In this document: one piece after another, positions 1 to 64,000 of the stretch
How the letters are laid out: each line of letters opens with the position of its first letter
Position numbering within the stretch: the first letter of the stretch is position 1
Assembly (NCBI GenBank): GCA_965248265.1
Contig: CBDFJF010000001.1
Coordinates: 2,944,001-3,008,000 of the forward strand
From: Candidatus Latescibacterota bacterium
Lineage (GTDB): Bacteria; Latescibacterota; UBA2968; UBA8231
Direction of reading: 5' to 3'
DNA: 64,000 bases
Position numbers and translations under genes: made by a program
The notes under the pieces: generated by a model
Databases searched by the model: none
Told to the model about the DNA's origin: nothing
What the model saw: only the letters and a program-made list of their open reading frames with translations

Positions 1-85
1 GGCACGAACAGGATCTTGGGAGCTATCGGGTGGGACCTGCAGAGCGAGCGGAGTTGGGCAAGGTGGTGAGGTAGGGGGGCCATCC

Positions 86-1435
86 TCAGGTAAAGAACTC
101 GGCGTACAGGGAGCGCACGGCAGCGGGCACATCCACTTCCTTGACCCCGAACATCATGCTGACTTCGCTGGATCCCTGGTTGATCATCTCGAGGTTGATG
201 TTGGCCTTCGCCAGCGCACCTGTGGCGCGGGCACAGAGTCCGATCGTGTGCTGCATACCTTCGCCGACGACCATGACCAGCGCCAGGCTGCGTTCCACCG
301 TCACTTCGTCAGCTTCCAGCTCCGTGCGAATACGGCGCAGGACTCGCTCCTCGACCGCGTGGGGGAAAAACTCCTCGCGCGCGATCACGGAAATGTTGTC
401 GATCCCCGACGGAGTATGCTCGAAGGGAATTGCTTCATCTTCGTAGATCTGCAGCAGGCGCCGGCCAAAACCAACCTCCCGGTTCATCAGGTAGCGGCTG
501 ACGTAGACGCTGCAGAACCCGCCCGTGGCAGCAATCCCTACGACTGGCTGGTCTCCGACCTCGCGCTCGCGGACGATGCGGGTGCCGGGGCCTTGCGGAT
601 TGTTCGTGTTCTTTACTTCCACCGCTATACCTGCATGAAAGACCGGTTCCAGCGCCTCATCGTGGAGCACGGAGAAGCCAGCATAAGACAGCTCGCGCAT
701 TTCCCGGTAGGTGATCTCCGCAACTGGTTTCGGATCATCGACGACACCGGGGTTGGCGGCGAACACGGAATCCACGTCGGTGAAGTTTTCGTACAGGTCC
801 GCATCGACGGCAGCGGCCAGGATGGCGCCGGTGATATCGGAGCCGCCGCGCGGAAAGGTGACCAGTTTTCCCGCTTCCGAATAGCCGAAGAAACCGGGAA
901 ACACGCTGATACCGGTGCGCTCGCGCAACTGTCGCAGCTTGCCGTAGGACTGGCGCAAGACTCGTGCGTTGCCGGGTTCATCCGACAGAATCATGCCGGC
1001 TTCACGCGGGTCGATGTAGTGGGCTTCGTGACCGCACTGACGCAGGTGCTCGGCCACCAGGCGAGCGCAGTTGGCCTCTCCCGCCGCTTTCATCCTGTCC
1101 GTGAACGAGGACTCGTCAGCCGGATCCTGTGACAGGCGGCCGTCGAGGTCTTCGACGACAGCCTGTATCGACTCCGGAGGCAGACTCAATCCAGAGGCGA
1201 TTTCGGCGAAGCGTTCCTTGACGCGGTCGAGCTCCGGTTCGCCGGAGTGATTGGTCAGGCGTGCATCCGCAGCCTCGATCAGCAGATCGGTCACCTTGGT
1301 GTCCGTCGCCGATCTCTTTCCCGGGGCCGATACCACGACCAGCCGGCGCTCTGGCTCGCTGGTGATGATGTCACACACCGACCTGATCAAGCCGGCGGTG
1401 GCCAGGGAGCTACCGCCGAATTTCGCCGTTTTCAT
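86..1435 (-). CDS. lysC: Aspartate kinase (two C-terminal ACT domains)
   Basis: KFGGSS, VVSAPGK, FPRGGSDITG and NQGSSE motifs. Start reassigned to ATG 1435 (MKTAKF), giving an ATGA overlap with the upstream stop. Confidence 0.95.
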   Translation of the reverse strand: MKTAKFGGSSLATAGLIRSVCDIITSEPERRLVVVSAPGKRSATDTKVTDLLIEAADARLTNHSGEPELDRVKERFAEIASGLSLPPESIQAVVEDLDGRLSQDPADESSFTDRMKAAGEANCARLVAEHLRQCGHEAHYIDPREAGMILSDEPGNARVLRQSYGKLRQLRERTGISVFPGFFGYSEAGKLVTFPRGGSDITGAILAAAVDADLYENFTDVDSVFAANPGVVDDPKPVAEITYREMRELSYAGFSVLHDEALEPVFHAGIAVEVKNTNNPQGPGTRIVREREVGDQPVVGIAATGGFCSVYVSRYLMNREVGFGRRLLQIYEDEAIPFEHTPSGIDNISVIAREEFFPHAVEERVLRRIRTELEADEVTVERSLALVMVVGEGMQHTIGLCARATGALAKANINLEMINQGSSEVSMMFGVKEVDVPAAVRSLYAEFFT

Positions 1436-2361
1436 TCCCCAATCAACTCCGGAAAATACTCCGTGCACCAATTCTGTAACTGCTCCACATCGTCCATGCT
1501 GGCTGGCGGGTAGGGACCGCGATTGCGCAAACCCGCTCGCAAAAAGCTGGTCAGACGTCCGCCGATGCGGGCGAATGCCGTCTCCGTCAATCCCTTCACA
1601 ACCAGGGCGGCCGCCATAAATTCGCGCAAGGCCCGCAACTTGGTGCAAGTCCCCTCCACCCGGTCCCACTCGCCTTCGTGCAGATCCTGCCATAGCCGCA
1701 AAAACAGAGGTGGGTTCCAGTAGACGAGTTCGGAGCAGCTGCCGCGGACGCCACTGCGACCCAGATGGGCCCACTCCTGCTCATTGGCGAACACGGTCAC
1801 GAAGTCAGAAAGTGCCTGGCATCCCTCGGGAGAGTGGCCCAGCGTTCCCTCATCGACGGCCACCATCTCGTAGTTGGGCACGGCCTCCTTGATCGCCTGG
1901 TGCTGCGCCAGGGTCAGGGCCTTGCGATGACGCTTGGTCTCGAAGATCGACAACGTAATGTGGCCGCAGGCCCGTGACACGTCGCGAAAAAACCCGACAA
2001 CCTGCTCCTCTCCCACCTCCATCCAGAAAGGCAACCCCACCTGAATGGCGTTGGCCCCCGAGTCGGCTGCCCACTCGGCCCGCAGCATGGCACCCTCAGT
2101 GTAGGTGGCCGTACATCCAACCATGGTCGGAATGCCGCGATTGCGACACTCTTCGATCATGGCCTGATTGAGCAGCTTGAACTCTTCCAGCTCCATGGCG
2201 TAGAACTCACCCCCTGGCATCCCGCTACAGATACCGGGGATTCCCGCCTCACAGCAGGAAACCACGTCGGCGCGGTATGTGGCCTCGTCGAACTGATCCT
2301 CGTCCGTCCACGGAACCGGGAGGGCGGCCCATGGGCCGCTGAATTTGCTCTGTTCGGCCAT
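1432..2361 (-). CDS. DapA/NAL-family TIM-barrel protein lacking the catalytic residues
   Basis: ALPVPW..D, GEFYAM, MVGC and GANAIQVGLPFW match the family layout. GTTGE, the catalytic Tyr and the Schiff-base Lys positions are substituted. Start taken at ATG 2361 (MAEQSKF). Confidence 0.85.
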   Translation of the reverse strand: MAEQSKFSGPWAALPVPWTDEDQFDEATYRADVVSCCEAGIPGICSGMPGGEFYAMELEEFKLLNQAMIEECRNRGIPTMVGCTATYTEGAMLRAEWAADSGANAIQVGLPFWMEVGEEQVVGFFRDVSRACGHITLSIFETKRHRKALTLAQHQAIKEAVPNYEMVAVDEGTLGHSPEGCQALSDFVTVFANEQEWAHLGRSGVRGSCSELVYWNPPLFLRLWQDLHEGEWDRVEGTCTKLRALREFMAAALVVKGLTETAFARIGGRLTSFLRAGLRNRGPYPPASMDDVEQLQNWCTEYFPELIGE

Positions 2362-2537
2362 CAGCTGCTTCGAATGGAAGGCACTGTAGAGACTGCACTT
2401 ACCTTTTCCAAGATAAGAAAATGAAAAAACCACGGGTAACAGACGCAACTGAATCCCGTTTTGGCTGCTCTGCGATGTGACGTTGGTCCATCGCAAGACT
2501 CGGCGGTCAGGTGAATGAAGGGGACTCACAGCTGATT

Positions 2538-2700
2538 TGTGGAAAGATCATTCAACACAGGTGTGGAAGATGTGGATAAACAGGACCCAGATGGGTATTC
2601 GAGACCAGAAAAATGAGGCCTTACCGTCTGTCTATAAAAGAGTTATCTTCATTTCTCAGGTTGTCCACAAAACCGTCTGTCTTATCCACATTTATCCACA
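2538..2700. promoter_or_regulatory. DnaA-box cluster outside oriC with a central IHF-like site
   Basis: Perfect boxes at 2571-2579, 2682-2690 and 2692-2700. Near-matches at 2538-2546, 2562-2570 and 2661-2669. TATAAAAGAGTTA at 2633-2645. Confidence 0.8.
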
Positions 2701-2736
2701 CCCACCGCCGGCTATCTGACTAAAACGAAATCTCTC

Positions 2737-4533
2737 ATGCGCAAATTGAGCGACCGGTTGATCTGGCTGGAAGACACCTGCAGCATCTATGCCATCCTCG
2801 GCGATGACGCGACGACATTGATCGACTGCGGCACCCATATGTCGCCTGGTTCCCAATCGGCGCGAACCTTGCCACAGGTCGAGCAGGTTTTGCTCACTCA
2901 CTTCCACCGCGACCAATGCTCATCGGCTCATACCTGGGAGCGTCAGGGGGCCCAGATTATCGCACCGTTTGTCGAGCGCCGCCTTGTTGAGGAAGCTGAC
3001 TTGCTGCGGGCCGGCTATGACCTCTTCGACAACTACACTTCCTACTATCCCTGCTTCAGCCCGCTGGCGGACCTCGAGAAAAGCCGGTTTGCCTTCGATT
3101 ACAACACCATCAACTGGCAGGATCTTTCCTTCGAGGTCGTCCCCTTGCCCGGTCACACCGTCGGCGGAAGCGGTTATCTGTTCGAGATTGACGGCCGCAG
3201 AGTGCTCGCCTGTGGCGATCTCTTGTATGCACCAGGTAAGATGCGCGATTACTACTGGTGTCAGTGGAAGTACATGGACTTTCAGGGCCACGTGAACCTG
3301 ATCGAAAGCCTCGATACAGTCGCCGCCCTCCATGTAGACCTGATCTTGCCGGGGCATGGCGAACCCTTCGAGTCGGGTCCACAGGCCATCGATGGGTTGC
3401 GGGCCGATCTGGCCGAGATCTGGGAAATGTTCAATGGAACCCCCTACCAGCGATTCCAGCCGCAGTTTCGCGAGCTCAGCCCTCATGTGTTCGAGGTAAC
3501 CAACTCGTCGGCCAACAGCTACATCGTCCGCGACGATGAAGGCCATGGCCTGTTCATCGACTGTGGTTACACCTCCAACGCCCCGATAGGCGCTAACCCA
3601 CACCGCTTCATCGATCACATAACGCCACATCTGGAATCCGAGCTGGGAATCCGCACGGTCGAGTTTTTTCTGCCCACGCACTACCATGACGACCACCTGG
3701 CCGGGTACCCGGCGCTGCGGGCTCGCTATGACACCCAGGTGGTATCGTCGATGGCCTGCCGCGATCTGTTGCAGAATCCAGAGCGTTATGACATGCCCTG
3801 TCTGGTACCGCAGGGCCTGACCGTGACACGAGCGGTGATGCCGGCGGAGCCCTTCGATTGGCGCGGCCTCCATTTCTTCATCGAGCCTCATCCCGGCCAG
3901 ACGGTCTACGACCAGCACATCCGCTTCAACGTCGATGGCCGGACCTACGTGGCGATGGGTGATGCGATTTCCGGGAAATCCTTCAGGGAGATTGGACGGG
4001 AATACATTCACTCCTTCATTCCCAAGAACAGGACGCCGTTGTCAACCTACGCCAGCATTCCTCAACGGATTCTCGCACATCGGCCGGACGTGTTGTTGAC
4101 CGGCCATGGTGGCGCCGTCGATTGTGATGCGGAAAAAATGGAAGAGTGGAATAGTTGGATGCAGCGCTGGCAAGCGCTGTTCACGAAGGTCGTGGGGAGG
4201 GAGCATGCCGATGCGGGCATGGACCCGCGTTGGATCGAGTTTTATCCCTACAAAACACGTGTCCACCCCGGAGAGAAGCGTGACTTCCATGTGTGGATGA
4301 AGAACCACGAGCCGCAGCCCAGCTCATGCATGCTGCGCTTTCGCTCCGTTGAGGGAGTCGAAATCGATCCCGTCCAGATCGAGTTACAGCTCGAGGCCGG
4401 GGAAAAGACCGTGCGCGAGATCCACGTCCACTTTCCGCAGTCCTTTCAGACCCATTCCCTTACCATTCTGGCCGACGTCACCTGGAACGGCAACGCGCTC
4501 GGAGAGATCGCCGAAGCCATCGCCTACTGGTAA
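2737..4533 (+). CDS. MBL-fold metallo-hydrolase with two tandem MBL domains
   Basis: Domain 1 has IDCG, THFHRD, PGHT, GD and PGHG. Domain 2 has IDCG, THYHDDH, GD and TGHG. A beta-rich C-terminal domain follows. Confidence 0.85.
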   Translation: MRKLSDRLIWLEDTCSIYAILGDDATTLIDCGTHMSPGSQSARTLPQVEQVLLTHFHRDQCSSAHTWERQGAQIIAPFVERRLVEEADLLRAGYDLFDNYTSYYPCFSPLADLEKSRFAFDYNTINWQDLSFEVVPLPGHTVGGSGYLFEIDGRRVLACGDLLYAPGKMRDYYWCQWKYMDFQGHVNLIESLDTVAALHVDLILPGHGEPFESGPQAIDGLRADLAEIWEMFNGTPYQRFQPQFRELSPHVFEVTNSSANSYIVRDDEGHGLFIDCGYTSNAPIGANPHRFIDHITPHLESELGIRTVEFFLPTHYHDDHLAGYPALRARYDTQVVSSMACRDLLQNPERYDMPCLVPQGLTVTRAVMPAEPFDWRGLHFFIEPHPGQTVYDQHIRFNVDGRTYVAMGDAISGKSFREIGREYIHSFIPKNRTPLSTYASIPQRILAHRPDVLLTGHGGAVDCDAEKMEEWNSWMQRWQALFTKVVGREHADAGMDPRWIEFYPYKTRVHPGEKRDFHVWMKNHEPQPSSCMLRFRSVEGVEIDPVQIELQLEAGEKTVREIHVHFPQSFQTHSLTILADVTWNGNALGEIAEAIAYW

Positions 4534-4553
4534 AGGGAGGACCCTCCGGGTCC

Positions 4554-5972
4554 TCAGGACCATTTGGCGGTCCCGGGACCCTCCAGCCGATTCAGCCCGT
4601 TTAAAGCCGCGATTCTGTAGCCTTCAGCGAAGGTTGGATAGTTGAAGATCGTGTCGACGAAGTAGTCGGCCTTGACTCGCAGGTTGATCGCCATCTGCCC
4701 GATCGGAATGAGCTCCGTCGCCATGGTACCGATGATGTGGACGGCCAGCATTTCAAGCGTCTGAGCGTGGAAGATGAGCTTGATCATCCCCTGGGTGTCG
4801 CCGGCTATCGGTCCGCGCGCCATTTCGGAATAGAGCGCCCGACCGACCTCGTAATGCACTCCGATATCCTTCAGTTCTTCTTCCGTCGGCCCCACGCTGG
4901 AGATTTCTGGAATAGTGTAGATCCCGTAGGGAAAGAATTCGGGGAAGTGATGACTTTTGATCATCAGGGCGTTGCGGATCGCCAGACGACCCTGCTCCAC
5001 GGATGTGGATGCCAGCGCCGGCGGCCCGATGACATCCCCTGCGCCATAAATGTGCGGTTGAGTGGTCTGAAACAGCGCGTTCACGGGAATGTATCCCAGC
5101 TTGTCCAGCTCGATTCCCGCCTTGTCCAATCCGAGCCCATCGACGTTGGCGATACGGCCCATGGAATAGAACAGGCGGTCCGCCACCAGACTGCCCCCCT
5201 CCTTGAGCACGACCTCCGCTCTGCCATCGGCGCTCTTGCGCAACGCATCGATGCCCTCGCCCAGTCTCACGGACAATCCCGACATCTGGTGTATGTAGTC
5301 GGCGAATGCTTGGGATATTTCCAGGTCCAGCATCCGCAGCAGGTCGTCGCGCCGGTCCATGAGAATGACCTCGATGCCCAGGGCCGCGAACATGGTGGCG
5401 TACTCACAGCCGATGATCCCACCGCCCAATATGATCAGTGACTTGGGCAGGCTGTTCATGCGGAAGATCTCATCGGAATCCAGGAACAGGTCGGGCTCTT
5501 CTGGCAGGTCGATGGGGTGGCGCGGTCTGGACCCAGTGGAGATGAGGACCTTGTCGGCCTCGAAGCGGGCGCTCACCTGGCCGGCCTCATTCATGACTTC
5601 AACAATGTGCTCGTCCGTGAAGTGTGCCGTTCCGAAGGCGGTGCCAATATCGTTTGCCTCGCATTGCTCGCTCAGAACCCGATTCTCATCCTCGATCACC
5701 TTGTTTACGCGTGACCTGAGTTCATCGAAGGATATCTCGTGCTGAGGTCCCTCGCCTCCGTGGTACCCCGAGTGAATGAAACCGGTCATATCCAGAATGG
5801 CCTGACGCAGAGCCTTCGACGGTACGGTGCCATGGTTGAGGCAGGCACCACCAAGCAACCCGAGGCGATCGGCGACGACGACCTTGAGACCCCCCTTGGC
5901 TCCCTGGATGGCTCCCTTCTGCCCGGCGGGTCCTGCCCCGATCACGAGTAGATCCACTTGCTCCGTCTTCAT
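4554..5972 (-). CDS. sthA: Soluble pyridine nucleotide transhydrogenase
   Basis: GAGPAG FAD motif. GGACLNHGTVPSK is the CxxxxT form typical of SthA. GGGIIG and FNYPTFAE are present. Confidence 0.88.
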   Translation of the reverse strand: MKTEQVDLLVIGAGPAGQKGAIQGAKGGLKVVVADRLGLLGGACLNHGTVPSKALRQAILDMTGFIHSGYHGGEGPQHEISFDELRSRVNKVIEDENRVLSEQCEANDIGTAFGTAHFTDEHIVEVMNEAGQVSARFEADKVLISTGSRPRHPIDLPEEPDLFLDSDEIFRMNSLPKSLIILGGGIIGCEYATMFAALGIEVILMDRRDDLLRMLDLEISQAFADYIHQMSGLSVRLGEGIDALRKSADGRAEVVLKEGGSLVADRLFYSMGRIANVDGLGLDKAGIELDKLGYIPVNALFQTTQPHIYGAGDVIGPPALASTSVEQGRLAIRNALMIKSHHFPEFFPYGIYTIPEISSVGPTEEELKDIGVHYEVGRALYSEMARGPIAGDTQGMIKLIFHAQTLEMLAVHIIGTMATELIPIGQMAINLRVKADYFVDTIFNYPTFAEGYRIAALNGLNRLEGPGTAKWS

Positions 5973-7318
5973 CTACCTGCTCCTGTGTATGATTCTATCA
6001 CGGGCTGGTCCTCTCCCGTCTCCACCATGCGCCGCTGCAGCCGTACCCGTAAATCTTCCTTCACCTGCCCCAAACTCTCCTTGCCCACCAGGTTCTCGAG
6101 TTCATACGGATCAGACTGCAGATCGTACAGAAACTGCTCAACGTAGCGCGGCGACGCCATCTCCCACCGCCCATCCACTCCGGGCGCGTCAACGCCGTAC
6201 TTCCATCGACGCGTGCGCACTGCCCGACCGGTTTGTGATTCACTGACCTGAACCAACACCTCTTCAGGCCACCCATCTCGATCTCCCCTTAACAACGGCA
6301 ATATGGAGCGCCCGGCCATCTGCTCCGGCACCTGTAGACCGGCCGCGTCCAATAGGGTCGGAGGCAGGTCGATGAGGCTGATCAGCTCATGCACCATGCC
6401 GCCGCTGCGAAAGCCGTGTCCAGCCAGCATGGTGGGCACACGTATGGAGCTTTCGTGACATGAACGCTTGTACTCACTGTTACGTGTGCGGAAGTGACAG
6501 CCGTGATCGGAGGTCTGCAGCAACACCGTATCCTCTTCAAGACCGAGACTGACCAACGCATCCCACACCCGACCCAGGGCTTCGTCAAGGCGTTTGACCT
6601 GACCGTAGTAACCGCCCAGGTGACGGTGCGCTGAGCCTCCAAGGGCTGCCAGATCCGGCGGCATCCAACCACCGGTGAAACGCTCACGGTAGCCCTCGGG
6701 AGGGGGATAGTCATCTACATCGTTTTGATGATGAGGCTCGATGAATGAGAGAAACAGGAAGAAGGGATCCTCTTTCTTGGCATCGATATAGCGTATGGCG
6801 GCATCGGCCAACGCATCGACCCGGTAGCCGGGCAGCTTCACTTCGTTGCCCTGGCTATCATACAGGACGGTGTCGTACTCGTGTGAAGTAAACTCCAGGA
6901 CGTTCGACGCCAGCCAATAGTCGTACCCAAAGCGACGATCCGCCGGCACTGGGCCGTGAACGCTTGAATCATGCAAATGCCATTTGCCGATGTACCCGGT
7001 CTGATATCCCGCCTCGGCAAAATAGTGTGCCAGCGTGCGGCTATGCGCCGGCAAGGGGATGCCGTTTCGGTAGCATCCTGTCGATGTCGCGTACTGGCCG
7101 GTCTGCATGCAGGAGCGGGCAGGGCCGCAAACGGGCTGGCATGTGAAGGAGTGCGCGACATGCGTATGTGCGTGGGCGAGTCGGTCGAAATTCGGCGTTA
7201 ACCCCATCGGGTTGCCGTGCAGCCCGGTCGTGTCCCAGCGCTGCTGATCGGTGAGGAAGAGGACGACGTTCGGCCGCTGGCCCTGTCGGCCGTGCTCAGT
7301 ACCCGCCGAGAGTGGCAT
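5969..7318 (-). CDS. Cys-type (formylglycine) sulfatase
   Basis: PNVVLFLTDQQR, CGPAR (CxPxR), GKWHL, SDHG and LYDL..DPYE. Start is 7318 or 7330. Confidence 0.92.
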   Translation of the reverse strand: MPLSAGTEHGRQGQRPNVVLFLTDQQRWDTTGLHGNPMGLTPNFDRLAHAHTHVAHSFTCQPVCGPARSCMQTGQYATSTGCYRNGIPLPAHSRTLAHYFAEAGYQTGYIGKWHLHDSSVHGPVPADRRFGYDYWLASNVLEFTSHEYDTVLYDSQGNEVKLPGYRVDALADAAIRYIDAKKEDPFFLFLSFIEPHHQNDVDDYPPPEGYRERFTGGWMPPDLAALGGSAHRHLGGYYGQVKRLDEALGRVWDALVSLGLEEDTVLLQTSDHGCHFRTRNSEYKRSCHESSIRVPTMLAGHGFRSGGMVHELISLIDLPPTLLDAAGLQVPEQMAGRSILPLLRGDRDGWPEEVLVQVSESQTGRAVRTRRWKYGVDAPGVDGRWEMASPRYVEQFLYDLQSDPYELENLVGKESLGQVKEDLRVRLQRRMVETGEDQPVIESYTGAGR

Positions 7319-8633
7319 TCGCGTCTTCATCCAGCTTCTTGAGCGCCTGGTCGATGTCAGCGCCCTGGGCTACTGCCACCACGACCTGCTCGACGTTGCG
7401 GCGAACTACCTGGTACCCGGCCATGTTGGGCTCGGACTTGCCGAAGGGCAGCAGCTCAAAGACCGTCCGGTACCTCGGGTACTCCTCGAAGTAGGCGTTG
7501 AGTTCCTCCACCATGCTGTGTCGCACCGGGAAGTAATTGCTGGCCCGTGCCCAACGCGCCTGCTGCGCCGGAGCCGTGAACCACTTCAGGAACAGCCATG
7601 ATGCCAACTCCTCATGCGGGGTGGCGCGGCAAACGGACAAGCTGGCGCCGTACACGTTCATGACAGGTTGATCACCGACGTACGGCGGCGGTGCGACCTG
7701 CCAGTCGAAGGACAACCCCCCCTCCTCGATGGCGCTGCGCACGAACGGAAGTCCAGAGGAGGACCGGATCATGAACAGACTCGTCCCCACGACGAATTCC
7801 TCCTGGTCGCCGTAGGGACCGCTCATCAGTTCGGCTGCATCCTCCCCGATCAATGTCTGCATCAACTCCAGGGCTTGCCGGGCTTGAGGCGAGTCGAACT
7901 GGTAGCGGCCGTCGTTCACCAGTTCACCGCCGCGGCTGTACACCATCGTCGCCAGCCTGCTCGCGTCCCAATCGTAGATGAACCCCAGGCTCCGCTCCTT
8001 GTGCTCGGATCGGCTGAACGGCCGGTCACGGGCAAGACTGCACAGACGCGCGAACTTCGGCCACGTCCGCGGCGGTTCGCGCTCACCCAACTCGGCCAGC
8101 CAATCGGCGTTGTAGTACATGATTTCGAGCGATCTATTGGGCGGAAAACCGATTTGCGCCCCGTCTCCGGCTCGGTCCTGATCCATGAAGCTGGCGATGT
8201 AATCGGCTCGTTGCTCTGCCGTCAACCCCCAGCGTGACGAACCGATATAGCGATTCAAGTCGACGAGCCCGTCGGCTTCGTGGTACAGCAACGCTTGATT
8301 CTGGTAGGCGACGAGCAGATTCGGCAGCGCCCCTCCCTGTAACCCCGTCATCATCTTGTTGTAGATATCGCCGTAGTTACCCGAATACTCCCCCTGAACC
8401 GTGATGCCGAGTCCGTTCGATTCGTTGAACTCAGCGATCATCTTCTGCAGCTCTTCCTCACGTTCACGCGAGTGCTGGTACCAGAAAACCACCTTGACTG
8501 GTTGATCAGCACTCAACTCGATGGCGTCTGGATCGACCATGACGTCGCTTTTCCCACGGCCACCGCCTCCGCAAGCCAGTAGAAGGCATTGGGCAAGCAT
8601 GAAACCCGTCCTCACGAGAACCCGCATCGTCAC
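7296..8633 (-). CDS. Carbohydrate ABC transporter substrate-binding lipoprotein
   Basis: Lipobox LLAC. CUT1/UgpB-like features (FWY, FLKWFT..QQARWA..SNYFP). Follows two permeases. Confidence 0.88.
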   Translation of the reverse strand: MTMRVLVRTGFMLAQCLLLACGGGGRGKSDVMVDPDAIELSADQPVKVVFWYQHSREREEELQKMIAEFNESNGLGITVQGEYSGNYGDIYNKMMTGLQGGALPNLLVAYQNQALLYHEADGLVDLNRYIGSSRWGLTAEQRADYIASFMDQDRAGDGAQIGFPPNRSLEIMYYNADWLAELGEREPPRTWPKFARLCSLARDRPFSRSEHKERSLGFIYDWDASRLATMVYSRGGELVNDGRYQFDSPQARQALELMQTLIGEDAAELMSGPYGDQEEFVVGTSLFMIRSSSGLPFVRSAIEEGGLSFDWQVAPPPYVGDQPVMNVYGASLSVCRATPHEELASWLFLKWFTAPAQQARWARASNYFPVRHSMVEELNAYFEEYPRYRTVFELLPFGKSEPNMAGYQVVRRNVEQVVVAVAQGADIDQALKKLDEDANATLGGY

Positions 8634-9469
8634 CCCTTCGTTCCTGACATCGATATGCCCTCAGTAAACTCCTTCTGGATCAATGCGTACAACAGCAGCA
8701 CTGGAATCGTAGCGATCACAGCGCCGGCCATTTGCAGATGCACCTCGGCGCCTGCCTCACTGACGAACTTCAGCAGCGCCACGGAGATCGGCCTCCACTC
8801 CGGGGTGTTTGTCACCAGCAGAGGCCATCCCAGCGCGTTCCAGGAACCGATGAAGGTCAACATACCCACCGTCAGCAACGGCGCGCGACACAAGGGTAAT
8901 ACTATCTGGAAGAGAAATCGCAGGTGTCCTGCCCCGTCGATGCGGGCCGCCTCCCACAACTCGGTAGGGATACCACGCATGAATTGCCGCAACAGGAAGA
9001 TGGTGAAGGCGCTGGCCATGAACGGAATGGTCAGGGCGGGCCAGTTGTTGATCCAGCCGATAGGAGTATGCTGATGCAGCCAGGTCACAGTGAGGAAGTT
9101 GGGCACCATCGTCACCGTCTCCGGGACCATGAGCGTGGCGAGAATGATGATGAAGACGGCTTCTCGGCCGCGAAAGGTCATTCTCGCCAACGGGTAGGCG
9201 GCCATCAGCGAAAACAGCAGCGTGCCGCCGACCTGGAGCGCCGCGATGATGAGAGAATTCTCGAAGTACGAGCCGAAGTCTTCCTCACTCCAGGCCTTAA
9301 CGTAGTTATCCCATTGAATGTGCTCGGGCAAGAACACTCGCCTGAGCGTCTCGCTCCTCGTCATCATGGACGCCAACAGCATCCAGACGAAAGGAAGTGC
9401 GGCGATGAGTCCACCACCCACCAACCCGACCGTGAGCACGATCTTCTTCTTGTTGCGGCCGGTGTCCAT
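8630..9469 (-). CDS. Carbohydrate ABC transporter permease (MalG-like)
   Basis: EAARIDGAG EAA loop and transmembrane segments. Confidence 0.92.
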   Translation of the reverse strand: MDTGRNKKKIVLTVGLVGGGLIAALPFVWMLLASMMTRSETLRRVFLPEHIQWDNYVKAWSEEDFGSYFENSLIIAALQVGGTLLFSLMAAYPLARMTFRGREAVFIIILATLMVPETVTMVPNFLTVTWLHQHTPIGWINNWPALTIPFMASAFTIFLLRQFMRGIPTELWEAARIDGAGHLRFLFQIVLPLCRAPLLTVGMLTFIGSWNALGWPLLVTNTPEWRPISVALLKFVSEAGAEVHLQMAGAVIATIPVLLLYALIQKEFTEGISMSGTKG

Positions 9470-10618
9470 TCAGTCTCCGTAAAAGACCCGCTGCCCCAGC
9501 AGCCGGTTTTGCAGCACCGTTAGCAACAGAATGGCACCGAACAGGATCAGGGCCAACGCCGACGCATAGCCGGCATCATGGAACTGGTAGATCTGGTCGA
9601 AGATGACGACGGGAAGCACATCGACGGAGTCCTGCGCTCCGGCCGAGCGCATGATGTAGATATGGTTGAAGGCCTTGAAGGTGCCGATGACGCCGACCAG
9701 AGTTAGGAAGAACAGGGTGGGCGACAACAACGGCAGCGTCACGTGGGTAAAGCTGCGTATGGCCGAGGCCCCGTCGATGGCGGCCGCTTCGTAGAAGTGT
9801 CGTGGGATGGCGCTGAGACCCGCCAGCATGATCACGGTGTTATATCCCACGTAAACCCAGATGTTGTAGAGGATGATGGAGACGAGGGCCAGACTGGGAA
9901 ACAGATCATTCACCCACTCGGGCGCTCCCACGCCGAACCCCTCCAGCAGCAGCGCCACCACCGAACGCCCCTCGAACAGCCAGCGTTGATTGTCCAGGCC
10001 GAACCAACCCCAGAACCTGTTCGCTATCGATGACGGATGCGGGCTGAAAATCGTCCGGAACACTACAGCCGTAGCGATCATCGGCGTGACATAGGGCAGA
10101 AAAAAGAGCATTCGGAAAACGCCCTTTCCCCTCTGTGCTCTGAACAATAGATACGCAAGAACCATCGAAATGCTGATTTCGGCCGGGATCGTGCCCAACA
10201 CGTAAAACAGGGTAATCTTGAAGCCGTTGTAGAGCCTCAGATCGCCGCTGTCGGCAAGACCCGCCAAGGCGATGGCCAGGGCGACAACCGCTGCGGTCAT
10301 GAGCACGATACTCGCCACAACCCATGCTCTGGATGGGTCCGTCCGTCCTTCTTCCTCTCCAGTTGTCGAACTGCGTCGTCCACAACGCCAGGCCAGCCAG
10401 ATGAGTGCGGCGGCCAAGACGGCGAGTCCCAGGTGAGCCGGATCTCCCAGCGCCCTCAGATAGTGGCCCAGGCCCACCACCTCTCCCTGGCGGATGCGCC
10501 AGGCGTGAAGGCTGACGTAAAACGCGTAGAAGATCGGGAAGATGCCGAAGACTGCCAGCACCAGCAGAGCAGGCGCCATCAGTAACCAGGCAGTTGCGTT
10601 CTCTCTCGTCTTCATCAC
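9470..10618 (-). CDS. Carbohydrate ABC transporter permease (MalF-like)
   Basis: YEAAAIDGA EAA loop, TLPLLSP and GYASA motifs. Confidence 0.92.
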   Translation of the reverse strand: MMKTRENATAWLLMAPALLVLAVFGIFPIFYAFYVSLHAWRIRQGEVVGLGHYLRALGDPAHLGLAVLAAALIWLAWRCGRRSSTTGEEEGRTDPSRAWVVASIVLMTAAVVALAIALAGLADSGDLRLYNGFKITLFYVLGTIPAEISISMVLAYLLFRAQRGKGVFRMLFFLPYVTPMIATAVVFRTIFSPHPSSIANRFWGWFGLDNQRWLFEGRSVVALLLEGFGVGAPEWVNDLFPSLALVSIILYNIWVYVGYNTVIMLAGLSAIPRHFYEAAAIDGASAIRSFTHVTLPLLSPTLFFLTLVGVIGTFKAFNHIYIMRSAGAQDSVDVLPVVIFDQIYQFHDAGYASALALILFGAILLLTVLQNRLLGQRVFYGD

Positions 10619-10649
10619 GCCTAGTTGTCAGGTGTCTTTCGCGGTATGC

Positions 10650-10699
10650 AATAAGAAAGCCCCTGAAGCAATCATTCGCGCGCTTCAAGGGCTTTATTC
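10650..10699 (-). terminator. Probable intrinsic terminator after the tRNA cluster
   Basis: AAAGCCC.TGAAGC / GCTTCA.GGGCTTT inverted repeat with a U-rich tail on the minus strand. Confidence 0.6.
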
Positions 10700-10701
10700 A
10701 A

Positions 10702-10775
10702 TGGCTGCCCCCCAGGGATTCGAACCCCGATAACATGATCCAGAGTCATGTGTCCTACCATTGGACGAGAGGGCA
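10702..10775 (-). tRNA. tRNA-Gln (CTG)
   Basis: Cloverleaf; anticodon arm CATGA-CTCTGGA-TCATG; GTTCGAATC; encoded CCA. Confidence 0.95.
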
Positions 10776-10781
10776 GTAAAG

Positions 10782-10874
<93 letters not shown>

Positions 10875-10896
10875 CATAAGACAGCTCCTTCACATT

Positions 10897-10984
10897 TGGC
10901 GGAGGGCGAGGGACTCGAACCCTCAAGGGTGATTAACCCGGCGGTTTTCAAGACCGCTGCCTTACCAATTAGGACTAGCCCTCC
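10897..10984 (-). tRNA. tRNA-Ser (TGA)
   Basis: GCGGT-CTTGAAA-ACCGC anticodon arm, long variable arm, CCA. Confidence 0.95.
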
Positions 10985-11041
10985 CTGTGCCAGATCGCGG
11001 CAAACCCGTCGCGGACGCGACAAACTGTGCCGCGTAGGCAA

Positions 11042-11071
11042 AATATAGCCTTCAGTTTTTCACAGCGTCAA
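11042..11071 (-). promoter_or_regulatory. Sigma70-like promoter for the tRNA cluster
   Basis: TTGACG-18 nt-TATATT, overlapping the gyrA stop codon. Confidence 0.55.
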
Positions 11072-13626
11072 TTTTCCTGGCCGCCGTCCTCCACATCACT
11101 ATCGGCAGCCGCCTGACCATTGCCTGAATCCGCGTCTCCGCGATCCGCGTCACCGCGATCCGCATCATCGCGATCCGCGTCATCGTCGGCTCCCACGTCG
11201 CTGCTTTGTGCCACTCGGGTCATATCGATGACGTGGTCCCCCTCGTCCAGGTTGATGCAACGGACACCCTGGGTATTGCGGCTGATGCGTGAAATGCCCT
11301 CCACCGGAATCCGGATCATGATGCCGTTTCCGGTCACCACCATCACTTCGTCGTCATCGGTGACCTGCTTGCAGGCGACGACCCGTCCGTTGCGCTCGGT
11401 GGTCTTGATGTCGATGACCCCCTTGCCGCCGCGATGGATTCGAGGGTACTCGGTCAGATCGGTGCGTTTGCCGAAACCGTTTTCGCTCAGCGTCAGCATC
11501 GATCCTTCCTCATTGAGGACGACCATGTCCACGACTTCGTCGTCGCCGCGCAACGCAATTCCTTTGACGCCGGTAGACACCCGTCCGGTCGGCCGCACAT
11601 CACTCTCGTGAAAACGCACGGTCATGCCGTTGCGAGTCACCAGGGCAATATCCTGCTCACCGTCGGTGATGGCGGCGTCGATCAGATCGTCGTCATCCTG
11701 AATTTTCAGCGCGATAATGCCGTCGCGGCGCACGTTGCCGTAAGCCGACAGCACGGTCTTCTTGACGATCCCCTGACGCGTTGCCGTGAACAGGTAGCGA
11801 TCTCGCGTGAATTCGTCGACGGTGACGATCGCTGAGATCACATCCTCCGTGCTCATGTCGAGCAGGTTGACCACGGGACGACCGCGGGCGGTGCGTTCCC
11901 CTTCGGGAATCCGATACACCTTGAGCCACCGGCACTGTCCCTTTGAGGTCAGAAAAAGGATATAGGCATGGGTGGAGGCAATGAAGAGATGCTCGACATA
12001 ATCCTCTTCTTTGGTCGCCATGCCCCGAACTCCGCGTCCACCTCGATTCTGCACCCGATAAGCGTTGGGCGACATGCGCTTGACGTAGCCGGATTTCGAG
12101 ATCGTCACCACCATATCCTCTTTAGTGATCAGATCCTCAATCACGAACTCTTCGGCCGCGTAGACGATCTCGGTCCGCCGTTCGTCGCCGAACTTCTCTT
12201 TGATCTCGCCGAGCTCTTCCTTGAGAATCCGCATCTGCTCGTCACGATTCTCCAGGATATGCTTGAGTCGCGCGATCGTTTCCATCAGCTCCTTGTACTC
12301 TTCCTCGATCTTGTCGCGCTCGAGTCCGGTAAGCCGCTGTAACGCCATGACCAAAATAGCCTGCGCCTGGATCTCGCTGAGCTGGAACTCCCCCATCAGG
12401 GCTGTGCGGGCTACTTCGGGATTGGCGGATGCCCGGATCGTCGCGATCACGGCGTCGATGTTGTCCAACGCTATGCGCAACCCCTCCAACACGTGAGCTC
12501 TGGCCTCGGCCTTGTTGAGGTCGAAGCGGGTTCGGCGCAAGACCACATCATGCCGGTGCTCTATGTAGTGCTCGAGCATCTGCTTGAGGTTGAGCGTCTC
12601 TGGCCGGCCTTTGACGACGGCCAGCATCATGACGCCGAAGGTCGTCTGCAGCATGCTATGGGCATAGAGTCGGTTGAGAACCACTTCCGAGTGGGCGTCG
12701 CGCTTGAGTTCGATGACGATCCGCAATCCGTCGCGTCCTGACTCATCACGGATGTTGGAGATATCTTCGATCGTTTTACCACGTACCAGATCGGCGATCT
12801 TTTCGAGCAGTCCCGATTTGTCCACGAGGTAGGGAATCTCCGTGATGACGATATCCTCGCGGTTGTCCCGGCGCGTCTCCACGTGGCTGCGAGCTCGCAG
12901 CTGGATCATGCCGCGGCCGGTCCGATACGCCTGGTGCACGCCCTGCATGCCGTGGATGACACCGCCGGTGGGAAAATCCGGCGCCTTTACGTGCGCCATC
13001 AAGTCGGCCACCTCGGCCTGGGGGTTATCGATGAGCAACTCAAGCGCGTCGGTGATCTCACTGATGTTATGCGGCGGAATCTTGGTGGCCATGCCCACGG
13101 CAATGCCGACGGAGCCGTTGCACAGCAGATTCGGAAACTTGGCCGGCAGAACCTCTGGCTCCTGCCGCGTCTCGTCGTAGTTCTCGATGTAGTCGACGGT
13201 GTCCCGATCGAGATCGGCCAGCATCTCGACCGCGGCATGACTCATGCGCGCCTCGGTGTATCGCATCGCCGCCGGCGGGTAGCCGTCGATCGAGCCGAAA
13301 TTCCCCTGGCCATCGATCAGGGGATAGCGCAGGCGGAAGTCCTGGGCCATATGAACGAGCGTCGGATAGACGATGGCCTCGCCATGTGGGTGATAGTTAC
13401 CGGAGGTGTCACCAGCGATCTTGGCGCACTTTCGATACCCTCGCCCGGGTTGCAGATTCAGATCGTTCATCGCCACCAGAATGCGACGCTGTGACGGCTT
13501 GAGGCCGTCGCGCACATCCGGCAGGGCACGCGCCAGGATGAACGACATGGAGTACGAGATGAAGGAGGTCTTGAGCTCTTCTTCGATTCTTATTGGAAGG
13601 GTCTTCGATTCCCGTTCTTCAGGCAT
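11068..13626 (-). CDS. gyrA: DNA gyrase subunit A
   Basis: RALPDVRDGLKP, YHPHG, AAMRYTE (catalytic Tyr), GyrA-box QNRGGRG, beta-pinwheel repeats and an acidic tail. Confidence 0.98.
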   Translation of the reverse strand: MPEERESKTLPIRIEEELKTSFISYSMSFILARALPDVRDGLKPSQRRILVAMNDLNLQPGRGYRKCAKIAGDTSGNYHPHGEAIVYPTLVHMAQDFRLRYPLIDGQGNFGSIDGYPPAAMRYTEARMSHAAVEMLADLDRDTVDYIENYDETRQEPEVLPAKFPNLLCNGSVGIAVGMATKIPPHNISEITDALELLIDNPQAEVADLMAHVKAPDFPTGGVIHGMQGVHQAYRTGRGMIQLRARSHVETRRDNREDIVITEIPYLVDKSGLLEKIADLVRGKTIEDISNIRDESGRDGLRIVIELKRDAHSEVVLNRLYAHSMLQTTFGVMMLAVVKGRPETLNLKQMLEHYIEHRHDVVLRRTRFDLNKAEARAHVLEGLRIALDNIDAVIATIRASANPEVARTALMGEFQLSEIQAQAILVMALQRLTGLERDKIEEEYKELMETIARLKHILENRDEQMRILKEELGEIKEKFGDERRTEIVYAAEEFVIEDLITKEDMVVTISKSGYVKRMSPNAYRVQNRGGRGVRGMATKEEDYVEHLFIASTHAYILFLTSKGQCRWLKVYRIPEGERTARGRPVVNLLDMSTEDVISAIVTVDEFTRDRYLFTATRQGIVKKTVLSAYGNVRRDGIIALKIQDDDDLIDAAITDGEQDIALVTRNGMTVRFHESDVRPTGRVSTGVKGIALRGDDEVVDMVVLNEEGSMLTLSENGFGKRTDLTEYPRIHRGGKGVIDIKTTERNGRVVACKQVTDDDEVMVVTGNGIMIRIPVEGISRISRNTQGVRCINLDEGDHVIDMTRVAQSSDVGADDDADRDDADRGDADRGDADSGNGQAAADSDVEDGGQEN
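11126..11185 (-). repeat. Imperfect 15-nt tandem repeat encoding (G/D)DADR in the GyrA tail
   Basis: DDADR-DDADR-GDADR-GDADS; DNA unit approximately CGCGATCCGCGTCAC. Confidence 0.7.
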
Positions 13627-13641
13627 GGCTTTCGCGTCGTC

Positions 13642-15690
<2,049 letters not shown>

Positions 15691-16044
15691 CTATTGTGTC
15701 CGGCCGGTTCCCCGGGGAAAGGGATCCTCAGTGGCCGGTTTGCTCACCAACCGAATGTCCTTGATGGTGGGTGAGCCGATGCGCTCGTTTATGCGCCTGA
15801 CCAGATCAGCCTTGACAAAGCTCAATTGCGTGCGCCATACCGCCGAGGGTACTGCGACCTCGAGACGGGCGTGGTGCACCCGCAGCGCCCTCGATCGCGA
15901 GGCCAGCTCCGGGCCGGCTACCTCGGGCCAGGTGAGTACGGCCTGCGCCTGCGCCATCTTCTCCTCCATGCCCAGGTCGCCGATTACGGCCTTTAGCAGG
16001 CTGCCGATGCCCTCCGCCTCGGAAGGCTCTCTGGTTTCGTCCAT
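15691..16044 (-). CDS. dciA: DUF721/DciA-family protein
   Basis: W.EVAG..LA, LEVAVPSAVWRTQL and IKDIRL pattern. Canonical position between recF and gyrB. Start reassigned to ATG 16044. Confidence 0.8.
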   Translation of the reverse strand: MDETREPSEAEGIGSLLKAVIGDLGMEEKMAQAQAVLTWPEVAGPELASRSRALRVHHARLEVAVPSAVWRTQLSFVKADLVRRINERIGSPTIKDIRLVSKPATEDPFPRGTGRTQ

Positions 16045-16046
16045 CC

Positions 16047-17144
16047 TCAATTGGCCAGGCTGATCTGTTTGAAGCCTGATGGCAGTGTTCCGCTCGGATC
16101 CTTTGGAGCGGTGAAAACGACTTGATCCAGCTGGTCGACACTCTGCAACACGGCATCCGTGCGCCGACTGTCGAGCTCCGAAAAAACATCGTCCAGCAGC
16201 AATACCGGAAGCTGCCCACTGCGGGCCTCGAGAAACCGCAGTTCCGCCATCTTCCATGCCAGTAGCAGGCTCTTGAGTTGTCCCTGCGAGCCGAATGAAT
16301 CGGCAGCGACCTCGTCGAGTTGAAATCCGAACAAATCCCTGTGTGGCCCCTTGCACGTGTAGCCGACCCTGACTTCCTGGTGGCGCGCCTCCAACAACTC
16401 ACCGCGCAACTCGTCGGCGGATTCCTCATCGGATGGCACGTCCGTGCCGGCGTCGATCGGTGTTCCCCTGTAGACGATCCCGGCCTGCTCCGCGTCATCG
16501 GAGAAAATTCGGTAGTAGTCCTCTACGTGGGTGGCAAGTTCGGTCAGCGCCTGAAGGCGGGCCCGACGAATCATTCCACCGCTTCGAGCCAGTTGGCCAT
16601 CCCACACGTCGATTTCATCCGCGACCGGCCCTCGCCCCCTGCATCCGCGCAAATAGTGATTGCGTTGAGTCAGAACACGCTGGAATCGCTGCAACCCCTG
16701 CAGGTAATTGACATCTGATTGCGACACCAGGATGTCGAGCAGACGTCTGCGTTGCGGCCCGAAGCGCAGCACCAGCGCGACGTCCTCCGGGGCGAAATGC
16801 ACTGATTGAAACTGACTCACAACCTCGGACACACGTTCCAGTGCCACGCCGTCTACGAACCCCCGTTTACCGTCCGTTGTCCCGTAGAAAACTCTCAGCT
16901 CACGATCTCGATCGCCATCCCGCCAATGGGCCTTGATGTCGAAAAAGTCGCCGCCGTGCGGAACGATCTCCTGGTCCCGAGATCCGCGAATCGACTTGCC
17001 TATCGACAGGTACGAGATCGCCTCCAGAATATTGCTCTTGCCCTGACCGTTGTCGGCGACGATGAGGATGGCGCTCCCATCCAGGCAGAGCTCAATTTCC
17101 TTTAGGTTTCTGTAGGGTTTTAGCGTCAGCCGGTGGAGTCGCAC
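16047..17144 (-). CDS. recF: DNA replication/repair protein RecF
   Basis: NGQGKSNILEA, GPHRD, GSQGQ and LLLDDVFSELD motifs. Confidence 0.96.
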   Translation of the reverse strand: MRLHRLTLKPYRNLKEIELCLDGSAILIVADNGQGKSNILEAISYLSIGKSIRGSRDQEIVPHGGDFFDIKAHWRDGDRDRELRVFYGTTDGKRGFVDGVALERVSEVVSQFQSVHFAPEDVALVLRFGPQRRRLLDILVSQSDVNYLQGLQRFQRVLTQRNHYLRGCRGRGPVADEIDVWDGQLARSGGMIRRARLQALTELATHVEDYYRIFSDDAEQAGIVYRGTPIDAGTDVPSDEESADELRGELLEARHQEVRVGYTCKGPHRDLFGFQLDEVAADSFGSQGQLKSLLLAWKMAELRFLEARSGQLPVLLLDDVFSELDSRRTDAVLQSVDQLDQVVFTAPKDPSGTLPSGFKQISLAN

Positions 17145-17156
17145 GCGGATGCATCA

Positions 17157-18320
17157 TCAGCTGCTTGGACGCATCGGCATCAGCAAGTAGTACGACTCTT
17201 CTCCCTCGGCCTGCACACTGGGGCGCACGATGGCCGCTGTTACGGAGTCGCGCAGATCGAAGACGACATTGCCCGCTCCCATCTTCCGCAGGATTTCTAT
17301 CAGGTATTGCGCGTTGTAGGCCAGCTCCAGCGCTTCCCCCGCGTACTGCCCCGGTATTTGCTCCCGGGCTTCTCCGCCAATCTCCTGACTGGACGCGTTC
17401 AGCTCCACGGCGTCGTCGCTGAGGGCCATCCGTACCTGGTGCGTGTACGAGCTTGAGAGAATGGACACTCTCCTTACTGCTGGAAGCATCTCATCCACCG
17501 GGACGGTCAGACTCTTGTCATTCTCCCGCGGTACGACTTGCTCGTAGTCGACGTAGGGTCCTTCGATCAAGCGAGACAGTAGCCGGGTTTCACCGAGCTC
17601 GAACAGAACCTGACTGGATCCGACCGTAACTTTTTTCAATTCCGGAGAGCCCTCCAGCAATTTGCTGATCTGCGCGCAAACCTGTGGAGGAAGTATTACT
17701 TCGGTCCCCTCACCCAGCCCATCGATCCCAGATCCATTCCACTGCTGCTTGAATTCAGCCAATCGGCTGCCATCGGTGGCGACCATCGCCATGTGCTCGG
17801 CCTCAAGGCGCCACAACACCCCGTTGAGGACCGGCCTGGTTTCGTCTCGAGAAACGGCGAAACTCGTCTTGTCGATCATGGACCTGAGCAATTGACCATC
17901 AGAAATCCCGACTTCCTCGAAATCGACTGTCACGCCATCGATCGAGTCTGGCATTTCTGGAAACTCTTCGGGGGGTGCGGTTGCCAGACTGTAGCGTCCC
18001 TCACCTTTGTCCTGACCGAGTGAGCCGCTGACAACGAACCGTCCGTCCTCCACAGATACGTTCAGGACGCTCTCAGGCCATTCTCGCGCGATTTCAGCCA
18101 ATGTCCTGGCCGGAACAGCCACTCGCCCCGGTTGATCAACCTGAGCACTAATCCTCGTCGACATGGACAAATCTAGATCAGTCGCACCTAGCGTTACTCC
18201 GCCTTCACCAGCATCCAGTAGAAGGTTGGAGAGTACCGGCTGAGCTGGCTTGGACGGCACTGCGTCCAGGACAGTGCTGATGCCCTTCCACAACTCACTT
18301 CGATCTACAGACAATTTCAT
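17157..18320 (-). CDS. dnaN: DNA polymerase III beta clamp
   Basis: ATDLD, DETRPVLNGV, VATDGSRL, SRLIEG.Y and LLMPMR motifs. Confidence 0.97.
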   Translation of the reverse strand: MKLSVDRSELWKGISTVLDAVPSKPAQPVLSNLLLDAGEGGVTLGATDLDLSMSTRISAQVDQPGRVAVPARTLAEIAREWPESVLNVSVEDGRFVVSGSLGQDKGEGRYSLATAPPEEFPEMPDSIDGVTVDFEEVGISDGQLLRSMIDKTSFAVSRDETRPVLNGVLWRLEAEHMAMVATDGSRLAEFKQQWNGSGIDGLGEGTEVILPPQVCAQISKLLEGSPELKKVTVGSSQVLFELGETRLLSRLIEGPYVDYEQVVPRENDKSLTVPVDEMLPAVRRVSILSSSYTHQVRMALSDDAVELNASSQEIGGEAREQIPGQYAGEALELAYNAQYLIEILRKMGAGNVVFDLRDSVTAAIVRPSVQAEGEESYYLLMPMRPSS

Positions 18321-18967
18321 GGGTATTCATCCCGAAAATCCGACGTATGTTAATCAATATAATATAGATGTACGTCCGTTTGTTGTCAATTTGGGCGGCC
18401 GTGTCCTTCCAGTTTCGTGTAGTGTCATAACATATTGTAAATATATGAATTTAAAGAAACACCTTCTAAATGATGATGAACAAGAGGTTGTCCCTGGATT
18501 CGTTTGTTTCCACAGGTTGACTGCGGAGGTTCTTTATCCACAATCCATTGTTCTAGAATTATCTATCTGTTCTTGGTTTTGTACGTACTCGTTCTAGTCG
18601 GTCTTGTTGATATGTTGAGAATTCTTGTCCGCAACCGGAGTATAGTTTTTAAGTTATTGTTTTATATATAATTAAACTACGATAACAGAATCACACATGG
18701 AATCACAGAGTGTTGATAACCGGGCGTGTGGCACTAGGTTCAGGCCACTTTCGAACACGATTCCGGGCGTGAGGGGTTATCCACACTTATATCCACACCA
18801 TCCAAGCTCCCGTTGACATGCACAATCGAGAAAAATGTGGATAAGTTTATTCTGATACGAAATCCGCTAATCGAAAGACGTTTGTGGGCATGGGAGCATA
18901 CCCCTGGAGGTGATTGAGTAGTAGAGGCGGTTTCCGCAGACGGATGACGGGCACCGCCTGCGGGTAG
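18321..18967. other. oriC: Chromosomal replication origin (oriC) between dnaA and dnaN
   Basis: AT-rich intergenic region. Perfect DnaA boxes at 18534-18542, 18777-18785 and 18836-18844. Near-matches at 18506-18514, 18711-18719 and 18789-18797. A (GAT)n tract near 18471-18480 sits beside an AT-rich stretch. Confidence 0.88.
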
Positions 18968-20473
18968 CTACTGCTGCGGGGTTTGCTGAAGAAGCTCCGA
19001 CAAGCTGTCGACGACGCGCGCGAATTCGGTATCTTCGTCGCACTTCTTTTCGACTGTCTGCACGGCATGGATGACGGTGCTGTGGTCGCGGTTACCGAAA
19101 TGTAATCCGATAACCTTCAAGGGGCTCTTCGTCAATCGCTTGGCCAGAAACATGGCGATCTGCCTTGGAGTGGCCACTTCCTGCTTGCGGGTTTTGCCTA
19201 TCAACAGCTCCAGGGTCAGGTTGAAATGTTCAGCCACTACTCTTTGTATGCCCTCGATGCTGAGGTGGGCTGACTCCGGCGGAACTCTTTCCTGCACGAT
19301 TTTGCGCGCCGCGTCGACGTTGAGTTCGACCTGGTTAACGGCGCAATACGCCATGATATGGTTTAGGGTGCCTTCGAGTTCGCGGATGTTGGAGCTGATA
19401 TAGTTGCCGAGAAAATTGGCGACTTCCTCGGTCAGATGAATCCCGTTGATCTCCGCCTTTTGGTGCAAGATGGCGATACGGGTCTCAAGATCCGGTGGTT
19501 CGATGCTGGTCACCAACCCCCACTGAAAGCGGGATATGAGCCGCTCTTCCAGTCCCTCCAATTCGCCGGGTGGACTGTCGCAGGTCATGGCGATCTGTTT
19601 GCCGTTCTGGTGCAGCGCATTGAAGGTGTGAAAGAACTCGTTCTGCGTATGCTCGCCTTTGAGCAGGAATTGGATGTCGTCGACGAGCAGGAGATCCGCG
19701 CTGCGGTAGAGTCGCTGAAACTCAGCCGTGTTGCGGGTCTTCAGCGATTCGATGAAATCGCTCATGAACTTCTCGGACGGTACGTAGGCCACAGTCAGTC
19801 CGCTCTGCTGGGATAGAGCATAATGGCCGATCGCCTGCAGCAGGTGGGTCTTACCCAGGCCCACGCCTCCGTAAATAACCAGGGGATTGAACTGGGTGCG
19901 GCCGGGAGACTTGGCCGCCGCAGAGGCGGCGGCATGGGCGAAACGATTACCCTCACCGACCACAAACGAGTCGAAGGTATAGCGGACATTGAGTGGTGTG
20001 AAAGGCAACCGGCTGGACCAGGTCTCTGCATCGGATGCCGGTGGCGTCGAGGTCGGCACCGACCTGACTGGAGCTGGATCTGGTTCCGGTCTTGCAGCCG
20101 ACTCACGCTCGGCAACTTGTGTTGCCACTCGCGTGTCGGCGGCGATTGTGATCGGTACCTGGCTAACGGCCAGAGTTCCCGCTCTGGCAGCGGGGGCGGC
20201 TACCGCCGGTTGTGCGGGACCGTCATCCGCTACCGCGAAGGTGATTCGGGGGGTGAGGCTGGTTTCCTGATCGACAGCGCGTTGTATGAGGTCTATGTAG
20301 GTGCTTTCGACCCAGTCTGCAAAGTAGGAGCTCGAGACTTCGATTTCCAGAATGTCCGCGTCGAAGCGGAGCGCCTTGGTGGGACGAAACCAGGTGTTGA
20401 AGCTTTGGGGGCGCATCTGACGCTCGATGTTCAGCAGACATCTGGCCCATAGTTCCTGGGAGTCATGGGGCAT
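18968..20473 (-). CDS. dnaA: Chromosomal replication initiator DnaA
   Basis: GGVGLGKTHL, DDIQF, QNEFFHTFN, SNIRELEG and RDHSTVIHA motifs. Confidence 0.98.
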   Translation of the reverse strand: MPHDSQELWARCLLNIERQMRPQSFNTWFRPTKALRFDADILEIEVSSSYFADWVESTYIDLIQRAVDQETSLTPRITFAVADDGPAQPAVAAPAARAGTLAVSQVPITIAADTRVATQVAERESAARPEPDPAPVRSVPTSTPPASDAETWSSRLPFTPLNVRYTFDSFVVGEGNRFAHAAASAAAKSPGRTQFNPLVIYGGVGLGKTHLLQAIGHYALSQQSGLTVAYVPSEKFMSDFIESLKTRNTAEFQRLYRSADLLLVDDIQFLLKGEHTQNEFFHTFNALHQNGKQIAMTCDSPPGELEGLEERLISRFQWGLVTSIEPPDLETRIAILHQKAEINGIHLTEEVANFLGNYISSNIRELEGTLNHIMAYCAVNQVELNVDAARKIVQERVPPESAHLSIEGIQRVVAEHFNLTLELLIGKTRKQEVATPRQIAMFLAKRLTKSPLKVIGLHFGNRDHSTVIHAVQTVEKKCDEDTEFARVVDSLSELLQQTPQQ

Positions 20474-20514
20474 TGTGAATTCGACGTAGGTGTAATGAGG
20501 GGAGAGGGGGCTGG

Positions 20515-20543
20515 ATGTTAGCGAACACGAGTGCTTCCGTCAA
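20515..20543 (-). promoter_or_regulatory. Sigma70-like promoter for dnaA
   Basis: TTGACG-17 nt-TAACAT. Confidence 0.6.
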
Positions 20544-20623
20544 GACTTCACCTGAGGAAATTTTGAGTTTATGGTATGGACCCGCACAACTGGAGAAACC
20601 AACCCGCGCACCGGACCGATTGA

Positions 20624-20652
20624 TTGACAGGTTTCTCGACAACCGTTAAATT
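20624..20652 (+). promoter_or_regulatory. Sigma70-like promoter for the rpmH operon
   Basis: TTGACA-17 nt-TAAATT. Confidence 0.7.
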
Positions 20653-20695
20653 GGTTGGCTCGAGAATCTTACCGAATCGATGAAAGACAACAGCG

Positions 20696-20830
20696 TTGAA
20701 ACGGACCTTTCAACCCAGTAATCGCAAACGCCGGAACAAACACGGGTTTCGCAAACGCATGCGCACACCGGCCGGTCGAGCGATTATCGCACGCCGCCGC
20801 CGCAAGGGCCGCAAACGCCTGGCTGTGTGA
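20696..20830 (+). CDS. rpmH: 50S ribosomal protein L34 (absent from the ORF track)
   Basis: Manual translation from TTG gives [44 protein letters not shown]. Confidence 0.97.
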
Positions 20831-20850
20831 GCGCGCGCGCTGATACGTGA

Positions 20851-21132
20851 GTGAACGGGAAACGCAGGGGCTGGGTCAAGGGATCGAACCTTTGGATCCG
20901 TCCGGGGGGCGACCCTCCCGGCCTGGTCATGGCCGTCAGGAGGTCCCTCGGCAAAGCCGTGCTGCGCAACCGCCTCAAACGACGTTTGCGAGTTGCCTAC
21001 CGCCACTGCTGCCCTGACCCAACTGACATAGTCATATTTCCTCAGCCCGGAGCCGTCCTGGCTGCGTTTTCGCAGCTGGAGCTCGAATTCAGAGGGCTTG
21101 TGCGCAGACTGTCCGAGAGTGGAGATACATGA
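20851..21132 (+). CDS. rnpA: RNase P protein component (short N-terminus)
   Basis: RNR motif GKAVLRNRLKRRLR; position between rpmH and yidD. Confidence 0.85.
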   Translation: MNGKRRGWVKGSNLWIRPGGDPPGLVMAVRRSLGKAVLRNRLKRRLRVAYRHCCPDPTDIVIFPQPGAVLAAFSQLELEFRGLVRRLSESGDT

Positions 21133-21338
21133 GGCACGTACTTATTTGGCTCGTGCGCGTGTACCGGGCTTGTCTGTCGCCCTACTTGCCTCCAGCCTGT
21201 CGGTTTCATCCCACCTGTTCCGAATACGCCATCAGGTCCCTTGAAGCGCACGGAGCGCTCACAGGATCGGCCAGAGCGGTGCGGCGCCTGTTGCGCTGTC
21301 ATCCCTTTGGCGGACACGGCTACGACCCGGTCGACTGA
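21129..21338 (+). CDS. yidD: Membrane protein insertion efficiency factor
   Basis: CRFHPTCSEY and RCHPF..GYDPV motifs. Confidence 0.95.
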   Translation: MRHVLIWLVRVYRACLSPYLPPACRFHPTCSEYAIRSLEAHGALTGSARAVRRLLRCHPFGGHGYDPVD

Positions 21339-21343
21339 ATCAC

Positions 21344-23101
21344 ATGGAAGAAAAGAGAACCATAATAGCATTCGTCTTGATCGGGCTCATTTTGCTGCTC
21401 ATGCCCTATTACTACGAGTTGACGGGGGTTGCACCGACGGCTCCCCCGATCTCCGAAGAGGCTGAGCAATCAACTCAGAAGGAGCGCGAAAGGGAACCCG
21501 TACCCAGAGAGCCCCAGGCCGAAGGACTACTGCCGTCACGGAGTGAAGAGCCGACCGGAGGGGTTCTGGCGCAGCAAGAGGAAACAGCACCATCGTCGGC
21601 TTCTGACGAGGCGGTGTTCGTTCCCAGAAAAGTCAACGTCACGACCCCGCTCCAGGAGTTGGTGTTTTCCTCCTCCGGGGGCAGTCTGGTGTCGGCACGA
21701 CTCCTCAATTTTGACCGCGAGGCGGGCGAGCCGGTCGAGCTGGTACCGTTTGGAACCAGCCAACTGACCACAAGAGTTCGCTCTGAGACATCCGACCGAG
21801 AACTCGACCTGAGTCAAGTCGAATTCGCCGCGGATACTGAGACCATCCGACTGCAGTCTGGTCAAACCGGACAACTGCGCATGGTGGCCGACCTGGGTGG
21901 AGGAAGGAAGCTGGAAAAAACCTTTCGTTTCGACGCCGACCAACACGCTTTTGACCTGACCATCACCTGTAGTGGCTGCACCGACCAGGAATTGCTGTTC
22001 ATCAATTGGCAGCAAGGGATCAATCGCGCCGAGAAGAACCATGGCGTCGACCTGGCCGGCGCCCGCGTCATGGCCTATGTGAATGAGAGCAAGGAGGAGC
22101 TTTTCGGCGAGGACGAGCTGCAGGAGTTCGAGACCAGGGGCAACCTCAAGTGGGCAGCAGTACGCAACAAGTATTTTCTGTGTGCAGTGGTGCCCAGAAA
22201 TGACGAGCGACACTGGGTGGAGCTCAGCTCAAAAGCCGGGTACGTCGACACCTATGGCAACAGCGCGGATCGCTCGCGTGGATATGACTGGCCGGAGTTG
22301 AACTTCAGCGTCGGCGGCAGAGGTCGTTCACTGGCAACCATCGTTTACCTGGGTCCTCTTGATCTCGAGCAACTCGAAGGGTTTGGTCTAGAGCTCGAAA
22401 TGTCTATGGATCTCGGCTTCCCAGTGGTAAGAGATATAGCGCGCGTGTTGTTGCTGGTCTTCGTCGCCGCGCATGAGTACGTGCCGAACTACGGCATGCT
22501 CATCGTCCTCTTCGCCCTCGTGGTCAAGATTCTCGTCTATCCCTTGACGCACAAGTCGTATGAGTCAGCCTCCAAGATGCAGGCGATTCAACCCAAGGTC
22601 ACGGCCCTGCGGGAGAAATTCAAGAACGACAGCCAACGATTGAGCAAGGAGACGATGGCCCTCTACAAGGAGGAGGGAGTCAATCCCATAGGAGGCTGCC
22701 TGCCCCTGCTTTTGCAGATGCCGATATTCATTGCGCTCTATCAGGTCTTCAGCAACACGATCGAGCTCAGGCACGCCCCATTTGTCGGGTGGATCGACGA
22801 CCTATCGGTCCCCGATGAGTTGATGGTGATGGGGTTTGCTCTTCACGTGCTGCCGCTGCTGATGTCGGCCGCCATGTTCTTCCAATCGAAGATGACGATG
22901 AAGGACCCCAAGCAGGCCATGCTCGTGTACATGATGCCGGCGGTCATGATCTTCATCATGTGGGACTTTTCATCTGGTCTGGTTCTTTACTGGACCGTGT
23001 TCAATGTACTGACCATCGGACAGCAGTACCTGACGAATCACCTGCGCAATACACCCCAACCGGTGAGCGTTCAGCCTCCTCCCAAGAAACGCTCCAAATA
23101 G
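21344..23101 (+). CDS. yidC: Membrane protein insertase YidC
   Basis: N-terminal TM segment, periplasmic domain, NPIGGCLPLLLQMPIF, WIDDLS and SGLVLYW. Confidence 0.96.
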   Translation: MEEKRTIIAFVLIGLILLLMPYYYELTGVAPTAPPISEEAEQSTQKEREREPVPREPQAEGLLPSRSEEPTGGVLAQQEETAPSSASDEAVFVPRKVNVTTPLQELVFSSSGGSLVSARLLNFDREAGEPVELVPFGTSQLTTRVRSETSDRELDLSQVEFAADTETIRLQSGQTGQLRMVADLGGGRKLEKTFRFDADQHAFDLTITCSGCTDQELLFINWQQGINRAEKNHGVDLAGARVMAYVNESKEELFGEDELQEFETRGNLKWAAVRNKYFLCAVVPRNDERHWVELSSKAGYVDTYGNSADRSRGYDWPELNFSVGGRGRSLATIVYLGPLDLEQLEGFGLELEMSMDLGFPVVRDIARVLLLVFVAAHEYVPNYGMLIVLFALVVKILVYPLTHKSYESASKMQAIQPKVTALREKFKNDSQRLSKETMALYKEEGVNPIGGCLPLLLQMPIFIALYQVFSNTIELRHAPFVGWIDDLSVPDELMVMGFALHVLPLLMSAAMFFQSKMTMKDPKQAMLVYMMPAVMIFIMWDFSSGLVLYWTVFNVLTIGQQYLTNHLRNTPQPVSVQPPPKKRSK

Positions 23102-23104
23102 AGC

Positions 23105-24469
23105 TTGCCCCCCAACACCACAATCGTCGCGATCACCACGCCCTCAGGCAGTGGCGGAGTCGGCATGATCAGATTGAGTGGCCCCGACGCAGTGGCCATA
23201 GGCCGACTGATCTTCCGTAGCGACAGCCCGTTGGGTGATCGCATTAGACATGTAGAGTTCGGCCGCGCCCTCAACTCCAAGCAAGAGGACATCGACGGCG
23301 GCCTTGCCTGGGTCCTCAAGGGTCCCAAGTCCTACACGGGTGAGGACACTGTGGAGATTAGCACGCACGGTAGCGCTGTCGTTCTCGAAAGTCTGGTGGA
23401 TGCCGCCATCGCCGCGGGGGCAACGATGGCCCAACCGGGTGAGTTTACCCGCCGTGCGTTCGTGAATGGCAATATCGACCTGATGCAAGCCGAAGCCGTC
23501 GTCGATTTGATACAGTCCGAAAGTCGGGGAAGCATGTCAGCGGCCTACTCCGCATCCAGCGGACGCCTTTCAAAGCAAATCCATCAGATCAAGGAAATGG
23601 TTGTGCAGGCGCTTTCCTGGATCGAGGTCGGTCTCGATTTCGTTGATGAAGACATCGAGCCAATCCAGCAGCGCAGAACCATGAATCTGCTGGCAGACGC
23701 ACAAGCACTAATAGACACGCTGGTAGCAACATTCGAGGGCACCAGACGAAGATTGGAAGGGAACGCACTCGTCTTGCTCGGGAAGCCAAATGCAGGCAAA
23801 TCAACCCTGTTGAACGCCCTGGTTGGCGAAGATCGGGCGATTGTAGCCAGTGCGCCCGGCACGACCCGGGACACGGTGGAGGCTCGTGCAATCTGGGGCG
23901 GCGAAACCGTACGTCTCATTGACACCGCGGGTATTCGAGCCGACGAAAAGGACCCCGTGGAGCAGGAAGGGATAGATCGCACGTGGCAAGCTGCTGGCGA
24001 TGCGGATTGCGTTCTCGTAGTCCTGGATTGCACCAGACCCTGGGATAAAACAGATTCAGAGATGATCTCCCGCCTGAACGGAACGCCGGTCATCCTTGTC
24101 ATCAACAAGTGCGATCTACAAAACGAGATGGCAGTGCCGTCCCAAGAATCAAAAGGGTACAAGGTGTTTGAGGTTTCTGCGCAGCAAGGAATCGGCCTGG
24201 AACAACTAAGCGAAGCCACGGCACAACAGCTGTCTGAGACACGGAATCACCAAAGCATTGGCCTGACGCGACAACGACACCACGACCTGCTGACTCGCGC
24301 CGGAAGCAGCGTAAGCGAGGCGATAAAGTTGATGGAACAGCACGGCCTGCCGGAGTGTTCGAGCGCGGCGCTCAGGGAGGGCCTACAGGCGCTCGGCGAG
24401 ATGCTTGGGGAGAACGCGGACGAGGCGATTCTGGACCAGATATTCTCGGAATTCTGCATTGGCAAGTGA
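23105..24469 (+). CDS. mnmE: tRNA modification GTPase MnmE
   Basis: SYTGED, GKPNAGKS, GTTRD, DTAG, NKCD and C-terminal FCIGK. Confidence 0.97.
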   Translation: MPPNTTIVAITTPSGSGGVGMIRLSGPDAVAIGRLIFRSDSPLGDRIRHVEFGRALNSKQEDIDGGLAWVLKGPKSYTGEDTVEISTHGSAVVLESLVDAAIAAGATMAQPGEFTRRAFVNGNIDLMQAEAVVDLIQSESRGSMSAAYSASSGRLSKQIHQIKEMVVQALSWIEVGLDFVDEDIEPIQQRRTMNLLADAQALIDTLVATFEGTRRRLEGNALVLLGKPNAGKSTLLNALVGEDRAIVASAPGTTRDTVEARAIWGGETVRLIDTAGIRADEKDPVEQEGIDRTWQAAGDADCVLVVLDCTRPWDKTDSEMISRLNGTPVILVINKCDLQNEMAVPSQESKGYKVFEVSAQQGIGLEQLSEATAQQLSETRNHQSIGLTRQRHHDLLTRAGSSVSEAIKLMEQHGLPECSSAALREGLQALGEMLGENADEAILDQIFSEFCIGK

Positions 24470-24486
24470 GTTTTGAACAAGCAAGG

Positions 24487-24502
24487 TGTTCCACGTGGAA
24501 CA
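24487..24502. promoter_or_regulatory. parS: parS site 1
   Basis: Perfect palindrome TGTTCCACGTGGAACA matching the chromosomal parS consensus. Confidence 0.92.
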
Positions 24503-24538
24503 GGCCTGATGGGGCTCAGCCAGATCGTCTCCCAGCAA

Positions 24539-24554
24539 TGTTCCACGTGGAACA
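24539..24554. promoter_or_regulatory. parS: parS site 2
   Basis: Identical palindrome TGTTCCACGTGGAACA. Confidence 0.92.
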
Positions 24555-24596
24555 TATCATCGTATAACCGCTTTTCCACCTTGCTCCGGCCGTGTC

Positions 24597-25277
24597 GTGA
24601 CTGAAGATCCGATTCCTGAAGGATTGCAGCGTGACACATCCATTTTTTTGGAGCGCCTTCCCGGGCTGTGTCCGGAGGCGACGCCAACCCAGCTGACAGA
24701 GTGGGGCCAGCAGCTGTCTCACTACGTCTCATTGCTGTATGTCTGGTCGGGCCGCACCAACCTGGTGTCAGCACGCGATCGTCTGAGTCTTGCCTCTCGC
24801 CACCTGCTCCCATCGCTGGCCATGCGAAAGGTCATACTTGGGATTCCACACCAGATCGTCGCCGACTTGGGTTCGGGCTCTGGTCTTCCGGGCGTACCGC
24901 TGAAAATCAGTCTGCCGGGCACGGCATTTCAACTGATTGAAGCGAGGCGACGTCGGGCGAATTTCCTCCGGGAGGTAACCCGAAAGCTGGACCTCAATCC
25001 GGTCGAGGTAGTCAACAGTCGAGTGGAAGATTGGGCGTGCCCGGAAGCCGCACGTCCGGACGTAATAGTGTCGAGGGCGACCATGGCCCAGGATCAATTG
25101 GTGCGTTGCTGTGCTGGGTTCCTGCGCCCAGGTGGCAGTGTGTTGTTCACCTTGCCCACTGACGCCACGTCGAATGCGCATGACCCGGGCTCGTCTCGGA
25201 TCGTTGACACTGGAGTGTTGGATTCGGAAGGACGAAGCATCCGCATCGGTGTGTTGAGGCCGCGCGCGCGCGCTTGA
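24597..25277 (+). CDS. rsmG: 16S rRNA m7G527 methyltransferase
   Basis: W...TNLVS, DLGSGSGLPG, LIEA..RRANFL and VSRA motifs. Confidence 0.92.
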   Translation: MTEDPIPEGLQRDTSIFLERLPGLCPEATPTQLTEWGQQLSHYVSLLYVWSGRTNLVSARDRLSLASRHLLPSLAMRKVILGIPHQIVADLGSGSGLPGVPLKISLPGTAFQLIEARRRRANFLREVTRKLDLNPVEVVNSRVEDWACPEAARPDVIVSRATMAQDQLVRCCAGFLRPGGSVLFTLPTDATSNAHDPGSSRIVDTGVLDSEGRSIRIGVLRPRARA

Positions 25278-25303
25278 TTCTCCGGTGCCAGCAGGCGTTT
25301 GGA

Positions 25304-25452
25304 TTATCCACAACTTTCCACGCGGCAAATGTGGAAAGCTTTAGGCGCATGTGTTTTCAGGGCAAACCTGTTATTTAACAATAAGTTACGCCGTAAAATG
25401 TGTGACTGGATCAGTCTTTCGCCAGAGCAATCGATTCAGCATTTGTGGAAAA
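25304..25452. promoter_or_regulatory. Second DnaA-box cluster outside oriC with an IHF-like site
   Basis: TTATCCACA 25304-25312, CTTTCCACG 25314-25322, TGTGGAAAG 25330-25338, TAACAATAAGTTA 25376-25388 and TGTGGAAAA 25444-25452. Confidence 0.7.
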
Positions 25453-25561
25453 CCTGCTTCGGAGTTACTGGACCCCTTGCCGAGCCAACTAAAAGGCCCA
25501 TATATTCTACTGGCCTGGTTGGGGTTGCAGGCGGTCACTCCATTAGAAGTGTAGGCTCTGG

Positions 25562-26161
25562 ATGATTGGAAATCATCTGAAATCATCGGTGAATCTGGTG
25601 CTGCGGCCTTTGGCGCGGGCATTCATACGAATCGGATTCCGTCCTGACTGGCTCACACTCATAGGGCTGCTGTTGAGCATCGTGGCAACCGCCGCCTTCG
25701 CCACGGGCTATTTGCGTTGGGGGGCTGCAATCATGTTGCTGGGAGGCGTGTGCGACACCCTGGACGGACAGGTTGCCAGAGAGGGTCGATCGGAGACCAA
25801 ATTCGGAGCTCTGCTGGACTCAACCACTGACAGGTATTCGGAGATTTTTCTGTACTTCGGAATAGGTGCTTATCTGGTTCGTCAGGGAGAGTGGTTGGCA
25901 AGCGGGGTCTTGTTTTTCGCATTGGCGGGGTCACTGATGGTCAGTTATGTCCGCGCTCGCGCAGAGGGCTTGGGCGAAGACTGTCGTGTCGGTTTCATGC
26001 AACGCCCCGAGCGGATAGTAGCGCTCGCCCTTGGTGCGCTCTATGGCCATGAAGGGCTCATATTCATTCTTGTCATTCTCGCCGTAACCACGAATTTCAC
26101 GGTCATAGAACGACTCGCTCACATCCGCAACAAACTGAAATCCAGTTCCGCTTCGGCCTGA
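25562..26161 (+). CDS. CDP-alcohol phosphatidyltransferase (PgsA/PIP-synthase-like)
   Basis: DTLDGQVAR...FGALLDSTTDR family signature; SYVRARAEGLG. Confidence 0.9.
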   Translation: MIGNHLKSSVNLVLRPLARAFIRIGFRPDWLTLIGLLLSIVATAAFATGYLRWGAAIMLLGGVCDTLDGQVAREGRSETKFGALLDSTTDRYSEIFLYFGIGAYLVRQGEWLASGVLFFALAGSLMVSYVRARAEGLGEDCRVGFMQRPERIVALALGALYGHEGLIFILVILAVTTNFTVIERLAHIRNKLKSSSASA

Positions 26162-26256
26162 ATCCGCATCGCTTTTAACCCGCTTAAAAGATACTCCAAC
26201 ATGTCGACGCCTGCGTCCGGGCTTTTCAGATATGCCGTTACTACCGGTGGTTGATA

Positions 26257-26901
26257 ATGCATCGTGCACTGTTCATTGTTTTTGAAGGCATCGACGGAGC
26301 AGGAACCACAACACAGAGTGAGTTGCTTGTTACCTTGATACAGGATATGGGGTTTGAAGTCGTTCACACGCGAGAACCCGGAGGTACTCCACTTGGTGAA
26401 CGCATTCGCGAGGTTCTCTTGGATCCGACCGCTAATGGTCTCGACGGCATGGCCGAGTTGATGCTATGTGTTGCCAGTCGTCGTCACCATGTGAGAACCC
26501 ATATTGTACCGTCGTTGAAGGCTGATAAGCCCGTAATATGCGCCCGATATACGGCGTCATCCGTAGCCTACCAGGGACATGGACGAGGGGTCGATCTGGA
26601 CACTGTAAGGCAGCTCAATGCAATGGCGACGGAGAAATGCCATCCGGATTTGACCATTTTCATCAATCTGCCGTTGGCGGAAGCCAATAAGCGGGTGCAA
26701 GAGCGGCCGATAAACGCCGATAGGCTGGATTCAGAGCCCGATGACTTCAAACGCCGGGTCGTGGATGGCTACCGTTTAGTGGCTGTGCAGGAACCAGAAA
26801 GCTCATTCGTCGTCGATGGGACAGACCCACCAGGGGTCATACACGAAAAGGTGCGAGCAGAGTTAGTCAGTAGGTGGCCAACATTTCCATTCCGAGCATA
26901 A
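26257..26901 (+). CDS. tmk: Thymidylate kinase (variant motifs)
   Basis: FIVFEGIDGAG, TREPGGT, SSVAYQG and PDLTI motifs. Confidence 0.9.
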   Translation: MHRALFIVFEGIDGAGTTTQSELLVTLIQDMGFEVVHTREPGGTPLGERIREVLLDPTANGLDGMAELMLCVASRRHHVRTHIVPSLKADKPVICARYTASSVAYQGHGRGVDLDTVRQLNAMATEKCHPDLTIFINLPLAEANKRVQERPINADRLDSEPDDFKRRVVDGYRLVAVQEPESSFVVDGTDPPGVIHEKVRAELVSRWPTFPFRA

Positions 26902-26940
26902 ATCAGAAACAACACTGAGATGGTCCAGGGACGTTCGAAC

Positions 26941-28818
26941 ATGAAAGTAGAATCGTACTATCGACGTATTCGCCTTGAATTGCCGTTGGCGCTCTTGATG
27001 GTGCTGGCCGTACAACCTGTTGCTGCGGGTACGATCGATCCATATGAGGAATTGAACAACAGTTGGGATCGTTTCGGATCGGTGTACGAAAGAGTGGTCG
27101 AGCACTACTATTCCGATATCGATCACAAGGCTGTCATGGAGGCGGCAATCGAGGGCTTGTTGCGAAAGCTGGATGCCTACACTCAGTACTTTGATGAAGA
27201 AGGTTTGCGTCAACTTCGTCAGGACACGACCGGTAAGTTCGCCGGTCTGGGCATTACTGTAGGTATCAAGGATCAGTATCCAGTAGTCATCGCTCCCATC
27301 GAAGGCACGCCCGCTTCCAGAGCCGGCATGGAGCCAGGGGATCTCATTACTGCCGTCGATGGCCTCGAAACCTTCGGCATGTCGCTGGAGGAGGTCGTCA
27401 GCACCTTGAGGGGCGATCCAGGTAGCGAGGTGCGCCTGACCCTTAACCGGCGCGGTGAGCCGGCAAACTGGGACGTTGATGTCGTCCGCGAGATCATCAA
27501 GATCAAGAGTGTCGCCGTAGCCGATATGATCGCACCAGGCGTGGGCTACATCAGTCTGAAGCAGACGCGCTTCTCTGAAGACACAGCCCACGAGGTGGAG
27601 GCATCCTTGGAGAGGCTCGCACAGCAAGGCCTCGAATCCCTGGTGCTGGATTTACGTGGGAACCCCGGTGGGCTGCTTGCCCAGGCTACCCAGGTGGCTG
27701 ATCTCTTTTTACCCAAGAGCGATCCGATCGTCACCATACGGGAGCGCCGCGGTCGACAATCGGAAACCAAGCTTTCCCAACGGGACCCCGCCGTTGATAT
27801 CCCACTGGTCGTCCTCATAGATGGCGGCAGCGCCAGCGCGGCTGAGATCGTTGCCGGCGCCATCCAGGACAACGACAGGGGGCTCGTGCTCGGGACACCC
27901 TCTTTTGGTAAAGGTTCGGTGCAGACGATCTTCGACCTGGGTGATGCGGAGCGCGGCGCCCTCAAACTCACCACAGCTCTCTATTACACGCCGAGCGGCA
28001 GAAACATTCACAAGGAGTTGGTGGCGTCGCCGTCGGTCCTCTATGAAGTCGTGCCATTGGCAGGTGTGGAGTTGCCGGCGGGTTTGTTGTTGGCCTCCAT
28101 CCTCGGTGCCAGGGATGCCGGCCATGCCGTATCCGAGCTGGCGGCCAGATTCGAGTTGGAACCGGCAGTCGCCGAGCAGATTCTACAGGTTCCGTTGGGA
28201 ATGCTCGTAGGCCACGATCCAGACCCGTCAGAGTCTGGGTCCGGTGAGTCGATTGAGTCCTTCAGGACGCGCAATGGTCGGCGGGTTTTCGGCAATGGTG
28301 GTATAACCCCGGATGTTACGGTGGAGTCGGAGAAAATGCCCTACCCAATCCAGAGCCTGCATCGGAAGCGGGCTTTCTTCGATTTCGTGGTGGAGTATGT
28401 TGGCGATGACAGTCTGAGTTCTGAATCTTCAGAGCCATTCATCGACGACCGCATGCTCTCCGCTTTTGACGCGTTTTTGGTCCGCATCGAGCCGGCATCA
28501 AGCCCCGGAACCATTCCTGAGCTGAGCGCTCTTCGCGACCTCAAGGCAGTCAAGGGCTGGGGTCCTGAGGTCACCACCTTGATCGACAGCTTGGAGCGGG
28601 TAATCGCGTCACAGGCTACTCAATCAAAAAAGAGTGATGATCTCGAGAAGTTCATACGAAGGGGACTGCGCAAGGAACTCGCCCTGCGGCTAAACGGCAA
28701 ACGCGCGAGTTTGCTCATCGGACTGGAATCCGATGTTCAGATCCGGGAAGCAATGGATCTGGTAAGCGATCGAGACCGTTATACATCTCTGCTGAAAACC
28801 GTTGACGTTGCTCGATGA
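26941..28818 (+). CDS. ctpA: S41 C-terminal processing protease with PDZ domain
   Basis: Signal peptide, GLGI PDZ loop, LDLRGNPGG, SASAAEI (Ser), GKGSVQ (Lys), YYTPSG and GGITPD. Start is 26941 or 26920. Confidence 0.93.
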   Translation: MKVESYYRRIRLELPLALLMVLAVQPVAAGTIDPYEELNNSWDRFGSVYERVVEHYYSDIDHKAVMEAAIEGLLRKLDAYTQYFDEEGLRQLRQDTTGKFAGLGITVGIKDQYPVVIAPIEGTPASRAGMEPGDLITAVDGLETFGMSLEEVVSTLRGDPGSEVRLTLNRRGEPANWDVDVVREIIKIKSVAVADMIAPGVGYISLKQTRFSEDTAHEVEASLERLAQQGLESLVLDLRGNPGGLLAQATQVADLFLPKSDPIVTIRERRGRQSETKLSQRDPAVDIPLVVLIDGGSASAAEIVAGAIQDNDRGLVLGTPSFGKGSVQTIFDLGDAERGALKLTTALYYTPSGRNIHKELVASPSVLYEVVPLAGVELPAGLLLASILGARDAGHAVSELAARFELEPAVAEQILQVPLGMLVGHDPDPSESGSGESIESFRTRNGRRVFGNGGITPDVTVESEKMPYPIQSLHRKRAFFDFVVEYVGDDSLSSESSEPFIDDRMLSAFDAFLVRIEPASSPGTIPELSALRDLKAVKGWGPEVTTLIDSLERVIASQATQSKKSDDLEKFIRRGLRKELALRLNGKRASLLIGLESDVQIREAMDLVSDRDRYTSLLKTVDVAR

Positions 28819-28920
28819 CGCCGGTCTGCATATCATAGGGGTAGTATCTGGATTCAAACATTATATCACATTCTTATTATCACAATAGTTTAGGAGAGAT
28901 TCTACCGGGGACTGGGTCCC

Positions 28921-29196
28921 TGGGAGAGAAGAGACTCACAACAACACGTAGTTGACCGTCTGCCGTTCACGCAGAAGCGCACACAGCGTCGAAGTGATCC
29001 CGGTGTTCATGAAAAGTGGCGTTGGTTTCGACGCCTGGATAGGGAAACGATTCGAGCAGCACATCCACGAGCATGCATGTGAGTGCCCATCGTCGACGAG
29101 TAAGAGGGAAGTATTCGTTGACGGCACTCGCTGATGTGGATCGGTACCACCGGCGCTAGCTGAGACCGCATTCGCAGGCCAGCACTCTCTCTCCCA
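28921..29196 (+). ncRNA. Candidate structured leader RNA upstream of rng
   Basis: A closing helix (28921-28933 with 29185-29196) encloses several hairpins whose G-U pairs favour the + strand. Confidence 0.5.
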
Positions 29197-29278
29197 ACAA
29201 ATCCGCATATCCTCTGGCACACACCCCTTCACAGCGCGGTCCGTGCCCCCGGAATGAATCTCCAGATGAGGGATTACC

Positions 29279-30808
29279 ATGGAAACGGAGATTCTAATTA
29301 ATCGCGCGATTCACGAGTCGCGTATAGCCATAGTCGAGAACGGACATCTCGCTGAAATTTGGGTGGAACGTCCGGACTCGGAACGCATAGTCGGCGACGT
29401 CTACAAGGGTACGGTCAGCGCCGTCCTGCCCAGTCTTCAAGCCGCTTTCATTGAAATCGGCCTGGAACGCACAGCCTTTCTGCAGGTCAGAGACATGGTC
29501 GAGGCAGACAGAAGCGATATCGAGGATGGGGGGTCGTCGCGCAACGGCGGCAGGCGCTCGCGCAATTTACCGCCGATACAGAATCTGCTCACGAAGGGAC
29601 AAACCCTGCTGGTACAGATCGCCAAAGAGCCCATCGGCACCAAGGGTGCCCGCGTCACGACGCAGTTGTCATTGGCCGGGCGCTTCGTCGTGCTGATGCG
29701 ATCGGGAGACTGGGTCGGCGTGTCACGAAAGATCACAAGCTGGAACGAACGCCGTCGTCTGCGTGACCTCGTGCGCTCATTGCGGCCAGCAAAGTCATCC
29801 GTCATCGTCCGCACCGAGGGACGCGACATGTCGGACAAGGACTGCAAGCGGGATCTCAAGCAGCTGGTGAAATCGTATGACCGATTGGAGCGGCGCAGCA
29901 AGAAAGCCGATGCACCGGCACTCGTGCACAAAGAAATGGGTATGACATCGAGTGTCATTCGCGATCTGTTCACGGAAAACGTCAGTCGTGTCGTCGTCGA
30001 CTCAAAGGAGTTGTACGCGGACATCGTCGATTATCTCAAAGGCGTGTCCCCTGCGCTGACAAAACGAGTCGAATTGTTTCGCGAGAAGAAACCGATTTTT
30101 GACGCATTTGGTGTCGAGCGGGAGCTGGAAAAGGCCAATGACCGTGAGGTCTGGATGCGCCGCGGGGGAGCGATCGTCATCGATCACGCCGAAGCCGGCA
30201 CCTTCATCGACGTAAACTCAGCGCGCTCAGTCGGTTCGAGAGATCAAGAAGAGAGCAACCTGCGCACTAACCTGGAGGCCGCCAGGGAGATCGCACGCCA
30301 ACTGCGTCTGCGAGACATAGGCGGGATCATCGTCATCGATTTCATCGACATGTACGACGACCGCAACCGCAAAAAAGTGGTCGAGGAACTGATCGATGAA
30401 ACCAAGAGAGATCGGGCCAAGGTTTCCATCAGCCCGCAGATCAGCGAATTCGGGTTGGTCGAGATGACCCGCCAGCGCGTGCGTCCCAACCTTCTGCACA
30501 CGCACTCCGATCCATGCCCGACCTGTGCAGGCTCAGGCAGAGTCATGGGCGCCGATACAACGATGACGAAGATCGAACGATGGTTGATGCGATCACGAGC
30601 CTCCAACGGAGACAGGCGCTACACCCTGAGGGTGCATCCGGACGTGGCCGCCTACATCTCTGAGGACAAGGATTCGCGCCTCAAATCAATTCGCCGGGCG
30701 ACCAAAGCTCGGTTGGATGTAGAAGAGGACGGCTCACTGTCTCCCCAGGATTTCCGCTTTATTTCGCGCAAACGCCGACTCGACGTTACCGCCGAATTTA
30801 GGGCTTAG
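29279..30808 (+). CDS. rng: Ribonuclease E/G family (RNase G length)
   Basis: S1 domain (QAAFIEIG), KEPIGTKGAR, IDVN, LRLRDIGGIIVIDFIDM, EMTRQR and CPTC zinc link. Confidence 0.95.
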   Translation: METEILINRAIHESRIAIVENGHLAEIWVERPDSERIVGDVYKGTVSAVLPSLQAAFIEIGLERTAFLQVRDMVEADRSDIEDGGSSRNGGRRSRNLPPIQNLLTKGQTLLVQIAKEPIGTKGARVTTQLSLAGRFVVLMRSGDWVGVSRKITSWNERRRLRDLVRSLRPAKSSVIVRTEGRDMSDKDCKRDLKQLVKSYDRLERRSKKADAPALVHKEMGMTSSVIRDLFTENVSRVVVDSKELYADIVDYLKGVSPALTKRVELFREKKPIFDAFGVERELEKANDREVWMRRGGAIVIDHAEAGTFIDVNSARSVGSRDQEESNLRTNLEAAREIARQLRLRDIGGIIVIDFIDMYDDRNRKKVVEELIDETKRDRAKVSISPQISEFGLVEMTRQRVRPNLLHTHSDPCPTCAGSGRVMGADTTMTKIERWLMRSRASNGDRRYTLRVHPDVAAYISEDKDSRLKSIRRATKARLDVEEDGSLSPQDFRFISRKRRLDVTAEFRA

Positions 30809-30837
30809 ATAAGGGAGCTTCCTGCGGAAGCTCATCG

Positions 30838-30866
30838 TTGACAGATTCGGCGTCCCGGCGTAAACT
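30838..30866 (+). promoter_or_regulatory. Sigma70-like promoter for rplU-rpmA
   Basis: TTGACA-17 nt-TAAACT. Confidence 0.72.
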
Positions 30867-30931
30867 TTATAGTTCTCGTCCGCAATCTTATTTGCCATAA
30901 TCTTATTTGGCACATTGGTAAGGTGGGTTAC

Positions 30932-31249
30932 ATGTTCGCTGTCGTCGAAATCGCCGGAAAACAGCTTCGCGTCGACAAAGGAGCCATGGTCAAGGTGCCG
31001 CTCCTGGATGCCGAAGAAGGCAGCAAACACAGCTTCGGTGATGTCTTGCTGGTCTCGGCGGATGGCAACACCCAGGTTGGCCAGCCTCACGTTGATGGGG
31101 CGTCAGTCGAGGCCACCGTGCTCGGGCATGGCAAGGACAAGAAGGTGGTCGTCTTCAAGATGAAACGGCGCAAGAATTATCGTCGCCGCAACGGTCACCG
31201 CCAACAGTTCACCGAACTCCAGATCGACGACATCGCAGTTTCCAGCTAG
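30932..31249 (+). CDS. rplU: 50S ribosomal protein L21
   Basis: [11 protein letters not shown] and [17 protein letters not shown]. Confidence 0.97.
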
Positions 31250-31260
31250 GGGAATTCGAG

Positions 31261-31518
31261 ATGGCCCACAAAAAAGGTGTCGGTAGTTCCCGAAACGGGC
31301 GCGACAGCAACGCACAGCGGCTGGGCGTGAAGCGTTTTGGTGGAGAAAAGGTCAGTGCGGGCACCATTCTCGTACGACAGCGCGGCACCCGCATTCATCC
31401 GGGAATTAACGTTGGTAAAGGTGGCGATGACACCCTGTTTGCCACGGCGGATGGCGAGGTTCGTTACGAGCGGGCGGGACGTAATCGCAAGCGCGTAACC
31501 ATCGTCGCCGCTGACTGA
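31261..31518 (+). CDS. rpmA: 50S ribosomal protein L27
   Basis: [16 protein letters not shown]. Confidence 0.98.
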
Positions 31519-31576
31519 TCGCATTCGGAGTTATCTGAAAAACCACCACCCGTCCAAGGGCGGGTGATACAGATCG

Positions 31577-31612
31577 ACCGGTTGGAAGCCAACGCGCCAA
31601 CCGGTTTTTTTT
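31577..31612 (+). terminator. Intrinsic terminator after rpmA
   Basis: ACCGGTTGG/CCAACCGGT stem followed by a T run. Confidence 0.8.
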
Positions 31613-31695
31613 GTTCTCCCGACGGCCCCAACAGCCCATCGCTTGTTTCGCAAGCCACTGACTGCTTGGCAGGCCATCGCCTGCCTGGTTGGCCA

Positions 31696-31724
31696 TTGAC
31701 TGTGAGCAAGGCCATTCCTATTAT
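31696..31724 (+). promoter_or_regulatory. Sigma70-like promoter for frdABCD
   Basis: TTGACT-17 nt-TATTAT. Confidence 0.65.
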
Positions 31725-31783
31725 GGCTGCTCTTTGGCAGCATCTGAAGCGACGAACAACTCGGGAACTGATTCCAAGCGACA

Positions 31784-33514
31784 ATGAACATACCCTCCCA
31801 TGATGTGCTCATCGTCGGCGGTGGTGGAGCCGGCCTGCGGGCAGCCGTCGCTGCTGCTGAGACGGATTCGAGTCTCGATGTGGGCGTGCTTTCCAAGGTG
31901 TACCCGATGCGTAGCCACACGGTTTCAGCTGAAGGTGGCCTGGCTGCGGTCATGCGGGATGACGACAACTTCGATTCGCATGCCTTCGACACGATCAAGG
32001 GAAGCGACTTCCTGGCCGACCAGGACGTGGTCGAGGTTTTTGTCAAGGAAGCTCGTGATGAGGCCTTTCAGCTGGAACATTGGGGATGTCCCTGGAGCCG
32101 GGATGAAGATGGCCGGGTGAGTGTTCGGGCGTTCGGTGGTATGACGGTCAAGCGGACGCTCTACGCCTCCGACAAGACCGGGTTCCACATGCTCCATTCT
32201 CTCTTTCAGACTTCGCTCAAGTACAGCCAAATTCACCGCTACGACGAGTGGTTCGTCGTTTCTCTCCTCGTCGACGAGGGAAGGGTGTGTGGCGTCGCCG
32301 CTCTCAACCTGCACGAAGGTGGCATCCATGCCATCGCCGCCAAATCCGTGATCATGTGCACGGGCGGTGGCGGACGCATCTTCCCGTTCACGACGAACGC
32401 GGCCATCAAGACCGGTGACGGCATGGCCATGGCCTACCGAGCCGGGTGTCCTCTCAAGGACATGGAGTTCGTGCAATACCATCCGACCGGTTTGCCCGGT
32501 ACGGGTATCCTGATGACGGAAGCCTCGCGCGGTGAAGGGGGCTACCTAATCAATAGCGAGGGTGATCGCTACCTGAGCGAGTACGTCCCGGGAAAAATGG
32601 AACTGGGCCCGCGCGACATTCTATCTCGCTCCTTCGTCCACGAAATGCGTGCTGGTAGGGTATTCGAGGGCAAGTACGGACATTACGTGCACCTGGATCT
32701 GAGACATCTTGGGGAGTCCGTGATCGATGAGAAGCTGCCCTTCGTCCGCGAACTCACCCGCAATTACGTGGGCATTGACCCGGTGAATGAACCGATTCCC
32801 GTACGCCCAGTCGTCCACTACATGATGGGCGGTGTCGACACGGACATAACGGGGAAGACGCCACTTGACGGACTGTACGCGGCAGGAGAAGTCGCCTGCG
32901 TGAGTCTCAACGGGGCAAATCGCCTCGGTTCAAACTCTCTCACCGAGTGTCTCGTTTTTGGTGCTCGCGCCGGCGTGCACGCCGCTCGTGAAGCCTTGGA
33001 ACGAGAGCAACCCCTGATCAGCCCACTCGAACGGTTGGCCAGGGAAGAAGAGAAGCGCATCAACTCGCGCTTCGCTGGCTCCGAAAGCGATGACGGAGGG
33101 CGAGAAGGGGGAGAACGCATGGCCGATATCCGCAAGGATCTTCACGCCGCCATGGAGGAGGGAGCGGGCATTTACCGCACCGAGGAAAAGCTGACCATCG
33201 CCTGTGAACAGATAGCTGACCTGCGCGCGCGTTACGATCGCGTCCGCGTCGACGATCGCTCACGAGTCTTTAATACCGAGATAACGGCGGCCATGGAACT
33301 CGGATTCATGCTGGATGTGGCCGAAACGGTTGCCAACTCTGCCTTGAAACGGCAGGAGTCGAGGGGATCCCACTCACGCTCGGACTTCGAATCCAGAGAC
33401 GACGAGCGGTTCCTCCAACACAGCCTGGCCCATCATCAACAAGGGGCACCTCCCCGGATTGATTACCTGCCCGTGACCATTACCCGCTGGCAACCCGAGG
33501 AGAGGAAGTACTAG
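31784..33514 (+). CDS. frdA: Fumarate reductase/succinate dehydrogenase flavoprotein (E. coli FrdA-like)
   Basis: [10 protein letters not shown] (covalent FAD His, Frd-type Glu), QYHPT, HYMMGG and [10 protein letters not shown]. Confidence 0.92.
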
Positions 33515-34263
33515 TGAGCGATCCCACCATCACGTTGTCGGTCACCCGGTACAGGCCGGAACAAGAAGATGAGCCGGTGTTTCAGGAATACGAGATTCCG
33601 TATCATGACGACTGGGTAGTGTTGGATGCTCTCAACCATGTGAAGGATTATGTCGACGGATCTGTTTCCTATCGCTGGTCGTGTCGCATGGGCGTTTGTG
33701 GCAGCTGTGGCGTAATGGTCAATGGCGAACCCAAGCTGACCTGCTCGACTTTTCTGCGCGACTACTATCCTGGCACTATCAGGGTCGAGCCACTGGACAA
33801 TTTTCCCGTCGTCCGTGATCTGGTCATCGAAATGGATGACTTCATGGAAAAGCTCACGGCCGTAAAGCCATGGATTATCCGAGATGAAGAAAAACCAGTC
33901 TCGGAGGGGGAATACCTGCAGTCGCCGGAAGAGCTCGCCGAGTACAAGCAATTCAGCATGTGCATCAACTGTACCCTGTGTTACGCTGCTTGTCCGGTGT
34001 ATGGCCTCGAAGATGGCTTTATCGGTCCTGCCGCCCTTGCCCTGGCCCATCGTTACAATCTGGACTCGCGCGACAAGGGCCAGGATGAGCGAGCCCACGT
34101 CATTGCTTCCAGCGAGGGTATCTGGGAATGTACCTTCGTGGGAGAGTGCTCGGTTGTGTGTCCGAAGGACGTCGATCCAGCGGCAGCCATTCAACGCACC
34201 AAACTCGCCACGACCAAGGGCTGGTTCAAGTCTCTAATCATGCCATGGGGAAAGGGCAAATGA
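33514..34263 (+). CDS. frdB: Fumarate reductase iron-sulfur subunit
   Basis: SCRMGVCGSC, CINCTLCYAACP and CTFVGECSVVCP. Confidence 0.92.
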   Translation: MSDPTITLSVTRYRPEQEDEPVFQEYEIPYHDDWVVLDALNHVKDYVDGSVSYRWSCRMGVCGSCGVMVNGEPKLTCSTFLRDYYPGTIRVEPLDNFPVVRDLVIEMDDFMEKLTAVKPWIIRDEEKPVSEGEYLQSPEELAEYKQFSMCINCTLCYAACPVYGLEDGFIGPAALALAHRYNLDSRDKGQDERAHVIASSEGIWECTFVGECSVVCPKDVDPAAAIQRTKLATTKGWFKSLIMPWGKGK

Positions 34264-34676
34264 ACCATCACTCCCACGTGGCACCCGAACGCAAGGTTTA
34301 TCGCAAGGAAATCAAATCAACCTGGTGGCTGAAGAAGAAGAGTTACTTCTTTTTCATGATGCGCGAGCTGACGAGCGTTTTTGTGGCGGCCTTCGTTCTG
34401 CTGTACGCGTACGAAATCTTCCTGCTTTCGAAGGGGCCTCAGGTCTACGATCTGTTTCAGGAGTCACTTCGTCGACCTGTGTTCCTCCTGTTCTATGCCG
34501 TGGCTTTTCTGTTTGCGCTGTTCCACACCTTTACGTGGTTCGGAGTTCTGTCGAAGGTGCAGGTCGTCCGCATCGGCAAATGGACGGCGCCTGCCGCCCT
34601 GGTAACCGGGTCGGCTCTGGCGGGTTGGGTGGTAGTTTCGATCGGCGTTGGCTGGTTTTTCCTGACGCCGCACTAA
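34260..34676 (+). CDS. frdC: Fumarate reductase membrane anchor C
   Basis: TWWLK...MMRELTS and HTFTWF. ATG 34260 overlaps the frdB stop. Confidence 0.88.
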   Translation: MNHHSHVAPERKVYRKEIKSTWWLKKKSYFFFMMRELTSVFVAAFVLLYAYEIFLLSKGPQVYDLFQESLRRPVFLLFYAVAFLFALFHTFTWFGVLSKVQVVRIGKWTAPAALVTGSALAGWVVVSIGVGWFFLTPH

Positions 34677-34700
34677 GAAACAAGGATCGAATTAGAAGAA

Positions 34701-35060
34701 ATGTATAAGAAAAACCGAACAGAGCCCTTCTGGTGGGGTATGTTCTCTGCTGGGGGCATGGTGGCGGCTTTGCTGGTGCCCATTCACATTTTGATCGATG
34801 GTCTCGTCGTTCCGTTGGGCCTCGTCGATCGTGAAGTTCTGGGATACGAGCGCATGAGCGAATTGCTTGCCCATCCCCTGTTCAAGCTCTACTTGTTCGT
34901 GCTGATTGTTCCTCCTTTGTACCACGCCGCTCACCGCGTCCGGTTCTCCCTGTACGAACTGGGTATGCGTGAGTTCCGCGTTTCCATGGATGTACTCTGT
35001 TACGGCGGCGCCGTAGCAGGCACCATCGGCGTTGCCTACCTCCTTTTGGAGGTTTTCTGA
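34701..35060 (+). CDS. frdD: Fumarate reductase membrane anchor D
   Basis: EPFWWGMFSAGGM and HAAHR. Confidence 0.9.
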   Translation: MYKKNRTEPFWWGMFSAGGMVAALLVPIHILIDGLVVPLGLVDREVLGYERMSELLAHPLFKLYLFVLIVPPLYHAAHRVRFSLYELGMREFRVSMDVLCYGGAVAGTIGVAYLLLEVF

Positions 35061-35072
35061 GGGAGTCGAATC

Positions 35073-35576
35073 GTGGATGGGTTCGAATTGAAGAAACTGT
35101 CGCCGGAGGCGATCCCGCGCTCTCTGGAACGCGTAAACCGTTATCGCCTGATGAACCAGCCTTCTGTCGCGGAGAGCGTGTGCCGCGACATTCTGGCCAT
35201 TGATCCCCAGAACCAGGAAGCAGTGACAGGACTGGTTTTGGCACTCACGGACCAGTTCAGCCGCAACCACGGGCCAGGGTTACAGGATGTTCTCGATTTG
35301 GTCGGGGAGTTGGCCGAAGAGTACGACTGCGCCTACTACACGGGCATGGCCTACGAGCGGCAGGCCAAAGCGCGATTGGCCAGGGAGTATCCAGGCGCCA
35401 AATTTGACGCTTACGACCTGTTGCATGACGCCATGGGCTGGTACGAGAAAGCGGACGAGTTGCGTGCAACCGGCAACGAAGACGCGCGGCTACACTGGAA
35501 CACCTGTGTGCGGGTGATAGAAGCAGAAGATCTCCGGCCTCGTCCCATGGACGATACCGAGCCCGCCCATGATTAG
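35073..35576 (+). CDS. Hypothetical alpha-helical (TPR-like) protein
   Basis: Starts 12 nt after frdD with an RBS. ILAIDPQNQEA, YYTGMAYER and AMGWYEKA show a TPR-like pattern. Confidence 0.75.
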   Translation: MDGFELKKLSPEAIPRSLERVNRYRLMNQPSVAESVCRDILAIDPQNQEAVTGLVLALTDQFSRNHGPGLQDVLDLVGELAEEYDCAYYTGMAYERQAKARLAREYPGAKFDAYDLLHDAMGWYEKADELRATGNEDARLHWNTCVRVIEAEDLRPRPMDDTEPAHD

Positions 35577-35677
35577 ATTAACCCCAGCCACGTAGATCAA
35601 CCCCCCAAGAGCCCAGCCAGGCTAATCCGCGAGCAGGTCGTTCCTCGCAGGGTCGGGCCGGTTGGTCTCGACAGCGC

Positions 35678-36451
35678 CTATTCCTGTGTGATCAGTGGAC
35701 TGAAACCGGTGCGAGATACCATGCAGCGGATGAACTCGCGGTTCAAAAAAGAGATGTTGGCGACAGAGATCTCTTTCGGGCACACGGCCTCACACTCGTA
35801 CTCGTTGGTGCAGTTGCCGAACCCTTCACTCTGCATCGCCTGCAGCATGGCGGAGGTACGTTCGCGACGCTCGGGTTGACCCTGGGGTAGGATGTTGAGG
35901 TGTTTGACCTTCGCCGCCACGAACAACATGGCAGAGGCATTCTTGCAGGAAGCAACGCAGGCGCCGCAGCCAATGCAGGCGGCCGAATCCATGGCTTCTT
36001 CGGTTCTGTCTTGTGATATCAGGATGGAATTGCCATCCGGCGCTGACCCCGTATTAATGGAAGTATAGCCGCCGGCTTGAATCATGCGATCAAACGCGGA
36101 GCGGTCGACGCACAGATCCTTGATAACGGGGAAGGCCTGAGCCCTCCACGGCTCTACGTAAATCGAATCACCGTCCTTAAAATCCCGCATGTACAACTGG
36201 CACGTAGTCGTTCCTTTGCCCGGGCCATGAGCGACGCCGTTGATGACGAGCCCACACATGCCGCAAATGCCCTCGCGGCAGTCGCTGTCGAAGGCAATCG
36301 GCTCCTCTCCCTTGCGCATCAGCTCTTCGTTGAGGACGTCGAGCATCTCCAGAAAGGACATTTCCGGAACGACTCTCGTAACCTCATAGGTCGCAAAGGC
36401 GCCCTTCTCCGAGGCGTTCGACTGACGCCACACCTTGAGGGTGACACTCAT
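35678..36451 (-). CDS. sdhB: Succinate dehydrogenase/fumarate reductase iron-sulfur subunit
   Basis: [21 protein letters not shown] and [12 protein letters not shown]. Start reassigned to ATG 36451. Confidence 0.92.
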
Positions 36452-36492
36452 GGTCCGTTGACGGCGTTCGGATGCCGCTGTGCCTTGTGTGC

Positions 36493-38403
36493 TCACTTGT
36501 AGCTCCTCTGAGCCAGGCTGACGTTCTCGAATTCGAGGGGCTCCTTGTGCTCTATGGCGGTACCCTCGCCAGCAAACTCCCAGGCCGCCACGTGGGCAAA
36601 GTTCACATCGTCGCGCAAGGCTTCGGCTTCCTCCGTCTGATGCTCCTCGCGGAAGTGTCCTCCGCATGACTCGTCCCTGGCCAGCGCGTCGTCGATCATG
36701 GTTTCGGCGAATTCCATGAAGTCGGATACGCGTCCGGCTCTTTCCAACACCTGGTTGAACTCCCCGTCGGATCCGGTGACCGTCACATCCTGCCAGAACT
36801 CCTCCCGGATCTGAGCAACACGATCCTTGGCTTGCATCAGGCCTGACTCATTGCGAGCCATGCCGCACTGGTCCCACATTAACAACCCCAACTCGCGGTG
36901 AAAATCGTCCACGGTGCGGCGGCCACTCACGGCGAGCAGGCGATCGATGCGGGCGGCGGCAGTCCCCTCGGCTTCCCTGAAGGCATCCGAATCCGTGGTC
37001 ACTCCTCCAAGTCTGGCGGCTGCGAGGTAGCCACCCAGCGTGTAGGGGATGACGAAATACCCGTCCGCCAGGCCCTGCATCAACGCCGATGCTCCCAGCC
37101 GGTTGGCGCCGTGATCGGAGAAATTGGCTTCGCCCAGTACGAACAGTCCGGGCAGGTTGCTCATTAGATTGTAGTCGACCCACAACCCGCCCATCGTATA
37201 GTGGACGGCCGGATAGATCCGCATCGGACGCTGGTACGGATCTTCCGCTGTGATTTCCTTGTACATGTCGAACAGATTGCCGTACTTCTGACGAATCACA
37301 TCGCTTCCGTCGCGCTCGATGGCCGAAGCAAAATCCAGGTACACGGAGCGTCCGCTACCACCGACCCCACGGCCTTCGTCGCACACGGCCTTGGCGGCCC
37401 TGGAGGCCACATCGCGAGGTACCAGGTTGCCGAAACTCGGATAGCGTCGCTCCAGGTAGTAGTCTCTCTCGGACTCCGGAATTTCACCGGGACGCCGCTG
37501 ATCTCCCCCCTGCTTTGGCACCCACACGCGGCCGTCATTGCGCAGGCTCTCACTCATCAGGGTCAGTTTCGCCTGATAGCCGCCGGAGACGGGAATGCAA
37601 GTGGGGTGAATCTGGGTGTAGCAGGGATTGGCGAAGTAAGCTCCTCGCTTATGGGCTCGCCATGTGGCCGTTACGTTCGACGCCTTCGCATTCGTTGACA
37701 GGTAGAACACATTGCCGTAACCGCCGGTCGCCAGCAGCACGGCGTCAGCCGACCAGGACTTGAGCTCTCCGGTAACCAGATCGCGAGTGACGATTCCCCT
37801 TGCGTGCCCGTCGACGACGACGACATCCAACATCTCGTGGCGCGGAAAAAGGCGGACCTTTCCAGCTTCCACTTGCCGCATGAGTGCCCCGTAGGCACCC
37901 AACAGCAACTGTTGGCCAGTCTGTCCGCGTGCGTAAAACGTGCGAGAAACCTGCGCCCCGCCGAACGATCGATTGGCGAGGACACCGCCGTACTCGCGGG
38001 CGAAGGGCACACCCTGAGCTACACATTGATCGATGATGTGGGTTGAAATCTGGGCCAACCGGTAAACATTGGCTTCACGAGCCCTGTAATCACCGCCCTT
38101 GATCGTGTCATAAAACAGGCGAAAGATGCTGTCACCATCATTCTGGTAGTTTTTGGCCGCATTGATGCCGCCCTGAGCCGCGATACTGTGTGCGCGACGC
38201 GGGCTGTCCTGCATGCAGAAGGACAACACATTGTAGCCAAGCTCACCCAGGGTAGCCGCGGCCGACGCCCCGGCCAGTCCGGTGCCGACGACGATGATGT
38301 CGTGTCGACGCTTGTTGGCCGGGTTGACGAGCTTGAGCTCGAACTGGTGACGCTCCCATTTCTCGGCAAGCGGGCCACCGGGGACGTGTGAATCCAGAGG
38401 CAT
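36493..38403 (-). CDS. sdhA: Succinate dehydrogenase/fumarate reductase flavoprotein
   Basis: [21 protein letters not shown] and [11 protein letters not shown]. Confidence 0.93.
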
Positions 38404-38435
38404 GGCTATCTCAACTCACCAATCATTATCTCAAA

Positions 38436-39077
38436 TCACTGACTAACAAATTGGGCCAGGAAGATCCAGGCAGGGATAACGGCAAAACCACCCGAGACGA
38501 TTACGCACAAAATGATGCTTACCGCTTTCAGTTTGGGTTTGGCATAAAGTCCCAAGGTCTGAAAAGCGCTGCGGAAGGCATGCCACAAATGGAATCCCAG
38601 CAACAGCATGGCGGCTACATACCAGGCAGCGTAGAGGCGATCGCGAAAGGTCTCGACGACGAGATCGTACAGACTGCCATCACCGAGTTCACCGTATTTG
38701 AATGTCTTCAGATGCAGGACCACGAACACGAGGATCAGAGACCCCGTCCAGATCATGGTCCGCGAGGCCCAACTGCGGCCACCGACGGCTGTAGTAACCT
38801 GGTAGCCGACCGGACGGGCGCGGCGATTATCCCGTTCGACACTGACGGCGAAGTATATGTGGAGGACGAAGATGGCCAGCAGTCCAAATTCAACCGGTAC
38901 CAGCAGGGGGTGATTCACCAAGAAATCGGAGTAGGCGTTGAAGGTCGCGCCACCGTCTTTACGTAAAAGCAGCAAGTTGCCACTCAAATGGCCCAGTAGA
39001 AAACCGTATAGCGCCAGCCCCGTGACGGCCATCGCCAGTTTCTTGCCGATAGAAGATGTAATGTAGGACTCAGCCAT
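38436..39077 (-). CDS. sdhC: Succinate dehydrogenase cytochrome b subunit (single anchor)
   Basis: SSIGKKLAMAVTG, H..GN and HLWHAF.SAFQTLG; five TM segments with His ligands. Confidence 0.92.
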   Translation of the reverse strand: MAESYITSSIGKKLAMAVTGLALYGFLLGHLSGNLLLLRKDGGATFNAYSDFLVNHPLLVPVEFGLLAIFVLHIYFAVSVERDNRRARPVGYQVTTAVGGRSWASRTMIWTGSLILVFVVLHLKTFKYGELGDGSLYDLVVETFRDRLYAAWYVAAMLLLGFHLWHAFRSAFQTLGLYAKPKLKAVSIILCVIVSGGFAVIPAWIFLAQFVSQ

Positions 39078-39336
39078 GAGTGGTATGTGCTATTTATTAG
39101 CGATTATGAGCCAGCACTTGGCAGCTTAGAAGTGCGGCAAATATAGGACACCGCTTCAGGCGGGCGCAATCATTGCTTTGGTACGTCGAGCCATCGCCAA
39201 TCACGGTTATCTTGCCCACAGACTACCCTTTTCGTACCGTTCACGCACCCTTGAGGTTTGCCGCACGTGCCTCTGGGCCAGTCGGATGCAAGATGTTAGC
39301 ACGCAGCGAACGCGAACGGAGAAACAACACTATATC

Positions 39337-40497
39337 ATGAAGATCCACGAGTTTCAAGCGAAGGAGCTGCTCCGCCGATTCGGCGTGTCCGTGCCTAAAG
39401 GCGAGGTGGCCCAGACCCCAGAGCGTGCGGAGGAAATCGCACGTGACCTAGGCAGCCGGGTCATCGTCAAGGCACAGATCCACGCTGGGGGGCGAGGTAA
39501 GGGAGGTGGTGTCAAGCTGGCAGAAACTCCGGCGGAGGCCCGCGAAGCAGCATCCGATATCCTGGGGATGCAGCTGGTGACTCATCAAACCGGACCTCAG
39601 GGGCAGCACGTCAAGCAGGTACTGGTGGAAGCCGCCAGCAACATCGAGCGCGAACTATATCTGGGTATGACCCTGGACCGCGCCAGCAGTACCGTCGTCG
39701 TCATGGGCAGTTCAGAAGGCGGTGTCGAGATAGAAGAGGTTGCTGCCCGCTCTCCGGAGAAAATTCTCAAGGAGCAGGTCGATCCGGCCACCGGGCTCTT
39801 GTCGTTCCAAGCAAGTCGCATGGCACTCGGATTGGGTCTGAGCGGGACCACAGCTCGGCAGGGCGCGAAGTTCATCCTCTCTCTGTACGAGGCCTACAAT
39901 CGCGCGGACTGCTCGCTGGCGGAGATCAATCCGCTCGTGGTTACGGACGAAGGCGAAGTCCTCGCGGTCGATGCCAAGATCAACTTCGACGACAACGCCC
40001 TGTTCAAGCATGACGATCTGGCTCAATGGCGCGACCTCGACGAGGAAGATGCACTGGAAGTCGAGGCTTCCAAGTACGATCTCAACTACATAAAACTGGA
40101 TGGCAACATCGGCTGCATGGTCAATGGCGCCGGCCTAGCCATGGCCACGATGGACATCATCAAACTCACGGGCGCCGAGCCGGCCAACTTTCTGGATGTA
40201 GGCGGCGGTGCGAGCGCGGAAACGGTCGAAAACGGTTTCCGGATTCTGCTTTCGGACCCTAATGTGAAAGCCATTCTGATCAACATCTTCGGCGGTATCG
40301 TTCGCTGTGACAGAGTCGCTGAGGGGGTGATCCAGGCGCGCCAGAACATCGATGTGTCAGTGCCAATCGTCGTTCGCCTGGCGGGTACAAACGCCGATGT
40401 GGCAGCCAAGATTCTGGAGGAATCCGATCTCGATTTCGCAGTCGGTCACGGTCTCAAGGACGCGGCGTCTCTGGTCGTTGAAGCTTTGAAGGGTTGA
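39337..40497 (+). CDS. sucC: Succinyl-CoA synthetase beta subunit
   Basis: MKIHEFQAK, KAQIHAGGRGKGGG, NGAGLAMATMD and NFLDVGGGA. Confidence 0.97.
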   Translation: MKIHEFQAKELLRRFGVSVPKGEVAQTPERAEEIARDLGSRVIVKAQIHAGGRGKGGGVKLAETPAEAREAASDILGMQLVTHQTGPQGQHVKQVLVEAASNIERELYLGMTLDRASSTVVVMGSSEGGVEIEEVAARSPEKILKEQVDPATGLLSFQASRMALGLGLSGTTARQGAKFILSLYEAYNRADCSLAEINPLVVTDEGEVLAVDAKINFDDNALFKHDDLAQWRDLDEEDALEVEASKYDLNYIKLDGNIGCMVNGAGLAMATMDIIKLTGAEPANFLDVGGGASAETVENGFRILLSDPNVKAILINIFGGIVRCDRVAEGVIQARQNIDVSVPIVVRLAGTNADVAAKILEESDLDFAVGHGLKDAASLVVEALKG

Positions 40498-40570
40498 ACA
40501 GACTTCCGTTCAACCCTTCAAAGCTTGCGGAGTTTCACCGTGGGCTCAAACTGCGAGCCCTCGGTGAAAC
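40481..40570. repeat. Two adjacent palindromes between sucC and sucD
   Basis: A perfect 19-bp inverted repeat (40481-40499 / 40508-40526), then GTTTCACCG.GGGCTC...GAGCCC.CGGTGAAAC (40532-40570). Confidence 0.85.
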
Positions 40571-40634
40571 GTCCTGAAGCACACACACCGTTTCGTGGTA
40601 ACTCTGGCAGTTACTGATTAAGAAAGCGCGAAAG

Positions 40635-41507
40635 ATGACTATTCTGGTTGATGATAACACGCGGGTTGTGGTGCAGGGGATTACTGGGGGAGAGGGGTCG
40701 TTTCATACTCGGCAGATGGTGGAGTACGGGACGAATGTGGTGGCTGGGGTGACGCCCGGAAAGGGGGGGCAGGACTTTGAGGGGATTCCCGTGTACGACA
40801 CCGTGTCGGCGGCTGTTGAGCAGACGGGGGCTGATGTATCGGTAATCTTTGTGCCGCCTCCGTTCGCCGGTGATGCCATCATGGAATCGGCGGAGGCCGG
40901 GATCGGTCTTGTCGTCTGCATCACCGAGGGGATTCCGGTAACGGACATGGTGCGAGCCTACCAGTATATCGGACAACGCTCTACCCGCCTGATCGGGCCC
41001 AACTGTCCCGGCATCATCTCTCCGGGCAAGTGCAAGATCGGCATCATGCCCGGCTTCATTCACAAACCCGGGTCTGTCGGTGTGATTTCGCGCAGTGGAA
41101 CGCTCACCTATGAGGCGGTCGGACAACTCACCGAGCGCGGCCTGGGGCAATCGACCTGTATCGGTATCGGCGGTGATCCGGTAATCGGTACCCGTTTTCT
41201 CGATGCCTTCAAGTTGTTCGCACAGGATGATGGCACCGAGGCCGTCGTCATGATCGGAGAGATTGGCGGCACCGCTGAAGAGGAGGCGGCCGAGTACATC
41301 GCCTCCACTTCATTCGACAAACCAGTCGTCGGTTTCATCGCCGGCCGCACCGCGCCTCCGGGCCGTCGCATGGGTCACGCGGGAGCCATCGTTGCCGGTG
41401 GTAAGGGCACGGCCGAAGAGAAAATGAAATCGATGACGGCAGCCGGAATCCACGTGTGTGAATCTCCCGCCGACATCGGAGCGACTGTCGAGGGTCTCCT
41501 TAGATAG
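40635..41507 (+). CDS. sucD: Succinyl-CoA synthetase alpha subunit
   Basis: [21 protein letters not shown] and MGHAGA (phospho-His). Confidence 0.97.
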
Positions 41508-41573
41508 ACCGATCGATATTGGCGCTACTGTCGAAGCCTGCTCGCCCAGAGCCGGCTTCGCTGCTGGAGCGAC

Positions 41574-42377
41574 TCAGCCACCGTCCATCCTCAACAACGG
41601 CATGACAGGATGTTGCCGGTGAACGATCCGCAATCCCGACCACAGAAGGACCACGGCACCAAGCAACAGGGCCAGCGGCAGATGATCCGAGGCTGCCAAC
41701 ACGTCCTGTCCCGTGTGCGCTCGCAGATTGACGCCCAGTACGGACAGACCATTGGTCACCATGTGCGCGACGATAGCGGGGTAGATGCTGTGAGTCACGT
41801 AAACGAGAACCCCCAGGAAGATGCCCAGTAGAACCAGAGCGGGAAACTGCCAGGGGTTGAAGTGGATGGCGGCGAAAAGGAACGCGGTACCCAGAATGGC
41901 CGCCGCGGCCCCGTAGCGCGACGCCAGGGCCGTGAACACGAAACCGCGAAAAAACACCTCCTCGCACACCGCTGGAGCCAGGACCAGGGTAGCGAACACG
42001 ATCAACGCATCGCTCACATTGTCTACCAGCTGAATGCCGATCACGTACCGTTGCTGGCCGACCGGAAGGCTGGAATGCAGGCTCGAGAACAGCTCGCTGA
42101 CATACACGTCGAGTTCAGCCACCAACAAGGCAGCCCCAATAGCAGCGAACAGACTCGCCAGGATCGTGCTGACTGATGTGGCGTTCAGCAACAGGACGTC
42201 TTCGGTTGAAAATCGCGACCGTCCGAGAAACACAGCCAGGAGCAGAACCAGGGTGAGTTCGGTAACAATCAGAGCAAGGCGCTCGGGATAAGAAAATCCG
42301 AGGCTGCCCAGCACGACCTGCACGACGACAAACAAAAACGACAGAAACAGGGCATGACGGGGCGAGGGATACGTCAT
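41574..42377 (-). CDS. CPBP/CAAX-family intramembrane metalloprotease
   Basis: EEVFFRG, FAAIH and HMVTN motifs. Start reassigned to ATG 42377. Confidence 0.88.
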   Translation of the reverse strand: MTYPSPRHALFLSFLFVVVQVVLGSLGFSYPERLALIVTELTLVLLLAVFLGRSRFSTEDVLLLNATSVSTILASLFAAIGAALLVAELDVYVSELFSSLHSSLPVGQQRYVIGIQLVDNVSDALIVFATLVLAPAVCEEVFFRGFVFTALASRYGAAAAILGTAFLFAAIHFNPWQFPALVLLGIFLGVLVYVTHSIYPAIVAHMVTNGLSVLGVNLRAHTGQDVLAASDHLPLALLLGAVVLLWSGLRIVHRQHPVMPLLRMDGG

Positions 42378-42427
42378 GGCGAGTGACGCCGGAAGGGGCG
42401 GGCGCCGGAAACGGTGGATGCCGGGGT

Positions 42428-42949
42428 TTAGTGGGAGTGGGTCATGAAGTGCAACACCTTGTTGTGGCACGTCATGCAACTGACCGTTTCACCCTTGGCG
42501 GGCAACGCAAGCACGGTTTCGAAGCTCTTTGGCGGGGTTTTGGCATCTTTGGGGCTTACGGTAGCACTCAGGTAGATACCAGGTTTTTCTCCACCCACCT
42601 TGTACTCGGCGACAATACTGGTCTCGTGTTCTTCTTCATCGATCACGAGTGCAACTTCTTTCTTGATGGCCAGACTATCCACGAACCCAGTTTTCATCAG
42701 GCGGGCGAACTGCTTGCGTTGTGTATCGGCCGGAAAGTTCGGCTTTCCCCCCTCCTTGATGTGGCAATAGAGGCACTTGCCCTGCTTGCTCACGCCAATG
42801 GACTTGACGATCAAGGCCATCGCCTTGAGCGTCTCTTTCTTGGTGTCGCCGAAAATCGTCTTGCCATCCTGCGCTGAGGCGGCAGAGCCCAACAGAGCCA
42901 TCATGAGCGTGGCAGGTAGAATCAGATTAGAGGCCTTGAGTAAAAACAA
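42428..42949 (-). CDS. Secreted diheme c-type cytochrome (PufC-like module)
   Basis: CLYCH and CMTCH, each preceded by a Met-bearing helix. Signal peptide ends ASA. TTG start at 42949 follows AAAGGAG. Confidence 0.8.
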   Translation of the reverse strand: MFLLKASNLILPATLMMALLGSAASAQDGKTIFGDTKKETLKAMALIVKSIGVSKQGKCLYCHIKEGGKPNFPADTQRKQFARLMKTGFVDSLAIKKEVALVIDEEEHETSIVAEYKVGGEKPGIYLSATVSPKDAKTPPKSFETVLALPAKGETVSCMTCHNKVLHFMTHSH

Positions 42950-43095
42950 TACCGAACTCCTTTCATCGACTTCTGGTTGCGACCGATTGAGGTAAGTAAA
43001 CATACCGTCGTCGTTGAGCGCCTGCAAAGCGCCAATGGCTGGCACTGAATTGGCATCATTCTGACTGCGAGTGCCAGAAGCGAGTTCCGCCGGTC

Positions 43096-44037
43096 TCAGG
43101 CGTCGCCGGATGCACGGTTGTGTAGAAATCCCCGCGTCCGGTTATACCACCACAGATAGTCGATGAATATGGAGGGCAGCGTTCCGGATTGGCGCCAGTC
43201 GGCCCACATCGCGAGTGGAGCGTATATGAATCGCTGCAGCGCTAGCCGCAGCATCCACCGCCTCGGCGAAAACCAGCTGGCATGCAGGAAATCCAGGCGC
43301 AGAAGCTCGCACAGTTCAGGATGCTTCTCGAGCAGTAAGGGCAGCGAGTGCCTTCCGTAGGTGTACATCAACTCGCTCGTCTGTCTCAGTGGACGAACAC
43401 GGTGATGCAACGACCCCACCGCCGCGCACAGACGGAATCGAGCACCCGCCCCATGCAGTCGATAGCCCAATTCCAGATCTTCGCCGCCATACGCTTCAAA
43501 GCGTTCGTCGAAAAGGCCCACGCTCAACAAACGAGCTCGCTCCACGGAGGAGTTCCCGGTCACGAAGCACTTGAATGGCAAAGACGCGCCATCAGCGAAG
43601 CGCTGGGCACCCCGGCTCTCGATATATCGCGTAATCGCCGAAGGCACGATCTGCGGGCCAAAGCGGATGTCGCCGATGGCCACCTCACCGGGATGATCCC
43701 TGTGGAACTGAGCGTGGGCGGACAGAAAATCGGCGCTCACCGTCATGTCGTCGTCGAGGAAGACGACCAGACTGCCCTCAGCAGCGCGAATGCCGGCGTT
43801 GCGGGCACGAGCACGACCCCCGTGGGCCTCGAGCAGGATCGGCTTCAGCGGCAGCGAGCCTTCGTATTGCTGCAACGCCGCCTCAGAGCGGTCGGGCGAG
43901 CCGTCGTCAATGACGATGATTTCCGCACGGTCTCGCGGGTACAACTGTGTCCCAAGGCTGGCCAACACGGCGGGCAGCAGCAGGGGAGCGTCGTAGGTCG
44001 GGACGATGACGCTGATGGAGGGCAGGTGATCCGTCAC
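43096..44037 (-). CDS. Glycosyltransferase family 2
   Basis: SVIVPTY, DDGS, ARNAG, FLDDD and GGEDLELGYR motifs. Confidence 0.92.
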   Translation of the reverse strand: MTDHLPSISVIVPTYDAPLLLPAVLASLGTQLYPRDRAEIIVIDDGSPDRSEAALQQYEGSLPLKPILLEAHGGRARARNAGIRAAEGSLVVFLDDDMTVSADFLSAHAQFHRDHPGEVAIGDIRFGPQIVPSAITRYIESRGAQRFADGASLPFKCFVTGNSSVERARLLSVGLFDERFEAYGGEDLELGYRLHGAGARFRLCAAVGSLHHRVRPLRQTSELMYTYGRHSLPLLLEKHPELCELLRLDFLHASWFSPRRWMLRLALQRFIYAPLAMWADWRQSGTLPSIFIDYLWWYNRTRGFLHNRASGDA

Positions 44038-44038
44038 A

Positions 44039-45154
44039 TCAAAGTGCGGCGTAAAGATCGGTCAGTTTGGCGGATTCTTTCTCCCAGCAGAACCGCTGGG
44101 CGGCTTGGAGAGCGGCCTCGGCATATCTGACTCGCCCGGCAGGATCGGCGACCAGGCGCTGCAGTCGGTTGCGCAGCGAAGGCGGGTCCGTGAGATCGAT
44201 CACTTCCCCTGCGCCGGTCTCGGTCAGTGTTCGGCGGATTTCCGGTGCTTCACTGCCCACTACCGGCAGTCCTGCCATCATGTACTCGAAGAGCTTATTC
44301 GGTAGCGACCAGTGGAAGCTCTTACCGGTTGATTTGATCAGGCACAATCCAATATCGGCTGAGCAGGTAAACGCATGAAGTTGGGAAAATGGCACTGCTG
44401 GTAAGAAAAACACCCGATCGTCCAACCCGGAGACGGCCACCTGGCGCTCGAGCTGCGCCTTGATTGGTCCATCACCCAGCAAGACAAGGGCAGCGCCTTC
44501 GACGCCGGCCATCGCCTCGATCTGTTCTGACAGTCCGTTGTCGGTGAGCAATCCACCCTGGTAGAGGAGGATGACCCGATCACCTTCAAGGCCGATGCGC
44601 TCACGAATCAGGTCACCGGGTACGGGAGAACGAAACGGTGGCAGATTGCCAATTACGGTAACGTCGCGAAACCCGTATCGATTCTTCAGCTCCTCAGCGA
44701 TAGGCGGGCTGACGGTGATGACATGACTCACATACCGGCTCAGGCGCCTCTCCATCGTGGCCCAGACGCCACGTACGAGCGGTCTGGAAGCCAGTGAAGA
44801 TTGCTCCGTCCACAACTCGTGTGAATCGTAGACCAGGGGTACTCTGCGTGCTCGTGCAGCTCTCGATGCCGGCCATAGGGAATCGAGATCGTGCGCATGG
44901 TAGGCGTCAGCGGGGATTTCGCGCAGGATTCGATGCCCATTGCGCCACCACATCAAATAGGATAATCGCAGAGATCGTGCACGGTCGACTGGCCAGGCGT
45001 GGACGTCGAAGTCGTCCCAGGCACTATCCAGCTGTTGATTCCAGGTGCCAGCCACGATAGACACCTGGTGACCGGCATTCTTCAGGCTCGCCGCTTCCCG
45101 GTAAATGCGGAAATCGAAGTTGAGGTCGGTAAAGGCGACCATGCAGATGTGCAT
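44039..45154 (-). CDS. Glycosyltransferase family 4
   Basis: HAHD, VYDSHE and SLPNKLFEYMMAGLPVV motifs. Confidence 0.92.
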   Translation of the reverse strand: MHICMVAFTDLNFDFRIYREAASLKNAGHQVSIVAGTWNQQLDSAWDDFDVHAWPVDRARSLRLSYLMWWRNGHRILREIPADAYHAHDLDSLWPASRAARARRVPLVYDSHELWTEQSSLASRPLVRGVWATMERRLSRYVSHVITVSPPIAEELKNRYGFRDVTVIGNLPPFRSPVPGDLIRERIGLEGDRVILLYQGGLLTDNGLSEQIEAMAGVEGAALVLLGDGPIKAQLERQVAVSGLDDRVFFLPAVPFSQLHAFTCSADIGLCLIKSTGKSFHWSLPNKLFEYMMAGLPVVGSEAPEIRRTLTETGAGEVIDLTDPPSLRNRLQRLVADPAGRVRYAEAALQAAQRFCWEKESAKLTDLYAAL

Positions 45155-45202
45155 GAGTGTGTAGCGGAGCCGTCGAAAGAAGCCTGGTAGTGGAATGAGA
45201 TC

Positions 45203-45244
45203 AAAGAAAAAGAGCAGCCCGTCAGGTTGTTGACAGGCTGCTCT
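45203..45244 (-). terminator. Intrinsic terminator about 50 nt upstream of the GT4 start
   Basis: AGAGCAGCCTGTCA-ACAACC-TGACGGGCTGCTCT-TTTTCTTT. Confidence 0.85.
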
Positions 45245-45497
45245 CTTAATGAAAATGAGTGTGGCGATCCTGGGGTGCGCTCAACATCCAGAAACGAGAT
45301 CTTCGAACGAGGCGGCGTGGGGAGGTGTCTAAAAGATCTCCTCGGCCCGAAAAAGGGCATCCGAGCTGTCCGGAATCAGAACGTTCAGTCACGCTCAACA
45401 GACCGCCACACTCAACATCAAAACTACTGTTAATGATAGACTTATGAAACTTAACCCGAATGTCTAAGAAAGGTCGGGTAAGTGGCTGTCTCGCTGT
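45203..45497 (-). ncRNA. Candidate structured non-coding RNA or attenuator leader
   Basis: Bounded by a consensus promoter and an intrinsic terminator. Contains a 14-bp closing helix and inner helices, with no convincing ORF. Confidence 0.6.
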
Positions 45498-45503
45498 AGG
45501 TTG

Positions 45504-45532
45504 AATCTAACGAGCGAAAGGGGCAATGTCAA
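45504..45532 (-). promoter_or_regulatory. Sigma70-like promoter
   Basis: TTGACA-17 nt-TAGATT. Confidence 0.72.
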
Positions 45533-45592
45533 GAAAGATCGGCGCTCTCGACCGTTATCCTGCCGAGTTGGAGCACACCCTGGGCGGAGTTC

Positions 45593-46084
45593 CTAAGGAG
45601 TAATCTGAGCTGATAGCGGCGATCCTGGCAACGCGATACCTCCCCGCTCGCGGTTGGCGATCACGGTCAGAACCTCATTGCGGACGAAGGGGTGCGGATC
45701 TTTGAGAGCACTGATCAGGTACTTGTTCGCGTGCACGGCTTCCATCGCGCCCAGTTTCTGCACAACCTGAACTCTCAGGCCTGGATCGCGGTCCTTCATG
45801 GCCAAACCAAGAACCCGCGCGACTTCCTTCTTCAGTTTCTTGTCATCCTTCTGCCCTAGATCGCCCAACAGATCGACGGCCCCGGCACGAACAGCTCGAT
45901 CTCGGTCCTTGAGGAGCTGCAGCAACACATCGGTGGTCTCAATGGTCTTTTCCTTGCCCAGGATCGGCAGAAAGCGAATGGGCGGCACCGTGCGCAAGGC
46001 GCATCCCGAGCCCATACAGACCAGAACCCCAAGCATTGAGGCTAAAGCGTAATTCTTGAAGACGTGTTTGATTCGCATGGTCAT
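45593..46084 (-). CDS. HEAT-repeat putative lipoprotein
   Basis: Signal/lipobox GSGC; repeats LKDRDRAVR, MKDRDPGLR and LKDPHPFVR. Confidence 0.8.
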   Translation of the reverse strand: MTMRIKHVFKNYALASMLGVLVCMGSGCALRTVPPIRFLPILGKEKTIETTDVLLQLLKDRDRAVRAGAVDLLGDLGQKDDKKLKKEVARVLGLAMKDRDPGLRVQVVQKLGAMEAVHANKYLISALKDPHPFVRNEVLTVIANRERGGIALPGSPLSAQITP

Positions 46085-46216
46085 TAATGGCCCTGATGGG
46101 CGTAACGGCTACAGAGCGTCCAAGTATTGAGTATATCGGAAGAATATCACATCCCTTCAACAACAGTACATACAAACCAGAGCTTTCTGGACAAGCCCCG
46201 CGCCAATATCCTGGTC

Positions 46217-46759
46217 TCAGTATCCTGGTAAAGTGAATTCACCCTCAGCGATAGCTCGCTCCAGCTCTTGGTGGAAGGTGCTGTCGAGGTAGGAAGTGAT
46301 CTTCCACCCATCGGAGTCGTGGATGAAGTAGAAAAATGGGGTCACCCTGGAAGAGGCCAGCGTGGTAGGATCGAAGCGGAGAAAGGCGATGCGATCGTTT
46401 ATCGGCCCCTCCTCGGCGATCTCCCGGCGCCGGGCAACTCGGGTCAACTCGGCAATTTCAGCGTCCCACCGATTCTGCCAATTGACGTAGTCGCCGCCGT
46501 ACTCGCTTTTTCGCAAGCTGCCGCTTAAGCAATCCCACACGGCGAGGGTGTCTTGCGCAAGCACGCCCTGCACGTAGGTCTCATAGGTGGCCACCGGAGA
46601 CGCGTATCGAGGGTCGTCGTCAGCGCAGGCTGTGCACAGCAACAACGACGCCAACAGTCCCCATCGCAAGATCGAGTCAGCAAAGTGTTGGGGGAGAGAG
46701 AAACGCACTGTGAGGGTGGTGGATAGGGTGTGGTCACTCGAGGAGCGACCGGCAATCAA
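46217..46759 (-). CDS. Hypothetical lipoprotein (possible NTF2-like fold)
   Basis: Hydrophobic stretch with CTAC, then SPVATYE..., ending F..DSDGWKI. Start is uncertain. Confidence 0.65.
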   Translation of the reverse strand: MIAGRSSSDHTLSTTLTVRFSLPQHFADSILRWGLLASLLLCTACADDDPRYASPVATYETYVQGVLAQDTLAVWDCLSGSLRKSEYGGDYVNWQNRWDAEIAELTRVARRREIAEEGPINDRIAFLRFDPTTLASSRVTPFFYFIHDSDGWKITSYLDSTFHQELERAIAEGEFTLPGY

Positions 46760-47496
46760 GGCTGGGTTTCGTTGGCGAGGCGCTCGATCTGGTCCCGCAA
46801 CAGGGCGGCCTCTTCATACTGCTCGCACATCACGGCCTGTTGCAACCGGTTCTGCAGCTGCAGGAGGGTGGCCTCATGGCTGTTCTTGGACGGTTGCTGA
46901 TTCTGGGACGTCGTAGACGTCTGGGGCAGCAGGGGTTGCTCCGTCGTTGCACCCTCTTCAGTGTTTCTGCCAGCATCAGCGAGCAACTCGGGGGTTTGCG
47001 GTTCCATCTCCCTGAAACGGGCAATGGCATCGTCCACATCACCACGGTCTTCCTCAGTTGAAAGTCCGGATTCTTCCAGGAGCTCTTCAGTGACGAACAC
47101 CGGGATGCCCAGCCTTAACGCCAGAGCGATACCATCACTTGGACGAGTGTCAATGTCGCGAAGCTCGCCCTCCCTCTCGATCAAGACGGAACCGAGGAAC
47201 ACCTGGCGGCGCACGGTATGGATGACCACGCGACGGACGGTAACGCCCAACTGCCGCACCATGGAGGCAAGCAAGTCGTAGGAGATAGGACGCAGTGACT
47301 TGTCTTCACCCAATGGCATCTGAATGGCCGCGGCCTCGAACTCACCGACCGCGATGGGAAGCAGCCTGGGGTGGCCTTCACTATCCTTTTCGCACAGCCA
47401 CACGAGTGGTTGTTCAGGTCGCAAGAACGGGGTTACCCTGGTGACGCTCATCTGCAGCAGGCGTCTCTTGCGGTTGGAATCTCGCTGTTTGTTCAT
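46756..47496 (-). CDS. DUF151 (bifunctional nuclease family) protein with UVR domain, copy 2
   Basis: LPIAVGEFEAAAI, RPISYDL and DTRPSDGIALA; C-terminal AV..EQYEEAALLRDQI. Start reassigned to ATG 47496. Confidence 0.85.
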   Translation of the reverse strand: MNKQRDSNRKRRLLQMSVTRVTPFLRPEQPLVWLCEKDSEGHPRLLPIAVGEFEAAAIQMPLGEDKSLRPISYDLLASMVRQLGVTVRRVVIHTVRRQVFLGSVLIEREGELRDIDTRPSDGIALALRLGIPVFVTEELLEESGLSTEEDRGDVDDAIARFREMEPQTPELLADAGRNTEEGATTEQPLLPQTSTTSQNQQPSKNSHEATLLQLQNRLQQAVMCEQYEEAALLRDQIERLANETQP

Positions 47497-47506
47497 CGGC
47501 GAGGAC

Positions 47507-48145
47507 TTATCCCCCCTGCTGGGTAAGCTCGGTGATGAGATCGCGCAATCGGGCGGCCTCCTCAAAGACCTCCTCAGAAACTGCCTGGTCAAGCCGCTTC
47601 TTGAGCTGGTCTACCTCACTGAGTGGATTGTCTGTCGACGTCTTAGCCCGCTGCATGAGGTCTGCGATGGCGGCGTTGATGCCATCCGCCGTGGGCTCTT
47701 CCCCATCACTCTCCAGTACCAGTTCGTCTTCCTCACGGGCGGCGTCTTCGGCGGCTTCGGCCTCTTCTTGCAACACCGCTTCGGATGCAAAGATCGGCGC
47801 GTTGGCACGCAGGGCCAGGGCGATGGCATCGCTGGGCCTGGAATCGAGCGAGGTGGATGAATTGTCCGCGTTCTTTAGCTGCACCTCGGCGTAGTAAATG
47901 CCGTCCTGCAGGTCCGTGATTGACACCTGTTGGATCCTGCTACCCGACTCCTGAAGAAGCGAGCAGACCAGATCGTAGCTGAGGGGCCGAGCCGGCTTCT
48001 GTCCGTTGTGAGCAAGGGATATCGCCCTTGCTTCCGTGGGTCCGATGACGATGTGCAACGAGGCATCCCCATCCTTTTCCTTGAGAATAACTCGATGGTA
48101 GGAACGCGAGCTTACCTGCACCCGGTTCACTTCCATCTCAATCAT
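47507..48145 (-). CDS. DUF151 (bifunctional nuclease family) protein with UVR domain, copy 1
   Basis: VILKE, IVIGPTEARAI, RPLSYDL and DSRPSDAIALA; C-terminal EVFEEAARLRD. Start is 48145, or possibly 48172 or 48199. Confidence 0.88.
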   Translation of the reverse strand: MIEMEVNRVQVSSRSYHRVILKEKDGDASLHIVIGPTEARAISLAHNGQKPARPLSYDLVCSLLQESGSRIQQVSITDLQDGIYYAEVQLKNADNSSTSLDSRPSDAIALALRANAPIFASEAVLQEEAEAAEDAAREEDELVLESDGEEPTADGINAAIADLMQRAKTSTDNPLSEVDQLKKRLDQAVSEEVFEEAARLRDLITELTQQGG

Positions 48146-48227
48146 CGTTTTCTTGCCGGCGGAAAGGGGCATGCTGTTCCTCAAGGAATCATCCTGCATC
48201 AGACAACCACCGCTTCATCCTCGGTTG

Positions 48228-48287
48228 AATATAACACGCTCAGAAAATCGCTGTCAACAGCCCTTACGCGACCACTATATGTAGTAT
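48228..48287 (-). promoter_or_regulatory. Sigma70-like promoter with an upstream NrdR-box-like palindrome
   Basis: TTGACA-18 nt-TATATT with extended TG; CCACTATATGTAGTAT at 48272-48287. Confidence 0.5.
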
Positions 48288-48313
48288 AACTCGTTTAAGA
48301 TCCACAACTTCCA

Positions 48314-48463
48314 TCATTCGCTCGTGGCTGAATTGGTGAGTCGCCTGACGACTTCTGACAGCTCTTGCTCTCGGCGTCGCAAGCGCACGAGGTAGCCAAA
48401 CAGGACAATCCAGATGAGGCTGTATGCAGCGAACAGATAGGTGAGATTCGGATCCTGGTCCAC
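48314..48463 (-). CDS. ccmD: CcmD-family small membrane protein (absent from the ORF track)
   Basis: Manual translation gives MDQDPNLTYLFAAYSLIWIVLFGYLVRLRRREQELSEVVRRLTNSATSE. Lies downstream of ccmC. Confidence 0.82.
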   Translation of the reverse strand: MDQDPNLTYLFAAYSLIWIVLFGYLVRLRRREQELSEVVRRLTNSATSE

Positions 48464-48519
48464 AACAAACACTCCCGTCCTTGTTTAATCGGCGTAAATG
48501 GTCGGTGACTTCAAACCCA

Positions 48520-49194
48520 TCAATCGAGACAGAGGTCCGTCTCCAACCTTTCGATGTGTCTTGCTAGCTTTTCCAACTCATAGCGGCGCTTCACCAAGTA
48601 ACAGAATAAGGCGATGATGGCGGCGAACGCCACGTAGCGAGTGTGCACCATGGCCGGCGCCAACACCACTTCTCTGGGATGCAATTGCTGTTCGGCCGAC
48701 CACAGGTTCACCGAATAATATACCATGGGCACGTTGACGAAGGCGACGATTCCAAGAACGGCGGCAAACCGACGAGTGCGATCAGGGGAGCCCGTGGTGT
48801 AGGAGCGCACGATGAGGTAGGCCACGTAGATGGTAAAGGCAATCAACATGGAAGTGAGACGCGGCTCCCAACGCCAGTACACACCCCATATGGGCTTGGC
48901 CCATATGGGTCCGGAGATCAAGACAATAAGCGAGAACACGACTCCGAGTTCGGCCCCGGCCAGCGCCAGACTGTCCCAATTCTCTCGCCGGGTACGCAGG
49001 TATTGAATGCTGGCGACGAAGACGACGGCGTACCCCAAAAAGGCGGCGATGGCGGAGGATACGTGGAAGTAGAAAATGCGCTGGACTACCCCCATCTCCC
49101 GCTCCGTGGGTACGTACACGAACACGGCGAACAGAGCCGCGATCATGAGCACGGCGAGGCCGGCTTCCAGCAATAGGTTCAGGCGACCGCTCAC
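48520..49194 (-). CDS. ccmC: Heme exporter CcmC
   Basis: RIFYFHV and WWD-type motif WAKPIWGVYWRWEPR. GTG start 49194 follows AAAGGA. Confidence 0.92.
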   Translation of the reverse strand: MSGRLNLLLEAGLAVLMIAALFAVFVYVPTEREMGVVQRIFYFHVSSAIAAFLGYAVVFVASIQYLRTRRENWDSLALAGAELGVVFSLIVLISGPIWAKPIWGVYWRWEPRLTSMLIAFTIYVAYLIVRSYTTGSPDRTRRFAAVLGIVAFVNVPMVYYSVNLWSAEQQLHPREVVLAPAMVHTRYVAFAAIIALFCYLVKRRYELEKLARHIERLETDLCLD

Positions 49195-49214
49195 ATCGAT
49201 TCCTTTTCTTTTTG

Positions 49215-49934
49215 TTATTCCTCTACAATGTACTCGAAGAGCATCAATGCGAGCACGTTGAAGACGACGGCATAGGTACCCAGCATCTGCAAGTGGGCGA
49301 TGAGGCCAGCTGACAGCAGGTCGCCCTGCTCTCCGAACGCGAAGCGCTGGCTCTGCTCGAACACCTCCGCTGTTGCACCGATACAGGAAATCAGCGCCGG
49401 GACCATCATCGGCAGCACCAGCAGTGGCAGGAACTGCTCGCGCAGGCGTGAGTGTATGGACATGGCCGCGAACAGCGTGCCCACCGAGGCCAAACAAGCG
49501 GTCCCGAGTACGAGGACAGCCGGCAACACCAGTAAGGGTCGATCGAGCGAAAGGTTAAAGAACAGACCGAACAGTGGTAGACTCAACAGCTGCAAGGCCA
49601 GGAGGAAGACGAAATTGCCCAACATCTTGGCCAGGTAGAGGACGGAGCGGTTGACCGGCGCCAACAGCAGTGCATCCAACGTATCATTCTGTGTTTCAGA
49701 TGCGAAAGTCCGATGCAGGCTGAGTAGCCCGGCGAAAACAAACGCACTCCACAGTACGCCAGGGCCGATCTCTGACAGCGCTGATCCGCCCAACTCGAAC
49801 GAGAAATTGAACACCAGCAGAATCAGGAGCACGAACAGAACCATGGGAGTGATGCGCTCCTTGGTCCGCCACTCCAGGGACAGGTCTTTGCGCAGAATGG
49901 TGAAGGTCTGAGTTAGGAAATTCGTGGCGCCCAT
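49215..49934 (-). CDS. ccmB: Heme exporter CcmB
   Basis: KDLSLEWR, PGVLW, LDALLLAP and LPLLVLP. Confidence 0.9.
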   Translation of the reverse strand: MGATNFLTQTFTILRKDLSLEWRTKERITPMVLFVLLILLVFNFSFELGGSALSEIGPGVLWSAFVFAGLLSLHRTFASETQNDTLDALLLAPVNRSVLYLAKMLGNFVFLLALQLLSLPLFGLFFNLSLDRPLLVLPAVLVLGTACLASVGTLFAAMSIHSRLREQFLPLLVLPMMVPALISCIGATAEVFEQSQRFAFGEQGDLLSAGLIAHLQMLGTYAVVFNVLALMLFEYIVEE

Positions 49935-49946
49935 ACAGAAGTATTG

Positions 49947-50663
49947 TCAGGAATTGGCAACCGGCTCGGAAAAGCGGTCGCACAGCTGCTGCAGCTGTAC
50001 CCCCGATCCTCCTTCCCAGGCCTGGTCGAGGCATATCCGGCCGCGCCGCAGTATCGCGACCCGGTTGATGACATCGGCTGTCACCTCCACCATGTGAGAT
50101 ACGATGATGGCGGTCGTCGTGGTGCGGACATTGTCGAACGCCTTGAGGTACCGATTCAGAAGTCGAACCCCGTGTCGATCGAGGCTGGCGAATGGTTCGT
50201 CCAACAGCAGCAGGGTGGGTTCGTGCAACACGGCGCGAGCCAGCGAAAGTCGTTGTTTCAGTCCTCGCGACAGAGTTCCGGCGCGCTGATGGAGACGATC
50301 CCCCAGTTCCATCCACTCCAACACGGTGTCGATTCTCTCAGAGATCCTCGAGAGACCGTACAGACGGGCGAAGAACACGAGATTCTCCCCGACCGTGAGA
50401 TCGTCGTACAACAATGACTCATGGGAGAGAAATCCGACGCCGCGTTTGTCAGAGCCAATGGGATTGGAGCCGGCCAGCAACACCTTGCCCCGGCTCGGTC
50501 GGCCGAGGCCGGCAAACAGACGCAGAAGGGTGGTCTTGCCCGCGCCGTTGGCGCCGGCCAACAGCAGGCGATCACCGTTTCCCAGTTGCAGGTCGACACT
50601 GCGCAAAGCAGCGGCGGCACCAAACTGCTTGGACACCTGCTCCGCGACAACGACGGCGCTCAC
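49947..50663 (-). CDS. ccmA: Heme ABC exporter ATPase CcmA
   Basis: GANGAGKT, LSRG signature and LLLDEPF; lies upstream of ccmB. Confidence 0.9.
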   Translation of the reverse strand: MSAVVVAEQVSKQFGAAAALRSVDLQLGNGDRLLLAGANGAGKTTLLRLFAGLGRPSRGKVLLAGSNPIGSDKRGVGFLSHESLLYDDLTVGENLVFFARLYGLSRISERIDTVLEWMELGDRLHQRAGTLSRGLKQRLSLARAVLHEPTLLLLDEPFASLDRHGVRLLNRYLKAFDNVRTTTTAIIVSHMVEVTADVINRVAILRRGRICLDQAWEGGSGVQLQQLCDRFSEPVANS

Positions 50664-50667
50664 GCCT

Positions 50668-51825
50668 TTAACCCTTTTTCAAGGCCAAGAGACGGTACAG
50701 TGCCACGGCGCGGTTTGTCAGTTGTTGGTGCTTTGCGCTTTGTCCTTCGCTGTCCGTACTGGCGAGGTCAACCAACAACCCATGCCTCACCCGCTCGAGT
50801 TCGCGAATGCCCGCATTGGCATCAACGCCGGCGGCGGCAGCCAGCAAGCTGGAGGTGGAGGTTTTATCGGGGGCCCCGGATGTAGTGTGGCGAGAGAGGA
50901 CCAGGGAAGCCAGCGAGGCGAAAAGCGCCAGGCCGAGGGCGACCCACTTGAGAATCCATCGGATCGGACCTGACATCGGCAACGGAATCGTCAGCGTCTG
51001 GGCCCGCGCCAGGTCGTCTACGTGATAGCGGCGATAGTTCTGGTCGTGCAGGGTTACCGGGCCCAAATCGTGAAAGGGAGGACCCAACTCGATGGACGCG
51101 GGCTGTAGGTAGATGTCCAGCCTCTCGGTGTCGTACGGGGCCACGTGGTGGTAGGTCCCGGTGAATTGCGCCAAATCGATTTGAAAGGTAAAGGTGATCA
51201 CTGTACGACCCGGCAGAATCGGGTCGGTGTGAAAGAAGCTGCCGTGCTCGTGAACGAAGGTGCCCGTTTCATTTTGCTGCTGGCCGGCAGTGCGGAAATT
51301 GAAAACACCGTCGGGCAGGCGCAGCTCGGTCACCAGGTTGGTTTCCCCACCTTCATGCACACCGACGAAGGTGGCGTCGCCGGAATTGTGCACCTGCATC
51401 AACTGGGCGACTTCGAGCAGCTCGGTACCTACCGTAAGGAAGAGGTGGTGAGCGGAAGCATCTACTCCTGTCGGGTCAACGGTCGAATCGAAGACCTCCA
51501 GAATCACCTGGCGTTGTTCGCCTACCTCCAGCGTTGAACTGGAGTACGGAGTATCCCGGTAGTAGGCCGTCAGGGAGTACGTGAAGCCGTTGGACAGGAA
51601 CGGACCGGAAAAGGAAAAACGACCTTCCGCATCCGCGGATTTGCGCATCATCTCGGAGAACGTGCCATCCGCGCCGGCTGTCGAAAACCCGATCTCGATG
51701 TTCCCTACACGCTCATCGGTGACCGGATTGACGACGTACCCATCGATGACCTCGGCCGCGCTCGAACCAGATGCAATACTGAGCCACACAACGACGCAAA
51801 GCAGCGCCCGGGCCGACACCCTCAT
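50668..51825 (-). CDS. Secreted, C-terminally anchored hypothetical protein in the ccm operon
   Basis: Signal peptide, DAEGRFSF beta-sandwich motif and one TM segment near the C-terminus. Overlaps its upstream neighbour by 4 nt. Confidence 0.75.
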   Translation of the reverse strand: MRVSARALLCVVVWLSIASGSSAAEVIDGYVVNPVTDERVGNIEIGFSTAGADGTFSEMMRKSADAEGRFSFSGPFLSNGFTYSLTAYYRDTPYSSSTLEVGEQRQVILEVFDSTVDPTGVDASAHHLFLTVGTELLEVAQLMQVHNSGDATFVGVHEGGETNLVTELRLPDGVFNFRTAGQQQNETGTFVHEHGSFFHTDPILPGRTVITFTFQIDLAQFTGTYHHVAPYDTERLDIYLQPASIELGPPFHDLGPVTLHDQNYRRYHVDDLARAQTLTIPLPMSGPIRWILKWVALGLALFASLASLVLSRHTTSGAPDKTSTSSLLAAAAGVDANAGIRELERVRHGLLVDLASTDSEGQSAKHQQLTNRAVALYRLLALKKG

Positions 51826-52274
51826 GCTGAAAACTCAGTACCACACTGGGGGCAGAAACGATGGTCTGCCGACCGCCGGGCTCCACAGCCTCTGCATGAT
51901 TCAGAATCGGCGTTCTCAGTATCAGCCGGCTCCCTGTCCGCCAACAAGGCGACGTCCTGGTCGATCTGCCGCTCTATGGCAGCGCGGTCCCTGTCGTCCC
52001 TGCTCTCGAGCTTGTGTAACAGCGTAACTGCGTCATCCTCCAGCAGACGGCGTTGCTCGGTGTAATCTTCGTCCGCGATCTTGCCGACGGCGCGGTCCAG
52101 TTCAAGCTCCTTGATTGCCGCGTAGACGAGTTCCTTCTGGTGCTGAAGTTCCAGATAGGCGTGCGCGGCAGCGTGCGCGGCTGGCCGGGGCCGCCGCGAC
52201 ACGATGGGTCGGGCAACGAGGTAGAAGAAAGCGAGCAGGAGGAGTGCACAGCTAGCAGAGATAAGAACGGACAT
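51822..52274 (-). CDS. Membrane-anchored protein with CcmI-like N-terminus and zinc ribbon
   Basis: N-terminal TM segment, IKELELD...GKI..EDY and CRGC...FCPQCG. Confidence 0.78.
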   Translation of the reverse strand: MSVLISASCALLLLAFFYLVARPIVSRRPRPAAHAAAHAYLELQHQKELVYAAIKELELDRAVGKIADEDYTEQRRLLEDDAVTLLHKLESRDDRDRAAIERQIDQDVALLADREPADTENADSESCRGCGARRSADHRFCPQCGTEFSA

Positions 52275-52291
52275 AATAATCTACCCTCGAC

Positions 52292-52816
52292 TCACTCGCG
52301 ATCGAACTCGTCGAGTTCTCGTTCCAGCCGCTGGCGGATGGGATTGGCGTCGACCTCCGGCGCGACGGAGCTGACATTCGGGTCCGCAACGGCTTCCCCT
52401 GCAGCGTGGCCCCGGCGCCAGCGCAGTAGCACCTGACGGACCACGAAGACGCCGAAAATCAGCCCGACAAAAGGACCGATCCAGGCCAACAGGGTGTACC
52501 CCCGAGCCGGTGGCGTGGCCAGTGCCCGAAGTCCGAAACGCTCAACGAAGGAATCGACGATCTGTTGATGGGTCTGTCCGGCAGCCAGGGCTTCCCCAAT
52601 TACTTCGCGCTCAGGTACAGCGAAATCGGTACAGATGCAGGTCGCGAGTGATTCACGGTTGCACGAACCACACAGACATACGAGGTCCTTGGCTACCTTT
52701 TTGATCTGCGCCGATGTAATGGGTGCGGGGGCGGCTTCGGCAAAGCCGGGTTGCAGCAAACAACACAATAGTAGCAACCCCGCAGTTCGGCAGATCGATC
52801 GAGCGCCTGTAGTCAT
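52292..52816 (-). CDS. ccmH: CcmH-family cytochrome c biogenesis protein
   Basis: Signal peptide, LVCLCGSC, IVDSFVERFG..L..PP and WIGP TM segment. Confidence 0.8.
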   Translation of the reverse strand: MTTGARSICRTAGLLLLCCLLQPGFAEAAPAPITSAQIKKVAKDLVCLCGSCNRESLATCICTDFAVPEREVIGEALAAGQTHQQIVDSFVERFGLRALATPPARGYTLLAWIGPFVGLIFGVFVVRQVLLRWRRGHAAGEAVADPNVSSVAPEVDANPIRQRLERELDEFDRE

Positions 52817-54843
52817 CAGGCCGTCGCGGGAGGCAGGGACGCGGATCCCAGGTCCAGGGCCTCTACATCAGCCTGTTTGGACGAAGCCCGTTCCTCTTGG
52901 GCCAATCGGCGATCGCGCGAGGACGGCCACAGACACCAGAGGCTGCCTACGACGAAGAACAGACCGCCGCCCCAGACCCAGTTGATCAGCGGATTCACGT
53001 ACACCTGGAACTTGGCGCTGTTGTCGGTGGCAGCGCCAATCAGGATGAGGTAGAAATCCTCTCTCAGCGTCGAGTAGATGGAGACCTCGGTCGTGTTCTG
53101 ATCAGCGCGCTTGTAGAAATGACGCTCGGGCAGCAGGGTGCAGGCGAACTCGCCGTCGCGGTACAGACTCAAGGCGGCGGCTGATACCGCCACGTTGTCG
53201 TCTTCTCTTTGGGCCAGCGATTCAAACCGCACGGTGTACCCACCGATATGCTCAGATTCGCCATACCCGAGAACGAATTCCTGCTCCATCGTGAAGGCCT
53301 TACCGGCGAAGCCTACGAACAACATGATCATCGACAGGTGTACGAGGTACCCACCGTAACGGCGCCGGCTCTTGCTCAACAGGCCATAGATGCCCTGCAG
53401 GTAGGATTCGCCGGCGTTGCGTTGGCGGGCCGTCGTTCCCCGGTGGAATTCAAGCCCGATGGCAGCGACCACGAAGGCACACAGTGACAGGCAGATCACG
53501 GCGTAGACATCCCGGACCCCGCCAACGATCAGCAAGACGGCCGTTATAGCAGTCAGACTCACCGGCATGGCGAAATTCTGCTTCAGACTCTCCGGTGAGG
53601 TGCGGCGCCACGCGAAAAGGGGGCCCGCCCCAGTCAGAAACAGCAGCACCATGGCGATGGGAATGTTGATCTGATTGAAGAACGGCGCGGAGACGGTGAT
53701 CTTCTCGCCGGTAAACGCTTCGGAGATTACCGGGAACAGGGTGCCCCAAAACACGGCAAACAGCATCCCGATTAGGATCCAGTTGTTCAGCAGAAAAGCA
53801 CTCTCACGGGAGGCCACGGACTCGAGTTTGTGTTCCGCACCCAACAGTGGCCAACGACTGATGAGCAGCCCGACAGTGAGTACCCCCAGCAATACGAGCA
53901 AGGTGACGAAATAGAGTCCAATGTCGGACTGCGCGAACGAATGCACCGAACTCACCAGTCCCGAACGGGTGATGAAGGTGCCGAAGATGGTCAGTCCGTA
54001 GGTCATGAAAACGAGGACTATGTTCCAGACCTTGAGCATCCCCTTGCGTTCCTGGATCATGATTGAATGGAGCAGCGCAGTACCGGCCAACCAGGGCATC
54101 AGCGAGGAGTTCTCGACCGGGTCCCAGCCCCAGTAGCCACCCCACCCCAATTCGACGTAAGCCCACTTGCCGCCCAGCAACAGGCCGAAACCCAGCAACG
54201 CCCATGGGATCAGCAGCCATCGACGGGTGGCGCGCAGCCAGACCACATCGAGTTGCTTGGAGAGCAGGGCGGCGATGGCAAAAGCGAAGGGCACGGAAAG
54301 ACCGACCATGCCCAGGTACAGCAACGGAGGATGTATGGCCATCAACGGGTGCTGGAGTATTGGATTGAGACCGGTTCCGTCAGCGGGCGTGAAAGGCAGT
54401 CTGACGAACGGGTCAGACTCAAACAGGTTCAGTACGACAAAAAACAGATTGGTCCCTGCCATCGTGGCGACGACGTAGGGCATCAGGGTGCGATAGCGAT
54501 GCCGGTTTACGAGAATGACTGCGGCTCCGAACAGCGCGAGCAACCAGCTCCAGAAGAGAATGGAACCGCTCTGACCACCCCACAGCGCAGATATAGTGTA
54601 GAGGAGCGGCATGGCCCGGTTGCTGTTCGAGGCCACGAACTCAACCTGGAAATCATGGGTGAGCAGAGCGTGCCATAAGGCACACATGGACACGGAGAGC
54701 AGACCAAAGAGAAAAAGCGCGGCGTTTTCTCCACTGCGGATCAGCCCAGCATCATTCCTGCGCGCGCCGAGTACGCTGGTGAAAGCGGCGTACCCGGAAG
54801 CGGCCAACGCCAGGCACAGGGCGAAGTAACCGACGTCGATCAT
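52816..54843 (-). CDS. ccmF: Heme lyase CcmF
   Basis: WGGQSGS, GLNPILQ, HPPLLY, WAYVELGWGGYWGWDPVEN and SVHSF. Start reassigned to ATG 54843. Confidence 0.96.
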   Translation of the reverse strand: MIDVGYFALCLALAASGYAAFTSVLGARRNDAGLIRSGENAALFLFGLLSVSMCALWHALLTHDFQVEFVASNSNRAMPLLYTISALWGGQSGSILFWSWLLALFGAAVILVNRHRYRTLMPYVVATMAGTNLFFVVLNLFESDPFVRLPFTPADGTGLNPILQHPLMAIHPPLLYLGMVGLSVPFAFAIAALLSKQLDVVWLRATRRWLLIPWALLGFGLLLGGKWAYVELGWGGYWGWDPVENSSLMPWLAGTALLHSIMIQERKGMLKVWNIVLVFMTYGLTIFGTFITRSGLVSSVHSFAQSDIGLYFVTLLVLLGVLTVGLLISRWPLLGAEHKLESVASRESAFLLNNWILIGMLFAVFWGTLFPVISEAFTGEKITVSAPFFNQINIPIAMVLLFLTGAGPLFAWRRTSPESLKQNFAMPVSLTAITAVLLIVGGVRDVYAVICLSLCAFVVAAIGLEFHRGTTARQRNAGESYLQGIYGLLSKSRRRYGGYLVHLSMIMLFVGFAGKAFTMEQEFVLGYGESEHIGGYTVRFESLAQREDDNVAVSAAALSLYRDGEFACTLLPERHFYKRADQNTTEVSIYSTLREDFYLILIGAATDNSAKFQVYVNPLINWVWGGGLFFVVGSLWCLWPSSRDRRLAQEERASSKQADVEALDLGSASLPPATA

Positions 54844-55274
54844 CGTTCCATTGCTTCGACGTGATCCTCGTAGTTTTGACCCTCGTACTTCGAGGGACAC
54901 TTGGCGAATACGACTTCAGCATCGAAGCGACTCTGGTCGGCGTCGAACTCACCCTCGAGTACCACCAGAGCGTTATCCTGGAAGGTGTCCGGGAGTACGG
55001 CGTTTCCCTTGTAGTGGACGGACAAGGTGCGCTCGCCATCCGAAACCTGGAACTGCGGCCGGTGGCGGTAGGTGTCCCATTGAATCGAGCCTTCAACGAC
55101 AGTACAGCCGCCCAACTGGATGCGTCCGGCCGCATTGGACGCCTCGACTTGCTCCAACAACATCGGCAGGGTCATATGACGGGCAGCAGACTGTTGAACG
55201 CTACTGACGAGAAGGAATACCAGACAGGCCACGATGACAAGGGATCCGGCTACGAAGCGATACTGTTTCATCAA
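54840..55274 (-). CDS. ccmE: Heme chaperone CcmE, Cys type
   Basis: LPDTF, VVLEG and AKCPSKY (CxxxY). Confidence 0.92.
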   Translation of the reverse strand: MMKQYRFVAGSLVIVACLVFLLVSSVQQSAARHMTLPMLLEQVEASNAAGRIQLGGCTVVEGSIQWDTYRHRPQFQVSDGERTLSVHYKGNAVLPDTFQDNALVVLEGEFDADQSRFDAEVVFAKCPSKYEGQNYEDHVEAMER

Positions 55275-55332
55275 TAATTAGTCCATGGAAGAGATGGAGA
55301 GACCGTCAGAGGCTACACCGAGAATCTGCCTA

Positions 55333-56553
55333 TTAGGTGATCCGTTCGCAAACGAATGCATGAGGCCGTTGGGCGATACGTGTCAATATCAAGGTGACGG
55401 AGCGAGAGGCAGCACCGTCTCGTTCACGCTTGCGGGGTTTAACCCCAAGCAACCTTCGCATCTCCTCCGGCTCGATCGGAAAATGCCTTTTCTTGATTTC
55501 TTCAGCTCGCAGACCGTGCTGGGACAGGCTCCGCTTCAGGTTCTTGATGTTGAATGGCATGTCCCACAAAACGCGAAAGACCTGAGCGAACGGCGAGACG
55601 GCTCCACTGTCACTGGTCAGATAGGCAGTGCCCGGGTCCAACTTCCAGGCGTCGAGTTGGGTGGCAAGGCGATCGATCAATCCAGCCCGAACGACTGAAG
55701 GGTCAGGATCGTGAAGGTAGGCGCCCGGCGAGTCCACGACTGAAGCCGGCCCCCGCGTGGCATCCTCCTCGAGAAAATGGGGTCCGGGCAACACCGTCGC
55801 TCTCCGGTGGACGCGTGCCAGCGGTGGGAAGGACAGGAGGGCTTCACGGCATTGGCCATCGGAGGAGATGAATTCGACTTCGGCATCGCCCGGCAGGTCC
55901 CCCGAGCGGATTCCCGGAGCCAGCTTGACCGCAACCAAGGGGATTGTACGGCGCAGTTTCTCCAGGCTGGAGAGGGGCGGGCAATACGCCTCAGCGGCGC
56001 GTACGCGGCGCCCTGACTGCCTTCTGGCTGGATCGACGAAGGCTGCCTCGACCTGTGCACTGAAGCCGCCGGCATCGCCGCGAACGAACAAGACACGGTC
56101 GGTATCCAAGCCTATGGCGGCCCCATTCATGCGCGCCATTTCGAGCCGCAGCGGGTCCGTGTCCACGGCAATTACTCGACTGTGGGCGGCCAACGCCAGG
56201 GTGTCACCACCGATTCCGCAACACAAGTCCACCACGGAGTCACATCCGGCGAAACGGGTGGCTCGATAACGCGCCACCTCCTCGCGTGTGGCCATCTCCA
56301 GACCCTCACGATCGAAATACATGTGCATGGCATGGGAGAATTTCTCGCGCGCATGCAATCTCAGCTCGATCGTCGCGATGGCGGCCCGGCACATGGCGGC
56401 TGGAAACTCGGCGCGCAGTCGCTCCTGCAGTTGAAGTTGTGACTGCAGTCGTCCTCCCGGATCCGTTTCCCGCGCGGCCGCTTCGAGCAGGCGCTGACCT
56501 TGCGGTTGCCGGAAAAAGGCCAGGGCCGCTGAATCGACCGGGTCCGGATTCAC
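55333..56553 (-). CDS. Class I SAM methyltransferase with THUMP-like C-terminal domain
   Basis: GLEMAT, DLCCGIGGD, FVDPARR, KLAPG and DPDPSVVRAG. Confidence 0.85.
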   Translation of the reverse strand: MNPDPVDSAALAFFRQPQGQRLLEAAARETDPGGRLQSQLQLQERLRAEFPAAMCRAAIATIELRLHAREKFSHAMHMYFDREGLEMATREEVARYRATRFAGCDSVVDLCCGIGGDTLALAAHSRVIAVDTDPLRLEMARMNGAAIGLDTDRVLFVRGDAGGFSAQVEAAFVDPARRQSGRRVRAAEAYCPPLSSLEKLRRTIPLVAVKLAPGIRSGDLPGDAEVEFISSDGQCREALLSFPPLARVHRRATVLPGPHFLEEDATRGPASVVDSPGAYLHDPDPSVVRAGLIDRLATQLDAWKLDPGTAYLTSDSGAVSPFAQVFRVLWDMPFNIKNLKRSLSQHGLRAEEIKKRHFPIEPEEMRRLLGVKPRKRERDGAASRSVTLILTRIAQRPHAFVCERIT

Positions 56554-57698
56554 ACTTCGAGAAACTTTGGGTAGGTGGTCAGGTTGGTGCAGCCGTCGTC
56601 TTGTACGAGGACGACATCCTCGATGCGGACTCCGCCCTGATCGAGGTAGTAGAGCCCGGGCTCGACGGTGACAACATGCCCCGTTTCCAGGATTTCTTCT
56701 CGAGTGCCGATACTCGGCTCCTCGTGAATATCGAGTCCCAGGCCGTGCCCGGTGCCGTGAAAGAAGCCCTGGAAACGTCCCTCCTTCTCCCCTGTCTCAA
56801 AACCTCTCCTCGTGAACACGTCGGCGACAGCTCGATGAATCTGTTGGCCATCGGCTCCGGCGCGAATGGATGCCAATGCCTCCAGTTGGGCCTCGAGTAC
56901 TGCGTCGTACTGTCTCAGCAACCCGTCGGTGGGCTGGCCCTTGACCACGGTGCGGGTGATGTCGCCGAAGTAACCGCTGGTCGCGGATCGCGGAAAGATA
57001 TCGATGATGATGGGGAGCCGTTCGCGCAGCGGTCCGTACCCCTGTTGGTGGGGGTCGCATCCCTGTTCGCCGCAGGCCACGATCGTATGCTGAGCATTGT
57101 ATTCCAGCTCCAGCAAGGCGCGATGCATCAGAAACCGCACACGCTGTGAGGTGAGTACCTCGCCCTCGAGAACCAGCTGTCCGTCTGCGTCCACCCCGGC
57201 GGCTCGAATCGCATCCACAGCGATATCCATCGCGGCCTCGGATGCCTTCAGGGCAGAGCGGATGCTTTCGACCTCCGCAGGGCTTTTGCGGGCTCGCTGC
57301 GGCAGCGCTGGCGCCGGTACCACTCTCAAGTCGAATCCGTTGGAGCGCAGAAAGTCGGCAGCGCCGACAGGGAAATCCTCGGCAACCCGCACGGCGTGAA
57401 GCTCCAATTCCCGCAGCATCACGGCGACACCGGCGAATCGCCGCTGCTGTGAGTCGAGCTCGCCGAGTGTTGCCGCCGCCCGCTCGTTGTACTGGCGCTG
57501 GGACAGCACCTCGTCGACGTCGGCCTGAGTACGGGCCCGGTCGTACTCCAGGTCGCTGATCAACACCCGGCGTGTTTGCTGGGTGCAGACGAAGAAAAAC
57601 GGGTCAGGGGCGTGGAAGCGGGTAGCGTAAAACAGATCGGAGTTGCGCTCGGTGTCACCGTAGAGGAGCAGGCCTTCCCCATCATCCAGTTCGATCAT
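56550..57698 (-). CDS. Xaa-Pro aminopeptidase (M24B)
   Basis: DITRT, HGTGHGLGLDIHEEP, TVEPGLY and GGVRIED. Confidence 0.92.
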   Translation of the reverse strand: MIELDDGEGLLLYGDTERNSDLFYATRFHAPDPFFFVCTQQTRRVLISDLEYDRARTQADVDEVLSQRQYNERAAATLGELDSQQRRFAGVAVMLRELELHAVRVAEDFPVGAADFLRSNGFDLRVVPAPALPQRARKSPAEVESIRSALKASEAAMDIAVDAIRAAGVDADGQLVLEGEVLTSQRVRFLMHRALLELEYNAQHTIVACGEQGCDPHQQGYGPLRERLPIIIDIFPRSATSGYFGDITRTVVKGQPTDGLLRQYDAVLEAQLEALASIRAGADGQQIHRAVADVFTRRGFETGEKEGRFQGFFHGTGHGLGLDIHEEPSIGTREEILETGHVVTVEPGLYYLDQGGVRIEDVVLVQDDGCTNLTTYPKFLEV

Positions 57699-59110
57699 TC
57701 ACCAACCTCGAAGGAGCGCACATCCACGCCCCCCTGTTGACGCCAGAGCCAAAAGAACGAGGACTTGCCACGCTCGAGTTGCGCCAGCACGCGCAGAAAA
57801 TGCTCCCGCGAAAAAATCAATTGCTCATCGACTTCGGTGATGACGTCGTTCACCTGGACACCCTTGGTCGCCGCCGGGCTCCCCGGGTGAACGGCTGTTA
57901 CGACCACGGCGTATTCTCCTTCCTCGAAGCCCATATCAGTGGCGATCTCATCGGTGAACCCGAGTCTGGTGCCGTGGTGCCCCGAGAGTGACCGGACATC
58001 CAAACCAAGGCCGGCAAGCATTTGCCGGCCCTGGTCAAGCAGTCTGTCTTCTTCACGCTCGCCCAGAACCACAGAGACTTCCAGCTGGGCGCTGTCTCGG
58101 AGTACGGTCAATCGCACCAGCTCACCCGGGTCCCGCGCATAGATGGCCGTCTGGACTTCATTGGGATGATCGACCCTGACATCCTCGACGCTGAGCACCA
58201 CGTCGCCGCGCTGAAGGCCGGCGCGCTCGGCTGGTGTTGAGGGAAAAATCTCCGTCAGAAAGACACCGGCGGGCACACTGGTCCCGGTCGACAGGGTTTT
58301 AGATCTACTGAGCGCCTCGGGGAGTGATTGAGTCGCGGATTCCGGAGCAAGATCGATGGGCACGGCAAAGCCGTAGCCGATGAACCAGTTCGCGTGAGTG
58401 GCAATGGCCGTGTTCACGCCTACGACCTGACCGCGAAGGTTGAGCAGCGGGCCACCGGAGTTGCCACGATTGATGGCTGCATTGGTCTGGATGAAACTCT
58501 CGATGCTGTACTCGGCTCGCAGGATGCTGGCCTCCCTGCCCAGGGCGCTGACAATTCCATGGGTCAGGGTAGATCCCATCCCCAGCGGGTGGCCGATAGC
58601 GAGGACCCAATCCCCGATCCGCAGCACGCTGGCATCCCCCAGCGGGGCTGCCGGTGGCAGGTTGGCGGCCTCAATCTTGAGAACGGCGATGTCGATGAGT
58701 GAATCGAAGCCGACGATTTCGGCCGCAAAACTGCGCTGGTCCGACAGCGTCACTCGAATCGAGTCGGATGAGGCGACGACATGGTAGTTACTCAAGATGT
58801 AGCCAGCCTCGTCAACGAGCGTGCCTGAGCCGATGAATTCGCTGCCGCCCCGCTCGGGGGGGAGATCATCGCCACGGGGACGAAACTGCTCCGGAATCGG
58901 CGGGTGAAAGGCAGGCAGGGCGTTGCGTCCAGGCCGGGCACGGACCAGGACCACGGCGGGAGCCACGCGCTCGTAGGCGTCGCGAAAGGCCGAACTGAGG
59001 TGCTCGAGGACTTCGATGTGGTCGGTGGTTTCGGTGACCGCAACGGATGGGTTGGCGAGGACGGGGAGCACTCCCGCGCCCACCAGGAGTTGCTTCAGGA
59101 GCGGTTTCAT
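57695..59110 (-). CDS. HtrA/DegP-family serine protease with two PDZ domains (atypical linker)
   Basis: NYHVV, DIAVLK and GNSGGPL triad; PAERAGLQRGD and SPAATKGVQVND PDZ motifs. Confidence 0.9.
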   Translation of the reverse strand: MKPLLKQLLVGAGVLPVLANPSVAVTETTDHIEVLEHLSSAFRDAYERVAPAVVLVRARPGRNALPAFHPPIPEQFRPRGDDLPPERGGSEFIGSGTLVDEAGYILSNYHVVASSDSIRVTLSDQRSFAAEIVGFDSLIDIAVLKIEAANLPPAAPLGDASVLRIGDWVLAIGHPLGMGSTLTHGIVSALGREASILRAEYSIESFIQTNAAINRGNSGGPLLNLRGQVVGVNTAIATHANWFIGYGFAVPIDLAPESATQSLPEALSRSKTLSTGTSVPAGVFLTEIFPSTPAERAGLQRGDVVLSVEDVRVDHPNEVQTAIYARDPGELVRLTVLRDSAQLEVSVVLGEREEDRLLDQGRQMLAGLGLDVRSLSGHHGTRLGFTDEIATDMGFEEGEYAVVVTAVHPGSPAATKGVQVNDVITEVDEQLIFSREHFLRVLAQLERGKSSFFWLWRQQGGVDVRSFEVGE

Positions 59111-60624
59111 TTGAGTCCGTATTCGTCGAGTTTTCGATACAGCGTGCGCACGCCGATGCCGAGTTTTTTCGCCGCCATCTTGCGGTTGCCGTCGACCTGG
59201 TCCAGCGCCAGTTCAATTGCCTCCCGCTCCAGATCCTTGAGCGGTTTGACGCCATCCTCGGCCACGGCGAAGGCTTCTGCCTCGGTTGCCACGAACGGAG
59301 TTTCCCTTACTTCCTCCTCAGGCCGGTGCCAGACCGGACGAGGCGTGGAGGCGGGCACGCGTTGCTCGATCATCTGTTTCAGATCCGACACCTCCCGTTT
59401 CAAGTCGAGGAGGGCAAAGTAGATGAGCTCCCGTTCTGACTGGTCCGGTGTCTTCGACGTCGGCACCGGCAGATGTCTCTCGGAGTCGGGTGCCAGCTCT
59501 AGGTGCGGGATGAGGTCAGCCGGTTCGACTTCCACGTCCGGACCCAGGAAAACGAGGCTTTCCACCAGGTTGCGCAACTCGCGGACGTTGCCGGGCCAGT
59601 TGTAGTCTTCGAGCACCCGCATGGCCGCCGCCGAAAACCCCTTGAATCGGTGCCGGCCGTTCTGTCGAGGGATGGTGCTGTTGAAATGGTCGATGAGCGG
59701 TGCGATGTCCTCAGGATGTCGCCGCAACGGCGGGATACTCAACTCGACCACTTTGAGTCGGTGGTAGAGATCCCGGCGAAAGTGTCCTTCTGACACGGCT
59801 AGCTGCAAGTCGCGGTTGGTGGCGGCGATGACGCGCACATCGACAGGGGTTGGAGAAGAGCCCCCTACCCGGGTGACCTCACGCTGCTCGAGCACCCGCA
59901 ACAGGCGCACCTGGGCAGCCAGCGGCATCTCCCCGATTTCATCCAGAAACACCGTGCCTCCGTGAGCCTGCTCGAAGATCCCCAGGTGTTGGCTGCGGGC
60001 GTCGGTAAAGGCACCCTTCTCGTGTCCGAAGAGCTCGTTCTCGATAAGATTCTCCGGAATGGCGGCGCAGTTTACTGCCCGGAACGGTTTCTGATCGCGT
60101 TGCGAATAATGATGGAGCGCGAGAGCGGCGACGTCCTTTCCCGTGCCGCTCTCCCCACTGATAAGGACGGTCACCGGGGTGGGGGCAATCAGTAGAATGC
60201 GATCGCGCAATTCTTGAATGAGCTCGGAGTTGCCCACCAAGCGCTCGTGCAGAAACGCCGCCTTTTCCAGCAGCTCGTTCGCGGCCGAACTCACGGCAGG
60301 AACCGTGAAGGGAGATTCGACTACCGCCTCGAGAGGATTCCCGCGCGACAGCTGATCCCAATCGTCAGTCCGGGAAGCCAATACGACGACAGGGAGGTGG
60401 CGGCGTTCGCCGACGATGGCCGCAACCGCAGTGAGCATCTTGTCAGGCAATGAGAGGTCGATGACGACGAGATCGGCTCCCCGATCCAGAACCGGGGGCA
60501 GCAAGGCGGCCTCACGCACGTCAATGACCTGCCGGCCCCGACCGCTGTCGAGTGCCTCTCGAATCAGCTGAGTCAGCAGTGGATCCTGACTTAGCAATAC
60601 GAAACGAAGTTTTTTCTGTGGCAT
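59107..60624 (-). CDS. Sigma54-dependent activator with a degenerate receiver domain
   Basis: GESGTGKD, GAFTDA, FLDEIG, WPGNVREL and a Fis-type HTH. Confidence 0.92.
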   Translation of the reverse strand: MPQKKLRFVLLSQDPLLTQLIREALDSGRGRQVIDVREAALLPPVLDRGADLVVIDLSLPDKMLTAVAAIVGERRHLPVVVLASRTDDWDQLSRGNPLEAVVESPFTVPAVSSAANELLEKAAFLHERLVGNSELIQELRDRILLIAPTPVTVLISGESGTGKDVAALALHHYSQRDQKPFRAVNCAAIPENLIENELFGHEKGAFTDARSQHLGIFEQAHGGTVFLDEIGEMPLAAQVRLLRVLEQREVTRVGGSSPTPVDVRVIAATNRDLQLAVSEGHFRRDLYHRLKVVELSIPPLRRHPEDIAPLIDHFNSTIPRQNGRHRFKGFSAAAMRVLEDYNWPGNVRELRNLVESLVFLGPDVEVEPADLIPHLELAPDSERHLPVPTSKTPDQSERELIYFALLDLKREVSDLKQMIEQRVPASTPRPVWHRPEEEVRETPFVATEAEAFAVAEDGVKPLKDLEREAIELALDQVDGNRKMAAKKLGIGVRTLYRKLDEYGLK

Positions 60625-60636
60625 GATAGTACTGAG

Positions 60637-61317
60637 CTACCCCTCATCCTCCTTGGCCCAATGCTCTTCCTTCAGGATCGTGATCGTGCGGCCCTTGGTG
60701 ACGATGTAGCCCTGGCTTTCCAGTCGTTTCAACACCCGGGATACGGTCTCACGTGTCGTGCCGGACATGTTGGCCAGCTGTTGATGGGTTGGACGAGTCG
60801 CCAGGTGTATGCCCTCTTCGCGTTGTTCGCCCTGGTCGGTGGCCAATTGCAGCAGGGTTTCCGAAATGCGACTTGTCACATCCAGCAGAGCCAGGCCCTC
60901 GATCTTGCGATCGGTTTTGCGCAGACGCGCCGCCAGCTCGGCCAGCAACGCGATGGCGATTTTAGGCACCTTGTAGATGAGCTGAAGGAAGTCGGCTCTT
61001 CGCACCATGTAGAGCCCCGTGTTCTCCGTCGCCACGACGTTGGCCGAACGCGGTTTGCCGTCCAACAGGGACAGCTCACCGAACACAGCTCCGTTGCCGA
61101 GCAAAGACAGAATGACCTCGCGACCGTCCTCGCTGACGATACTGACTTTGACTTGCCCCGATTCGATAATGAAACAGGCATCCCCTTCTTCTTCCGCCAG
61201 AATGATGATCTGGTCCTTGTCGTAGGTGCGGCTGATGGTAACCTTGGCGATGGCCTCGAGATCTTCATCCGTCAGTCCTTCGAACAGGGGCACCTTGCGC
61301 AGGAAAGAAGTATCCAT
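60637..61317 (-). CDS. CRP/FNR-family regulator (cNMP-binding type)
   Basis: FGELSLLDGKPRSA cNMP pocket; HTH GTTRETVSR. Confidence 0.93.
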   Translation of the reverse strand: MDTSFLRKVPLFEGLTDEDLEAIAKVTISRTYDKDQIIILAEEEGDACFIIESGQVKVSIVSEDGREVILSLLGNGAVFGELSLLDGKPRSANVVATENTGLYMVRRADFLQLIYKVPKIAIALLAELAARLRKTDRKIEGLALLDVTSRISETLLQLATDQGEQREEGIHLATRPTHQQLANMSGTTRETVSRVLKRLESQGYIVTKGRTITILKEEHWAKEDEG

Positions 61318-61395
61318 CCGTATCCTCTCTGTCAGTGTGCGGTACGAGGTGCGACGTGGCTCATCAGGTCAATGTCGCCCGCTTCCATGGTCGTG

Positions 61396-64000
61396 TTATT
61401 CCTCAAGTCGCTCCAACTGTTTGCGTGCGTCCTTGCCAAAATCGCTGTCGCTGCCTTCACGCTGAATGATTTCGTTGTAAATATTCTTCGCCGCCGAATT
61501 CTGACCGAGCTTTTCATGACACTGAGCGCGTTCATAGTCCGCCGTCGTAATCCACCCGGAAAACGCATCAGCGCCTTCGAAACGCACCCTGTAATAGGCC
61601 TCAACCGCTTTACTGTATTCGCCCATGTTCTGGAAAGCCTTGCCAATGTGAAAGCGGGCATTGGCAGCGTCGTTGCCTTGAGCCCAGGACAATACACCCG
61701 TGAAGTGCTCTATCGCCAGAGCGTATTGGCCCTGCTCGATCAACACGTTTCCGATTTCAAGCTGCGTTTCTTTCGTTTTCGGGTGATCGGGAAACTGCTC
61801 CAGCAAGCGTGCGGCGATCTCGTGTGCGTCGGCATACTCGTAGGCCTTCAGGTAGCAGTTCAACAACATCCAGATGGCGTCCTGCTTTTTGGTCAACGGA
61901 GCAGTAGGGGTCTGCAGAACCCGGCGAAAATCCGCAGCCGCCATCAGGTAATTCTTGAAGGTGTAGTTGAAGGTCCCAACGCGAAGACGGATATCGACCG
62001 CGTGCGGGCTGTCGACGTAGTCAGCCAGGAATCGCCGCTGGGCCTCGAGCGCCAGCACCAATCCCTCCTCGCTGGGATCCTTTTTGTTTTGCCGCCACTT
62101 TGAAGTAGCCAGGTAGTAACCGGCCGCGGCCGCAGGCGCTATGGCCATGTTGGCGAGGTCTGCGTCCCGTTCAGAAAAATCGCCCAATTCAATCATTTTT
62201 TTTCGGCTCTTCTTCTCCACCTGAGAGAACAGCTTCTGTGCGCGCTCGTGCTCACCACCGCGAAGATACAGGCGCCCTTCTTCCAGCTGCACCAGGACGT
62301 TCCATACGTCGTCGTCGATTCCCTTGCTGAGCTTGCGCCCCTCTTCGAGCCGGCTCAGCCGGTACAGGGCCACGGAGGCGCGCCCGATAAGGCGGGGTGA
62401 CGCCGCCTCTTTCAGCAACTTTGTGTAAATCTCATACGCCTGGTCATACCGACCAAGCTCAAAGAGCAGGTCGGCGGATTCAACTCGGGCTTGCACCAGA
62501 AGAGCGCTGGATGCGTAATCGCGTTGCAGGTCAGAGAATGCGTCAACGGCATCTTCGAGCCGGCCCAACTCAATCAACAAGGCTCCTCGATTGAATGCCA
62601 GACTGTCTGCCCCCGGGGCATGGGGTTCCTCCCTCAACATCGAGGCATAGAGCTCCAGGGCCTCGACGGGGTAACCGGCGGCACGGTAGGCCATCGCCAG
62701 ACGTCGACGCAGGTCGAAGACATGCTCGGGTCGGGGTTGTGATTCCAGCAGCCGCTGGTACTGGCCGATGGCGGTGCGGAATTCCCCAAGCTGGAAATTG
62801 GTCGCGGCCAGTTTCTCGCGCACCATTCGACGACGCGGATAGGCAGGGTAAGCCGCTAGCAGCTCACGAAAGCGAGAGACCGCGTGGCGGGGCTGATCCG
62901 CGGCGACCAGGGCATAGCCCAATTCGACAAGAATCTCGGGTACCAGGGCGCGGCCGGCGTGTTGGTTGAGCAGTGCCTGCAACGAGTCGACGACGCCTTC
63001 GCGGCCCAGGCCGGCAAAACACAGGGCCCGGCCAAAGCGGGCACGGACGGCCAGCTCAGGCTCTGGCGCCAGGTCCAAAAGCTGCTCGTATGCACTGAGT
63101 GCTGGCGCCAGTATCGCCACGTCGTCGGCGGCAAGTTGGCGCCTGGTATCACCCAACAACAACAGGGCCTGAACACGGGTCTCGGCAGCAACGGCATCGG
63201 CGGCGATTTGAGCGCTCAGGGAATCGCTCAAGAAGGAACTCAAACCACCCTCCAATACCCGCAGGCGAGTGGAGTCTGGCGCTCCTAAGGCCTCTACCTC
63301 AACCAGGCGAAGTTGCGCGCGCCGAGAAAACGGAGAGCCCTTCGTGGCCAGAATCCGGTGTTCTTCGAGGCCGAGCAATCTCAGGGAGTCTGCCTGGGCC
63401 TTCTCGCCTTCGATTTCCCGTTTCCGGCTCAGTCTCAACAGGCATTCGGCAAGCACGTATTGCGCTTGCGCGGCATCAGGGTCATCAGGATAGGATGCCA
63501 CGTAGGTCTCAAACGTGCGCACGGCATTGCCATAATCCTGATGTTGCCGCAGGGTGAGGGCGAGGTCGAACATCAGCGCCCGACGCGAACGTCCGTTGAT
63601 ATCATCTATCGTGATTTGGCGCAATGCACCGTCCAACCCGTCCTGATCCCGGATCGTGAATTCGCTCAGTAGTTCGATTCGTTCGCGCACCCGGCGAGCG
63701 TGGTTGTGGTCGGGGAAGCGCTCAAGGAAGACACGGTATTCGTGCAACGCCCGCCCGGTTTCACCGGCGGTCTCGAAGGCTGCAGCAAGGCTGCGCTGCA
63801 CCTCGGGTTGCAGCAGCGCTGACGCATTCTGCAGGCTCTCGAAGAGCTCGATCGCCCTGGCACTTTGCCCGGCTGAGTCGTACAGCTTGGCCATCTGCAG
63901 ACGGACCCACTCCTGCTGATGCTGTGACTCTGCGAACGTGGGACCTTGTCTGTCAGCTTCAGATAAGTACTCATCGTACCATACGGATGAGCGGGTGTAA
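61396..64000 (-). CDS. Large TPR-repeat protein, 5' end beyond the window
   Basis: Many TPR units ending FPD/YPD. The frame stays open from 63894 to the window edge. Confidence 0.88.
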   Translation of the reverse strand, partial: YTRSSVWYDEYLSEADRQGPTFAESQHQQEWVRLQMAKLYDSAGQSARAIELFESLQNASALLQPEVQRSLAAAFETAGETGRALHEYRVFLERFPDHNHARRVRERIELLSEFTIRDQDGLDGALRQITIDDINGRSRRALMFDLALTLRQHQDYGNAVRTFETYVASYPDDPDAAQAQYVLAECLLRLSRKREIEGEKAQADSLRLLGLEEHRILATKGSPFSRRAQLRLVEVEALGAPDSTRLRVLEGGLSSFLSDSLSAQIAADAVAAETRVQALLLLGDTRRQLAADDVAILAPALSAYEQLLDLAPEPELAVRARFGRALCFAGLGREGVVDSLQALLNQHAGRALVPEILVELGYALVAADQPRHAVSRFRELLAAYPAYPRRRMVREKLAATNFQLGEFRTAIGQYQRLLESQPRPEHVFDLRRRLAMAYRAAGYPVEALELYASMLREEPHAPGADSLAFNRGALLIELGRLEDAVDAFSDLQRDYASSALLVQARVESADLLFELGRYDQAYEIYTKLLKEAASPRLIGRASVALYRLSRLEEGRKLSKGIDDDVWNVLVQLEEGRLYLRGGEHERAQKLFSQVEKKSRKKMIELGDFSERDADLANMAIAPAAAAGYYLATSKWRQNKKDPSEEGLVLALEAQRRFLADYVDSPHAVDIRLRVGTFNYTFKNYLMAAADFRRVLQTPTAPLTKKQDAIWMLLNCYLKAYEYADAHEIAARLLEQFPDHPKTKETQLEIGNVLIEQGQYALAIEHFTGVLSWAQGNDAANARFHIGKAFQNMGEYSKAVEAYYRVRFEGADAFSGWITTADYERAQCHEKLGQNSAAKNIYNEIIQREGSDSDFGKDARKQLERLEE

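Follow-up and report, generated by a model that had tools for sequence, protein, structure and literature searches.

What does a protein with the fold of dihydrodipicolinate synthase (DHDPS) do when its catalytic residues are gone and its gene runs directly into that of an aspartate kinase (AK)? The question is raised by a pair of genes on the reverse strand of the window, the 64,000-nucleotide stretch of Latescibacterota DNA that was analysed (Table 1). A preliminary description of this DNA had proposed that the upstream gene encodes a catalytically dead DapA-fold protein, possibly a ligand-sensing partner of the kinase. The intact 309-residue reading frame, its ATGA overlap with the AK gene and the positions given for the three substituted sites all proved correct. 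Within the overlap, the TGA of the DHDPS-like gene occupies 1432–1434 and the ATG of the AK gene 1433–1435. The N-terminus of the DHDPS-like protein agrees with that of its family, and that of the AK, MKTAKFGGSS, is the consensus of its homologues. No other AK was detected in the genome.

Table 1. Features of the gene pair and its upstream region (window coordinates)
Feature	Position	Strand	Evidence
DHDPS/NAL-fold protein gene, pseudoenzyme candidate, 309 aa	1432..2361	-	Intact ORF, PF00701, model, Foldseek, dN/dS
MPGGE, residues 48–52, replacing the family GTTGE pyruvate-carboxylate/proton-relay motif	2206..2220	-	Family alignment, 7loy alignment
Phe140 replacing the catalytic Tyr, end of strand 5	1942..1944	-	Family alignment, 7loy, AlphaFold2 model
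Ala168 replacing the Schiff-base Lys, strand 6	1858..1860	-	Family alignment, 7loy, AlphaFold2 model
ATGA overlap of DHDPS-like gene stop and aspartokinase gene start	1432..1435	-	
Aspartate kinase (AK), 449 aa, AA_kinase domain and ACT domains	86..1435	-	NF006540, 596 bits vs cut-off 434
Intergenic region, 375 bp, upstream of the two-gene unit and common to the divergent MBL gene	2362..2736	.	
Metallo-beta-lactamase-fold (MBL) protein, 598 aa, divergently transcribed	2737..4533	+	

The proposed fold was confirmed by alignment with PF00701, where the window protein reaches 39.9 bits (cut-off 22.1). Its AlphaFold2 model (pLDDT 93.8, pTM 0.91) has eight strand/helix repeats, and Foldseek aligns it with NAL, YagE and DHDPS structures at TM 0.81–0.86. 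Both by the Pfam threshold and by the presence of a barrel followed by a C-terminal helical domain, the window protein thus has the DHDPS/NAL fold. The same (beta/alpha)8 barrel and C-terminal helical domain are found in the class I aldolases DapA, N-acetylneuraminate lyase, the YagE/YjhH 2-keto-3-deoxy-sugar-acid aldolases and the NahE/PhdJ hydratase-aldolases; unlike these, the window protein has no Schiff-base Lys, strand-5 Tyr or Thr-Thr of GTTGE, whilst Arg144, which aligns with the substrate-binding Arg of DHDPS, is kept. The protein scores far under the cut-off of every NCBIfam equivalog. Annotations should be read with care here, as such genes now carry the names ‘dihydrodipicolinate synthase family protein’ or ‘4-hydroxy-tetrahydrodipicolinate synthase’.

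Neither the Schiff-base Lys, nor the G-[ST]-T-G-E motif after strand 2, nor the strand-5 Tyr is present in the window protein, which carries GMPGGE instead of GGTTGE, Phe140 at the place of the catalytic Tyr and Ala168 at that of the Lys. The family profile segments ggttGe, siyet.tr and mvkan align with AGTTGE, IYIYNNPSR and VGVKD of 7loy, a solved DHDPS with pyruvate bound according to its entry title, and in the AlphaFold2 model A168 lies in strand 164–169, F140 in strand 136–141 and P49/G50 just past strand 43–46. All 80 family loci taken from genome contigs have the Lys and 79 of them the Tyr; the Lys is also present in 185 of 196 aligned proteins, each of at least 280 aa. Given the counts for the loci, the alignment indicates that the substitutions in the window protein are not chance variation. 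The profile, the model and the counts all uphold the earlier proposal that the protein lost its catalytic Lys, Tyr and Thr-Thr but kept the scaffold. A second Tyr, donated by the neighbouring subunit, is Tyr107 in E. coli DapA; at this point the whole family has PFW (F112, W113) where 7loy has PYY. K143, in the stretch ETKRHRK, was considered as a replacement Schiff-base Lys and rejected as the main reading, since the Lys-keeping family has T, K, L, M or R at this position; the Arg at 143 in the sister Lys-less group also disfavours it.

Of 86 family-conserved positions, 71 are kept in the window group, including Arg144 and most of the barrel-top residues, and 15 are changed. Nine of the changed positions fall in the barrel-top zone, where 24 of 33 conserved positions are kept, although this enrichment is not significant on its own (9/33 versus 6/53, p=0.08). 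Within the group, 7 of the 15 changed positions are variable, as against 5 of the 71 retained, and the former catalytic positions are themselves among those that vary (M/L48, G/A50, F/L140, D/N170).

The link to lysine-pathway DapA drawn in the preliminary description did not hold. The window protein scores 28.4 bits against TIGR00674 (cut-off 206.15) and is not a decayed DapA. The canonical dapA, which shares the fold, is a separate gene in the genome (G000:C1:548158-549033; 220 bits against the TIGR00674 cut-off of 206). A housekeeping DapA role for the AK-linked clade was likewise rejected, since a separate, above-cut-off dapA is present in G000 and in five of the five relatives tested. Instead, the window protein nests by phylogeny inside a family of ∼309 aa with the consensus GPWAGLPVAW...GGTTGEFYAM...SIYETTRAKK...MVKAN, with which it has 40–60% identity, equal length and the 71 conserved positions in common. 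This family occurs in genomes labelled Planctomycetota, Verrucomicrobiota, Lentisphaerota, Latescibacterota and Gemmatimonadota, and its neighbours are Amidohydro_2, SSF symporter, sulfatase, MR/MLE, SDR, AKR and BNR genes; this gene context, from which its biochemical activity is read, suggests an aldolase-like family of sugar-acid catabolic clusters. In contrast to the window protein, the other family members keep the catalytic residues and adjoin catabolic genes rather than AK. A second, independent loss of the Lys (K to H) is found elsewhere in the family.

The window protein belongs to an AK-linked clade (SH-aLRT 100; 27 rows) whose loci all come from one bacterial family. Within this lies a Lys-less subclade (SH-aLRT 89; 15 rows), also recovered by FastTree, in which the Lys column holds A, V, C or M. 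A single loss of the Lys within the AK-linked clade is the most parsimonious account, and the losses of Tyr and Thr-Thr in the window's group come on top of it. The stem of the Lys-less subclade is long (0.55, versus 0.18–0.33 for Lys-keeping stems). The sequences compared are related, so that the counts given here overstate their independence.

Among the Lys-less loci of the A/V/M lineages with genomic context, the gene lies directly upstream of AK on the same strand in six of six (WIN, L113, L114, L115, L116 and L117); this count covers loci with context, and the Lys-less proteins P0007, P0094, P0113 and P0126 stand outside it. Lys-keeping members of the clade have the same arrangement (L013–L016, L067 and L094–L097), and the gene is found upstream of the orthologous AK in G000, G001, G005, G007, G011 and G019 as well as at L114–L117. 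The distance from its stop to the AK start is −4, −4, −26 and −26 in the window group, +13 and +18 at the other Lys-less loci and +12 to +133 at Lys-keeping loci, so a stop/start overlap is found in the window's group only. The expectation that homologues next to lysC would share the substitutions was realised in L114, L115 and L116 (85–93% identity), whereas the distant ones keep Lys, mostly Tyr, and Thr/Ser; retention of Lys/Tyr/Thr in syntenic relatives, which the preliminary description had named as counting against it, is thus seen in the more distant AK-adjacent relatives. Similarly, the expected conserved linkage with LysC holds within the clade but has exceptions. G013, G014 and G015 have the orthologous AK (71–78% identity), but the 1.5 kb upstream of it lacks such a gene, and the P0001 search of these three genomes gave no match at E≤1e-30 genome-wide. 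In the lineage with Cys in place of Lys (G012, G023) no AK lies within 8 kb of the gene, and these genomes have a different AK type.

Selection on the gene is nevertheless strong in the window group, where dN/dS is 0.060–0.081 (six pairs, dS 0.54–1.42); dS is above 1 and close to saturation for some of these pairs, and the most reliable pair is WIN–L114 (dS 0.54, dN/dS 0.081). The corresponding values are 0.048–0.114 for Lys-keeping AK-linked pairs and 0.044–0.117 for AK, with a higher value, 0.23, for the Cys lineage (G012, G023). The preliminary description had looked for a dN/dS below 1, and the rates indicate strong purifying selection on the Lys-less gene, comparable to that on its Lys-keeping relatives and on the kinase. 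A dN/dS of 0.06–0.08 points to a maintained pseudoenzyme or a re-purposed protein and not to a pseudogene. Those attributes of a pseudoenzyme that were tested, missing catalytic residues and purifying selection, were both observed.

With moderate confidence, we judge the window protein to be a selection-maintained pseudoenzyme, a full DHDPS/NAL barrel unable to carry out class I (Schiff-base) aldolase chemistry and kept for another role. A paralogue of the ∼309-aa aldolase-like family became fixed directly upstream of the 449-aa AK in one bacterial family; the Lys was lost within that clade, and the window's group lost the Tyr and Thr-Thr as well. The stem branch is long, yet present-day dN/dS is ∼0.07. 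The protein may now serve to bind, without catalysis, either a protein or a small carboxylate ligand, and translational coupling may cause it to be made in fixed proportion with AK, which is the first candidate partner. That the protein is decaying, or that its frame stays open merely so that the coupled downstream kinase is expressed, is very improbable. The loss of the catalytic residues is what such decay would produce, and the stop/start overlap makes it plausible that AK translation depends on upstream translation, but the dN/dS reflects selection on the amino-acid sequence, beyond integrity of the frame. One copy, in G011, is indeed broken by a frameshift and a TAG; however, the adjoining AK is also split into two frames, which makes assembly error as likely as real decay, and every other Lys-less sequence seen has an intact ORF.

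Two further readings concern what the protein would do. It may physically bind and modulate AK as a regulatory or ligand-sensing subunit, although we think this unlikely. The gene is directly upstream of AK throughout the A/V/M Lys-less loci with context and in Lys-keeping clade members, the overlap arose in no lineage but the most degenerate one, and strong selection acts on the gene in a genome where a single AK was detected. Against this, the orthologous AK works without the gene in three genomes, in the Cys lineage the gene is not linked to AK and the AK is of another type, and the parent family is catabolic with no link to the aspartate pathway. Moreover, the linkage is of single phylogenetic origin: with every AK-linked locus belonging to the same bacterial family, it amounts to one evolutionary event, and inertia could be what maintains it. 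A complex prediction for AK and the DHDPS-like protein, run without controls, scored 0.00 against a mark of 0.32 and weighs neither way. It is similarly doubtful that the sugar-acid-aldolase-derived pseudoenzyme is a stoichiometric, translationally coupled regulatory subunit of AK that senses a 2-keto-acid or sugar-acid signal in its retained half-pocket and couples it to entry into the aspartate family. Retained non-Schiff-base catalysis in the distal pocket (Arg144, Thr142, Glu52, Tyr54, Gln107, Glu194, Ser210, Tyr214 and Asn216) seems to us a comparably weak prospect. The barrel-top positions that are kept, a dN/dS as low as that of Lys-keeping relatives and the varied filling of the Lys site by lineage, including Cys (with Tyr to Cys) and His, would all be consistent with it. 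The variation of the former catalytic positions in the window group, on the other hand, is what relaxation, and not a new set of catalytic residues, would give, and the missing Lys is, in passages of bioRxiv 10.1101/505230, the conserved pyruvate-binding residue of the superfamily.

It is this role of the Lys in the NAL superfamily, as given in those passages (bioRxiv 10.1101/505230), that makes a natural clade without it of interest. The same source, in passages on two annotated DHDPS structures, 3E96 and 3D0C, proposes them as inactive NAL-superfamily members. Both are weak matches of the window protein. On that account they resemble it as natural members with the scaffold kept and catalytic-triad residues missing, but they keep the Schiff-base Lys, whereas the window protein lacks the Lys, has had selection on it measured and is encoded by a gene coupled to AK. 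Literature searches returned no paper pairing dihydrodipicolinate synthase with pseudoenzyme, none on an aldolase that ‘lacks the catalytic lysine’ and none on the DHDPS Schiff base mentioning K161A. A search for papers that share at least four of the subjects DHDPS, aspartate kinase, catalytic lysine, Schiff base, inactive and paralog gave nothing relevant by title or abstract, and one on aspartate kinase, Latescibacter and lysine biosynthesis nothing relevant among the matches listed.

We know of no Lys-independent member of the NAL superfamily. The clade offers a clean, natural setting in which to study what remains possible for a class I aldolase barrel once catalysis is gone. Were AK the partner, poorly known, uncultured phyla would have a new kind of control over the step by which Lys, Thr and Met synthesis begins. 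As a point in common with systems built on Lys/Thr-regulated aspartate kinases, the gene next to that of the DHDPS-like protein encodes an AK, but no AK known to us uses a DHDPS-fold subunit. Should the protein be such a subunit, it would found a new class of AK regulators and be, to our knowledge, the first Lys-less superfamily member with a demonstrated function.

The region around the gene pair was also searched for regulatory elements. An Rfam scan of positions 1–5000 gave no match at E≤1, be it to a lysine riboswitch or to another known leader, and a promoter and terminator scan of positions 1–3000 gave one promoter-like and one terminator-like site, no more than in shuffled sequences and neither usefully placed. 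Four DnaA-box-like sites lie at 2571–2700, within the 375-bp intergenic region. The divergent MBL neighbour recurs at the Lys-less AK-linked loci L114–L117 and L113, and also at L067.

P0001, the 309-residue DHDPS/NAL-fold protein of the window, matches the Pfam DHDPS family (PF00701) weakly but over the threshold (39.9 bits against 22.1), and scores far under all the NCBIfam equivalog cut-offs (dapA, for example, 28.4 against 206). Its AlphaFold2 model, built from a 90-sequence alignment, has a pLDDT of 93.8 and a pTM of 0.91, and Foldseek matches this model to NAL, YagE and DHDPS structures at TM 0.81–0.86. Where the family consensus reads GGTTGEFYAM, LSIYETTRAKK and YLMVKANAGT, P0001 has GMPGGEFYAM, LSIFETKRHRK and YEMVAVDEGT; the residue coordinates that the preliminary description had assigned to these three substituted sites proved exact on re-checking. 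The family profile pairs the motifs with AGTTGE, IYIYNNPSR and VGVKD of the solved DHDPS 7loy, whose entry title records bound pyruvate, so that the three columns are the superfamily Thr-Thr pair, the catalytic Tyr (with the substrate Arg) and the Schiff-base Lys. In E. coli numbering we take these to be T44/T45, Y133 (with R138) and K161. In the model, A168 and F140 lie within strands 164–169 and 136–141, respectively.

Word-indexed searching gave 450 homologues at E ≤ 0.001 (2175 candidates), and exhaustive searching of the representatives of 50%-identity clusters gave 670, with 31 at E ≤ 1e-30; family members are about 309 aa long. At the 80 loci fetched from genome contigs, Lys is present in all 80 and Tyr in 79 (L013 has Asn), whilst at position 49 there are 76 Thr and 4 Ser. 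In a set of 196 proteins, each 280 aa or longer and drawn from both searches, the Lys column holds K in 185, A in 8, V in 1 and R in 2, the R rows being distant sequences and possibly misaligned. Lys is replaced by Ala and Thr-Thr lost in P0001, P0003, P0004 and P0005 (Tyr to F or L) and in loci L114, L115 and L116 (Tyr to F); Ala is found with Tyr and Thr-Thr kept in P0094, P0110, P0113, P0126, L117 and L120. Thr-Thr is also kept where Lys becomes Val (P0007; Tyr to F), Met (the genome G011 copy, L109/L113; Tyr to F) or His (L118 and L119; Tyr to E). In a sister Lys-less lineage (L098/L099, the same loci as L111/L112; motif GGP[SA]GE), Cys occupies both the Lys and Tyr positions and the first Thr is Pro. 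The L118 and L119 proteins, which retain GGTTGE, share a very long stem (1.0) and have no aspartate kinase (AK) gene nearby. The window's genome, with about 20 PF00701 matches, has a second, Lys-keeping family member (L107, 42% identity) adjoining AIG2/GGACT-like and GDSL-esterase genes.

Coordinates of the features discussed (window positions unless a genome or locus is named)
Feature	Position	Strand	Remarks
P0002, 449-aa AK	86–1435	-	
P0001, 309 aa	1432–2361	-	intact
DnaA-box-like cluster	2571–2700		3 perfect, 1 one-mismatch site; intergenic, upstream of the DHDPS-like/AK unit
Metallo-beta-lactamase-fold protein, 598 aa	2737–4533	+	
Pyridine-nucleotide-disulphide oxidoreductase	4554–5972	-	
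dnaN	17157–18320	-	
DnaA-box-like cluster	18534–18844		3 perfect, 2 one-mismatch sites; between dnaA and dnaN
dnaA	18968–20473	-	
DnaA-box-like cluster	25304–25452		1 perfect, 1 mismatched site
Canonical dapA	G000 (window's genome) C1:548158–549033		220 bits
Second family member (L107)	G000:C1:1060939–1061844		
Lys-to-Cys gene	L111 7995–8924		
Lys-to-His gene	L118 1900–2814		
Lys-to-His gene	L119 1257–2171		

The end of the P0001 gene (...GGG GAA TGA) and the start of the P0002 gene (ATG AAA ACG) share bases as an ATGA overlap. P0002 is an aspartate kinase with AA_kinase and ACT domains (596 bits on NF006540, cut-off 434), and was the sole AK detected by a TIGR00657 search (one match among five scored candidates) of its 7.32-Mb genome (2 contigs, 92% completeness). 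Of the 80 loci, just 5 (L013–L016 and L067) have an AK gene directly downstream; they hold the closest relatives (55–58% identity), and their AK is 72–76% identical to that of the window. Related genomes supplied further Lys-keeping, AK-linked copies (L094–L097), and metagenome loci L114–L117 are both Lys-less and AK-linked. Across 40 related genomes, P0001 matches at E ≤ 1e-30 occurred in 13 of the 24 that share its taxonomic family and in none of the 16 that represent other families of that class.

Two trees were calculated: FastTree on 112 rows, from which L093, L109, L110 and locus proteins shorter than 280 aa were excluded, and IQ-TREE in quick mode on 55 chosen rows (every AK-linked or Lys-less row, together with 26 further ones). 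Both place all AK-linked and all A/V/C Lys-less sequences in one clade with support of 100, within which the Lys-less rows form one subclade (FastTree 92, SH-aLRT 89). L118 and L119 fall outside this clade, implying at least two Lys losses in the family. As all AK-linked loci come from one bacterial family, the linkage counts as a single event. The distance from stop codon to AK start is -4, -4, -26 and -26 in the window group (P0001 with L114–L116), +18 and +13 in other Lys-less AK-linked loci, and +12 to +133 in seven Lys-keeping loci; since only the window group has negative distances, the overlap is confined to the lineage whose site is most degenerate.

The intact frame could belong to a pseudogene, or be held open merely for translational coupling. 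By the Nei–Gojobori method, dN/dS for the Lys-less gene within the window group is 0.060–0.081 (six pairs, dS 0.54–1.42), which rules out both, and is to be set beside 0.048–0.114 for five Lys-keeping AK-linked pairs, 0.044–0.117 for AK itself and 0.23 for the Lys-to-Cys pair. The window-group stem carries 0.55 substitutions per site against 0.18–0.33 for Lys-keeping stems: rapid change there gave way to tight constraint. A descent from the lysine-pathway DapA is likewise rejected. Neighbour maps of 89 loci and the window (greedy ORF picking and blastp clustering, imperfect owing to shadow ORFs in high-GC DNA) place Lys-keeping members near Amidohydro_2 (22 loci), sulfatase-like (26 ORFs, 22 loci) and sodium:solute symporter (16 loci) genes, other common neighbours being MR/MLE enolase-superfamily, SDR, aldo/keto reductase, BNR and FAD-oxidoreductase proteins. 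This is the composition of oxidative, non-phosphorylative sugar-acid pathways, and from gene context only we infer that the family was ancestrally a 2-keto-3-deoxy-sugar-acid aldolase; the best matches by sequence and by fold include YagE and NAL, which fits this ancestry. A separate dapA is present in each of the five relatives tested.

The best-supported reading of these sequence comparisons is that P0001 is probably a maintained DHDPS/NAL-fold pseudoenzyme co-expressed with aspartate kinase. The nearest precedent found, the annotated DHDPS structures 3E96 and 3D0C, argued in a preprint (bioRxiv 10.1101/505230) to be inactive, differs in that Lys is reportedly kept there and gone in P0001. 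Searches of the literature outside subscription journals and supplementary files turned up no description of a natural clade lacking the Lys. Of 86 positions at least 90% conserved across 81 family rows (AK-linked and Lys-less rows set aside), 15 are changed in the window group, 9 of them in a 64-residue barrel-top zone delimited from the strands of the model, an enrichment that falls short of significance (p=0.08). Inside the group, seven of these 15 vary (M/L48, G/A50, F/L140 and D/N170 among them) against 5 of the 71 retained, a contrast with a Fisher p of 0.0006, although relatedness among the sequences makes this figure look stronger than it is. Among the positions kept are Arg144, Thr142, Glu52, Tyr54, Gln107, Trp113, Glu194, Ser210 and Tyr214; Arg144 and the distal pocket suggest a carboxylate as a candidate ligand. 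In Lys-keeping AK-linked copies the catalytic positions are already drifting (83% have Tyr, and half have Ser at position 50).

Given the operon and the evolved overlap, AK is the first protein to consider as a candidate partner of P0001. Against an obligatory partnership, genomes G013, G014 and G015 have an orthologous AK (71–78% identity) with no P0001-type gene in the 1.5 kb upstream and no P0001 match at E ≤ 1e-30; in G015 the upstream gene, 110 bp away, encodes a class II fumarase/aspartase-type lyase. No AK gene lies within 8 kb in the Lys-to-Cys lineage (G012, G023), whose AK is of a different, shorter type.

Two AK types occur in one bacterial family, 449-aa NF006540-like and shorter (TIGR00657 positions 1–61 and 103–441), as compared across G006, G009, G012 and G023 versus G000, G001, G005, G007 and G013–G015. 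The Lys-to-Cys gene (L111 and L112; genomes G023 and G012) is flanked by a class-V aminotransferase gene and a divergent aldo/keto reductase gene. At G011:C22 the DHDPS-like gene is broken by a frameshift and one TAG and the adjacent AK is split over two frames, reflecting either real decay or assembly error. Conserved beside the unit in L116, L117 and L067 are the metallo-beta-lactamase-fold protein and the oxidoreductase, and an 883-aa PD-(D/E)XK protein comes after AK in L014, L016 and L116. The family, Lys-keeping members included, has invariant or near-invariant cysteines at C36/C37, C83, C181 and C209 of P0001 (RCCEAG, GCT, EGC, GxCSS), and the window group additionally has Cys45 in place of an invariant Tyr. 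To our knowledge, such conserved cysteines are unusual among DHDPS/NAL enzymes.

DnaA-box-like TTATCCACA sites form three clusters in the window. Over the whole window there are 12 such sites where 7.1 are expected, a number reached in 6 of 100 shuffles, so only the clustering is notable. The dnaA–dnaN cluster looks like an oriC-type arrangement, and lies about 16 kb from the one upstream of the DHDPS-like/AK unit.
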